64,000 nt of DNA. Source: Narcine bancroftii. Lineage: Eukaryota. The translations under genes were made by a program, and so were the position numbers. The stretch spans positions 178,188,001 through 178,252,000 of the forward strand of contig NC_091476.1 of assembly GCF_036971445.1 (NCBI RefSeq), written 5' to 3'. Position 1 is the stretch's first letter, and every line of letters begins with the position of its first letter. The notes below the pieces were generated by a model that was not told the DNA's origin, did no database searches, and saw nothing but the letters and a program-made list of their open reading frames with translations. Positions 1 to 64,000 of this stretch are shown piece after piece.

Positions 1-660
1 GGAAAAACAACCAACTGAAAAACCTCACAAAGAGAAGCGTATACAGAGCGGTTGTTATACCCACACTCCTGTTCGGCTCCGAATCATGGGTCCTCTACCG
101 GCATCACCTATGGCTCCTAGAACGCTTCCACCAGCGTTGTCTCCGCTCCATCCTCAACATTCATTGGAGCGCTTTCATCCCTAACGTCGAAGTACTCGAG
201 ATGGCAGAGGTCGACAGCATCGAGTCCACGCTGCTGAAGATCCAGCTGCGCTGGGTGGGTCACGTCGCCAGAATGGAGGACCATCGCCTTCCCAAGATCG
301 TGTTATATGGCGAGCTCTCCACTGGCCACCGTGACAGAGGTGCACCAAAGAAAAGGTACAAGGACTGCCTAAAGAAATCTCTTGGTGCCTGCCACATTGA
401 CCAGCGCCAGTGGGCTGATATCGCCTCAAACCGTGCATCTTGGCGCCTCACAGTTCGGCGGGCAGCAACCTCCTTTGAAGAAGACCGCAGAGCCCACCTC
501 ACTGACAAAAGGCAAAGGAGGAAAAACCCAACACCCAACCCTGCAACCGTGTCTGCCTGTCCCGCATCGGACTTGTCAGCCACAAACGAGCCTGCAGCTG
601 ACGTGGACATTTACCCCCTCCATAAATCTTCGTCCACGAAGCCAAGCCAAAGAAGAAAAA
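1..660 (+). mobile_element. RTE-clade LINE, 3' part (continues left of window)
   Basis: QLRWVGHVARMEDHRLPKIVLYGEL C-terminus of an RTE ORF; ends aagccaagccaaagaagaa; near-identical to 54380-55063 with a short deletion. Confidence 0.92.
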
Positions 661-1394
661 CACCTCTTCGCCACCTCCATCCCTCTTTTCCCCATTTTCA
701 TTTCTTTGTTTTCTCTTATTACACCTAATTTACGACAGCACATTTAAGACATAAAGTAACGCCACAGTTCCCACATCCACTAATACCTGAACCCCAAAAG
801 TTCCCTCCCCCTCTCTGAGTTGCCCCATACCCCTTTCTGGGCAACCATAACTCCCCTTTTCATTTGGATTGCAATCTTGTTCGCAGTGTCAACTGATTTT
901 GCAGTGATGGTTATTCTCCCTCTACCCGGCCCTCTCCAGAAAACACTTTATTTAACACATATAACAAAGCTCTCTCTCTCTCTCTCTCTTTTTTCCCCCC
1001 CCTTACTCCCTTTCCTTCTCTTCCTCTTTAGTTCTTTACATATACATTGTTTGTACATCTTTATATATACTTTATCGCCGTTCTTCATTCTTGTTACATC
1101 TCTTCATCTCTTCTCCTGTCCTACAAACGTTCTGCGAATTCTTGCGCTTTCTCTGGATCCGAGAACAGTCTGTTTTGCTCCCCGGGTATAAATATTTTAA
1201 GCACTGCTGGATTTCTTAATATGAATTTGTAACCTTTTTTCCATAAAGTTGATTTCGCTGTATTAAATTCCTTCCTCCTCTTTAAGAGTTCAAAACTTAT
1301 GTCTGGGTAAAAAAATATTTTTTGACCCTTGTGTTCCAATGGTTTATTATCTTCTCTAATTTTATTCCTTGCCCGTTCCAGTATATTTTCTCTT

Positions 1395-1845
1395 AACCAT
1401 ATAACCACTTACAGCACAGAACAGGCCAGTTTGGCCCTACTAGTCCATGCCGTAGCAAATCCCCACCCTCCTAGTCCCACTGACCAGCACCCGGTCCATA
1501 CCCCTCCAGTCCTCTCCTCTCCATGTAACTATCCAGTCTTTCCTTAAATGTAACCAATGATCCCGCCTCGACCACATCTGCCGGAAGCTCATTCCACATC
1601 CCCACCACCCTTTGCGTAAAGAAATTTCCCCTCATGTCTAATTTTCCCCCTTCAATCTTAAACCATGCCCTCTAGTTTGAATCTCCCCCACTCTTAATTG
1701 AAAAAGCCTATCCACATTTACTCTGTCCCTTTTAAAATCTTAAACACCTCTATCAAGTCCCCCCTCAATCTTCTACGCTCCAGAGAAAAAAGCCCTAGTC
1801 TGCACAACCTTTCCCTGTAACTCAAACCTTGAAATCCTGTCAACA
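1395..1845 (-). mobile_element. CR1 LINE 3' fragment inserted in L1 ORF1
   Basis: LGLFSLERRRLRGDLIEVFKIL; short tandem tail; flanking repeat TTCTCTT at 1388-1394 and 1846-1852; L1 ORF1 rejoins across it. Confidence 0.88.
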
Positions 1846-2680
1846 TTCTCTTGTCGTGTATCTCAAAAATTTTACTAAGATGGATCTTGGTTTTTGATGT
1901 GCCTGTGGTTTCGGAGCTAATGCTCTGTGTCCCCTTTCTATTTCCATTTCTTCCTGCATTTCTGTTCCCAGGACCTTCGGGATTCATCCTTTTATAAATT
2001 CCTTCATGTCTGTGCCTTCTTCACCCTCCTTCAGGCCCACTATTTTTATGTTGTTTCACCTACTATAATTTTCCAACATATCAATTTTTTGAGATAACAA
2101 CTCTGGTGTCTCTTTAATTTTTTGTCACTTTCTTCCAATTTATTTCTTAAGTCATTTAGTTCCATTTCCACAGCTGTTTCCTGCTCTTCCACATTCTCTA
2201 CTCTTTTCCCTATTTCTGTCATTACCAGTTCTAACCTTTGGATTTTATCTTCTGTTCTTTTCATTTTCCTTTTAATTGGATTAAACTCCAATGATGACCA
2301 ATCTTTTAGTGATCTCATTTGTTCTTCAAAAAAGACTTTATCTATATTCTGTTCATCAGTTTTACCTTTTATTTCTCTGTGAAGATCCTGGTCGTCTTCT
2401 TCCTCTTCTTCTGTGTCTGTATCTGTGTTTGTGTCTTCTTCTTTTCTTTGTGTCTGTGTCCCTTCTGTTTTTCCTGATGAGCTGCTTGTATCTCTTTGTC
2501 AGGCCTCTTCTTGCTGGGCCTCTTGTTGCTGGTCCTCCCCTCCTGTGCTGCTCATCTGTTGTTCCTTGCCCTCAAGTTGAGACCCCTGGTGTTGGGCGTC
2601 CCTCAGCTGCTCGCTCTGTGACAGCCCGCTCCTCTACTGAGCCCCCCCTCCCGCCGGTGTCCTCTTTCTCCTTTGATTTC

Positions 2681-4535
2681 TTCCTAAATATGTGAAGAGG
2701 AAGAAATTGGTTCGGTCCAAAATTGGTCCATTAAGAATGGAAAAGGGTGAAATTATTACCGGAAACAAGGAGATGGCTGAGGAATTTAACGAATACTTTG
2801 CAACTGTCTTCACCAAGGAGGATATAGGTTATGGTCAGTTAGGGGGTAATGGTCATGCAGTGTCAAGAGACTTGGGGAACTTTCCTGGGGAAGTAGGGGA
2901 TCTAATGGATATCCGGATCCAGAAACAGGAGGTTGTGAGTAAATTGTTGGGACTGAGGGCTGATAAATCCCCAGGGCCTGATGGGCTGCATCCCAGGGTG
3001 CTTAAAGAAGTTGCTATGGAAATTGTGGAAGCACTGGTCGACATTTTCCAAAGTTCCATAGATTCGGGGGAGGTCCCTGAGGATTGGAGAGTGGCTGATG
3101 TGGTGCCGATTTTTAAAAAGGGAGGGAGGGAGAAAACGGGAAATTATAGACCGGCCAGCCTGACGTCGGTGGTGGGGAAGATATTGGAATCTATCATAAA
3201 AGGAGTAATAGCAGAACACTTAGGCAGAAATAATAGTATAAGGGCTAGTCAGCATGGATTCCTTAAGGGTAAGTCATGCTTGACTAACCTTCTGGAATTT
3301 TTCGAGGATGTGACAAAGAGGGTGGACTTGGGAGAGCCTGTGGATGTGGTGTATTTGGACTTCCAGAAGGCCTTTGATAAGGTACCGCACGGGAGACTAG
3401 TGAGCAAGATCAGGGAGCATGGTGTTGGAGGTAAGGTGCTGACATGGATAGGAAATTGGTTAAGAAATAGGAAACAAAGGGTTGGGGTAAGCGGGTCTTT
3501 TTCAGGATGGCAGGATGTGACGAGTGGAGTGCCGAAGGGATCGGTATTGGGTCCTCAGTTGTTTGTAATGTATGTAAATGATTTGGATGAGGGGATTATT
3601 AATAATTTGAGCAAATTTGCAGATGACACGAAACTGGGTGGCAGTGTGGGGTGTGAGGAGGATGTCAGGAAAATGCAGAGAGACTTGGACAGGTTGGGGG
3701 AGTGGGCTGTTGAATGGAAGGTGACGTTCAATGTAAGCAAATGTGAGGTTATCCATTTTGGGGGAAATAATAGGAAAGCTGAGTATTATTTAAATGGAGA
3801 CAAGCTAGGGAGTGGGGAGGTGCAAATGGATCTGGGTGTACTTGTTCACCGGTCACTGAAGGCTAACATGCAGGTTCAGAAAACTGTGAAGAAGGCAAAT
3901 GGCATGTTGGCTTTCATAAAGAAGGGATTGTAGTATAGGAACAGAGACACCCTTTTGCAGTTGTACAGGGCCCTGGTGAGACCCCACCTGAAGTATTGCG
4001 TCCAGTTCTGGTCTCCAATTTTGAGGAAGGACATACTAGCTATAGAGGGTGTGCAGCGCAGATTTACAAGGTTAGTTCCAGGGATGGCGGGGTTGACATA
4101 TGCTGAAAGGCTAGAAAAACTGGACTTGTATCCGATGGAGTTTAGAAGGATGAGGGGGGACATGATTGAGGTATACAAAATCATCAGGGGGATAGACAGG
4201 GTGAAGTCGGATTACTTGTTCCCAATGATGGGGGAGACGAGGACTAGAGGGCATAGTTTAAGAATACAGGGTAGGCCCTTTAGGACGGAGATGAGAAAGC
4301 ATTTTTTTACCCAGAGAAGTGTGAATCTGTGGAATGCTCTGCCACAGAGGGTGGTAGAGGCAGATTCGCTGATTATGTTCAAAAGAGAGTTAGATAAGAC
4401 TCTAGTGGGCAAAGGAGTTAAGGGTTATGGGGATAAGGCTGGAAAGGGGTACTGATGGTAGTGATCAGCCATGATCTGTAAAATGGCGGTGCTGGCTTGA
4501 CGGGCCGAAGGGCCTACTCCAGCTCCTATTGTCTA
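2681..4535 (+). mobile_element. CR1 LINE, 5'-truncated, RT domain with a single nonsense codon
   Basis: ORFs 2692-3933 and 3934-4455 are in one frame, split by TAG; KSPGPDG, YLDFQKAFDKV and KFADD motifs; TSD TTGATTTC at 2673-2680 and 4536-4543; CTATTGT-type tail. Confidence 0.95.
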
Positions 4536-5375
4536 TTGATTTCACTGCGCCTGTGCAATTGCGCACTTTTCTTTGGCTCCGAAAGCCATTTTAGTAGTGC
4601 ACCGGCTGGTGGGTCGCCACTCTGCAGAGGCACTGACCTCCAGGGTTGGGCGCTCCTCGTCACCACAGCGTCCTGTTCCTTCATGCAGGTAAATCCTTCT
4701 TCTTTCTTCTCTGGTGACTTTTTCACTTCTTTTTTTCCAGTTGTTCTTCTACTTTCTTTCTCCTCTCTGTATCTTTATCTTCTATTACTTATATTCTATT
4801 TTTGTTATGCTTTGCTTTTTCTTAACTTTTTCCCTATTTTCCTGGAGAGGGCTGGTTTTCCCAACCAGCCACTACTCCATCACGTGACACCTCACAGTGT
4901 GCATGTTGAGGAGAAGTGGACTTGTATTTTCACCCATGTGTAACACAAACAAAAGATGCATAAATCCCATAGGCTCTACTGATGGCTCTCTGCATATCTG
5001 TGCTAAACTACTACTGTCATTCCTTTGAATATCCTCCTCTTCTTTTACTCCCTACATTCTATACATTCATAATTTTAACAGTCACCACAGTATCTTCTTC
5101 TCACCTTTTTATGCTTGGGACTCACTATTTGTCTTGATATAGCTTGTGATCTATGTTATTGCAATTTTCCCTGCACACTTAAACAAGATAAATCATACAA
5201 AATCAGTAGACCAGAAAGAAGCTGTGCTAGTCTTCATTGATTCTCTTCTGACAGTTACAGGGGAACTGTTCTAACAGTTGTTCAAGGGGAAAACTGTGTA
5301 GTTTCAGTCACCCAGTGCTCAGACTGATCCATGTTGTGTCTATAATCAGGGCTTCCTTGAATGTTTTTTTAATGA

Positions 5376-5624
<249 letters not shown>

Positions 5625-6213
5625 TAGGTAATAAAAAGGCAAAGCAGTACATAGCTTTCTTTCACATTGTCATCCAGTCCATGCATTCGTAGTATTTTTA
5701 AGTCGATACATTTATAGTGTCATTGAGCTCATACGTTCTGTGCACATGATCATTCATGTGACCTTTTTGAACAGGTCCCTCACTGTCCTGTGGCAGTAGG
5801 ACCTTGGTCTGCAAGCCTTCCTCACAAAGCCTTTAAATTGGCAGATTTGAGCTTTAGTGGATCCCTCAATAAGTACTCCTGCAAACTGGAATGTTCCAAT
5901 GGGCAGTATTAACGTCTCGTGTTGGAAGAGCCACAAGTTTGAGACAGACTGAAACGTGTCTTTCACAGAGCTGAAATCTTTCAGCAGCATCTGCTGTTTC
6001 TTGTGGTCCTTGGAGGAGCTTCTAGATCAGAATCCTCTTAACGTAGCTGCACTCCTTGCATCCTTCTCTTGATGTTCTTTGCAAATGCACAGTCCTCAAA
6101 GACTTGCATGATCCTCTCACCCTCACCACAGCTAGTTTGAGTGAAGTGAGCCTTGGGAGTGAGACTCTGCCCTTGCAGGAAGGATCTGCCTGAGCACATT
6201 CTGTGGATGGAGT

Positions 6214-6425
6214 GAAACACAAAAGCCTGCAGATGCTGTGAAAATTCTGCAGAAACGCAGAAAGCCTTGCAGCATCGGTAGAGGTAAAGATATATAACCA
6301 ATGTTTCAAGCCTGAGCCTTTCTTCAAGGTATGAGTTCTACCTTGAGGAAGAAGTCAGGCCTGAAATACCTCCAATGGACATTTCAAGACCCGCTGAGTT
6401 CCTTCAGCATTTTTGTGTTTTTACA
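6214..6425. repeat. Palindromic dispersed repeat, Penelope-end-like; relatives at about 23075-23290, 39415-39555, 56440-56580 and 59665-59825
   Basis: Shared motifs ctgcagatgctg, ctgagtt..tccagcattt and gggctcaggcccgaaac in inverted arrangement. Confidence 0.55.
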
Positions 6426-7099
6426 TTCTATTGATGGATTTATTTTCAGTGAGACTCCCTCCCAATAGATTTAATATTTACTCAGAGGATGTGAACAGTG
6501 TTGGAAAGGCAGACATTTATTGCCCATCCTTAATGGTTGAGAAGCGATGTGGCTTGCTGAACTGTTTCCAAATCAACCTGTTGCTTTGTTGATGGAGTTA
6601 ACATAGACCTGGATTGAATAATGAAAGATTTCATTCCACGGAAGACGTTGGAGACCCAGAAGGATTTTGTGGGGCATTCAATGACACCGTGACATTCAAT
6701 GCAGATACCAACTGTATAAAAATTCCAGGTTTATTTGACTAATGGAATATATGTTCCCCAACGGCGGTAGTCAGATTTGAACTTTGATCTTAATATTCAC
6801 TGGAATATGTCATTCATTTGGGTTAGGATTAGGATTTTCCTTGATCACTGGAAGATGTAATATTTCATGGTTCCACTTTCCCCATCTAATCTCTTTTCTT
6901 AAGCATCCCCTCCACCAGGAATGGCCAAACCACAGCTTGTGAGCCACAAGTGTCACTTTGACATGAATGTGCAGCTCACGGAAGTGTGCAGTGTTAGTGG
7001 GCGTGACTTGAAATTGTGTGATTGTGGCACACGTGGCTGTGTTGCAGGCAGTAGAATTAGCTGAGTGTAAATGTGATCCACACTGACTGCCCATCTGAC

Positions 7100-7310
7100 C
7101 TCCCGATGCCCGCCTGACTGAACTCCCGATGCCCACTCATCTGAGCTCCCGACACCCCGGCCTCCCACCCATCCTAGCTCCCGATGCCCCAGCCTCCCAC
7201 CCATTCAAGCTCCCAACGTCCCGGCTGCCTACCCATCCGAGTTCCCTACACCCCTAATGTAGATTTATCTCCCGGTCGCAGCCATCTGTCCACCCATTGG
7301 AGCTCCTGAA
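7100..7310. repeat. Degenerate ~31-bp minisatellite
   Basis: Repeated gctcccga(t/c)gccccggcctcccacccatc units. Confidence 0.7.
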
Positions 7311-7604
7311 ACCTCAAACGACTCAGGTACTTACCATGGTCAAAAGTTGTATGGTTGTAATAGCCGACCCCCTAAATTATACCCTAAAGATTGGTCTACA
7401 GAATTCAACTATTACATGCGGTATTTGTACATTTTGATAATTAAAACTAATACAAATTAGTTTAAAAACTACATACATGAATAAATATTTCTTGATATTA
7501 ATTTTTTGTAACAAATGTGCATATAAGAGTAAAAACGTGTATAATATTTTTTTCATGTCTTTCTGCTCTCAAACATCTGAAGTTTATTGTCTGTGCCTCT
7601 TATA

Positions 7605-7606
<2 letters not shown>

Positions 7607-7636
<30 letters not shown>

Positions 7637-8412
7637 TTTTATTTTTCACACCATAAATCACATTAGCCATGATATACACAATTTCTTTTTCACACATATA
7701 CAGTGACTTTTTCTCCCCCCCCCCTTTCCTCCCAAACCACCCCCCCACCCCCCCTCTCATCCATTTTAGGTATACAATCTAGGTTGCATTAATCCAGTCA
7801 GACAATGTTGTCATTCAACAAAATTACACCAGAAATTCTACTGAGTCCATTCTTTTCTTTCCTTCTCCTTCCATCAACTTAGGTAATGTTTGTCCCCGGT
7901 AGGTTTTCGCTATTGTATTTAATGTAAGGCTCCTATATGTTCGAATATTTCAATATTATTTCTTAACCAATATGTTATTTTTTCTAATGGAATACATTTA
8001 TTCATTTAAATTTGGTAGTTTATTCCTTTTAATTTGGTTATGTATTCCATTAATATTTAAAGACATATAGTTCAGCGTAGCCCTTTTATATTTTGTTTAT
8101 CTTCTCTTTCCGTTTTTCCATCATTACCTTTCCTCCTTTTCCATTTCTGTTTTCTTATTTTCAACTCTTTATAAGACAACATTCCTACAACATCCAACAT
8201 TTTCCTTATTCTCCTATTTCTATCTTATTTATTCCCAATCTCCCATTCACCTCCTGAGTTGTCCTTTATCCCTTGTCGGACAACCACATCTCCCCTCTCC
8301 ATTTGGATTTGCGAATCCACTCGCAAGCGTCAACTGATTTTGCAGTGACCGCTATTTCCCCCCACCCCGCCTCCCCCAGAAAAGATTTCACTTTTCATAT
8401 GTCACAAAGGTC
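7607..8412 (-). mobile_element. Internally deleted L1 derivative (ORF2 start fused to ORF2 end), poly(A)-tailed
   Basis: Poly-T from 7607; 17-bp TSD tctgtgcctcttatatt at 7590-7606 and 8413-8429; aligns to 44430-44830 and then to 47400-47640. Confidence 0.88.
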
Positions 8413-8461
8413 TCTGTGCCTCTTATATTAAGCAAGTTTGGCCACCCCTGTCCTACACTCT

Positions 8462-9700
8462 CTCTTTTTTTTTCTTCAGTCTTTTTATTCAACATTTTAG
8501 AAGTAAACAGTAGATGAGGAGAATAGAATCAATTAGTAAAAACAGAGCCATCAATATTATTGCAACGTACAGCATTATAACATATTGAACAATATTATCC
8601 CTTTCTCCTCAATTTGGAATATGCAAAAAAAGAGAAAAAAAAGTTGTTAGTAAAACCCCATCTAAGCTACCAAAATAAACAAAAAATAGCAACAACAAAA
8701 AAAAAGATGGGCAGCCTAAACTGAGAGTTCAATAAATCAATATAAACTGTTTATCTGGTCCTTGCCAATAAAAAAAAACAAGAAATCCAAAACAGTCTGG
8801 AAGGTAATGTCAAAATACAAATTAACTCATGCAAAAATAGTTTATAAAAAGAACTTAACAGAGGTATGAAAAGCGCAATTTCTATTTTTTTCTAAACTTA
8901 AACATGACATAACTTGAGAGAACCGTTGCATCAAAGAAGGTGAATTAGGATCTTTCCATTTCAATAAAATGACTCTTCTGGCCAACAGTGTCGTAAAGGC
9001 TACAACCCAATGTGCAGAGGTGGAACTCGACCCACCTCTGGAACTATAATTCCAAAAATAGCAGTCAATGGATTAGGTTGCAATCTAATACTCAGTTTCA
9101 TTGACAAAGTCTTGAAAATATCTGTCCAATACATTTTCAATACAGAGCAAGACCAAAACATATGCTTAAGGGTGGACACTTGTGATTTACATCTATCACA
9201 CATAGGACTAACATTAGGAAAGATACTGGCCAATTTATCTTTCAACTTATGAGCCCGATGTACCATTTCAAACTGAATCGGTGCATGTTGAACACATAAT
9301 GAAGAGGTATTAACCATTCCAAAAATATTCCAAAAAAGTCACTCTTGGAGAAGTGACTGAAGTTGCAATTCCCGAGCTCCTCCAATTTTATCATTAGAAA
9401 TCGATTGCAATTTTAATAAATGTTGTAAACATTACCTATTAAACCCTATGGGAAGGGTTCAAATGAAAAAGTATCAATCAAATCAGTTTGATATGATACA
9501 GGAAAGTTTGGTAATATCTTATTCAAAAAGCTCCTAATTTGGAAATATCTTAAAAAAAGATGTGACTTAGATATATTATATTTGTTAGATATATAAGACA
9601 TCAAACATCCATCTATAAACGTATCCAAAAAATAGACAATTCCTTTGCTTTTCCAAAAAGAAAAGGCTTGGTCCATTGTAGATGATGAGAAATAATAGTT
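8462..9700 (-). mobile_element. Older L1 of a different family, ORF2 3' end
   Basis: CDRCKSQVSTLKHMFWSC zinc-knuckle; FLRYFQIRSFL; T-rich tail near 8465. Confidence 0.85.
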
Positions 9701-10169
9701 GAGATTAACACCCTCTGCTCTTGAAGGGCCTCGCCTATTTTCAGTGCTGTATACCTACTACATTCTTCCTTCTGTTTCTGAATCAAACACTCAAACACCT
9801 TGACATCTATGGTTTCGTGGTCTTGTTGTTTTTGTTCTTCACTCAGTGGGAATATATTGGTACTGAATTCTCACTTGTCACATATAAATTAACCTGCAGG
9901 TACTTCTCCCAATCTAAATTTTCCATATCTCATTTGATGATGTCTACCAGTTCAGAGCCTTAATTTCTGGACCATGCTTAACTATTTCCATCGCTTCCTT
10001 GAAGCACACAGGTTTTTTTTCAGAGGATGTGAATTAAGGGTTCTGGAGAAAAGGAAAATAGAGCTGATTACAAGGCCAGATCAGGCTTGCTCCTTTTTTT
10101 AAAAATGATTTTATTGACAAATTTTAAACCACAGTAATAATTGCATTACATTCAATTCAAAAATTATTT

Positions 10170-10940
10170 CAAAAATTTATACTTGTGGCATTTTGGTCGA
10201 AGGAATAAAAGGGGAGACTATTATTTCGGTGGGAATAAAATTCAAAATTCAGACTGCAAAGGGACTTGGGAGTCCTTGTGCAGGATACCCTAAAGTTTAG
10301 CTTCTAGATGGAGTCGCTGGTGAGGGAGGTCAATGTAGTTTTGGCATTCAGTCTCGAGAAATTGGATACAAGAGCAGGGATGTGAAGTTGAGGCACCAGT
10401 CAGGCCTCACGAGGAGTACAGGGTATAGTTTTGGGCTGGCATTGGAGAGGGTTCAGAGATGATACACAAGAATGATTCCTGAAATGAAGTGATTCGCATA
10501 TGAGCAATGTTTGATGGCTCTTGGACTGTACTCCTTAGAGTTCAGAAGAATGAGGGGGGCGTCATGGAAGTAATTTGAATATTGAAAGGCCCGAAAGAGA
10601 TATGGAAAAGTTGTTTCCCATGGTAGGGGAACCTAGTGCAAGAGGGCACAAATTTAGGATTAAAGGGCATTGAGTTAAAACTGAGATGCAGAGGAATTTC
10701 TTTAGCCAGAGAGTGGTGAACCTCTGGAATTTGCTACCATGGGTGGCCATGGAGGCAAAGTCATTGGGTGTATTTAAGCCAGAGATTGATAGGTATCTGA
10801 ATCGTCAGGGTATTGAAGGTTATGCGGAGAAGGCAGGGGAGTGGGACTAGTGGGACAATGGATCAGCTCATGATGGAGTAGAGGAACAAACCCAATGAGC
10901 CAACTGAATGGCCTTCTTCAGCTCCAATATCTTATGGTCA
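10170..10940 (+). mobile_element. Degraded CR1 3' fragment
   Basis: Similar to 3780-4535 (ttcagaagaatgagggg, gtggtgaacctctggaat). Confidence 0.8.
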
Positions 10941-11486
10941 TATAACTCACAGCCATCATACCATTGTACAGTCAGTGTTTGGTGAAAAGAAGAATACATT
11001 TAAAGAATAGATGAAGCAGAAACCATAGCAACATCCTCTAATTAAAACAAGGTAATTTCCCCAGAAAATTGCAGTGATTGGAGGATAGTTGAATCTGAAT
11101 TATATACATAAAAATTCTGTCACTTGAAGCAGTGAAGTCATCAAACTTGAATGACAAAGATTTGCCCAATCACCTCCATTCAGACAGTCTATTAATTATT
11201 CCTGTGGTCAGAGCAGAGTAAAGTTGGGAAGTTAATGAATAAAGGTGTCAAAATATTGATATGTATTGTTGAACAATTTTTGCATGAGATGAAATTGTTA
11301 CCAAAGGCCATACATAAAGGACAAAAAAAAGAGTGATGTATTTGCACAGCTGATGGGTTCTCTGCCAGGGAATGTAGTGGAAGCAAATTCACTAATAGCT
11401 TTCAAATGAGTTGAAGTTAAATACTTCCTATGGAAAAAAATACAGGGCTGTCCACAAAGGATGCGAGAATGATACAAGTTGGTGTG

Positions 11487-11656
11487 CTCCTCAACATCTC
11501 TGATGGTTGCCCATCACCTAGGCTGTCATCAGCTAGTAATTGGGCAATACAAGTCTCCTTAGATGGCTGAGTACGCCACAGAATAGCCGTCTTAAGCCTG
11601 TCACATGGGAGATTATCATTTGGATTCACTAAGACATTCTCCACTTCACAGGCAAT
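11487..11656 (-). repeat. 170-bp near-identical copy of Gypsy gag segment 13731-13900
   Basis: Direct comparison gives 2 mismatches in 170 bp. Confidence 0.92.
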
Positions 11657-12056
11657 AACTTAGCAGCTGGGAAAATGGGCCAAATGGCCTCTTTCAATCA
11701 GTGTTTTGTTTCTCTGGAGGTATTTCTTTCTTGGCCTTTATTTCTGAGCATGTGTCTATCTTTCCTGAGTCAAGCTGTGAAATTGAAAGGCATTTTCCAA
11801 CATGGTTGCCTGTGACCTTTATACAAACATAAGTCATTCATGTGAATTGTGCTTTGATTGGACACTTCAAAGCATTTCCATTTACAGTGCTAAATGGGCT
11901 GCCTTGCACAAGCAAGAGCTGTCTGTAAAACTCCAGATTTGATTTTAAATTGAAGGGTTAAATTTTAAAAGTTGCAGAAATAATTTGGAACAATTTTAAT
12001 CTCTTGAAGATAACATATCATTTGTGAATGCAGTTTTTTATGATTGTCCCACCCCT

Positions 12057-12692
12057 TGTACGAAGAGTGTTAGAAATAGAAGTACCTTAACGGAAATTGC
12101 TCGAGACAAAAATTGAGAACAAAGAACATTTATTATAACAACAATGCAAAGTTGGGTGCTTCCCCTTACCCTGGGAGTACACACATACACTTGGGCTCAC
12201 CCAACTTTTATACAGTGAATTTCAGTATCAGAATACCCTCCCCCTTACATTCTTCTGCCTCCTGGATGGGTTTGGGATTAGGCAATCCTTCCTGCCTACG
12301 TGCAGTTTCTGTGAACTTGGAGGACCAGGGGTATCGGTGTCTCATCATCATGTCATTATCCTCATTGTCCTTATTCACAACCTTGCCCTTGTCCCCATTC
12401 ACACCTTAGGCTTACTAATTATATATGTTGAACTTGGTACTTCTGTCTAGGGCTAGGAGACCCTTATCTCAACCAGACTACCTCTACTTCCTACATTCTA
12501 TTATTCCTTGCCTCTCTTTATCTTATTCATATGGTGGGCTAAAAGGTTCTTATCTTACATAGGCTGACTCTGCTTCCTGCATCCTAATTTCCATGCTTAG
12601 CCTGTTCATACTGGTTGAATCCATCACTCCATGTGTCTGTACTAGTTTCCCCATCTTTCATATTTTCATGTCAAGTTTACTCATCTCTCACA
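12057..12692 (-). mobile_element. Possible solo LTR
   Basis: TG...CA ends; on the minus strand TATAAAA (~12206) precedes AATAAA (~12130); no matching TSD found. Confidence 0.35.
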
Positions 12693-12825
12693 AGAGGAAT
12701 AGCATTAAGGGTGGGGAAGGATGCCTTCAGGATGCACAAATTGCAAAGTAGTAAACAGTTAAAATAAAACTCCCTTTCAGAGTTTTTAAACCCTCCCCAA
12801 AAGACATGCATACTTGTGCAAAGAC

Positions 12826-12832
12826 ACCCACC

Positions 12833-12910
<78 letters not shown>
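12826..12910. repeat. (CACC)n followed by (CA)n microsatellite
   Basis: Directly visible. Confidence 0.98.
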
Positions 12911-12913
<3 letters not shown>

Positions 12914-12973
12914 GCATTGGCAAACATTTGGCCCACATGGATGCATCACCACCTGCTGTTAATGCTGCCTTTA

Positions 12974-14210
12974 ATTGTCAATGGGAATGCTCAATGAGAC
13001 CGTTGGCCTGTGGATGGTAAGCCATAGTGTGAATGTGGGTAGTGCACAAAAGATCAGTGGCATCTCGAAACAACACCAACCTGAATGGAGACCCTCGATA
13101 ACAGTGACCAGAACACCCGAGAAACTGTCTGAGGAAAAGAGAGCAGCCAATGTGCCCGTTGGCAGCAGTTACCTCTACTGGCAGGCTTGGTCATTTCCCA
13201 ACTGCCATTTGTAGAAGTCACAAGGTGGCTGACAGGACCAGGCAGCAGCGCCAAATCTCCAATGCTTCCAACAAAGATGCTGTCCGTCACCTCTAACATG
13301 TCCTTGACCACCACAATTCCAACCAGGTCGACGGAAGGAATTCCTTTGCGTGCCCAAAGCCTGGATCTGTGTAGTCAGTGCTGCCATTTGCTGCTCCAAC
13401 TCAGTTATCTTCGTTTGATACGGTGTAGGTGCTGTCTTCATTTGAGAAGATGCTGGTACTACCTTTGATTGATAAGGTGCTGGCACATCACAAGGTGCAA
13501 TAAGCAGCTGTTCCAGTTCCATTAGCTTCAGCTGACTAGGGAAGAAGCCAATCTTTCTATCTTCAATGCGGAGGTCGTGGGCATAACAAGGTCAGCATGA
13601 TCTGCCAACTGATCAAGGATGGACATTGGAAAGGCACTCACCAAATGCTGTTGAACATGATGAGGTAAACATCGAAAAAAATTTCCAAAAATTGCCTTTG
13701 ACACAGTCTGTTCCAGCTAGCTTGTGCCACCTCCTCAACATCTCTGATGGTTGCCTATCACCTAGGCTGTCATCAGCTAGTAATTGGGCAATACAAGTCT
13801 CCTTAGATGGCTGAGTACGCCACAGAATAGCCGTCTTAAGCCTGTCACATGGGAGATTATCATTCGGATTCACTAAGACATTCTCCACTTCACAGGCAAT
13901 CTGGCTTGGAAGATGCTCCACAAATCAATCTTCTGACTTGTCACACTGAGGGCAGAGAAGCATGCCTCGAGGATCGTGAACCATGCTGGTGCATTATTTA
14001 TAAAAAGGAAGAATCTTCAATTTGACCTCCCTAACTGCTACTGTAAGGAGTTTATCCTTATCATTATCCATTTTAAATCAGAAGTCTGCGTGTTCAAATC
14101 ACGTTGGGGTCACCACTTGTAACAGCACTGATTCACGATAGCTTTTATACATATGCGCACAGGCACACACACACACCCCATCACACCACTACTTAGGTGA
14201 TCACGTTCAA
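12974..14210 (-). mobile_element. Gypsy LTR retrotransposon remnant (LTR end, PBS, gag, start of protease)
   Basis: LTR end ...gttaCA, then ag, then TGGTGACCCC; gag ATG at 14071; CWKHWRFGAAAWSCQPPC gag knuckle; protease-like region near 13100; frameshifted. Confidence 0.85.
14077..14115 (-). other. Extended primer-binding site complementary to the 3' half of tRNA-Trp including CCA
   Basis: Plus strand atcagaagtctgcgtgttcaaatcacgttggggtcacca versus recalled vertebrate tRNA-Trp ATCAGAAGGCTGCGTGTTCAAATCACGTCGGGGTCACCA. Confidence 0.85.
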
Positions 14211-16925
14211 CTGACTGACTTTTGTGCTGTGTGATGCCTGGAATGCATTCATTGCCAAATGGTGGGCGCTGGTATAATATGGACATTCAAAAGACAAAGT
14301 TAGGCACATGGATAGAAAAGAGAGTTATGAGCTATGAGGTTGGGAAGGGTTAGATGGCTGCTGGAATTGGTTTATTTTAGGTTGTCACAACATTGTGATG
14401 TTCTGCAACAAGATATTTGTATAATGCTTTAAAGACAGTAAGAATGCCTTCAGGCACTCTATGCAAAAGTTATTAAATAATACTTGGCACTAAGCCATGT
14501 AAGAAAGTTGGAGTAGACGTCCAAAGGTTTGGTTGAAGAGTTTGTTTTACATTGAACACTACAACACAGGACAGGCCCTTTGGTTCTCGATGTTGTGCTG
14601 ACACATATATTTCTTAAAAATAAGTAATAAACCCTCCCTACCCCATAACACTCTATTTTTTTCCATCATGTCCCTAATGTTTCAGGCTCCACCACCATCC
14701 ATGGCAAGGCATTCCAGGCACCCTCAACCCTCTGCATAAACTCACCCCTGATGTCTCCCCTAAATTTCTCTCCCTTCACTTTGTACACTCATCCTTGGGA
14801 GTTTGCTATTAAAATAAAGAAAATTATTCTCTTGATGTGGATTAACGTGTTACCCTGTTGTTTGGAGTCTAATGCAACCACAAGGCATTGGAGTAAATAT
14901 TACTGTGGTAACCTAGAGTCATTGAATTGCACAGCTTAGAAACCGTTCCTTCCACCTAACCTGCCAATGCTGACTGGTTACAAACTTGAGTTTGTCCTAT
15001 TTGCCTTGCATTTGGCTCATATTGCTCAGAATATTTCCTTTCCTGAAATCTGCCGAAATGTCTTTCAAAAATTGTAATTGTTCCTAAAATACCATGGATG
15101 ATTAAAATCTAAATAAAGAAGATGCTACAAGTATTCAACAATTCAAGCCAATTCTATCAGGAAAAATAGTTAATGTTTCAGGGTGATGATCTTCTGTCCA
15201 ATACATTCTCATTTCTTAGCCCTTCCTCAGCTTCTTCCCCATTTCTTATTCCCCCTTGATCTACTTGATATCCTCCCTTCCTACTTTCATCTTGATAGAG
15301 TCCCAATCCAAAACATTGATCATTTCTCCCCAAGCAGCTCATCGCCCTATTGCTGTTTGTGAGAGTTTGCTCTTCTCAAGGTGGTGGCCACATTTACTGC
15401 ACTGCAGATTTAATTTTCTAAATGCATCAGCATGTTCTTAAAGGCTGGATTTTAGTTTCTTTCCCCTGCACATCAGTCACAACTTAAAAGCCCAGTGGGA
15501 TTTTGACTGAAACAGATATTTATCTATTATCCCATGGATCTCTTATTGAGAGCTTGAGGCAGGGTTTCTGTTTTTTTTATCCTCAGTTTTTGACAGATGA
15601 GCTGCTGAGTGTAAGATGAGAAGAATTATTTTTGAAAAATATCATTCCCTGCTTCACATTTAGAAGTTCCACAGGAATACCAGGCCAGGTTATCTGAGGG
15701 GGCCACCAAATTTCAGAGCTAGTATCAATTCTCTTTTAAAAACCAGGAGGTTAAAGGGATTAGTGATGAAAATACTGGGAGGTGGAGGAGAATAATGAGA
15801 AAGAGAATCTTGACTGGTGAATGCAGGAATGCACCTCCTATCTGCTGTGGGTAATGTGTTTCATTCTGAAGCAGGACCCATGATAGCATCTCCAGTTGGT
15901 GGTTAGCAGAGGGTTGACGTCAGGCACTGCTGATCAGTATGCTGTTGAAGTGAGGCCAGACTAAAAATGAGTTCTTAACCACGGGGTCCTATCTATTCCT
16001 TTTGACAGCAGCTTAATGGAATAAATTCTTTTGCTAAAATTGAGTTGTTGGTTGGGGAGCATAGAGAGGAGTCAAGGTCATGTAAAAAAAGAGTCAACTC
16101 TTTTATAGCTTGTTACATTTTACAATAGATTTATTCTAAGGAATTAAATGGACAATTTCAAGGGTGGCTCATTAGTATTGTGATCCAGCAGGTGAGTCTT
16201 TTGGAATCATCCTTGCTGATGTCAGTCTTTGCAGACAGTTATCCAGAAAATAAAATGAAATTTCTCTTAATTTTCTTTTGTACAAGTTGACCAAGTCTGG
16301 ATTTTGGAAAAAGACATACAATGATGCAGATCCTTTCATAAGAAATGCAGCAGCCAATTTACAAATGCACTGTAATGATCATTGGATAATCAGTTATCAG
16401 CGTTTAGTATTGGCTCATTGTCATGACCACATTGAAATGGGCCCTTCAGCACTCTATGTTGATGCCAGTCTTTTTGCCCATCTACACTAATACGATTTGA
16501 CACACCAGCTCTGCATCCTTCGATGCCTTGCCTACTTAAATGTCTGTATAAATGCAATTATTTCTGATTCCACCATGTCCTCTGTAGCATGTTCCAAATA
16601 TTGTCTTGTCTATGTAATGGGTCCTGCCCCTCAAATCCTTTTTCACATTCTTCCTTCATACCTTAAACCTGTACCCTCTTATTTTTGATACCTCTATCAT
16701 GGGAAATCGATTTTGTCCATGCATTGTCCAAATATTTTAAATGTCCTTCAGGTGCAGGAGGATTGGAGGATGGCTAATGTCTGTGGATTAAGAAAGGCTC
16801 TAAATATAATCTGAGAAGTTATAGGCCAGTGTGCCTGATATCAGGAGTGGGTAATTTGTTGGAAGGTCTCCTGAGAGACTGGAGATACAAATATTGGGAT
16901 TGTGAAGGTCTGGTTGGGGATAGTT

Positions 16926-18941
16926 ATATCAATTTTTTCTTTTTTCAGTAAATTTAGCAGTTTCTTCCTTTTGATTTGGTTATGTTTTCCTTTAATATTT
17001 AAAGTCATATAGTTCAATGTAGCCATTTCATACTTTGTTTATCTTTCCGTTTCCTCATCATCACCTTTCCTTCTTATCTATTTCTGCTTTCTTGTTTTGA
17101 ACACTTTATAAGACAACATTTGTAAAACATCAAACATTTCCCTTATTCTCCTATCTAAAATTTCTTTAACCCCACTATCCCCTCCCCTTCCTGAGTTGCC
17201 CTTTATCCCTTGTCGGGCAACCACATCTCCCCTCTCCATTTGGATTTGCGAATTCACTCGCAAGCGTCAACTGATTTCGCAGTGACCGTAACTCCTCCCC
17301 ACCCCGCCTCCCCCAGAAAAGATTTTAATTTTCATATACAACAAAGGTCACTCTCTTAATTCCCTCCTTACTTCCTCTCTTCCCTTTCTTTCCCTTATTA
17401 ATTCTTATCTATACTCTATATATTTTCTTTTAANNNNNNNNNNNNNNNNNNNNNNNNNNNNNNNNNNNNNNNNNNNNNNNNNNNNNNNNNNNNNNNNNNN
17501 NNNNNNNNNNNNNNNNNNNNNNNNNNNNNNNNNNNNNNNNNNNNNNNNNNNNNNNNNNNNNNNNNNNNNNNNNNNNNNGTGGTCATTTTTGCTCTCGTTA
17601 CATGTCTTCATCTCTCTGTCTGTTTTGTAGTTCTGCAAATTTTCGTGCTTCCTCCGGATCTGAGAATAGTCTGTTTTGCTGCCCTGGAATAACTATTTTA
17701 AGTACCGCTGGGTACTTTAGCATAAATTTATATCCTTTTTTCCATAGGATTGCTTTTGCTGTATTAAACTCCTTTCTCTTCTTCAGGAGTTCAAAACTTA
17801 TGTCTGGATAGAAAAAAATTTTTTGACCTTTGTATTCCAGTGGCTTTTTGTCTTCTCTTATTTTCTTCATTGCTTTCTCCAATATATTTTCTCTCGTTGT
17901 ATATCTTAGGAATTTTACTAAAATGGATCTTGGTTTTTGTTGTGGCTGTGGTTTAGGGGCAAATGTTCTATGTGCCCTTTCTATTTCAATTTCTTCCTGT
18001 AATTCTGGTCTTCCTAGGACCCTGGGGATCCAATCTTTTATGAATTCTCTCATATTCTTGCCTTCTTCATCTTCCTTAAGGCCCACTATCTTTATATTAT
18101 TTCTTCTATTATAATTTTCCATTATATCTATCGTCTGAGCTAACAGCTCTTGTGTCTCTTTAACTTTTTTATTAGATTCTTCTAATTTCTTTTTAAAGTC
18201 CTCTACTTCCATTTCTACGGCTGTTTCTCGTTCTTCCACCTTGTCCACTCTTTTTCCTATATCTGACATGACCATCTCTAATCTATTCATTTTTACTTCT
18301 GTACTTTTAATTCTTCTTTTTATTTCACTAAATTCTTGTGATTGCCATTCTTTTACTGATTCCATATATTCTTTAAAAAAAAATATATCCATTGTCTTGC
18401 CTTTCCCTTCTTCCATTTCTCTGTGTTCTTCTTCTTCTTCTTCCTCTGGGTTGGTCATCTGTTGTTTCCTTGATTTCTTTTTACTCTCTTCTTTCTTGTT
18501 CTCGTTGTTTTCTATGTTCTCTTCTTGCTGCTGTGCTGTGGCAGTCATTCTCAGCTGTGGAGATCGACTCCTCAGCTGGTCCCCCCTCCCGTCAGTGTTT
18601 TTTTTGTCTTGCGTGGTTGCGCACTTTTGCTTGGCTCGCGGGCCATTTTTGTAGTCCCGAGCTCGGGACTTCGACTGACCTGAGGGAGCGGGCTTCTCTC
18701 TCCACAGCGTGCCTCCTCGGACAGGTAAGGCCTTCATCTTCTTCTTCCGATGTCTTTTCTTTTTCTCTTCTTCCCGTTGCTTTCGACTTTTCTTTCTTCG
18801 CTGCCATTTTCTTCCCACCTTTACTTTCACTTTATTTTATTTTTTGTGTTTGTGCCTTTGTGTTTTCTGTGTTTTTTTTAAACTTTTCCAGAGAGGGCTG
18901 GAGTTCCCCGACCGGCCACTACTCCATCACGTGACTTCCCC
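16926..18941 (-). mobile_element. L1, 5'-intact and 3'-truncated (5' UTR, ORF1, spacer, ~34 codons of ORF2)
   Basis: L1 ORF1p (RRNNIKIVGLKE, EIERAHR, FYPDIS), frameshifted at an A-run near 18600; 14-bp TSD ggttggggatagtt at 16912-16925 and 18942-18955. Confidence 0.92.
17434..17578. other. Assembly gap (145 N)
   Basis: N run at the position where the sister L1 carries a (TA)n tract. Confidence 0.99.
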
Positions 18942-19173
18942 GGTTGGGGATAGTTGACTTTGTTTGTGGTGGGCCACATTTAACCAGTTTTGTAGCATTT
19001 TCATGGAGGTCACCAGGAGCGTTGATGAAGGAAAGGCAGTAGATCTTGTCCGCGTGAGCTTTAGTAAGACCTTTGACAAGGTCCCACATGGAAGTTTGAT
19101 GAAGAAGGTTTAGTTGTTTGACATCCAAATTGAATCTGACATTGTTTTTTTTCAGGGAAGTGAGAGTGAGAGA

Positions 19174-19211
<38 letters not shown>

Positions 19212-20344
19212 TAGTACATGATTGCCTCTGATTTGACTGGAGGTCTGTGACTGGTGATGTGCTTCAGGAAACAGCATTGACTCCATTGTTGTTTGTCATT
19301 TATATCATTGTTCTTGATAATATAATAAATTGGATCAGCAATTTTGCAGGTGACAAAGATGGGGAGGAGTCTGTAGTTGACAGTGAGGAAGGCTTTCAAA
19401 GGTTACAACGGGATCTGGATTAGATGGAAGAATGGGATGCTGAATGGTAGATGGAATTTAAGTGGACAAATGTGATATATTGCACTATGGGAGGATGAAT
19501 AAAAGTAGGACAAGTGTGGCAGAACAGATGGATCTGGGAATGCAGATGCACAATTCCTTGAAAGCGGTGTAACTGGTATATATGGTGTTTAAAAAAGTTT
19601 TTTGGCATATTGGCCTTTATAAATCAAAGTATGGAGAACAGGAGTTGGGATGTTATGATGAAGTTGTATCAGACATTGGTAAGGCCAAATTTGGAGTATT
19701 AGTCACCTATGTCCAGGAAAGATACCAATAAAATTGAAAGAGTGCATGTAGAATTCACAAGGATATTGGTGAGACTGAATGAGCCATTGTAATAGGTTGT
19801 TTAGGACTTCTTTTGGAGTGTCAAAAAAAGAAGAGAGATTTGATAAAGGTAGGCAAAATAATGACGAATATGGAAAGGATGCAAACAGTATTTTTCCACT
19901 GACGGGTGAAACAAGAATGAGGCGACATGGGTTAGTGTTGAAAAGCAAAATATCTCAAGGGAACAAACATCAAAGTGAATTTCTTCACTCAAAGGGTGGT
20001 GAGAGTGCAGAACAAGCTATCAGAGGAAATGGTAGCAGCTGGTACAATTAAACATTTGAAAGCCATTTAGACAGGTACGTGGATAGAATAGGTTTCGAGA
20101 TATGTGGGCTAAATGCAGGCAAATGGGCTAGCTCAGGTAGACAACTTGGTTGGCATGGACACATTGGGTGAAGAGCCAATTTCTATGCTGTTTGACTCCA
20201 TAAATCGATTACTTTAATAACAAAATGAAATAGACTTATTTTAATCTAAATCAGAAGATCATGATAAAATCTCATTCTAAAGACTTGAGTACAAAATCTA
20301 AGCTGAGATTTTGGTGTGGTACTTAGCAATGCTACATTGATTTT

Positions 20345-20570
20345 TAAAAAATAAATTTTATAGTCCATGCCGCCCAATTTTCACACCCAATTAACCTACC
20401 CCCCTGGTACATTTTGAATGGTGGGAGGAAACTGGAGCCCCTGAGGAAACCCATGCAGACACAGGGAGAGCATACAAACTCCTTACCGTTAGCACGTGAG
20501 TCGAACCCTTGTCTCGATTGCTAGTGCTGTTAAAGGCGTTCCGCTAACCGCTTCACCAATTATCGTGCCA
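20345..20570 (-). mobile_element. tRNA-derived SINE; related copies at about 42258-42495 (+), 48975-49195 (+), 49955-50110 (+) and 58245-58440 (+)
   Basis: A-box-like gcggttagcg, B-box ggttcgaat/ctc, and core gtaaggagtttgtatgttctcccc...gtgggtttcct. Confidence 0.75.
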
Positions 20571-20760
20571 GTACCTGGTACTTCAGATGAGTTGCCTCAC
20601 TGAAACCAAATTTGCTGTATAAAGTGAATGTAAAAGGTCCTTTGGCACCATTTCAAGAAGAGAAGATATCCCTGAGTCCTGGTTGACATCACTGAAACAG
20701 ATTATCAGGTCATTGTTATGTTGCTACTTGCTTGCAAGTTACCACAGTGCTTCCTGTGTT

Positions 20761-21385
20761 CTTCTTCTTTGGCTTGGCTTCGCGGACGAAGATTTATGGA
20801 GGGGGTAAAAAGTCCACGTCAGCTGCAGGCTCGTTTGTGGCTGACAAGTCCGATGCGGGACAGGCAGACACGGTTGCAGCGGTTGCAGGGGAAAATTGGT
20901 TGGTTGGGGTTGGGTGTTGGGTTTTTCCTCCTTTGCCTTTTGTCAGTGAGGTGGGCTCTGCGGTCTTCTTCAAAGGAGGTTGCTGCCCGCCAAACTGTGA
21001 GGCGCCAAGATGCATGGTTTGAGGCGTTATCAGCCCACTGGCGGTGGTCAATGTGGCAGGCACCAAGAGATTTCTTTAGGCAGTCCTTGTACCTTTTCTT
21101 TGGTGCACCTCTGTCACGGTGGCCAGTGGAGAGCTCGCCATATAACACGATCTTGGGAAGGCGATGGTCCTCCATTCTGGAGACGTGACCCACCCAGCGC
21201 AGCTGGATCTTCAGCAGCGTGGACTTGATGCTGTCGACCTCTGCCATCTCGAGTACTTCGACGTTAGGGATGAAAGCGCTCCAATGGATGTTGAGGATGG
21301 AGCGGAGACAACGCTGGTGGAAGCGTTCTAGGAGCTGTAGGTGGTGCCGGTAGAGGACCCATGATTCGGAGCCGAACAGGAGTGT
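20761..21385 (-). mobile_element. RTE LINE, 5'-truncated
   Basis: LLFGSESWVLYRHH...[15 protein letters not shown]; (GAA)n tail; probable TSD tgtgtt. Confidence 0.93.
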
Positions 21386-22089
21386 GTTACTGCAGTGAAT
21401 ACTCTCATCATCTGTAAAGCTCTTTGGAACATCCAATGGCATGACAAAAAGCAATGTAATTGTAAGCCTTTTGTAATTTTCCTTTTGGAAGTTGCATGCA
21501 GTGGATTTCACACACCAGAGAAAAATAGTTTTCTCTCCTTTTGTGCTATCGACAAAAGTGCTGGAGAAACTCACTCAACCCCAGAATCTGCAGATTTTTT
21601 GTACTGACTGCTTCTGCAGGAACATTTTCTGAATGAATGGATGAGTGTTTATTTTGATTTACATAAATTCAATTTACATTGCTGCAGAAGTCTTACTTGC
21701 TGAATTTTCCCAGTTGTAAACATATGAACGATAATTTAAATACTGTATATAGGATGGAAGAACAGAAAAAAGATTAATATAAAAAGTAATTAAGTAATAA
21801 TATACTCACAATTGTTTTTTTCCGAACTAATGTCAAAGAGAACCTCTTTAAGCAAGCTAAAACAATGGACCCAACACTGATTCCTGAAGCACGCCTCCAG
21901 TCACAGAGGCAATCATATATTACCATTCTCTGACTTCTTCGAAAAAACCATTGTCTCATCCCATTTACTACCATGTGCGATCTGTGGACTGTTTGGGATG
22001 ATGTTTGTGGGGTAAGAATGTTTCAACTAGTGGAGGCTAGCATTGTTGGGCTGACCCTTTCAATTTGCTCCACTGCTCAAAAAAATTAC

Positions 22090-23770
22090 AGCAGGGATCA
22101 GACAACGTACTTGCTTGTGTACTGAAGGACTGCGCACACCAACTGACGGAGGTCCTTACAGACATCTTCAACATGCATTGGAGTAGTCCATCATCCCTGT
22201 GGGTTTCAAAAAAGCCAGCATTATCCTGCTTCCAAAGAGAGTGACAGTAACAGGCCTGATTGGCCACCACCTTGTGGCACTGACCTCCACCATTCTGAAA
22301 TGCTTCGAGTGTCTGGTGATGGAACGCATCAAAGCACACCTCCCATAGGCACTGGACCCATTTCAATTTCCCTAAAAACTAAATCATTCCACTGATGATG
22401 CTATAGCCTTGCCCCTCCATTTTGACCTGACCCACCCGGAAAATTACGTCTCATATGCCAGGCTGCTGTTCATCAACTTCAGCTTGATATTTAATATGAT
22501 GATTCCCCAGAGGCTGGTGGGGAAGCTGTTCTCGCTGGAACTCAATACCCTTCTCTGTAACTGGATTCTGGACTTTCTAACTGAAAGACCACAATCTATC
22601 TGGTTCGGCAGCAGAATGTTGAGCACTGTTGTACCTCAGGGCTGTGTGCTTAAACTGCTCTTGTTCACGTACCGACCCTTCGACTGCAACGCCAGATCCA
22701 ACTCCAACAGAGTCATCAAGTTTGTACATGACATGGCAGTAGTTGGCCTCATCAGCAACAAAGGTGAGTCGTACTACAGAGAAAAGATGGAAAATCTCTT
22801 GATGTGGTATGAGGATAACAACCTGAGTCTCAATGTGGATAAGACAAAGGAGATGATCGTGAACTTCAGGAGGACCAGAAATGATCACCCTCACTATACA
22901 TTAATAACAAGAGAGTGTTGCTCGGAGTCCACTTACAAGTGACCTATCCTGGACACACAACATGTCCTCACTTGTCAGGAAGGTGCAACAGTGACTGCAC
23001 TTCCTGAGAAGACTGAGGCTGCAAGGTTATTGACCACCATCCTGTTAACTTTCTACAGGACCTCTAATAAAAGTGGTGTGAAACGCAAAAGCCTGCAGGC
23101 GCTGTGATTCTAGTAAAATTACACAGAAATGCAGGGGAACTCAGCTGATCTTGCAGCATCCATAGGAGATAAAGATCTAAAGATATCTTCAAGGGCTCAG
23201 GCCTGAAATGTCAGTAATATATCTTTATATGGATGCTGTGAGACTGGACTGAGTACTTCTGAGTACAGTATTTCTGTGTGTTTTTTCTATTGAAAGTGTC
23301 TGGCCAACTGCAACATAGTGTGGTACGGTTGCCATAGAAAATTGAATCAGAGGTTAATTCACAGGACCATAAGAGTGGCAGGAAAGATCACTGAGGTCTA
23401 TCTTCTTCCCCCCACCTCCATTGACATGATCTACTGGGATTATTGGTCTGAAAAGGGCACACAAAATTGTTGAGGATCCCTACCACCCCACAGACAGCAT
23501 CTTTCAGCTACTTCGTTGGGAAAGAAATACAGGAATATCAGAGCCAGAGCTACCAGACTGAGAAACAGCTTCTTCCCATGGGCAGGGAGACTGCTGAACA
23601 ACTAAATGAACTGCTCATACTAATCCTTTGAGACTCCACTATTTATTAAACAATATTTTTGCTTGTCTGTATGTGAGTTATATCTGTTTGCATGTTTTTG
23701 CACCGAGGACTGGAGAATACTGTTTCGTTGGGTTGTATGTACAATTAGATGATAATAAACTTGAACTAAT
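22090..23770 (+). mobile_element. Rex1/Babar-type LINE, degraded
   Basis: [49 protein letters not shown]; aataaacttgaact tail. Confidence 0.85.
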
Positions 23771-24789
23771 GAACTACTGTGATACCACAAAAGGCCTGAT
23801 TGGTCATTGAAATGCCACTTTTTTCCTTCACCAACTGTTACTGTGAATATTTATTATCAGGTTATATTTACATTTATTATGCATGATATTGAATGACAGA
23901 GCCTGTTCAATGGGCTAGATGGCCTATTGCTGCTCCTATTTCTTATGTTATCTCTTTTTTGGGTGATTTAATATGTACAAATAGAATTAGATTTTTATAA
24001 ACGTACCTGTGCAACTGTAGCAAGAGTTTTTGGGTTCATGGTCCTGTGTGTATGTCAATAAACTCATTGTCAGTATCATAATCCTAATTATTTTCTGAGT
24101 GTTTTGAATAAACTCAGCATCAAGCCTTGTAAGGGTTTAAAAATTTACAGTTAGATAAATATGAAAGAAATATTTTTCTTGCCCCTGAACTCAATCCTAA
24201 ATGGTCAATGACTTCTCCACTGATATCTTTCAAGTGTGGACTCTACAGTTGGAGTTGGCTTCCATTGACCCAATTAATCCCTCCTGGAGTCTAGTATCTC
24301 ATTCAGATCCCATGATTATAACCAATCTTATTTCATCAGTGAGGAACCCCATTTGGCTATGGATGCATTCTGGTCCCAACTGTAGCATCTCAAATTTCCC
24401 TGTAGACCTACAAATGTTTTTTCTTTCCTAGGCCCAACACCTCCCATTTTTATTCTTTCTGGCAATAACCTACATTAAAGCATTATTTTCAGCTGCCAAT
24501 TAACCGACAAACACCACTTGTTGATTTGGAAAATGGCAACGGTTGGCAGTAGAATTTTTCTTTGCAAACATAAGAGACTGCAAATGCTGGAATCTGGAAG
24601 AAAAAACAACTAGAGGAACTCAGTGGATTGAGCAGCCTCAATAAGATGAAACCCTCCAGCAGCTGGGATTGTTTTTGGATTCAGCAGTGAAAGATTAAAA
24701 GCCTCATCAGAAGGGTGAAAAAATGTGTAACATGAGAAACAGTAGCACAGTTTATGTGGCTACATGAAAAAGAGGAGAATTGTTACAGT

Positions 24790-25870
24790 AAATGTGGGTA
24801 TCTTTAGAAAACAAGGCTGGTGATGTGGTTACTGGAAACAGAAAAAATGCATGCATCTTAAATTAGTTTTTGTATTTGTCTTTGCTGCAGAAAATATGTT
24901 GCCAAGATGGAGAGGGAGCAGAGAAGATGTACAAAGATGTTGCCAGGACTTGGGAGGCCTGTGCTTTACGGAGAGGTTGAGCGAGCTGGGGCTTTCTTTA
25001 TTCCTTGGAGTGCAGGAGGATGAGGGGTGATCTCACAGAGGTGGACAAAACCATGAGAGAAGTAGATCACGTGAATAACCAATAACCATAGGTTTAAACC
25101 GAGGGAGAGCAATTTAATAAGAATCTGAGGGGTGACTTTTTTCATACAAGAGGGTGGTAAAGGTATGGAATAAGCTGACTGAGGAGGTGGTTGGGGCTGG
25201 TACTCTTGCAACATTGAAGACAGATACACAGTGGGTTTAGAGGGATATGGGCCAAACACAGGCAGGTAGGTCGAATGCGGCTGGGACATTTTGGTCGGCA
25301 TGGGAAAGTTTGGCCGAAGCTCCTGTTTCTGTGCAGTTTGGCTCTTAAGTTGACGGTTATGCTAATTTCAGGTAACATGCAAGAGCATGTAAACATTACA
25401 AAGGACAAGTATCAGAGAAATGTATAGGACTTAACGCAGCACAATATGATAGCCAGTGCCCGAAGGTTTGAATGGAAGTAGATGCAGAGATAGTGGACCC
25501 ATTTGTTGAAGTTGTTCAAAACTCTTTATATTCGAGAAGAGTATCAGAGTATTGGAAAACCACAGTGAAGAATGGGGACCATAAGCCAGTTAGGTTAACA
25601 TCTATTGGTGGCAAGGTGTCAATAATCAAAGAGGAAATAAGTAATCTTTTCAAAAAGCTGAACACAATCAAATGGTTTAGAAATGTAAATCACACTTGAC
25701 AAATTTGCTTGAATTCTTTGAGGATGTGAAATCTCACTTAGTCCAAGCATATGAGTGAGGCAAGCAAACTGGCTGATCGGTGGCAACTTTCCAAACAAGG
25801 TCGATAATCGGTGTCTCCAATACTGTTCTTGGAATATAACCATTTTGTGTATCTTGATAAACAATTCACT
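24790..25870 (+). mobile_element. Degraded CR1 fragments
   Basis: ggatgaggggtgatctc...gagg and CR1 3' UTR-like sequence; RT-region remnants downstream. Confidence 0.65.
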
Positions 25871-26519
25871 ATTCTCTGTGTATAATTTTTTTTTTCACAT
25901 AGTTAATCCCCAGTATTCTCTCCCCCTGAAGGTGGTGGAGACCAGATCATTTGAAGTTCCTTCTACCAAACACCATCCAAACTTGGCAATATATCATAGT
26001 TCTTTCATTATAATTTGTGCAAGATTCTCAAACTCCGAGCATTTCTGTGAGAACATTTTTACCTACACTGGTCAGAGGTGTCTCAAGAATAAATAAGGAT
26101 GGGCAATAAATGCTGCCTTTGGCTGCAACATCACATTCCATAACCAACCAAAGTTCACCTGAAAGGAGCCATCGAGCTGCTGATGCCAGTCAGTCAGAGG
26201 GGAGAAAATGATTCTACTGTGAGCCTTTGGAAGTTCACTGCCAAATGTTTTTGTACATTTGTGAAACCAGGCTGTACTTTCACAGTATTGAACATTCTAC
26301 TTTTCTTGGGAAGCAACTGGTTGCATTGCCCATAGTCCATTGGTGAATTAAACTCGCTCTGCGGAGCCAAATCGACGGTTATGATAGTTGATGAAATGAA
26401 TGTATGTTTTCAATGGTGATGTTGGGAAGAAAATGTAAGGAAAAGTCATGGCTGGAGTGCACAGTATAGAAGTGTGAGAAATAACATGAAGGCTGACTAG
26501 AGTGTTGTGTTCTGTTTGA

Positions 26520-26669
<150 letters not shown>

Positions 26670-26739
26670 TAAAAAAAAGTTTGGAATTATTTTTTTTACT
26701 TCCTCTTTTTAAACGGTTCGCTTTATTTCCATAGGTTAG

Positions 26740-27910
26740 AATCAGAGACTCATTCCACTCAAAGAAGGGCTTTTTTGGCCCACCCCGTCCATGCTCACTG
26801 TGATACCCTAATTACATTTGCCTAAATTAGGCTTCTATTACTTGATGCGTTTCCTATCTAATTACTTGCCCTGATACCTTTAAGCATTCTAAATGTATCT
26901 GAATTGCACCTCCTCACAGTTCTTTCTGGATATTCACCATCCTCTATATAGAAAAACTGGCCCCTTCTGCTCCTTTACAATTTCTCCCTTCTCACATCAA
27001 ATCTTGAACCTCTAGCTCTTGACTCCCCAATTTGGGAAAAAGTCTGTAACTGCTTAACCTTTGTATACCCCTCAATCTTATAAACCTCCCTTCAGGAGGT
27101 CACCCTTCAGCCTCCAATGTTCCAGTGAGAATAAACACAGCCAGTCCTATCTTCCCTAATAACAACAGTTCTCCATTCTGATGAATCTCTTTCTACTGCT
27201 ACTACATCCTTCCTGTAATGTGGCAACCAGAACTGTGCACAATACTCTGTGTGGTCAGACAATGTTTTGTACAGCTGCCACATGATCTCCTACCTTTCAT
27301 ACGGTGCCTCAGCCTCTGAAGGCAGGCTCACTGAAAGCCTTCTTTACCACCCATATTTGTAACCACTTTTGGGAAACAATGAGCTTGCAACCAAGGTCCC
27401 TCTTTTCATTGGATCCTAGGATCCCTGCCAATTGCTCTATGTCATTGGTGCTCAACCTTTTTTTTCTCCTCTCACATACCACTTTAAGTAATCCCTTACT
27501 AACCACAGAACACCTATGGCGTAGGTGCTGTGTGGTTAGTAAAGGATAACTTAAGGTGATATGTAGGTGGAAAAAAATTGGAGAATTACTGCTCTATGTG
27601 TCCTACCAGAAATTTATCTTCCAAAATGCATTATTTCACACTTGTTTGAATTGAATTTCATTTTTAACCACTTCATCCATTTTCTATACCCTGCTGTATC
27701 CTTAGACAACCACTTTGCTATCTACTACTTCAAGTTTTGTGTTGTCTTCAGGCATATTAATTCGACCACCTACAACTCATCTAACAACAGCAAAAAAACA
27801 GTATCAATTCTATGGTAAATCATTTGTGACAGTCTTACTGTCAGAGAGACACTCATCCATCACTTCCCTCTGCTTGCCACCAAGCTTGGATCCATTTTGC
27901 CAATATACCT
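26740..27910 (-). mobile_element. Degraded CR1 3' fragment
   Basis: tggcaaccagaactgtgcacaatactc (reverse of YCAQFW) and CR1 3' end motifs. Confidence 0.7.
27443..27591. mobile_element. hAT-type MITE nested in CR1
   Basis: Perfect 8-bp TSD ctctatgt at 27435-27442 and 27592-27599; degenerate TIRs cattggtgctcaacc / ttggagaattactg. Confidence 0.8.
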
Positions 27911-28392
27911 CAGAACCCTTGATCTTAAAAACAACAAATGCTGGAAAGACTCAACCAGTTAGGCAACATCTGTGGTAAGAGATAAATACCTGTAATTAAT
28001 GTTTCAAGTCAAAGGACCTTGACTTTCATGAATGATGTATTTAACTGGATACCTGACCCAGGTTGTTGAAGAAAGGATTGAAAGCTCTCAAAACAAATCT
28101 AAAAGCAACTATGGAATTAAGAAACAACCTGGGTTTCTTTCAGCTTGTCGGGCATTATCAGCACTGAGTTATTGTTTGATAATCATCAACCTGCGGGAGT
28201 GAAGTATTTTGTCATTTGAGGCATGCGTTCTAGGTGTCAAGGACTTGTAGTTTACATGCTCACAGTACATCTTAAGCGTAGCTTCAAGTTATCAACTCTG
28301 ACATTGTGGTACTTTGCCTCACTTGACTCACTGCAAAAGTCCAAACCAAAGGCCAGAATTGTGTATTGGGTCCATTAAACTGTATACTATGA

Positions 28393-28632
<240 letters not shown>

Positions 28633-28839
28633 TAATTTAGGTCAAATACAAAGTCTAGTTAAATGATGCTGTGTGAGTGACTGAGAAGGGAGAAGAACTC
28701 CAAAACTAAACCTGTTGTGCTTTCAATAATTCAGAAATTATATTTCACTCCATTCAGATTTGCCAGAATACATACATGAGATTACATACAATGCTGAGAT
28801 TGTTATTTTGTGAGGCCTTAGGAAGGGGTAATCACTTCA

Positions 28840-30560
28840 ATGGGATTGTACTATAGTTCCCCCAAAAATTAATGGGTATGAGAAGTACAAATCTGCAAGG
28901 AAATCACGATATAGGAATAATTGGATTGTAATAGGAAGTGATTTTAACTTCCCTAATATTGACTGGAACTGCCTTAGTTTTAAGGAATTGGAATGGGCAG
29001 AATTTGTTGTGTGTCCAGGAAGGTTTTCTGAAGCATTGTATAGATGGGACTATGAGAGAAGGGACAACTTTTGACCCCCTCTGAGGAAATGTTATCCAAC
29101 ATCTACTGTCCTACCCTACTCATCTTTGTCACATGCCCAAAAAACTCTCAAATTGGTAAGACGTAACCTGGTTCTCACAAAGCAATGTTGACTGACCCTA
29201 ATCTGACAATGAATTTTCAGATAGACATGAATCCTATCCAATTAGTTCCCTACCATTGATGTGAGGTTCTCTGGCCTATAATTTCTTGGTGTATCCTTTT
29301 TCCCCTTCTAGAACAATGTTGCAGTGATGATGAAATTATCTTTGTCAAGGCCCCAGAAATCTTTTCATATGCCTATTTCAATAACTGGATATATAGCCCA
29401 TCAGCCCCAAGGGACTTGTTCATCTTGACCCCTCACAAAAGGCCCAATGCTACCTCTTTCTTGATCTCAGAACGCCTGACACGTGAGCATTCTCCACATT
29501 ATGTTCCCTTTCACTTTCTTTTTCCTTCTCCATGGTAAATATAGATGCAAAGTACTAATTTAGTACCTCACCCACTTCTTTTGACTCCAAGCATAATTCC
29601 CTCTGTTATCCTTGAGTGGTCCTATCTTCTCTCTAAGCATCCTCATGTTTTTAATATAAATGTTTCTTGGGATTTTCTTTCATCCCATTCGCCAAGGACA
29701 TTTCATGGCTCCTTTTAGCTTTCCTAATGCCCTGTTTGAGCTCTTTCTTACAATCTTTATAGTCCTCCAGGTCCCTGTCTGATTGCTTCCTTTTTTTTAA
29801 CTAAGTTCATGTCTTCTCTCATCATCCCGATTCTCTTGTCTTGCCTTCCTTAACCATCCTTCATATTAGAACATGTTGGTCCTGGACTTCAATTAGTTGT
29901 TCTGAAGCAAATGCCACATGAAAGTTGTGAGCTTACCCTATAATATCTGTTCACAGTTCCTGTTTAATCATGTCATAACATGCCCTCCCCCAATTTAGTA
30001 CTGACAGCCCAAGGCTTATCCTTGTCCATAACTGTCTAGGAAGTTCAAGAAGAGTGATTGTTATTCCCAAAATGTTTTCCCACTGAAACTCTGATCACCT
30101 GGCCAGGCTCATTTGCCAATACAAGGTGTAGTATTCAAACACCACCACCCCCACCCCCAACTTCCTGGTTGGGCCACCTTTATGCTGCTTTAAGAAATTC
30201 TCCTGAAAGCTCTTAACAAATACTGCCTTATCTAAGACTGTCACACTAAGGATGTTCCAGTCATTATGGGGAAATTAAAATCTGCTATAACAACACTTGC
30301 TTTTGCAACTTTCCATCATCTGTGGGAATAGCTAAAGTACTCTTACTTAATAAGGGTAGCAGGGATAAGCTAGGAACTCCAGGCCAGTAAAACTTACAAC
30401 TGTGGTGGGAAAGTTATGGAAAGGATTCTGGGAAATAAAATTTATGTACATTTGGAAAGACAAGGACTGATTAGGAATACTCAGCATGGGAAATCATATT
30501 TCACGTGTTTGATGGAGTATCTTGAGGAGGTGACCAAGAAAAATTATGGGGGCAGGACAA
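28840..30560. mobile_element. Rearranged CR1 ORF2 fragments in alternating orientation
   Basis: Plus-strand endonuclease piece (gattttaacttccctaatattgactgg), minus-strand piece ~29090-30320, plus-strand RT piece ~30320-30560. Confidence 0.6.
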
Positions 30561-31149
30561 TGCCCCTTTCACACTGGCACCTTATCCTAGTAATTACTGG
30601 GCAATATACCAGTTAAAGGGCCAGTGTGAACGCTTGCAAATCGCACACAGGCGTCGTGGACCACCTAGGTCGGGTTTATCATCCCAGGGTCATCTGACGC
30701 CTGCGTGCCGACTATCCAAATGTAAAAGGGACATGGACTATGCAGGGACAAAGTAGTGTCACATTGATGATGCCTTTGTGTGAGTTCAGGAATATGAAGA
30801 AAACAAAAGATTTAAAAAAAGGTATAAACTTTGTATTCAATTTACTAAATCCTGACAATAATGGCACATTTTATCCTCTGCTTCACAGCAAGGAAGGTTT
30901 ATTTGAAATATTATTCCCATTCCTCCTTCCCACATTGAGACAAACTCACTCTGCAAAGGAAGTTTTTTTAACAAAGGGACGATTTGAGTCACACTACCTC
31001 ACTGCCAGCTCACATGCCTTATCTCTGCAGGGACAAATTTAAAAGTTGCATTTGGCTGATAAGAATTCTTGATCAACACTTGACTTTTAATTGGGGCTCT
31101 GACGCCCTTGCATTAATCTGAAACTCCATAACGGCAATGATTTTGGAGA

Positions 31150-32350
31150 GGCCAATGCCAGGATGGTTTCCTTAAGGGAGAATTTTGATTAACAAACCTA
31201 CTGGAATTCCTCGAGGAAGTGTGTTTGAATTTTCAGAAGGCATTTGATGAGGAACTGCACATAAAGCTACGTAACAAGATAAGAGACCATGGAATAACAA
31301 GAAACATTCTAGCGTGGGTAGAGCATTGGTGGGAAGGAGAGAGTTGGAATACAGGGATCATATTCTGATTAGCTGCCAGTTGCTAGTGGTGTCCACAGGG
31401 ATTGGTATTGGGGCCACTTCTTTTTAGGTTGTATATGAATGATTTGGATTATGGAATGAATGGCTTTGTGGCCAAGTTTGCAGATGATATGAAGGGTGTT
31501 GGAGTAGCAGGTAGTGTAGAGGAAACAGAGGCTGCAGAAGTGGCACAGATGAGGAGAACGGGCAGAGAAGTGGCAAATGAAATATAATGTCAGAAAGAGT
31601 ACAGTCATGCACTTCGGTCGAATAAAATTAATGGGAAGAAAACTGTAAATAGGCAGACGCAAAGGGGCCTGGAAGTTCTCGTAAGGTAAACTTACATGTT
31701 GAGACAGTGATGAAGAGGACAAATGCAATGCTCATTCATATCAAGAGGAATAGAATATAAGAGCAGAGATGTTATATTGAAGCTTTATCAGGCACTGGTG
31801 AGACCTCACTTGGAGCATTGTGAGCAGTTTTAGGCTCCTCGTTTGTGAAAAAAGGTGTTGAAGTTGCATAGGGTTCAGAAAAGGTTCAGAAAGATGATTT
31901 CAGGAATAAAAGGCATCATATGATGAGCATTTCTCAGCCTCTGGCCTGGATTTATTGGAATTTAGGAGAATGAGAGGTGATCTCATTGAAACATTTCAAA
32001 TATTGAAAAGCGTGGACAGAGTAGATGTGGAAAGGTTGTTTCCCACGGTGGGAGAGTCTAGGACAAAAGGCAAAACTTCAGGATAGAAAGGCATTCACTT
32101 AAAACAGAAATGCATAGGAATTTCTTCACCCAGAGGGTGGTAAATCTGTGGAATTTGTTGCCACAGGCAGTTGTGGAGACCAGGCCATTGGGTGTATTTA
32201 AGCCAGAGATTGATGATTCTTGATTAGCCAGAGCATCGAAGGTTATTGGGAAAAGGCCGGGTAGTGGGATGGTATGGGAAAATGGATCAACTCCAAATTA
32301 AATGGTGGGCCAGTCGTGATGGGCTGAATAGCCTATATCTGCTCCTATAT
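31150..32350 (+). mobile_element. Degraded CR1 (RT to 3' end)
   Basis: VLGPLLF.LYMNDLD...KFADD; 3' UTR like the 10.2-10.9 kb copy. Confidence 0.85.
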
Positions 32351-32949
32351 CGTCTGTGTCTGTCGTGGCACGTCAAGCAGCATTACAACGTCTCTCATTA
32401 AAGTAAACCATACACAGAGTCCATACAGGAAACCAAAGAGTGCAGATGCTGGAGCAAAAAGCAAATTGCTGAAGGAATTCCATGGGTCAGGAAACATCAG
32501 TGGCATGGGGGACAGGGGGAAGGAATTGTGGACGTTTCACATGGTGACCCCCCAAAAGTCCTTCAGAGACCATATAAAGTGTTTTAAAGGTCAATACAAC
32601 ACTTGGATGTCTGAACTTCAAACTACTTGTTCTAGGGTTCATATGATCCATCATTGTTTACTTTATGAACCTAAACTTAATATTTTACCTAGAATATTTG
32701 AGAAACTGTAATGAATAATTTGTGCCCACATTCATTACCTAACTTCCATTAGAAGATCTCATTAACCTGTGGAGAAAGAAACCAGTTAAAAAGTATTTTG
32801 AATATGTCATAAAATTGGAACATCTAACCTAATGCTGGATTTGCTATTTTGCAAAGTATGTTGTAACTAAATGGAGTAAGTGGTGTGTGAGTAATAATTT
32901 CTAAGACTTTAATTATCCATAGCTACCTCTTTAATTATGAAGCATTCGT

Positions 32950-33870
32950 TCTGAATCAGAATTAGAATTTATTGTCATGAACAAGTCATGAAATTCAGTG
33001 TTTTACGGCAGCGTCTTAGTGCAAACATTCAGATTATAACCATCTTACAACATTACTATAAATTACAAAAAAAATTAAAATATTAGTGCATGAAAAGTAA
33101 GGCAGTGTCTTTGGTTCCATGGCAGCGGGGAAGAAGCTGTGCTTGTGTCACTGAGTGCTCCTGTACCTTTTTCCAGATGGTAGCAGAGTGAAGAGGTGTG
33201 GCCTGGGTGTTGGGGTCTTTGAAGGATAGAGGCTGCTTTTTAAAGACACCACCTCATGTAGGTGTCCTCAATGGAACGAAGTCTGGTGCCTGTGATGTTG
33301 CAGGCCGAGTTAACAACCCTCTGGAGTTTATTCTTGTCCTGAGAGTTAGCGCCTCCATACCAAGCAGTGATGCACTCAGCCAGAATGCTTTCTGTACAAT
33401 GCAGATGAAGACCCATGGAATTCTTCAACTTTCCAGTAGAAGAGTTTTTGGTGACATACCGAATCTCCCCAGACACCTCACAAAGTATGGCTGTTGGCGA
33501 ACCTACAGGACTCCATGACAGATCCTCAGAGATGTTGACACCCAGGAATTTGAAGTTCTTGACCTTCAATACTGAGCCCTGAATGAGGACTGGGTTGTGT
33601 TTGCCTGACTCCCTCCTGAAGTCCACTATCATCATCTTGGTTTTGCTGATGTTGAGTGCAACATTGTTGTCGTTACACCATTCAACGAGCTGATCTGTCT
33701 CTCTCCTATTACCTTCCTCATTGCCATTTGCGATTCTGCTGAGAACTGTGGTGTCATCAGCAAACTTGTAAATGGCGTTGGGATCGGGCCTGGTTACATA
33801 GCCGTGGGTGTGTGAGCAGAGCAGTGGGCTAAGCACGCATCCTTGGGGTACATCTGTATTGATAATCAGT
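32950..33870 (-). mobile_element. Rex1/Babar-type LINE, 3' fragment
   Basis: PQGCVLSPLL, YKFADDTTV, LNISKTK, FKFLGVNIS; tail tctgaatcagaattagaatttattg. Confidence 0.88.
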
Positions 33871-34636
33871 GCCCAATTCACACTGTGGGCGAGCGGTGAC
33901 CCTACTTGAACCTGATGAAATTCCTGGGAATGCAGGACCTCCCAGGCTTTCACACCGCAATCCAAATTCCTGGGAATTTGCCCTCCCTGGGGATTTAGGG
34001 AGGGTCCTGCACCCAACCGATGACATGTTACGCACTCACAGTTGTAAGAGCAAGTTCCCTCCCTGTCTATCGGTCAGTTGCCCACCTGATCACACACCCC
34101 CGCCTCTCCCCACTGGCTGTCGGTTGGTCAGGCCCCCCCCCCCCCCCCCCAACCTCTGTGCTTTGGGACTGCTTCGTCACGTCACAATGGCAGCACAATG
34201 TCAGATGAATGGCTGACTTTGTTTCCCATAATCCCTCATGCAGCTGGAACTGCTCTGGGAAATACAGAGTGGTTCCGGCTGTGTGAAGGATTATGCGTAA
34301 TGAGGATGGCCATTCATCCTGCGTTGTGCTGCCATCGTGACATCTCGAAGTGGCCCATTGTTGTCAGCAGGTATGAATCTTAATTTTAACTGCCTACATG
34401 ACGTAGCACGCAAGCACTGGCATCACGAGGTTTACCCTGCTTTGCCATTTGCCTTTTCACATCGCAGGGATAGGGTGGTCCAGGAAAATTACCCGGGTCT
34501 GTGGCCCTACCTATGAGGTAGGGCCGTGGATCCGTTTAAAATTCCCGGGCTGACCTTTTCACACCACAGGTTCATGGGAGGGTTCCTGGGAAATTTTCTC
34601 GGGTATCTTCATTGTACATTGCAATTTGAAAAGGCC
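33871..34636. mobile_element. PIF/Harbinger-type MITE, copy 1
   Basis: Degenerate TIRs (ttcacac / gaaaaggcc); reverse-complement homolog of 34869-35464. Confidence 0.65.
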
Positions 34637-34868
34637 TAATGAAAAACGTGGGTGTAGAAGGAAGTAGAGAGGGCTGATGATGGATTCATGAAAGAGCTCT
34701 AGCTCTTGCTTGATTATAAATTGTAGTTGATGTTGTAAGGCTCCTGGGATTCACAAGCTAGGGCCAGAATATTTCACACAAAGCTCAAAACATGATAGTG
34801 AATGGTTTTTCAAATGGATCTGTGTACCAGGCCAAAAAATTTGCTTCCTAAGATTATAATAACTACTA

Positions 34869-35464
34869 GGCCTTTTCACACCGCAGTGTAAAATAAAGGC
34901 TCCCGGGAAATTTTCCTGGGAACCCTCCTGTGAGCCTGTGGTGTGGAAAGGTTGGCCCAGGAATTTTAAAAGGGTCTGTGGCCCTAATTTTCCAGGACCA
35001 GACCCTCTCCCTGCGATGTGAAAAGGTAAATGGCCAAGCGGGGAAGCCTCGTGACATCAGTGCTTGCATGCTGCGTCACATGGACGATTAAAATTAAAAG
35101 ATTCATACCTCCTGATAGCAGCGGGCCGCTTTGGGACGTCACGATGGGAGCACAATGCAGGATGAATGGTCATCCTAATTAACCATAATCCCTCACACAG
35201 CTGGAACTACTCTGTATTTCTGGCAGGCAGGGGGAGGGAGAGGGAGGAAGTGGGTGGGCGAGGTCAGGGAAGGAACTTACTTTTACTCCTGTGATCAGTT
35301 GGGGGCTGGACCCCTTCCCCCTCCCTCCCCCCCCCCCAAATTGTTGGGGAGGGCAAATTCCTAGGAATTTGGACCACGATGTGAAAGGCCTAGGAAGTCC
35401 TGCATTCCCAGGAATTTCATCAGGTCCAAGTAGGGACACCGCTAGCCCGCGGTGTGAAAAGGCC
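34869..35464. mobile_element. PIF/Harbinger-type MITE, copy 2
   Basis: Perfect TIR ggccttttcacaccgc / gcggtgtgaaaaggcc. Confidence 0.75.
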
Positions 35465-35635
35465 TATTGTCTAATACTAGAGTACACATCAGCATGTACC
35501 TTCTCAATAGGAGTTAATACCCATCCCAGAGAAGCTGATCTTGAAAGTGACAACTCCATGTGCTAAGATCAGATGTCTCAGCATAAAACTGAAATGGTCT
35601 TGTCTGTAAATCTTGGTGCCATACTCAGCAGCTTA

Positions 35636-36177
35636 CTGTATATTTTGGCGTATAAGTCGAGTCATGAAACCCTAAAAATTTCTCAAAAAATGCAGGGTCG
35701 ACTTATACACTGGATATACTTTTTAGACCTTAAATTCACCGAATAAAAGCCAAATTGACGTTGATTCGGCATATAAGTCGATGCTGGAAGCATCTCCTCA
35801 TCGCTGTCTCCAACACTGCCCCACTGCTAGGTGCTGCCATAACCACTCTTAGTTGGGACCCTAAGGTCGCCGTCACCTTCCTGCCTAGTAGGCCGAGGTT
35901 TCTGCTACCGCTGGGAGCATGAATTCACTGTTCCACCTCCATGGGCTTTTTCTGCTGCTGCCCATCAGGTCAAGGTTTTTTTTTATTACTTAATTTACAG
36001 CTTTGTAACTTGCAATTGGGGTGTTTTAAAAAATTTTGGGTTGTTCCTGGGAGGCCCAGTCAGCCCAAAAAATGGGGGTCGACTTATACACCAGATAGAA
36101 TATAAAATCATTAAAATGAGGCTTAAAAAAAGGGGTATCAACCTATCTGCCGGTGACTTGTACGCTGAAATATACAG
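35636..36177. mobile_element. Tc1/mariner-superfamily (Tc2-like) MITE
   Basis: TA on both flanks; TIR ctgtatattttggcgtataagtc matches the reverse complement of gacttgtacgctgaaatatacag at 20/23; subterminal gtcgacttatac repeats. Confidence 0.8.
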
Positions 36178-36320
36178 TACTTATTGGAAGGCAATTAACA
36201 TTTCTATATTATTTAAAAGAAACTGTTGGACAAATGTTTGTTTGTAGGAACCTTGATCAATATGTGAGCCAGTTGTTGATGACCATAACATCAACTCATC
36301 AAGACTTTCTTACCTGCCAG

Positions 36321-36541
36321 ACTGTGAACACCTTATTCGACGCATGCTGGTCTTAGACCCTTCCAAAAGACTAACAATTGCCCAGATAAAGGAGCACAAA
36401 TGGATGCTGGCTGAAGTCCCAGTTCAGAGACCAGCTATATATCCACTACCCAGTGACAATGAAGTGAGCATGGGTGAATACAATGAGCAGGTTCTACGAC
36501 TTATGCACAGCCTTGGGATCGACCAACAGAAAACTGTTGAG
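36321..36541 (+). CDS. SIK2: SIK2 coding exon (exon 7 equivalent), end of kinase domain and start of UBA
   Basis: gccag|AC TGT...GTT GAG|gtaaaa; 221 nt; [29 protein letters not shown]...[19 protein letters not shown]. Confidence 0.96.
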
Positions 36542-37529
36542 GTAAAAGATGTAATATTTTACCTGAGCACATGCACTATTTATCAACACCATGAGTATTA
36601 GGCCTCCAATGCTTTGAATAACTGAACAACACAGCATATCATTTATTAGCTTGGCAAGAATGTAACATCTCAGAAGATTGCTCAATCAGGAGTTTGGATC
36701 CAGTAATTTAATTGATTTAAGGGAAAAGATGCAGGATGTTAAAAAGAGTGATCAGTTTCTCAATCTATATTTTCATTGATTGGCGAAGGTGGTTGAAGGG
36801 GGAAATTTTTGGCCTTTTGGGGAATGTTCAGGAAAAACCACACTGTGTCCTCAGTCAATAATTTATTTGAAGAATTGATGATTTAGTTTGTATTAACGGA
36901 TGGGGGTGGGGTCGTCTAGGTGTCTGGTTAGATCACAGATAATCCAGGGTCTCACTTGAATGGCCTTCTTCTGTTCTCATGAGGCAAGCATTTTATTTTC
37001 ATTTATATTTTAATTTTTATATTCATTTTGTAATTTTAGAGTTTTCTTTGCCACTGGAAACCTGCAGTGATCAGTAGGTTGTAGTTCCCACAGTGTCTGA
37101 AACACTAAGAGCCCCTTCTTATTTTCTTTTTTCTTTTGAAAATCCACCATCTATCAGATATCAACCACTCAGGAGTATGGTGACCAGAATCTTCCCTCCT
37201 TGTCTGGGAGTCTATGTCGCTTACTTCTAAGTTTCTAATTTTTATTTATTTTATTTTAGACATACACCACAGTATCAAGCCATTTTGGCCCACAAGTCCG
37301 TGCCACCCAATTTACACCCATTAACCTATACATTGTGAATGGTGGGTGGAAACATATAAGGCAAACTTAATCTCCACCCTGTCTTCCCACTCTCCTCCTG
37401 GGTTTCCATCTTGATCACCAAAGATGAGTAACTTCACATGCCTAGTGTCTAGAGTTCATGTCCTTTAACTTCAGATTTGGACATGCATCTTTATTCAGTC
37501 TTGTTGAGCATCATTTTGACTCCAAGCAG

Positions 37530-38340
37530 CCAGAGCAGTCAGACAAAACAAAGGAGAATGCTTCAGCAGTGGTTAGTGGGTCATGGAACAGCAGATGGAA
37601 TTGAACTCGAACAAGTGCAAGGTGTTGCACTTTGGGAGATTAAACCAAGGCAGGTCATCATAGAACTTTGTGAGTATTGTAGAACAAAGAGACTTGGGCA
37701 CAGGAACATAATTGCATGAAAGGGGCAACTCGGGTAGACAAGGTTGAGAAAAAGACATTTGGCACACTTTCATCATCCATCAGGGCATTGAGTACAGGAG
37801 CTGGGATGTCATGAGACGACTGTATAAGATGTTGGTAAGACCTCACTTGGAGTATTGTTTTGGTTTCCACGCAACAGGAAAGATGTAATTAAGCCAGAAA
37901 GGATGCAGAAAACATTTATGAGAACGGTGCTGGGACAGAAGGGCTTGAATTATGAGAGGCAGGATGGGCTGGGACCTTGGTTCCTGAAGCACAGAAGCTA
38001 AGTGGAGACCTATAGAGGTTTATAAAATCATAAGGAGGCATTGGTAGAATTAATCAATATAGTCTTTTTTCCAGGTTAGGGGACCCCAAAATTAGAGGGC
38101 ATAGATTTAAGGTTAGAGTGGAAAGAGTTAAAAGGGACCTGAAGGGCACCTTCTTCACACAAGAGGGCGGTGGGTATATAAAACAAGCTGCCAGTGGAAG
38201 TGGGGAAGGCAGATACAATTGTAGGTTGTAAGGGACATTCAGGCAGGAACGTGGGTAGGAACAGTTTCAGGGAGATGGTTCGAATGCAGGCCATTGGTTA
38301 GCCTGGCCATTGGGACATATATGTCTGTGCTAGAGATCAC
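37530..38340 (+). mobile_element. Degraded CR1 3' fragment
   Basis: tggcagatggaatt-like, ttggtaagacctcacttggagtattg and CR1 3' motifs. Confidence 0.75.
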
Positions 38341-38726
38341 TAAGACTAATTTAATCATGCCCTTTTCACTTTATTTTAAGTTATTGCGTCATTCATTCCA
38401 GCTGATACTTTGCTAGAGATTGGCCCATAATACTCAGGAAGGGAGAAAATCAACTGAACAACCTCTAATCAACACATAAAAAAGCAGAATTGTTCAGGGA
38501 ATAGAGAAACAGTCACAAATTACCCGAGGGGAAATGTAGTAAGGCATGAAGTACTGCCTTCCTGAACTCCCCTGTCAAAAACATCACATTTTCAGACACC
38601 ACTTTTGCCATTATATATTCTCTCTTGGAACCCTAATATGAAATAGATTGCAATATAAATGATTAATTCTTCCACTTTTTCTCCCGACTTTCATTTAAAT
38701 ATTTCCTTTCACTTTGTCAACCTCAG

Positions 38727-38879
38727 TCTTTACAGAACAAGAGCTATAACCATTTTGCTGCTATCTATTATCTCTTGGTGGAAAGACTGAAATCTCACAG
38801 AAGCAGTTTCCCTGTGGACCAGAGGTTGGATGCTCGTCAAAGGCGACCCAGCACAATTGCTGAGCAAACTGTCGCCAAG
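38727..38879 (+). CDS. SIK2: SIK2 coding exon (exon 8 equivalent), end of UBA and PKA sites
   Basis: ctcag|TCT TTA...GCC AAG|gtaatg; 153 nt; [51 protein letters not shown] with RSSF and RRPST (S343/S358-equivalent sites). Confidence 0.96.
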
Positions 38880-41800
38880 GTAATGCAGTAATCACCATTG
38901 GGTGAGATATCTACAAGTGGTATCCACCATACAGAACGAAATGATAATTGCGTAAAGATTACATCTTTGAGGTCTGTGGTTTGCTCAAGCCTACACTGGA
39001 ATTGTCTCACACACTGCATTCAATAGTGAAGGGTTGGCATCCACAGAACAGATGTTTTAGTTCTGCATTTAAAACTTATAAGTGTGGAAAACCTTGTGCT
39101 TTATAATCAGTAAAATATTTTATTGCAACTTTTCTTAAATGGACAGCTTTTTAGGAGCTTGCAATTTTGCTAAAAATAAAGATTTCATGATACTAAGAAT
39201 TATATGTGGTTCTGTTCACACTTGTATTTTCCTGGTGTTCCTCTCCTTGTGCCTGAGATGCAGACTAACTGAATGATAATTGAGCAGAATGTTGATGACA
39301 ACCCATGTTACTCTCCCATTAATCTCCATCTTTACTACATTTTATCTTGAACACTCTGAAACAGGTTCAAGAAATGTTTGACTTGTCAATATAAAAATCT
39401 GTTTGGTCATGGAGTAAATCACAAAATTCTGTAGACACCATGGTTGAAGTAAAAACACAAAATGCTGGAGATACTCAGCAGGTTGAACAGTGTCCTTTAT
39501 GTAGCAATGGCAAAGATACATAACTAACATTTTGGGCTTGAACCCTTCATCAAATTAGTTATGGAGTCAGAGAGTTGCACAGCCCAGAAACAGGCCCTTC
39601 AGCCCACCACCTCCATGCTGACCTTTCAGTCCATTTACACTAATCTTGTGTGCCTACACTTGGACTATATGCCATGCCTATTTAAGTGTCTGACTAAATG
39701 CCTCTTAAACATAATTTCAATTAAAAGTTATTCAGAGGGGCTAGTAAAAAAAATTTTAGAGTCAAACATGAGGAGGTACATCTAAAGATTGGAGAGATTA
39801 CTTGGATATGCTGAGCAGATGAAATTTGGAAATATTTTCTGATAATGGAAATTGATGTTGGATGGGTAACTGGGAGAGGATATTCAGTTGAAGGTGCTGC
39901 TCTAGCTGTTTGAAGAAGCTGTCTAATTTGCCCCATTCATCACCATGTTCTTCATAGCCTTATGATGTTTCCTATATCAGTATGTGCTCCTTATCCTATT
40001 AAAAGCTACTATTGAATCTGATTCCATCATCCTCAGATTACATTAAGCTGCTTGGCCTTTTTTTTAAGAAATTCCACCTCATTTCTCTTTCTCAACTCTT
40101 GGCTTTATTGGTCATGAACCCTGCTGCCAATAAAGTTTCTCTTTATTATCTCCAATTAAAATCCTAATAATATTGAAATTTTAAAATTATTAAAATTGAA
40201 TTGAAAATGAGGTGTCAAGGTTCTGTGGAACGCCACTTACCATCTGTGTTATCTCCCAGTTCTGTGATTGGATAAACCATTCTCCATAAGCATGCATTGG
40301 GCTCTGCTTTCCTCTAGACGGCAAAACACCTGGCATTGCATCCCGATAATACCTTTTGCCCTTTGTACTCCATATTACATGGAATGGGTTTCTCTGAGCA
40401 GAGAATTATACAACACAGGCCATCTTGTCTATACTGGCCTTACGCAATCTGGTGATTTGTATGGTTCCACTCAGATGAAATTATTTTTGCTGAAGGACTT
40501 TCCTGCACACCTAATTCAAAATCTACAGTGTTTCCCAATATCTGTCCACAGCCTCAGTTAAGATGGGGCATTCACTGCTCCAGGATGTGACATTAAAGAG
40601 GGACTTTGGCTGGCTTCAGCTGAGAAGTTGGGTGCCTGTCCATAAATTTGTCTATGTGTCCAGTAAAAGTACACAGAAAGAAGGCTGCTATTCCAAGTTA
40701 AATGGCCCTGTGCATTTTAAGTCATCCCCTTCACTCTTCCAACTAGTTTCCACCAGAGAAAGCACCTTTAAAATTACCTGCTTATGTTTATTCCCTGTCA
40801 AAAGATCACTTTCCTCACTTGTGTAAAAGTGGGAGTATAGGAAGTAAAATCTGACAATTCTATCATTGAGAGGAAATTCATTCCCATAGTCATAGACCAT
40901 GAAACTTTGGCACAACTCATCCATGTAAACCAAGTTACCCATCTGACTGAGTTGGTCCCATTTCCCTGAATTAAGCCTATATCCCTCTATTATTTATCTT
41001 TTATATCATTATGATTAAGCTTCAAACAAAACATTTAATCTCTATTACATTGGCTTCCTGAGCCACTCTGCTGACTGCTTCATGTATAGAACCTTCTCTG
41101 TTGGCTAATCTCTCCACTTGCGCAGTTCATGCTTAGGGCTTTTCAATTAAAATTTAATACATGTAAAATTGGAGACTAGAAGATTGTGAAAATTTTAAAA
41201 GGCATCCAAAAATTAATTAATAAGCAAGAAAGAAAGAGAATATATGTTTACGTAAGTAAACTAGCACTGCATTTATGAACAGATCGTAAAGGATTTTAGA
41301 AATGTATAAAGAGGTAAGAGTGGCTGAAGTAAATATAGGCCCCTCAAATGATGAGAAGCAACAATTAAAAATGGTTAGTGCTAAAATGGCGAAGGTCTTG
41401 AACAAATATTCTGTGTCAGTCTTCACAGTGGAAGACGTAGATAATGTGCTAAAGATTAATGTTAAGCATTCGATGGGACGTGAGGACCTCAGCATTATGA
41501 AAGAGATCGTGCTGAGGCTCAGAAAGGAAGTGACCGTGATGAGAGACTCACTAGTCAAAGGGACTGACAGGACATTCTGGGACCAAGAACAAGATGGTAT
41601 GTTGCCTCCCGGGTGCCTGGGTCAGGTCTGTCCACAGCACACTGAAAAGGGAGCATGAGCAGCCAGAAGCAACCAATGGTATGGGTAGGAAATGGGATGA
41701 GGTCCTGCAAAATGGAAATAGGGGGTTAGAACATAGTTGGAAAAGCAGAATCTCCAAGGTGTTCATCTCTGGTTTACTACCACTGACAGAAGGAATAGGA

Positions 41801-41897
41801 GAATGGCACTTGTGTAATGTGGCTGGGTAGAAGAGAGTTGAAAGTGGTTAGTTTGCAAGAATATTTTTCAAATATTAACACTTTTTTTAAATTTCAG

Positions 41898-42059
41898 GCA
41901 AATCCTGTGGTGTCCCAGGTGAGTCTTTTGTCGCAGAATGTCATGCTGCTGAGGTCTCCTGTCCTGCCCCAAACCTCTGCTGTAGACCCATTTACCCTTC
42001 TACAGACTGCATGCCAGCCAGAATTGGGCTTCATGGAGGAAGATGTCACCACACCTAAG
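41898..42059 (+). CDS. SIK2: SIK2 coding exon (exon 9 equivalent)
   Basis: ttcag|GCA AAT...CCT AAG|gtttgt; 162 nt, phase 0-0; ANPVVSQVSLLSQNVMLLRSPVLPQ...FMEEDVTTPK resembles the human segment ending FMEEECVDTPK. Confidence 0.88.
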
Positions 42060-42895
42060 GTTTGTCATTGGGCTATTAATTTGTGTCTGTGCCTGAAGGC
42101 CAAAGATAGAAGAATTACAGTGCTGCTTTTTGCCATTTAGTCCTACCTGCTGAGAAACAAATGTTGTTCCTGTGATCATAGCCCTCTGGTCAAAGCACTT
42201 AGATCTAACCTTTATAATGGTGCTGGCCTGTATAATGACTGACCTATACATTGACTGAGTAGCACAGTTAGCATTTAATGCAACTCCATACAGCACCAGT
42301 GGCCGGAATGGAATCCAGCACTGTCTGTGAGGAGTTTCTACATTCTCCTGTGTCTAGGTGAGTGTCCTCCGGATACTTTGGTTTCCTTCCACCCTTTAAA
42401 AACATATGAGGATTGTAGTTTAATTAGGATATTTGGATGGCACGGGCTCGTGGGCCTGCTACAGTGCGGTATATCTAATTTTGTTTAATTAAAAAATTCT
42501 CTCCATAGATGCTGCCTGAAATGTGAGTCTCTCTTACTTCTCTTTGTTCAATGACCAGCCCAGCAACTGCAATTCTTGTGTTTCTTTACTCACAGATCAA
42601 AGCACTTTCCGCTCCACACTCAAATGTGGTTCACGTCATTCCAGTATGGACTACATTGGTGTGTTATAGCAAGGGAAAGTTGTCAGAGGACCTTGGTTTT
42701 GTAACTGTGTGCAAGGCTGTCCTCTCGTTGATTCAGTTTCTGGGTCAGTGATGACTTTGAGCTCAGCCTCCTGAATGTGCAGATAACAAGCATGTTTTAC
42801 ATTATTCCTGAAGAATATATCCACTCCAGTGGGAAGTTGTTTAGCGATAAGGCTAAGTATTGCAGAAAGAAACATAAAGAATTGTCAGGATAGAG

Positions 42896-44269
42896 GAGTC
42901 ACGTGATGGAGTAGTGGCCGGTCAGGGAATTCCAGCCCTCTCCGGAAAAGTTGAAAAAAAACGCACAAAACACAAAGGTACAAGAATAAAAATTAAAACA
43001 AAGTAAAAGTAAAGGTGAGAAGAAAATGGCAGCGAAGAGATAAAAGTCGAAAGCAATGGGAAGAAGAGAAGATGAAAGAATGTCAGAAGAAGAAGGTTAA
43101 GGCCTTACCTGTCCGAGGAGGCCCGCCGCGGAGAGAGAAGCTCGCTCCCTAAGGTCGGTGGAAGTCCCAGGTTCGGGACTACAAAAATGGCTCGCGGAGC
43201 CGAGTAAAAGTGCGCCACCGCGCATGCGCATGAAAAAAAAAACACACTGACGGGAGGGGGGAACAGCTGAGGAGTCGATCTCCACAGCTGAGAGTGACAG
43301 CTACAACACAGCAACAGGAAGAGAACATAGAAAATAACGAGAACAAGAAAGAAGAGAGCAAAAAGAAAACAAGGAAACAACAGATGGCCAACCCAGAGGA
43401 AGAAGAAGAAGAACATAGAGAAATGGAAGAAGAAGGGAAAGGCAGGACAATGGATATTTTTTTTTAAAGAATATATGGAATCAGTAAAAGAATGGCAATT
43501 ACAAGAATTTAATGAGATAAAAAGAAGAATTAAGAGTGCAGAAGAAAAAATGAATAAAATAGAAATGGTCATATCAGAGATAGGAAAAAGAGTGGATAAT
43601 GTGGAAGAAAGAGAAATAATCGTAGAAATGGAAGTAGAGGACTTAAAAGAGAAATTAGAAGGATCTAATAAAAAAGTTAAAGAGGCACATGAGCTGTTAG
43701 CTCAGAAGATAGATATAATGGAAAACTATAATAGAAGAAATAATATAAAGATGAAGAAGGCAAGAATATGAGAGAATTTATAAAAGATTGGATCCCCAGG
43801 GTCCTAGGAAGACCAGAATTACAGGAAGAAATGGAAATTGAGAGGGCACATAGAACACTAGCCCCGAAACCACAACCGCAACAAAAACCAAGATCCATTT
43901 TAGTAAAATTTTTAAGATATATAACAAGAGAAAATATATTGGAGAAAGCAATGAAGAAAATAAGAGAAGACAAAAAGCCACTGGAGTACAAAGGTCAAAA
44001 AATATTTTTCTGTCCAGACATAAGTTTTGAACTCCTGAAGAAGAGGAAGGAGTTCAATACAGCAAAAACGATCCTATGGAAAAAAGGATATAAATTTATG
44101 CTAAAGTACCCAGCGGTACTTAAAATAGTTATTCCAGGGCAACAAAACAGACTATTCTCGGATCCAGAGGAAGCACGAAAATTTGCAGAACAACTACAAA
44201 ACAAGCAAAGAGATGAAGACATGTAATGAGAGTAAAAATTACCACGAACTATATGTATGTGTTTATATG

Positions 44270-44303
<34 letters not shown>

Positions 44304-47300
44304 TGTGTGTGTATATATACATATATATGTGTATACATGAGTGTATCCGTATTTAGAGGAAAATATATAATAGATAAGAATTAATAAGGGAATGAAAGGG
44401 AATAGAGGAAATAAGGAGGGAATTAAAAGAGTGGCCTTTGTTATATTTGAAAATTGAAATCTTTTCCGGGGGGGGCTGGGTGGGGAGGAGTTACGGTCAC
44501 TGCAAAATTCGCTTGCGAATGAATTCGCAAATCCAAATGGAGAGGGGAGATGTGGTTGCCCGACAAGGGATAAAGGGCAACTCAGGAGGGGGAGGGGAGA
44601 ATGGGGTTAAAGAAGTTTTAAATAGGAGAATAAGGAAAATGTTTCATGTTTTAGAAATGTTGTCTTATAAAGTGTTCAAAACAAGAAAGCAGAAATGGAT
44701 AAGAAGGAAAGGTGATGATGAGGAAACGGAAGGGGAAGATAAACAAAGTATGAAATGGCTACGTTGAACTATATGACTTTAAATATTAAAGGAAACATAA
44801 CCAAATCAAAAGGAAGAAACTGCTAAATTTACTGAAAAAAGAAAAAATTGATATAGCATTCGTGCAAGAAACACATTTAACTGAAATGGAACATAAGAAA
44901 TTAAAGAGAGATTGGGTAAGACATGTAACAGCAGCGTCATATAATTCAAAAGCAAGAGGAGTAGCTATATTAATCAGTAAAAATGTACCAATTAAAATAG
45001 AAGAGGAAATAATAGATCCAGCAGGGAGATATGTAATGATAAAATGTCAGATATATTCGGAGTTTTGGAATCTACTCAAAGTATATTCACCTAACGAAGA
45101 AGATCAAAAGTTTATGCAAGATATTTTTTTGAAGATAGCAGACACGCAAGGGAACATATTAATAGGAGGGGATTTCAACCTTAATTTGGATTCAAATATG
45201 GATAAAACTGGGAAAAAAATTAACAGAAAGAACAAAGTAACCAAATTTATAATTAAATCGATGGAAGAAATGCAACTTTTGTATATTTGGAGGAAACAAC
45301 ACCCAAAGGAAAAGGAATATTCATATTATTTGGGTAGACATAAAACATACTCAAGAATAGACCTATTTCTGTTATCAGCTCGTATGCAAGATAGAGTAAG
45401 AAAAACAGAATATAAAGCTAGAATATTATCGGACCATTCACCCTTGATATTGACAATAGAGTTAGAGGACATCCCTCCAAGAATGTATAGATGGAGATTA
45501 AACTCCATGCTACTTAAAAGGCAGGATTTTAGAGAATTAATTGAAAGACAAATTAAAATGTACTTTGAAATAAATACGGAATCAGTGAAAGATAAATTTA
45601 TACTATGGGACGCAATGAAAGTGTTCATCAGAGGGCAAATAATAAGTTATGTAACCAAGATGAAGGACTACAATCAGGAAACAGAGCAGTTGGAAAGGGA
45701 AATAGTAAATATAGAAAAAGAATTAGCAATGAAGGAAGACACAACTAAAAGAAGAGAATTGGCAGATAAAAAAATAAAACATGAAACACTACAAACATAT
45801 AAGGAGGAGAAGAACATAATGAAGACAAAACAGAAATATTATGAACTAGGGGAAAAAACGCACAAAATTCTAGCATGGCAGCTTAAGACAGAACAAGCTA
45901 AGAAAATGGTATTGGCATCAAGGAAAAAAGACAAACAAATCACATATAATCCAAAGGAGATCAAGGAAATCTTTAGAGAATTCTATGAACAATTATACCA
46001 AACTGAAAACGAAGGGAAAGATGGGAAAATAGATGAATTTCTAACTAAAATTGAACTACCAAAAATACAAATAGAGGAACAAAATAAATTAACAGAACCA
46101 TTTGAAATAGTAGAAATACAAGAGATAATAAAAATACTTCCGAATAATAAAACACCAGGAGAGGATGGATTCCCAATAGAATTCTATAAAACATTTAAAG
46201 ATTTATTAATTCCTCCCCTCCTGGAAGTAATCAACCAGATTGACAAAACACAAAGCTTACCAGATTCATGTAAAACAGCAATAATTACAGTAATGCCAAA
46301 GCAAGGGAAAGATCCACTCGCACCAGCGTCATATAGACCAATATCATTACTTAACACATTTTATAAGATAATAGCTAAACTATTAGCAAACAGATTAGCA
46401 GATTATGTACCTAAAATGGTAAATCTAGACCAAACTGGATTTATTAAAAAAAGACAGACAACAGACAATATTTGTAAATTTATTAACTTAATTCATGCAG
46501 TAGAAGGGAGTAAAGCGCCAACAGTGGTTGTTGCTTTAGACGCAGAGAAGGCCTTTGACAGAGTAGAATGGAATTATTTATTCAAAGTACTACAAAAATT
46601 CAGTTTACCAGAGAAATATATTAATTGGATTAAAGCATTATATAAGGGGCCATTGGCGAAAGTGACAGTAAATGGATATATATCAAAACAATTTAAATTA
46701 AGCAGATCAACAAGGCAGGGATGCCCACTATCGCCCTTATTGTTCGCGTTAGCCATAGAACCACTAGCAGGACTGATAAGAACAGAAAAGAAAATAAAAG
46801 GGATAAAAATAAAAGACAAGGAATATAAAATCAGTTTATTTGCAGATGACGTTATAGTATACTTAACAGAACCAGAATTATCAATAAAAGAATTATATAA
46901 GAAATTGAAGGAATATGGAGAAGTGTCAGGTTACAAGATTAACGCAAATAAAAGTGAAGCAATGCCAATGAATAATGCGGATTTCTCAAAATTTAAGAAG
47001 GAATCACCTTTCAGATGGCAAATGCAAGCAATAAAATACCTAGGTATACAAATAAATAAAAACCTCGGCCATCTATATAAACTCAATTATTATCCACTAA
47101 TGAAAAAATTACAGGATGATTTAGAGCATTGGTAAGATTTACCACTAACACTAATAGGAAGGATAAACTGTATTAAAATGAACATTTTTCCAAGGATACA
47201 ATACCTATTTCAGGCATTGCCAATACACTTGACAGAGAAATTCTTCAAGGAGTTAAAGAAAATAAGAAGGAAATTTTTATGGAAAGGGGGGAAACCGAGG

Positions 47301-47645
47301 ATAGCACTAGATAAATTAACAGAATGGTATAAACAAGGAGGCTTACAACTGCCAAACTTTAAAAATTATTATAGAGCCGCACAATTAAGATACCTATCAG
47401 AAAAAATAACATATAATTTAAGAAATAATATTGAAATATTTGAACAAATATGGGAGCCATACATGGAACACAATAGAGAAAACCTACCGGGGTCAACTAC
47501 CACCTAAAATAACAAAAGGAGAAGGAAATGAAAAGAATTGACTCAGTGAATTTCTTGTTTATTTTTGAGTGACAACATTGTTTGACTGGTTTAATGTATC
47601 TTAGATTTTGTACTTTAAATGAATTGGGGGGGGGGGGTAGAATTT
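42896..47645 (+). mobile_element. L1, 5'-intact and near full-length; disabled ORF1/ORF2, internal deletion, no poly(A)
   Basis: ORF1 43026-44226 frameshifted; ORF2 from ATG 44755 with APE motifs (QETH, GGDFN, SRIDLF, SDH) and RT motifs (QGCPLSP, FADD); stop at 47133; flanking repeat gaattgtcaggatagag at 42879-42895 and 47646-47662. Confidence 0.95.
44272..44335. repeat. (TA)n/(TG)n microsatellite in the L1 inter-ORF spacer
   Basis: Directly visible. Confidence 0.95.
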
Positions 47646-49707
47646 GAATTGTCAGGATAGAGACTCAGCTGTGTTTGACACAGATCTGCCCTTCAATTGA
47701 CTTTATTTGTAGACCAGTTGAATAATTAGTGCCATGTTATTATGAAGCAAACATAACATTTTTTGCTCTCCAGCTATCAATGTCCTAGGAAACAGGAGGT
47801 ACTTTACATCTCCCAGGACCTACTTCTTGACAAATCTTGGCACTGAAGTTGAAGTTTACGGTCACATTCAGGAGCACAGACTTCAGGCCGTCTGTTTAGA
47901 GTTTGCACATCCCCCTGTGGCCATGTGGATTTCCTCTGGGTGCTCATGGAATCATTACACCAGACAGCATTGAACATATGCTTCAGCCCAACTGATCCAT
48001 GCTAACCAAGTTGTAATTCTGGGCTAGTCCCACATGCTTACATCTGGCTCATATGCATCTAAACACTTCCTATCCATCTTTCTGTCCAAATGTCTCTGAA
48101 ATTTGTAAATTTACCCATTTCTATGCCTTCTTCTAGCAGCTCATTCCAGATACAGACCACCCTCTGAGTAGAAAATGTTTTTCTTTAGGTCCTCTTGCTT
48201 CTCCCCTTTCACTTGTTCGAGAATCACCCTGAGAACGAGTCTGTGAGCATTATCTATGTTCCTCATGATCTTATAATATTCTATGCTCTAGTGAATGAAT
48301 ACCAAGTTCTCCTTATACTGTAACTCAAACCCTAAAGTCCCAGTTAAATACTGGTTGATCTCTTCTGCACCTTTTCCAACCCACATCACAAAGACATTTG
48401 GGTTAGATGGCTAAATGACCATTGCAAGTTAACTTTGTATCAATCAGAATCACAGCTGAAGTGGGGTAAATGGTCATGTGAGAGAGAAATAGATGAGGAA
48501 ATAGGATTGCTGTGATAGGTGGGATAGATTTGATGGGTCAAATAGCTTCCTATATTGTGAAGATATAAGACAAGTATGTGTAAATGATCAAAGAATACTA
48601 TTTTGAAGAGAAATGGAGTTAGTCCTGTTGTCCCAGAAAATATTTATAGCTCAATTATCAATACAGTACTAAGGAACAGATTCTGAAGTCATTATTACGT
48701 TGCTGCATGTGGCAGCATGATAATGGAAGGTTCCAAATGTTAAACAGTGGCTACTTCCTACTATTGATTGTATAGTATCTTGGAATGTGAAAACAATGTG
48801 GAAAATGCAGTAGAAATAAAAACCTATTCTTCATACAGTTGTCACTCAGACCAAAAATAAAAGCATTTGGTATTTAACTGACAGAAAATGAGCAACACAC
48901 AATTCAAGTTTAAATTAATATTGTGGTGATATTTGAGAATGGCAAAAGAGAAAGCTCCTTCAATGGATGCTTGACAGTTGTTAACGTAGTGCCTTTATAG
49001 CACCAGCAAATAGGACTAGGGTTCGAATCCTGTGCTATCTGTAAGGAGTTTGTATGTTCTCCCCACGTCTGTGTGGGTTTTCTACAGGGACTCCAGTTTC
49101 CTCCCACCATTCAAATCATACCAGGGTTGTAGATAAATTGGGCGGCACAGGCTCATGGGCCGAAATGACCTGTTAGCGTGCTGCATGTCTAAAAAATGGA
49201 ACAAAGGGTGTTGATTTTTAACCCTCCTTGCCCTGTAACAGGTGAAAAGCTGTTTAAAAGTAACCAGTGACCTGCTCACTGATAACAACAGCTGCTAAGT
49301 ATGACAGAATTGGACAGAATTTTGTCAGTGCATCAAGGAGAAGTTTTTGTGCCGTTATAGAGAAGGGGTGGTGCTAGACGATGATACTTTATATCTCAAC
49401 ATTAGAAGGAGAAGAGAGAATATGCAACAAAGAGAAGGAAACTGCTCTGTTGGAAGTTGTGACCAGAGTAGTCACTGCTTCACTTATGAGGAAATGACTC
49501 AGACACAACATCAGAATTCAGGAAGTGTGTTTGGTATTTCCAGATTCTTCTGACTGAGCATGTTTCCTGAATGGCAGGATTTTTCTCTGTCCATTGAGAA
49601 CAAGTCAGAACATTTTATTATGACATTCTGACTTTTGTAGTGACTTCACTATTATTCCTCAACAGAGTAACATTCATTACTTTACACCTCTGCTTTTATT
49701 CCACTGT

Positions 49708-49880
49708 CTTTCTTTGGCTTGGCTTCGCGGACGAAGATTTATGGAGGGGGTAAAAAGTCCACGTCAGCTGCAGGCTCGTTTGTGGCTGACAAGTCCGATG
49801 CGGGACAGGCAGACACGGTTGCAGCGGTTGCAGGGGAAAATTGGTGGGTTGGGGTTGGGTGTTGGGTCACGGTGGCCAGT
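49708..49880 (-). mobile_element. Short RTE 3' end with an internal jump
   Basis: Matches the RTE 3' terminus; TSD tccactgt at 49700-49707 and 49888-49895. Confidence 0.88.
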
Positions 49881-50109
49881 GTAGAATCCACTGTAGAATC
49901 ATCTTTATCACGAACTAACTTTTTACTGAACTATTGCGACGCCAATAATTAACGGCTTGCTGCATGGTTAGAGTAGCAGTTAATTCAACACTGTAACAGC
50001 ACCGGCAATCCAGCACTGGCTCTAAGGAGTTTGTACTTTCTTCCAAAGTTCAAAAAAAGAGGAATTTGTAGGCTAATCAGGTGTATTTGAACGGCATGGA
50101 CTTGTGGGC

Positions 50110-53100
50110 ATGCAAAATCAGCGTCCAGGAGCTGTGGGAGCACACGTTGTTTAGGGGTTCCATGCCAGCTAGTAGCAACAGGTTTCTTGCCAGTGATACT
50201 GTGTCGAAGTTGCTGAAGGACATCCAGGTCAGAGTTGGTTGCAAAATGAATATCCCCTGCAACTGTAAGTACCGTGCCATAAACCATCTCTGCAGATGAT
50301 GCAGACAAATCTTCCTTTGGGGCTGTACGAACTCTCAGTAGAACCCATTGCAACTCATCGACCCAATTGGGAGCGGTGAGTCGGGCCTTAAGTGCGGACT
50401 TTAGTTGCCGGTGGAAACATTCCACAAAGATGGTATGCGTGGTGGGGTGCAGGTGTGAGCCACAAAACCACGCAAAGGCAGACCATAATGCAGAGGTGAA
50501 TTGTGCTCTGCGATCTGAAGTTATGTGCATTGGGACACCAAATCTAGTGATCCAATTGAGGATGAATGCCCCAGCACATGTTTCAGTGTCACTGGATGGC
50601 AACGGGATGGCCTCTAGCCAGTGCGTGGAACGGTCCACCACTGTTAAAATGTATCTCATGTTTTGAGATACTGGCAATGGCCCGACCAGGTCCACATGCA
50701 CGTGTTCAAATCTGTCTACCACTGGAAAAGTCTGAAGAGGTACCTTGGTGTGCTGCTAGATTTTGGCAGTCTGGCAGAAGGCGCATGTACGTGCCCATTG
50801 AGCGATATCTTTTCTTAGTCCATGCCATACGTATTTATTTGACATGAGCTTGACTGACATTCTGATGGACGGATGAGACAAGCCGTGTATCTGGTCAAAA
50901 AGGCGTCGCCTCCATGATGCCGGAATCAATGGTCTAGGGTAGCCCAAAGACACGTCACAAAGAAGGGTTGGGCCGCCGTGTTGTGCTGCCACCCGTTGTA
51001 TGTCCAGGTTATGCCTGAACATTAGGGTCTATGGCCTGCGCACTGGCCAATTCAGAAATATCAATTCCACCCTGAAAGTGACATACAGTCAGTCTGGACA
51101 CCATATCTGTGACAAGATTGTCTTTCCCTGAAACATGGCGCAATTCTGAAACCTATGATAAGTGACGCTGCTGACTTGCTGACCATGGATCCATTATTTT
51201 GCTGAAGGCAAAAATGAGTGGCTTATGATCCATAAAGTGCCTTGTGGCTAGGTACAATGCCAACAGCTCCCGATCAAATGTACTATATTTCACTTCCGCT
51301 GGCCTTAAATGCCTGCTGAAGAAAGCGAGAGGTTGATATTGGCCATTGACGTACTGTTCGAGAACCACACCCACAGCCGTACTCAAGACGTCAGTGCCAA
51401 GTCCCAAGGTAGCCGCCGGGTTGGGATGGGCGAGCATTGGTGCTTTGGCAGTCGTAAACACAACCTCCACCTCTGATGCCCAGATCACATTTCTGCGCTT
51501 GGTGGAGAGGATCTAGAACAGTGGCCAAAGAATGTGAGCAGCTGCAGGAATAAACCGGTGATAGAAGCTTATCATGCCCAGAAATTTCTGCAGTCCTTTA
51601 ACCGTGGTAGGTTTGGAAAAAGCACGGACTGCGTCTACCTTGCTGGATAAGGGAAATATACCGTCGGCTATGATCTTGTGTCCTAGGAAGTCGATGGTGG
51701 ATCGTTAAATTGACATTTGCTAGGGTTGACGGTAAGACTGAATTCTTCTAGCCATTGGAAAAGGTGGCACAAATGCAGGTGGTGATCTTGCTTAGTTTGA
51801 CTGGCTGTGAGGGTATCATCCAAATAAATGTATGCAAACTTCAAATCCCTGCCTAAAGCATCCATCAGCTGCTGGAAGGTTTGAGCAGCATTTTTCAATC
51901 CAAACGGCATTCTAAGAAATTCAAAAAGCCCGAAAGGGGTAATAATTGCTGTTTTAGGAATATCATCCTTATGGATAGGTATCTGATGATATCCCTTGAC
52001 CAGGTCAACCTTGGAAAAAATGTGGCAATGGTGTAAATGGGCAGTGAAATCCTGTATATGAAGAATCGGGTACCTGTCGGGTGTAGTAATATCATGAAGC
52101 CTATGGTAATCACCACAGGGTCTCCATCCACCTGTTTTCTTGGGTACCATGTGTAATGGTGATGCCCAAGGACTGTTGGAGTGTTGAATGATACCCAACT
52201 CCTCTATTGCCGTAAACTCCGCCTTTGCCTGCAGCAGTTTATCAGGTGGAAGATGATAAGCTCTGGCATGAATCAGTGGGCCTGAAGTGTCTCTGTAATG
52301 AGATACACCATGGGCTGTTTTTGAGGCATTGAAATTAGGAGTAAGAATACAGGGAAATTCGTTGAGCAGGGCAGTATAGGTATCCTTGTGCAGTGTATGT
52401 ACCCTGAACTTGAGCTGGGAAACCCTCCCTTTGCTGCATGCCAATGGATATGTCTGAAAAGTGGTGGCATGAACCAATTTCTTCCGTTTCACGTCCACCA
52501 GTAAGTCATGGGATAGTAAAAAAATCCACACCCAAAATTGGCTGAGCAACAGAAGCTAAGACACAATTCCAATGAATGTGGTCCCTCCTATTCCAATTGA
52601 GATCCGTCTCGTGCCGAAGCTGGGAATGGTAGTTCCATTCGCCGCTCGAAGAGCCAGGTGTTGTCATTTATGCGTTCTTTCAAAATAGGTAAGTGGGAGT
52701 AAACTGACCTCAGCATCTGTGTCTCCAAGAAACTTGTTCTTACCCACGTCGTCTTGAAGATTCAATAGGCCAGAATTTGCACCAGCTGCCGAGGCCTACT
52801 GGCAGCTGGCTCTTTTTGTTTCCCGCCTTTTTCCTGTAATAGGTACATGGCAGGACACATTTATGGGCATTTTTTCCCCAACAGCGGTGGTAAAAACACC
52901 AATCAAGACAAATGTCAGCACGTTCCTCCTCCTTTGATTGAGCTGCAGATACAGGAGGCTCGTAGGACGCGGGAAATATATCTGCTGCCAAAACAGGCTG
53001 TATTTGAGCAGACTCTTGTGTAGGAGTATGATAGAGCCTGTCAGCCTCCCGTGCTATGTCATGGGGACGGCAGAAATCCATGTTAGCAATGGGTATGGCG

Positions 53101-53328
53101 ACACGAGCTGGGAGTTTTGATAGGAATAGGGTTTCAAAGAGAACACAATGAGAATGACCATCCGCCAATGCAAGCATTTCACTTATTGGGTCCGATGGAT
53201 TCCTTTCACCCAGACCTTTCATATTCAAAAGCCGCATGCCACGCTCATGCTTTGTCAATTCCAGAAAAAACTGGCAGAACTTGGTGTACTGAGGACTGGC
53301 AATAAATTCGCTTATTCAAGATGCATAT
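50110..53328 (-). mobile_element. Gypsy internal region (gag-PR-RT-RNaseH-IN), pseudogenised, no LTRs seen
   Basis: CFYHRCWGKNAHKCVLPC; [29 protein letters not shown]; YSTFDRELLA; HGLSHP...CAFC; HVDLVGPLP. Confidence 0.95.
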
Positions 53329-55063
53329 TGGAATCCCCCCAGAAGTCTGGAAGGCTGGCGGCAAAACTCTGCATGCCAAACTGCATGAGTTTTTCAAGCT
53401 TTGTCTGGACCAAGGTAAACTGCCTCAGGATCTTCGTGATGCCACCATCATCACCCTGTACAAAAACAAAGGCGAGAAATCAGACTGCTCAAACTACAGG
53501 GGAATCACGTTGCTCTCCATTGCAGGCAAAATCTTCGCTAGGATTCTACTAAATAGAATAATACCTAGTGTCGCCGAGAATACTCTCCCAGAATCACAGT
53601 GCGGCTTTCGCGCAAACAGAGGAACCACTGACATGGTCTTTGCCCTCAGACAGCTCCAAGAAAAGTGCAGAGAACAAAACAAAGGACTCTACATCACCTT
53701 TGTTGACCTCACCAAAGCCTTCGACACCGTGAGCAGGAAAGGGCTTTGGCAAATACTAGAGCGCATCGGATGTCCCCCAAAGTTCCTCAACATGATTATC
53801 CAACTGCACGAAAACCAACAAGGTCGGGTCAGATACAGCAATGAGCTCTCTGAACCCTTCTCCATTAACAATGGCGTGAAGCAAGGCTGTGTTCTCGCAC
53901 CAACCCTCTTTTCAATCTTCTTCAGCATGATGCTGAACCAAGCCATGAAAGACCCCAACAATGAAGACGCTGTTTAAATCCGGTACCGCACGGATGGCAG
54001 TCTCTTCAATCTGAGGCGCCTGCAAGCTCACACCAAGACACAAGAGAAACTTGTCCGTGAACTACTCTTTGCAGATGATGCCGCTTTAGTTGCCCATTCA
54101 GAGCCAGCTCTTCAGCGCTTGACGTCCTGCTTTGCGGAAACTGCCAAAATGTTTGGCCTGGAAGTCAGCCTGAAGAAAACTGAGGTCCTCCATCAGCCAG
54201 CTCCCCACCATGACTACCAGCCCCCCCACATCTCCATCGGGCACACAAAACTCAAAACGGTCAACCAGTTTACCTATCTCGGCTGCACCATTTCATCAGA
54301 TGCAAGGATCGACAATGAGATAGACAACAGACTCGCCAAGGCAAATAGCGCCTTTGGAAGACTACACAAAAGAGTCTGGAAAAACAACCAACTGAAAAAC
54401 CTCACAAAGATAAGCGTATACAGAGCCGTTGTCATACCCACACTCCTGTTCGGCTCCGAATCATGGGTCCTCTACCGGCACCACCTACGGCTCCTAGAAC
54501 GCTTCCACCAGCGTTGTCTCCGCTCCATCCTCAACATCCATTGGAGCGCTCACACCCCTAACGTCGAGGTACTCGAGATGGCAGAGGTCGACAGCATCGA
54601 GTCCACGCTGCTGAAGATCCAGCTGCGCTGGATGGGTCACGTCTCCAGAATGGAGGACCATCGCCTTCCCAAGATCGTATTATATGGCGAGCTCTCCACT
54701 GGCCACCGTGACAGAGGTGCACCAAAGAAAAGGTACAAGGACTGCCTAAAGAAATCTCTTGGTGCCTGCCACATTGACCACCGCCAGTGGGCTGATAACG
54801 CCTCAAACCGTGCATCTTGGCGCCTCACAGTTTGGCGGGCAGCAGCCTCCTTTGAAGAAGACCGCAGAGCCCACCTCACTGACAAAAGGCAAAGGAGGAA
54901 AAACCCAACACCCAACCCCAACCAACCAATTTTCCCTTGCAACCGCTGCAATCGTGTCTGCCTGTCCCGCATCGGACTGGTCAGCCACAAACGAGCCTGC
55001 AGCTGACGTGGACTTTTTACCCCCTCCATAAATCTTCGTCCGCGAAGCCAAGCCAAAGAAGAA
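53329..55063 (+). mobile_element. RTE LINE, 5'-truncated and young, inserted in Gypsy gag
   Basis: One frame with a single TAA at 53975-53977; NYRGITLLS, KQGCVLAP, LLFADD; (GAA)n tail; gag resumes at 55064 (FWHVVGALDA). Confidence 0.95.
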
Positions 55064-55149
55064 GCGGCGTCCAACGCACCTACAACATGCCAGAACCTTG
55101 TGTCCTCCACTGTTATGCCCCGAAGACTTAATTGGGTATCATTTTCAGC

Positions 55150-56380
55150 CAATGGGTAAAATGGTCAACTATTGTGAATAAATACTACATACCTTGGCTC
55201 ACGGGGAGTAGGCCAACAATGTCCATGTGCATGAGGTCAAACCAACATTGCACTAGGGCGAAACTCTGGAGAGGGGCTTTGGTGTGTCTGTATGCTTTGG
55301 CGCACTGGCAGTCCAAGCAAGATTTAGCCCATAGAGTTATGTCACGGAAGAGGCCATGCCACATGAACTTGTCAGACAGCAGTCGGACCCTGGACCCTAT
55401 GGAAGGATGTGATAGAATGTGTATTTGGTCGAACACCTGCCATCGCCAGATTGTGGGTAGAATGTGTCTGGGGAAGCCTATGGATATGTTGCACAATAAA
55501 GTTGGGCTTCCTGGTGAAGGACAGAAATCGCTAACCTTCAGGCTGGTGATGGCGGTCCAGTAGGCCTGAGTGTCAGCATCCTCTGCCTGGCCTTTGGCCA
55601 GTTGAGCAACATCGAGTCCTCCTGAGATAGTGGAGATGGTTGGTCTGGACAGAGGGTTGAACACAACATTGGACTTGCCTGCGACGTGGCAAATGTTCAT
55701 AGTATACTCAGAAATGTAGGAAAGGTGTCATTGTTGCCTCACCATCTATGGGTTTGAGACCTTGCTGAGTGCATGAAATCTGTAGGTGTCGAAAACCTTT
55801 CCTTATAATGTGTACCGGAAATGTATTGCCAGGTACAGGGTCAACAGCTCAGTCGAACGTGCTGGTTTAGTGTCTTGGAAATTGGGCTCCAACAGTGATG
55901 GATACTTGGCCAGTGAAAGGTAATATTCGTTGCGGTCTAGAGTGTGGATGCCCAACAGCAAAAAGGAATGTTGCCGTAGCGTGAGGGGATATGACTGGCA
56001 TGTGGTAATTGACCAAGCAGCATCTGTTCATTTCTACCAGGAGTTCGTGTGCGGAGGAAATAGAATCTTGAGTAGGGCTTGCCCAATGAACACAATCGTA
56101 CACTTCCAACAGAAAACAGTTCCTGCAGCATGAATTGTGACCAGACAGGTGCGGAAGCTTGGAATGGAGGACCCATTGGCTACCTGTAGGAGGAGGCCCT
56201 TGGGATTGTGCTTGAGCTCAAAGTACGTCGGCGGCATGAGGTTCATCTCTGTACCCGTGTCAACTAGGAAATCACTCCTTGTCCGCTGGTCCCCTAGGTA
56301 GAGTAGGCCTTTATGTGTGCCAACTGCTGAGGCCACTATCGGTGGCTGACCTGTCCATTTCCCATCGCCGTCCTCCCCCA
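55150..56380 (-). mobile_element. Second, divergent Gypsy fragment (PR, RNaseH, IN; RT deleted)
   Basis: FLVDTG protease motif; HILSHP...CLDC; HMDIVGLLPVSQG. Confidence 0.85.
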
Positions 56381-57447
56381 TTGTTTGAATTCGGAGACTT
56401 TCTGATAGAACCTGCTTCTTCTGTCTTTTCTGATTTTTCTTTCAAGAAGGAAGGGCTCAGGCCCGAAACATCAGCAATGTATCTTTGTCTCCTACAGATG
56501 CTGAAAGGAACGGCTCAGTTCCTCTAGCATTTCTGTGTGTTTACTACAATCACAGCATCTGCAGCCTATCATGTTTCACCCTGTTACCATGCTGAATGTC
56601 TAAATTAAATAAACCAGAAAATTCTAACATGCTCAGCATATCAAACCAAATCAGTGTTTCAAGTCAATTATTATTCCTGACTTCTAGTGGGAAGCCATTG
56701 ATGTGAAATATTAATTCTTCACAGATGGTATCTGACCTGCTGATTACTTCCAGCATTTTTTTTTTGATTTGTAGACTTCCAGCATACACTGTATTTAGGT
56801 CTTATCTTTGCCTGCTATATTTTCTTTACAATATCCTGCAGCAGGAAGGTGAAATCATGCATAGAATGGTAGATGGAAACAAGAAAGAGAAGGAACATAG
56901 GTGAAGAGGGATGGAAGAGTCATAGAACAGTTCACTACAGGAACAGGCCCTTTGGCCCACAATGAATATGCCAGACATGATGCCTGATTAAAATAAATCT
57001 TTTCACAGAAGAATGAGAGATTTCATAGATGCATACAAAATGATGAGAGTGGTAGACAGAATAAATGCAAGTAGGCTTTTATTCCCACATATTGTGTGTA
57101 TCTGGAAACCCTTTAAATGCTACTTTTGTATCTGCCTTCTTCACTACTGACAGCCTATGTCAGGCATCTACCACTCTGTGTTAAAATACTTGTCCCATGC
57201 ATCTTTAAAATTTCCTCTTTCTTTCATCTATTTTTAATGAATGTTCCCCAGTATTTGACTGTCACATTTAAATGAAAAAACTATGAGTGGAAAGTAAAAT
57301 TCCCTGACTGAAATATCAGTGAATTGAAATGATTGAAATATTCCCCATCTATGCATTTGCAACTTTTCCATGGATATATTCTCTTTTACAATGATCAATG
57401 GCTAAAGTTTTATGGATAGTGACTGAGACTTTAACAAATTTTCTCAG

Positions 57448-57676
57448 GTGAATGGTTGCCTCCTTGATCCTTCACCTCCGTCTATGTCAAGGAAAGGATG
57501 CCCACCATCGCCTAGCAACATGATAGAGACATCTATTGATGAGGGGATAGAGACTGAAGATGACTCAGAGGAGGATCCTGCCCAAGTATATGCATCTTTT
57601 CAGGCATTACGCTGTGGCCAGAGACGACACACTCTTGCTGAAGTCACCAATCAACCAATGGTGTTGCCAAGCACAG
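57448..57676 (+). CDS. SIK2: SIK2 coding exon (exon 10 equivalent)
   Basis: ctcag|GTG AAT...ACA G|gtaaaa; 229 nt; VNGCLLDP...[11 protein letters not shown]...[13 protein letters not shown] with RRHT (T484-equivalent site). Confidence 0.95.
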
Positions 57677-58895
57677 GTAAAAGAGGATTGTCCTGTCAAG
57701 AGGTTCAAAGTCCTAGCAATACTTAAAAGAACAGCTCTAGCACTTCAGTTCCATAAATATCAACCTTAGGGATGAAAAGGTGTAGGTTACAGGATCCATG
57801 AAAAGCAGTAGAATTGACCCAAATCTGTTTATTCATCAGCTGGTCAGGAATGAGATCTAGACATATATTTAGTTTTACGCACCCTAGCTCAGGTTAAAAC
57901 ACTCGGTTGATGTAAATTTTAAAAGATAACTGGCAAAGATATTGCAGTGAAGAAAAGATTTTTTTCTTCCTGCAGTGTTTTATGATCTGGAATACCCTAT
58001 TTGAAAAATGAATGCAGCATATCAAGAAATTGGATAAATACCTGAAAAGAAAATATTTGTTGGGTGTGAGGAAACAGTGGATTGAGGACTATTGAGTAGC
58101 TGTTCCAAAAAAAAAACCTACTGGGCAAGAAGGGCCAAAAGGCTTTTGTGCTGTATTATTCCATTCTGTTTTCTTCCAGCTGACATTGTTTCAGATCTGC
58201 TTAATGTTTTGGGGTTTAGATGTTTCAAAACGTGTCGAGAGGGAAGCACGACCAGCATAGCGGTTAGCGCAACACTATTACAGCACTAGTGGCTTGGGTT
58301 CAAATCTGCTGCTCTTGCAAGGAGTTTCTACTTTCTCCCCATGTCTCTGTGACTTTCCTCCCACCCTTCAAAACTAACAGGGTTTGTAGGTTAATGGGGC
58401 TGAAAGGCCCTGTTTTCATGCTGTATCTCTAAATTTAAAATTGAAATTAAATTTAAAAATATAAATTCAATAAAAGAGAAGGGGGACTGGCATTGCTTAT
58501 CAGGGATAGTCTATCAGCTGCAGAAAGGGTGGACATCATGAAGTGATCATCCACTGAATCAGTGTGAGTGGTAGTCAGAAACTAAGGGAGCAATCATTCT
58601 ATTGGAGTACTCTATAGGCCCCCAAATAGTCACTGGCCACTGAGGAGCAGACAAGCAGGCTGATGTTCAGAAATGTGCAAAAATAACAGGGTTGTCATGG
58701 CAGACTTTACCTTCCCTAATCTGCAGCTCCTTTATCCCTCAAAGTCCCTTTGTTCCACAACACTGTCTAGGAGCCTGCCCAACATATCCAAATAAAATTA
58801 AGTACTGTTAATCTTAAATCTTTCATCGTCACACGGATATATTCATGTTTAGAATGGGTTGCCTCACTTGTTTCTTCTGATGTGTTCTGATACAG

Positions 58896-59180
58896 GGAAG
58901 CTGTTCACTCTGGGGAATAATCCATCCTTGGGGAGTGTCGATTCTGAATATGATATGGGACTGATGCACAGCGAGCTCAGTATTCTGGAGGACACACCAC
59001 CCCTTACAGAAGTTGTACTTGCTAACCAGCCGATGGCACGGATGACTCCTCCACTGGTTGGAATCAAGCCACCAAATCCAGCAATGGAAGCACTGACATT
59101 ACAGAAACGTGAGGTGCACAACCGATCACCAGTCAGCTTCCGAGAGGGTCGAAGAGCTTCGGATACATCTTTAACACAAG
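58896..59180 (+). CDS. SIK2: SIK2 coding exon (exon 11 equivalent)
   Basis: tacag|GG AAG...CAA G|gtaacc; 285 nt; ...SVDSEYDMG...[26 protein letters not shown] with RRAS (S587-equivalent site). Confidence 0.95.
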
Positions 59181-60777
59181 GTAACCAAACCTCCCCTCCT
59201 GGTGTTAAGTTAGTCATATATAACAGGCCAGTAGCAGAATGAAACTCTCTTGTATATTAGGTTCAGCTGTCAATTCACCCTTACAGTAAGTTGGAGGTTC
59301 CCAAAATGTGTAATTGTTTTACATGCAATAGAAATCTAAACTAATTGCCAATGAATGATTCTTGGCTTTTGCATCTCCTGCCATCTCTGAAAGACCACTG
59401 TATGAGAAATTGTGTCCTTGTCTAACATTTATGGTTTAAAATTATTTATTCTCTCGTGCAGTTTAATGCCTCACTCACCTTGCCCTTTTTGTGGGTGAGG
59501 GTGATTCTCCTCTACAATCTTAGCCATTTCAGAGGGTAGTTAAAAGTCAATGAAGTGACTGGAGTCATTTATCGACTAAAGTGAGTGAAAAGTGTAGAAT
59601 GCCTTCCCCAATAAAGACTGTCAAGCTTGATATGTTTTTACAATAGTCTGGATCATTTCATAAACATACAAAAGTGCTAGAGAAACTCAGCAAGTTCCAC
59701 AGCGTCCATAACAGACATGCCAGGTACCTTGACGAAGGATTCTGGCCTGTAACGTTGCCTTCTATGGACACTATGGGGTCTGCTATTTACTATATTCACA
59801 GCATCTGCAGACTTTCTTGTTTGATTTTCTGATAATAGCCTTTTGCTCTAGCTTTATTTCATTACAGATATCCCTAAATTTATTAAAGGGATATGTTCTT
59901 GCAAAATGTTTCATTTTGCAGAATTTTGAGAATTTTCTGGGTAATTTGGGACAGTGTTTACCTGTGGGTAAAAGATGATGCATGAAGAAAATCGTAACAT
60001 GAGGAGACATCTCCCAGAAAAAAATCAAAATGTTGTGATGAGTTCATCTGATCTGAGAAACAACATGTCTAGACACAGATCAAATGTAATAAGTCTTTAT
60101 TTGCCCATGAAGAAAATTTGCCACAGGGAGTCACACTCACTCACACACTCTCACGAGTACATAAAATAATCACATTGGACACAACTAAACAAGCTATACC
60201 TATAAACTGTGCTAAATCTGGATATACAGTAGAAGAATCAAAACAATACCCACCACCCTTTGACCAAGTACATATATGGCACCAACATGAAATAAGGATA
60301 AAAAGAAGCACGGTTCAATGATGATTGGTCAGTAAGCACCACAAACCCCCGCACCTGTTACTGCCACACACCTTCATGTTGATCCTCCAGCGTCGGATCT
60401 GGCTCGTGGCCTGAGGTGGAGCTTCAATCCATTACTTGGGGAAAAAATACTTAGCTGCTGTGCGTTTCAGGCTTTCTAACTCCCTACTCGTCAGTGGTGC
60501 CAGTCTAGGTGTTTAACAGAGCCAGTGGCGACCTGTGTAATCTTTTGAAAAGGCCAATTACAAGGTGAGTGTTCAGCTTGCTTCGTCTTGACCTTGATTG
60601 TCACTGGAGAAGTTTCATAACCCTCCATACTACAGATGCAGTGGTGAAAAGACTTCCCATGATTGAACTTAAATTCAGCTGGCTGCCATTGCCCTGTTTG
60701 AATCATGTATCTGGATCATGTCTCTGAACTGTAAGTCCAAAAGTGAACAGGGTATCAACTTCTGGTTTTTCCTTTAG

Positions 60778-60938
60778 GTATAGTTGCTTTCCGCCAGCAT
60801 CTTCAGAATCTAGCCAGAACCAATGGAATTCTGGAGTTGAACAAGGTGCAGATGTTTTATGAACAGATGAATTCTGATGCAGATCTTGACTCTCTCCCAG
60901 CAGTGCATTTACAAAGCCTCCTCACTACCCACAACCAG
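60778..60938 (+). CDS. SIK2: SIK2 coding exon (exon 12 equivalent)
   Basis: tttag|GT ATA...AAC CAG|gtaaat; 161 nt; [30 protein letters not shown]... Confidence 0.93.
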
Positions 60939-60956
60939 GTAAATCTTGCTACCACT

Positions 60957-61290
60957 TTTTCTTTGGCTTGGCTTCGCGGACGAAGATTTATGGAGGGGGT
61001 AAATGTCCACGTCAGCTGCAGGCTCGTTGGTGGCTGACAAGTCCGATGCGGGACAGGCAGACGCGGTTGCAGGGGAAAATTGGTTGGTTGGGGTTGGGTG
61101 TTGGGTTTTTCCTCCATTGCCTTTTTTCAGTGAGGTGGGCTCTGCGGTCTTCTTCAAAGGAGGTTGCTGCCCGCCAAACTGTGAGGCGCCAAGATGCACG
61201 GTTTGAGGCGATATCAGCCCACTGGTGGTGGTCAATGTGGCAGGCACCAAGAGATTTCTTTAGGCAGTCCTTGTACCTTTTCTTTGGTGC
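60957..61290 (-). mobile_element. RTE LINE 3' fragment 18 nt downstream of a SIK2 splice donor
   Basis: GAPKKRYKDCLKK...RACS; 30-bp flanking direct repeat at 60927-60956 and 61291-61320. Confidence 0.95.
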
Positions 61291-61559
61291 ACCCACAACC
61301 AGGTAAATCTTGCTACCACTATGGTATAGACTAAAGAGCTATGATTGCATTAATCACATATACGCCATCACAAAGAGCTTTTGGTTCCATACCAAGACAT
61401 TTTCTGATTTGCTTCAAAATTAATTCCTCAATAAAATATTTAAGAAAAATTCTGAACAAAAACAAGCATTTAGAAATTGAAAACTTTTGGAATGTCTCCT
61501 GTTCTCACCACAAGAAAGGAACTCCTCACTGGTTTGCCATTATGTGTACAATAACAGAA

Positions 61560-62170
61560 CATTACAGCACAGTTCAAGGCTTTTGACCTTTGATGTTGTG
61601 CCAGCCCATATAACGTACTCCACATTAACCTTTCCCACCCTCATAGCCCATAAGCCTCCATTTTCCTTACATCCTAAGAATCTTTTAAAAGTACTTATTG
61701 TACCAGCCTCTACCACCACCCCTACCAATACATTCTAGGCATCCACCACTCTTAAAAAAAAACCTTTCTGTGATGTCTACCCTGCACTTTCCTACACTCA
61801 CTTGAAATAGATGTCCTCTGGTATTGCTGCCGATTCATGCCTTTCATACTCTTTTTCACCTCTATTATGTCTCTTGTCATCTTCCATCTCTCCAAAGAGA
61901 AAAGCTCCAACTCACTCAACCTTTCTATACAAGACATGTTCTCCAATCCAGGCAGTATCTTGGTAAATCTTTTCCACACCCTCTCCGATCTGAAGATCTG
62001 ACCAGAACTGAAAACAATACTCTTAAAGTATGTAATACACAAATGTGCTGCAGAAACTCATATCAACTTGCAAGGCAACCTTAATCTGACATCAAGATCC
62101 ACCTGTTCCGTTATACTGTTAAGAATCTTGCCTTTAACTATGTACGCTGCCCTCAAGTTCGATCTTCCAT
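61560..62170 (-). mobile_element. Degraded CR1 3' fragment
   Basis: RFTKILPGLE...LELFSLER. Confidence 0.8.
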
Positions 62171-62460
62171 ATGGATTGCCATATTAATTTGTCCATTCAG
62201 CCACTAGAATAAATGAATTGGGGTAGTGACCTCTTGTGTTTTAATCCCCAGCCTCTTACTACTCCTGGAATAGAACCATGAATCTTTACTGAAACCAGTG
62301 TACACCAACTTTATTTGTGGTGGTTTCCTACTTCATCTCATTAATGTCCTGCCATCCACTCTGAGAAGTGCCCCTAACACTTAACTGCAAATTGAATGGT
62401 GCATAATGAAGTTTTGTGGAAAAAAACCAAAATCATGATCAGCCTCATCTTTTCTTTCAG

Positions 62461-62574
62461 GATGAAGCTTTACAACAGCAGGAAAAAGTAGCATTATTTC
62501 CCAACGAAGTGCACCCTCATTTGTTGTCAAGACGCCAGAGCCTAGAAACACATTATTTGCAGCATCGATTGCCG
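62461..62574 (+). CDS. SIK2: SIK2 coding exon (exon 13 equivalent)
   Basis: ttcag|GAT GAA...TTG CCG|gtaaaa; 114 nt; DEALQQQEKVALFPNEVHPHLLSRRQSLETHYLQHRLP. Confidence 0.9.
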
Positions 62575-62799
62575 GTAAAAAAAAATCATCTCTGGAACTA
62601 ATTTCAAGATAATGTGAATATTTTAAAAGAAAATCAAACCATGTTGAAAATGAAAACAGAAATTGCAATAGGCGATCAGACAGACAGACAGACAGGCCTA
62701 TAGAGAGCAATTGTTCCATCTGAATGACTATTTTTATTGCGATGTTTTTCTTTGTAAACCTGGTAGGTTATTCTCCCACTCACTCCACAGAAACAAAAT

Positions 62800-63545
62800 T
62801 TTTGATGAGATTGAGAAACAATGAGAATCTCTTCTGTGGCAGAGAAAGGGGCCAATATTCTGTTGGGGAGATTTGTTAGATTCACCCAGGAGGCTCTAAA
62901 CTTGTCTGAGAAGGGTGGGTTCAAAATAGAGAAAGGGAGACTGAAGAGGTTAATAATAGCAAGGAGAGCAAAGGAAGTGCATTGAAGCAGAACAGGATGG
63001 TGAAGTACTAGTGTCACGGAAAGGTGGGGAAACTTTGCTCTATTTTAAACCTGATGGGGAAAGTGGACAATTGTAGTGTGGATCTGTACAGAACAATGTG
63101 ATATTGTAGCCATAATGTGGTTGAAGGAGGACTTGGATTGGCTGCTCAATTTTCTGTGTATCGTAGTTGCAGGTGTGGTAGGAGGAGGAGAGGGGGTGAA
63201 TGGTTGCAACATTAATCAAAGGTATCACATTTGTCATTGGAGAGGATATTATTTGGAGAAAGTGACAGTCTGTTTCCTAAAGTAGGAGAATCTAGGATGT
63301 GCGAACACAACTATAAGGTGCAGGGGATGAAATTTAGAAGGGACAGTTCTTTACTCAGTGAGTGGTGGCCTTATGGAACGTGCTGCCAAAGTGGCAGAGG
63401 TAGGTTCGTCAGCTTCCTTGAAGAAAGACTTGGATAACTCCCATGGATGGGAAGGGATTAGAGGGATTTGGGCCTTGTGCAGGCAAGTGGGACTAAAGCA
63501 GAAGGGTATGTTGTTTGGCATGGACAGGCCTGTTTCTGTGCTGTA
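62800..63545 (+). mobile_element. Degraded CR1 fragments
   Basis: CR1-like 3' end (tgtttcctaaagtaggagaatctagg...cctgtttctgtgctgtaa). Confidence 0.6.
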
Positions 63546-64000
63546 AAACTCTACGTTGTTCATTTTCACAATGTGATTGGCGTTTCATTGGAACAAGGTG
63601 TTTTTAAACAAACCTGCTGCTGCAGCAGACAAGAAAAAGTTGAGTAAATTTGTTGTTGTCATCTACAAGCTAACAGACTTTAATTAAAATAATAACATTT
63701 TTAAAAGATAAAGTCTAGTCCAAAGAAAAATAATCCCTGTAGAGAATGCACAGATGGAGCTTGAAGTCTTAAACCTGTACATTAATATTTGAGTACCTTC
63801 CTCTCACTCCAGAGTTTTGTATGATGTTGAAGCAGGACCTGAGGTCTAGGACAATGGCAGCTTGTGAGAGTTGGAGCAATGAAACATTCAGCTCATTTAT
63901 CTCTGCCTACATTCTAACAGAATCAATGCAGTGATTGTGGCTTCTCATCCATATCTGGGGGCTCAACAAACAAGCTCTTATCTCAGAACTGAGTACTAGG

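Follow-up and report, generated by a model that had tools for sequence, protein, structure and literature searches.

A 39-nt copy of tRNA-Trp beside the LTR end of a Gypsy-type element of Narcine bancroftii, with similar extended copies in many LTR families

Introduction

How does a retrotransposon come to carry, between its long terminal repeat (LTR) and the start of its gag gene, a copy of tRNA-Trp that runs well beyond the canonical 18-nt primer binding site (PBS)? The question is raised by a locus on the minus strand of a 64,000-nucleotide stretch of the Narcine bancroftii genome (assembly GCF_036971445.1, contig NC_091476.1, positions 178,188,001 to 178,252,000), here termed the window. 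A first-pass annotation, made from the letters of the window, reported a 39-nt tRNA-Trp match that ends at A38, just before a gag ATG. The report is confirmed by comparison with the genome's own tRNA-Trp. The explanation proposed here, with a probability of roughly 0.87, is that the match was copied from mature tRNA-Trp, that such copies are carried by a minority of the members of many LTR families, and that plus-strand strong-stop DNA ran beyond m1A58, halted short of G37 and then paired with a short box of matching sequence. We infer these steps from features that the genomic copies display directly. The match is present, is rare inside each family and recurs in many families; its ends are clustered, changes are in excess at position 58, and the sites of rejoining can be read.

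Results

The LTR-end dinucleotide CA is at 14119-14118 on the minus strand and is followed by a 2-nt spacer and then by the tRNA-Trp match (14115-14077). Five nucleotides separate the end of the match from the gag ATG at 14071-14069. The reference was the genome's own tRNA-Trp(CCA) gene (locus L012, detected by aragorn) with CCA added, and the window is identical to this mature tRNA at 37/39 nt, from tRNA position 76 to 38. The two mismatches are at positions 66 and 46. Position 66 is a CpG site and shows the same change in 18/70 extended copies, and position 46 is changed in 3/69. Beyond nt 18 the match holds at 20/21 positions in a fixed place (p ~1.5e-11, by arithmetic), and a pattern derived from the window has 15 genomic matches, one of them the tRNA-Trp(CCA) gene L012, vs 0 for the reversed control. 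Chance is therefore excluded as the origin of the match.

Alignments to the tRNA and to family copies divide the region into segments, all on the minus strand. Segment 14116..14144 holds the 3′ LTR-end sequence of the 5′ LTR, with the spacer, and aligns to family copies from 14144; upstream of this the LTR is unrecognisable, with a score of 47 vs a shuffled mean of 55. The 11-nt PBS common to normal family copies (14105..14115) corresponds to tRNA positions 76-66 and has one CpG change at 14105. Positions 65-59 (14098..14104) extend the match to the canonical 18-nt stop, and family copies that end at 18-22 nt exist. Positions 58-47 (14086..14097) run through the T arm and represent read-through beyond A58, which lies at 14097; the expected base is retained at position 58. 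Positions 46-38 (14077..14085) are in register with a 9-nt box in the leader of the family, the putative landing site of strand transfer, and the native leader restarts for 5 nt at 14072..14076. In all, 33 nt of leader are replaced by 39 nt of tRNA sequence. The last 9 nt of the match also fit the native leader of the family at 8/9, so that the A38 boundary in the window copy alone is no proof of a stop there. Copies that have no help from the leader box show the same end points.

The element is a decayed one, with ~30 nt of recognisable 5′ LTR, a broken gag and most of pol deleted. Gag (13175..14071, minus strand) has stops and frameshifts and an N-terminal DUF7041 domain (Pfam PF23055, E=1.1e-06); the family alignment spans 13111-14144. 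Gypsy elements have reverse transcriptase (RT) before integrase; in the family, a putative RT motif is found ~1.7 kb after the PBS and an integrase-like piece further on. The window copy has an integrase-like fragment (12896..13117, minus strand) beyond a large internal deletion, recognised by blast to family copies, and then a (GT)n run; the match to Pfam rve_3 is weak and below the cut-off (E=0.085). A search for the 3′ LTR of the window copy found none. Both outer ends, where the 4-bp target site duplication of CsRn1 elements would lie, are missing, and the ends of two old copies are indistinct. Within-window repeat comparison reveals a local duplicate of 170 bp (11487..11656, minus strand) of the gag piece 13731-13900, 2.2 kb off and, at 99% identity, recent. 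By eye, the minus strand at ~12070-12560, bounded by TG and CA and containing a poly(A) signal, resembles a solo LTR of another family.

Two marks of the CsRn1 clade of Ty3/Gypsy elements are a CX2HX9CX3C Gag motif and a 12-nt tRNA-Trp PBS, according to the part of the source consulted (PMC2582038). A CX2HX9CX3C (CHCC) motif is found in the translation at 13220..13273, read from 13273 on the minus strand, and normal family copies start with the published 12-nt tRNA-Trp site. In these two sequence features, PBS and Gag motif, the window element agrees with the CsRn1 clade. No sign of function is seen in the window copy. In contigs of one sequencing run guessed to be RNA, fragments of the family are all that is found. 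The first-pass annotation saw the extended site as a would-be target of 3′ tRNA halves. A 39-nt 3′ tRNA half is predicted to pair strongly, at -66.9 kcal/mol with the window copy vs -34.3 with a normal copy, but the window copy is a decayed one.

The extended site is not a trait of the family. The closest relatives were taken as the best 30 loci, i.e. the window and 29 others at ~80% identity, from 40 scored of 1430 candidates in a DNA search. Among these 29 closest copies (best 30 of 40 scored) the 39-nt extension occurs in 0/29. They pair with the tRNA over ~11 nt, two having the site partly deleted, and have a short leader that closes in the 9-nt box, with the same 5 nt preceding the ATG. 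In pattern counts, short junctions number 98 exact, or 375 if as many as 2 mismatches are allowed. For an 18-nt site the exact junctions number 20, and at the same tolerance there are 222, from mixed families. Of the 20, 17 belong to the window family, with ends at 18-22 nt in 6 and at ≥38 nt in 11. Thus a tRNA-matching site of at least 18 nt is present in 17/115 exact junctions of the family, and long sites in ~11/115 well-preserved junctions; the latter proportion, ~10%, is an upper estimate because junction variants beyond the two patterns were left uncounted. In a sister family, 6 copies have a PBS that can be read, and it is short in these as well. The long site is accordingly a minority condition. 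A 39-nt PBS fixed in this Gypsy lineage might be suggested by the eight copies that share it and by the resemblance of the normal leader to tRNA 46-38 at 8/9, yet the 98 short vs 11 long exact junctions, the 0/29 among the closest copies, the short site of the sister family and the 12 nt given for CsRn1 elements in the consulted part of PMC2582038 leave this reading practically untenable.

Several features of the shorter sites may be mentioned here. In seven copies (L174, L176, L182, L187, L193, L195 and L199) the site was re-copied to 18-22 nt and the leader is rejoined at differing points. The normal family site resembles an 18-nt PBS with a 3-nt deletion. L191 and L198 have the same six bases after 18 nt, which by eye look like a fold-back onto their own LTR.

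Extended copies are found far outside the window family. A T-arm pattern with position 58 left free has 106 matches vs 5 in the control. From these, 100 distinct loci were examined and were kept if they had a PBS match and ≥28 nt. At least 70/100 loci are PBS-linked extensions with 30-50 nt of tRNA-Trp, distributed over ~25 LTR clusters (26 by upstream sequence, where the window copy counts as a cluster of its own only owing to its truncated LTR). The 30 loci dropped include 3 tRNA genes, chance matches and copies that are probably real but degenerate (L001, L089, L105, L146, L151, L159 and L167). The first-pass annotation had asked whether the 39-nt site is general in its family or a one-off event. 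Neither applies: most members are without the extension, yet its presence in ~25 clusters makes it no isolated accident.

The arrangement of these copies bears on whether the tRNA sequence came from DNA, either through conversion with a tRNA gene or as an inserted tRNA pseudogene made by a LINE. The genome does contain tRNA-Trp genes and decayed copies of them that could serve as donors. Nevertheless, CA occurs 0-2 nt before the site in 53/70 extensions, and 11 more are in two known LTR families, while a poly(A)-type run is present in 0/70; register with the PBS holds for all 70 by selection. A DNA-level source would also yield neither the changes at position 58 nor the ends at 38-40 and 50 nt described below, and it is very improbable. 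What is joined to the LTR end is a contiguous copy of mature tRNA, from the CCA past position 58, as expected of over-extended plus-strand strong-stop DNA.

Two young LTR families account for 1477 matches; among the first 30, the site stops at exactly 18 nt in 29, and ten distinct copies of these families (<1%) reach 30-39 nt. A third family, sampled irrespective of extension, has 22/25 short sites, one of 18 nt and two that are extended. Modest outside support comes from sequencing-run contigs that diverge from the window exactly at 14077, six from the same organism and two from a second organism.

Half of the extended copies (35/70) end at 38-40 nt. When the 15 copies that belong to two rejoining hotspots are set aside, 22/55 end there (p 2.7e-6 vs uniform), 17/55 end below 38 nt and 16/55 past 40 nt, four of these at exactly 50 nt. 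An independent anticodon-arm pattern has 24 matches vs 3 in the control. Ten of the matches are exact: 4 are tRNA genes, and the other 6 all end at exactly 50 nt, directly before G26, although two of the six may be one duplicated event and one has no clear LTR. Two further matches with 1 mismatch, behind LTR-like ends, reach ~59 and ~68 nt. In six non-hotspot copies the tRNA sequence ends at 34 nt; this is the base of the anticodon stem, and a structural pause there is possible.

Dimethyl-G26 is probably present on tRNA-Trp. This modification is found on many tRNAs, as stated in the parts seen of PMC7293042 and PMC11417395, and m1G37 is found on human and bovine tRNA-Trp (PMC7200024, Table 1). 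By analogy with these other vertebrates, the peaks at 18, 38-40 and 50 nt would sit just 3′ of RT-blocking modified bases.

An alternative view of the end points, raised in the first-pass annotation, is that the family primes with, or copies, the 3′ half of tRNA-Trp, the 39-nt end being the end of the half. Ends at 41-42 nt do fall in the anticodon loop, in 7/55 non-hotspot copies. The modal end, however, lies 3′ of the anticodon; most copies pair over 11-18 nt only, the family-wide site matching the CCA end over 11 nt; and copies at 50, ~59 and 68 nt need an intact tRNA. The suggestion has not been borne out and is quite improbable.

At position 58, 17/70 extended copies are changed (10 C, 6 A, 1 G) vs 13/371 at six unconstrained T positions (Fisher p 1e-7), a comparison that favours 58, which was free in the search pattern while changes at other sites cost a mismatch. 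Transversions are 7/70 vs 5/371 (p 8e-4). In a fair count the signal is weaker: 8 copies are changed at 58 alone vs 0-3 at other sites, except for position 57, which also has 8; the excess at 57 is ascribed to a second tRNA isodecoder (genes L122 and L274). The bases found at 58 are the usual products of m1A miscoding. An m7G signature was looked for at position 46, and no enrichment was found (3/69). The changes at 58 and the ends at 38-40 nt support the part of the first-pass annotation in which RT was said to have passed A58 and reached G37; its attribution of this capture to the lineage is at odds with the 0/29 among the closest copies (best 30 of 40 scored).

Where the element resumes after the tRNA stretch varies. 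In the window family, 8 copies, the window copy included, rejoin at the 9-nt leader box, which matches tRNA 46-38 at 8/9. Another 8 rejoin ~1.7 kb on, at an 11/11 match to tRNA 48-38 in RT coding sequence, with the intervening part deleted. These are the two best-conserved tRNA matches in the element; among 10 longer copies, the leader match is present in 7 and the RT match in 6. The remaining copies rejoin at scattered sites or inverted; in L086, L138, L139, L192 and L201 the element continues inverted past the tRNA stretch. Copies of the young families rejoin at the unrelated internal offsets 52, 189, 1933, 3155 and 3333. They have 0-3 nt of homology there and mostly end at 36-39 nt, so that the end point is independent of a box. 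Five of them (L007, L008, L010, L011 and L014) run on into DNA unmapped at the junction, and no clear target-site duplications were seen in the 3 such copies checked.

The eight leader-rejoined copies might descend from one extended master that was still replicating. The 39-nt site would then be a sub-lineage trait that originated by a single read-through event. The eight have the same junction, it preserves the gag start, and a single clade of leader-rejoined copies is not rejected (AU p 0.49). Against this, they differ from one another at tRNA position 58 (T,T,A,A,T,T,C,T) and at 57 and 40, and their mutual identity (0.818) does not exceed that to normal copies (0.829). Nor does the label cluster on the LTR tree, where 7 rows need 7 changes and shuffled labels need 6.5 on average, and a second hotspot exists at the coding-sequence match. 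For neither hotspot group do AU tests reject one origin (p 0.49 and 0.31), the trees being star-like. The gag tree contained 6 extended and 29 normal copies, L111 being excluded for too little gag, and the LTR tree 58 copies, with the window copy, L058 and L060 excluded. A single master thus appears unlikely, and the differences at 58, 57 and 40, with the lack of excess identity among the eight, favour repeated read-through events. It is also conceivable that a long-site copy, while still replicating, takes up the tRNA sequence anew in every round.

Discussion

Repeated read-through can be set out as a sequence of steps. RT would copy the tRNA primer while it is still attached, and sometimes bypass m1A58, often miscoding it. 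Its halts would lie for the most part 1-2 nt short of m1G37, in fewer cases directly before G26 and rarely in the D arm. The over-long 3′ end, unable to pair beside the PBS, would pair at a microhomology further on, after which the DNA would be completed and would integrate. A landing at the leader box, the one proposed for the window copy, would keep the gag start; landing elsewhere would delete or invert part of the element.

HIV RT is able to pass m1A58, and minor products end at the modified base 37 (PMC13191261, section 10; PMC8599865, in the part seen). In HIV-1, the P2-P4 products alone are said to be active templates, and the product that ends at base 37 cannot serve as one (PMC13191261). 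The present copies resemble the over-extended HIV-1 products P3-P5 in that RT has gone past m1A58 and stops at later modified bases. They differ in that P5-type ends are here integrated in germline Gypsy-type elements, in that the tRNA is tRNA-Trp, and in the extra stop before G26; they are known from genomic copies alone. Products called dead ends in HIV were here completed and integrated.

A primer over-extension sequence has been described in lentiviruses and spumaviruses (Muthuswami 2002, as related in PMC13191261). It is a tRNA match beyond A58, downstream of the PBS, and completes the transfer of over-long DNA. The lentiviral sequence adjoins an 18-nt PBS and serves products that end near position 55. 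In the window family, by contrast, the PBS is 11 nt and the box, ~13 nt further on and thus not adjacent to it, matches 46-38. In a retroviral vector, Pulsinelli and Temin in 1991 reportedly observed plus-strand strong-stop DNA that terminated late, within the tRNA, then transferred at small homology and gave deletions that contain tRNA sequence. Their mutants came from a single round of a vector, whereas the present copies are a population of germline retrotransposons with a ladder of ends; the vector study is likely a precedent for the rejoining.

The nematode element Cer7 reportedly has a long tRNA-derived PBS. The part of PMC554778 that was seen does not mention it. The CsRn1 elements share the 12-nt tRNA-Trp PBS and the CX2HX9CX3C motif with the present family, and no long PBS is described for the clade in trematodes and insects in the part seen of PMC2582038. 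Retroviruses can inherit a tRNA copy at the PBS, while Ty1 and Ty3 strictly inherit their own PBS, as stated in the portion consulted of PMC7472051. The Gypsy family described here departs from the rule given there for Ty1 and Ty3, in that 17 of its 115 exact junctions carry the longer tRNA-matching site. No genomic record of such a read-through ladder in retrotransposon copies was found in the literature searched, which lay outside Repbase, Dfam and most subscription papers. The chemistry is known, from HIV in vitro, and the setting is new.

The 9-nt box is present at 8/9 in 17/26 normal copies (shuffle p 0.003; the copies are one lineage and so one test), and a similar box is present in the sister family. 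The box may be due to chance, may be a relic of earlier read-through, or may be selected. The whole normal leader was considered as an old read-through relic: the median shuffle p is 0.028 for 26 family copies, but a control family with an 18-nt PBS gives 0.014, so the signal is unspecific and the 9-nt box alone stands out. In L206-L209, of a young family with an 18-nt PBS, a 9/11 match to tRNA 48-38 is found in the leader, ~79 nt past the PBS, and no copy was seen to rejoin there. A further proposal, possible but tentative, is that the box has been retained as a second place to land. It would be the counterpart, acting at long range, of the over-extension sequence of lentiviruses, and would rescue m1G37-stopped plus strands into copies with an intact gag start. 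On the same tentative footing, the leader of short-PBS CsRn1 families would be renewed regularly from the tRNA, and in any genome the fossil LTRs would map germline tRNA modifications (58, 37 and 26).

The read-through rate appears ~10x higher in two short-PBS families (~10%; 2/25) than in two 18-nt-PBS families (<1%), a difference confounded with age. The copies provide in vivo germline numbers for the frequency of m1A58 bypass, for the stop points and for the fate of the products, where knowledge of this step has come mainly from work in vitro. Judging from the ladder of ends, old LTR copies may serve as a record of past tRNA modification, much as a primer-extension assay would.

Two individual loci may be added. 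Loci L014 and L015 (G000:C22), 5.8 kb apart, carry identical extended junctions in tandem. L280 (G000:C15, near 64,718,600) is a family copy with ~68 nt of tRNA-Trp, nearly the whole molecule, and has a 1-nt loss at 58-59.
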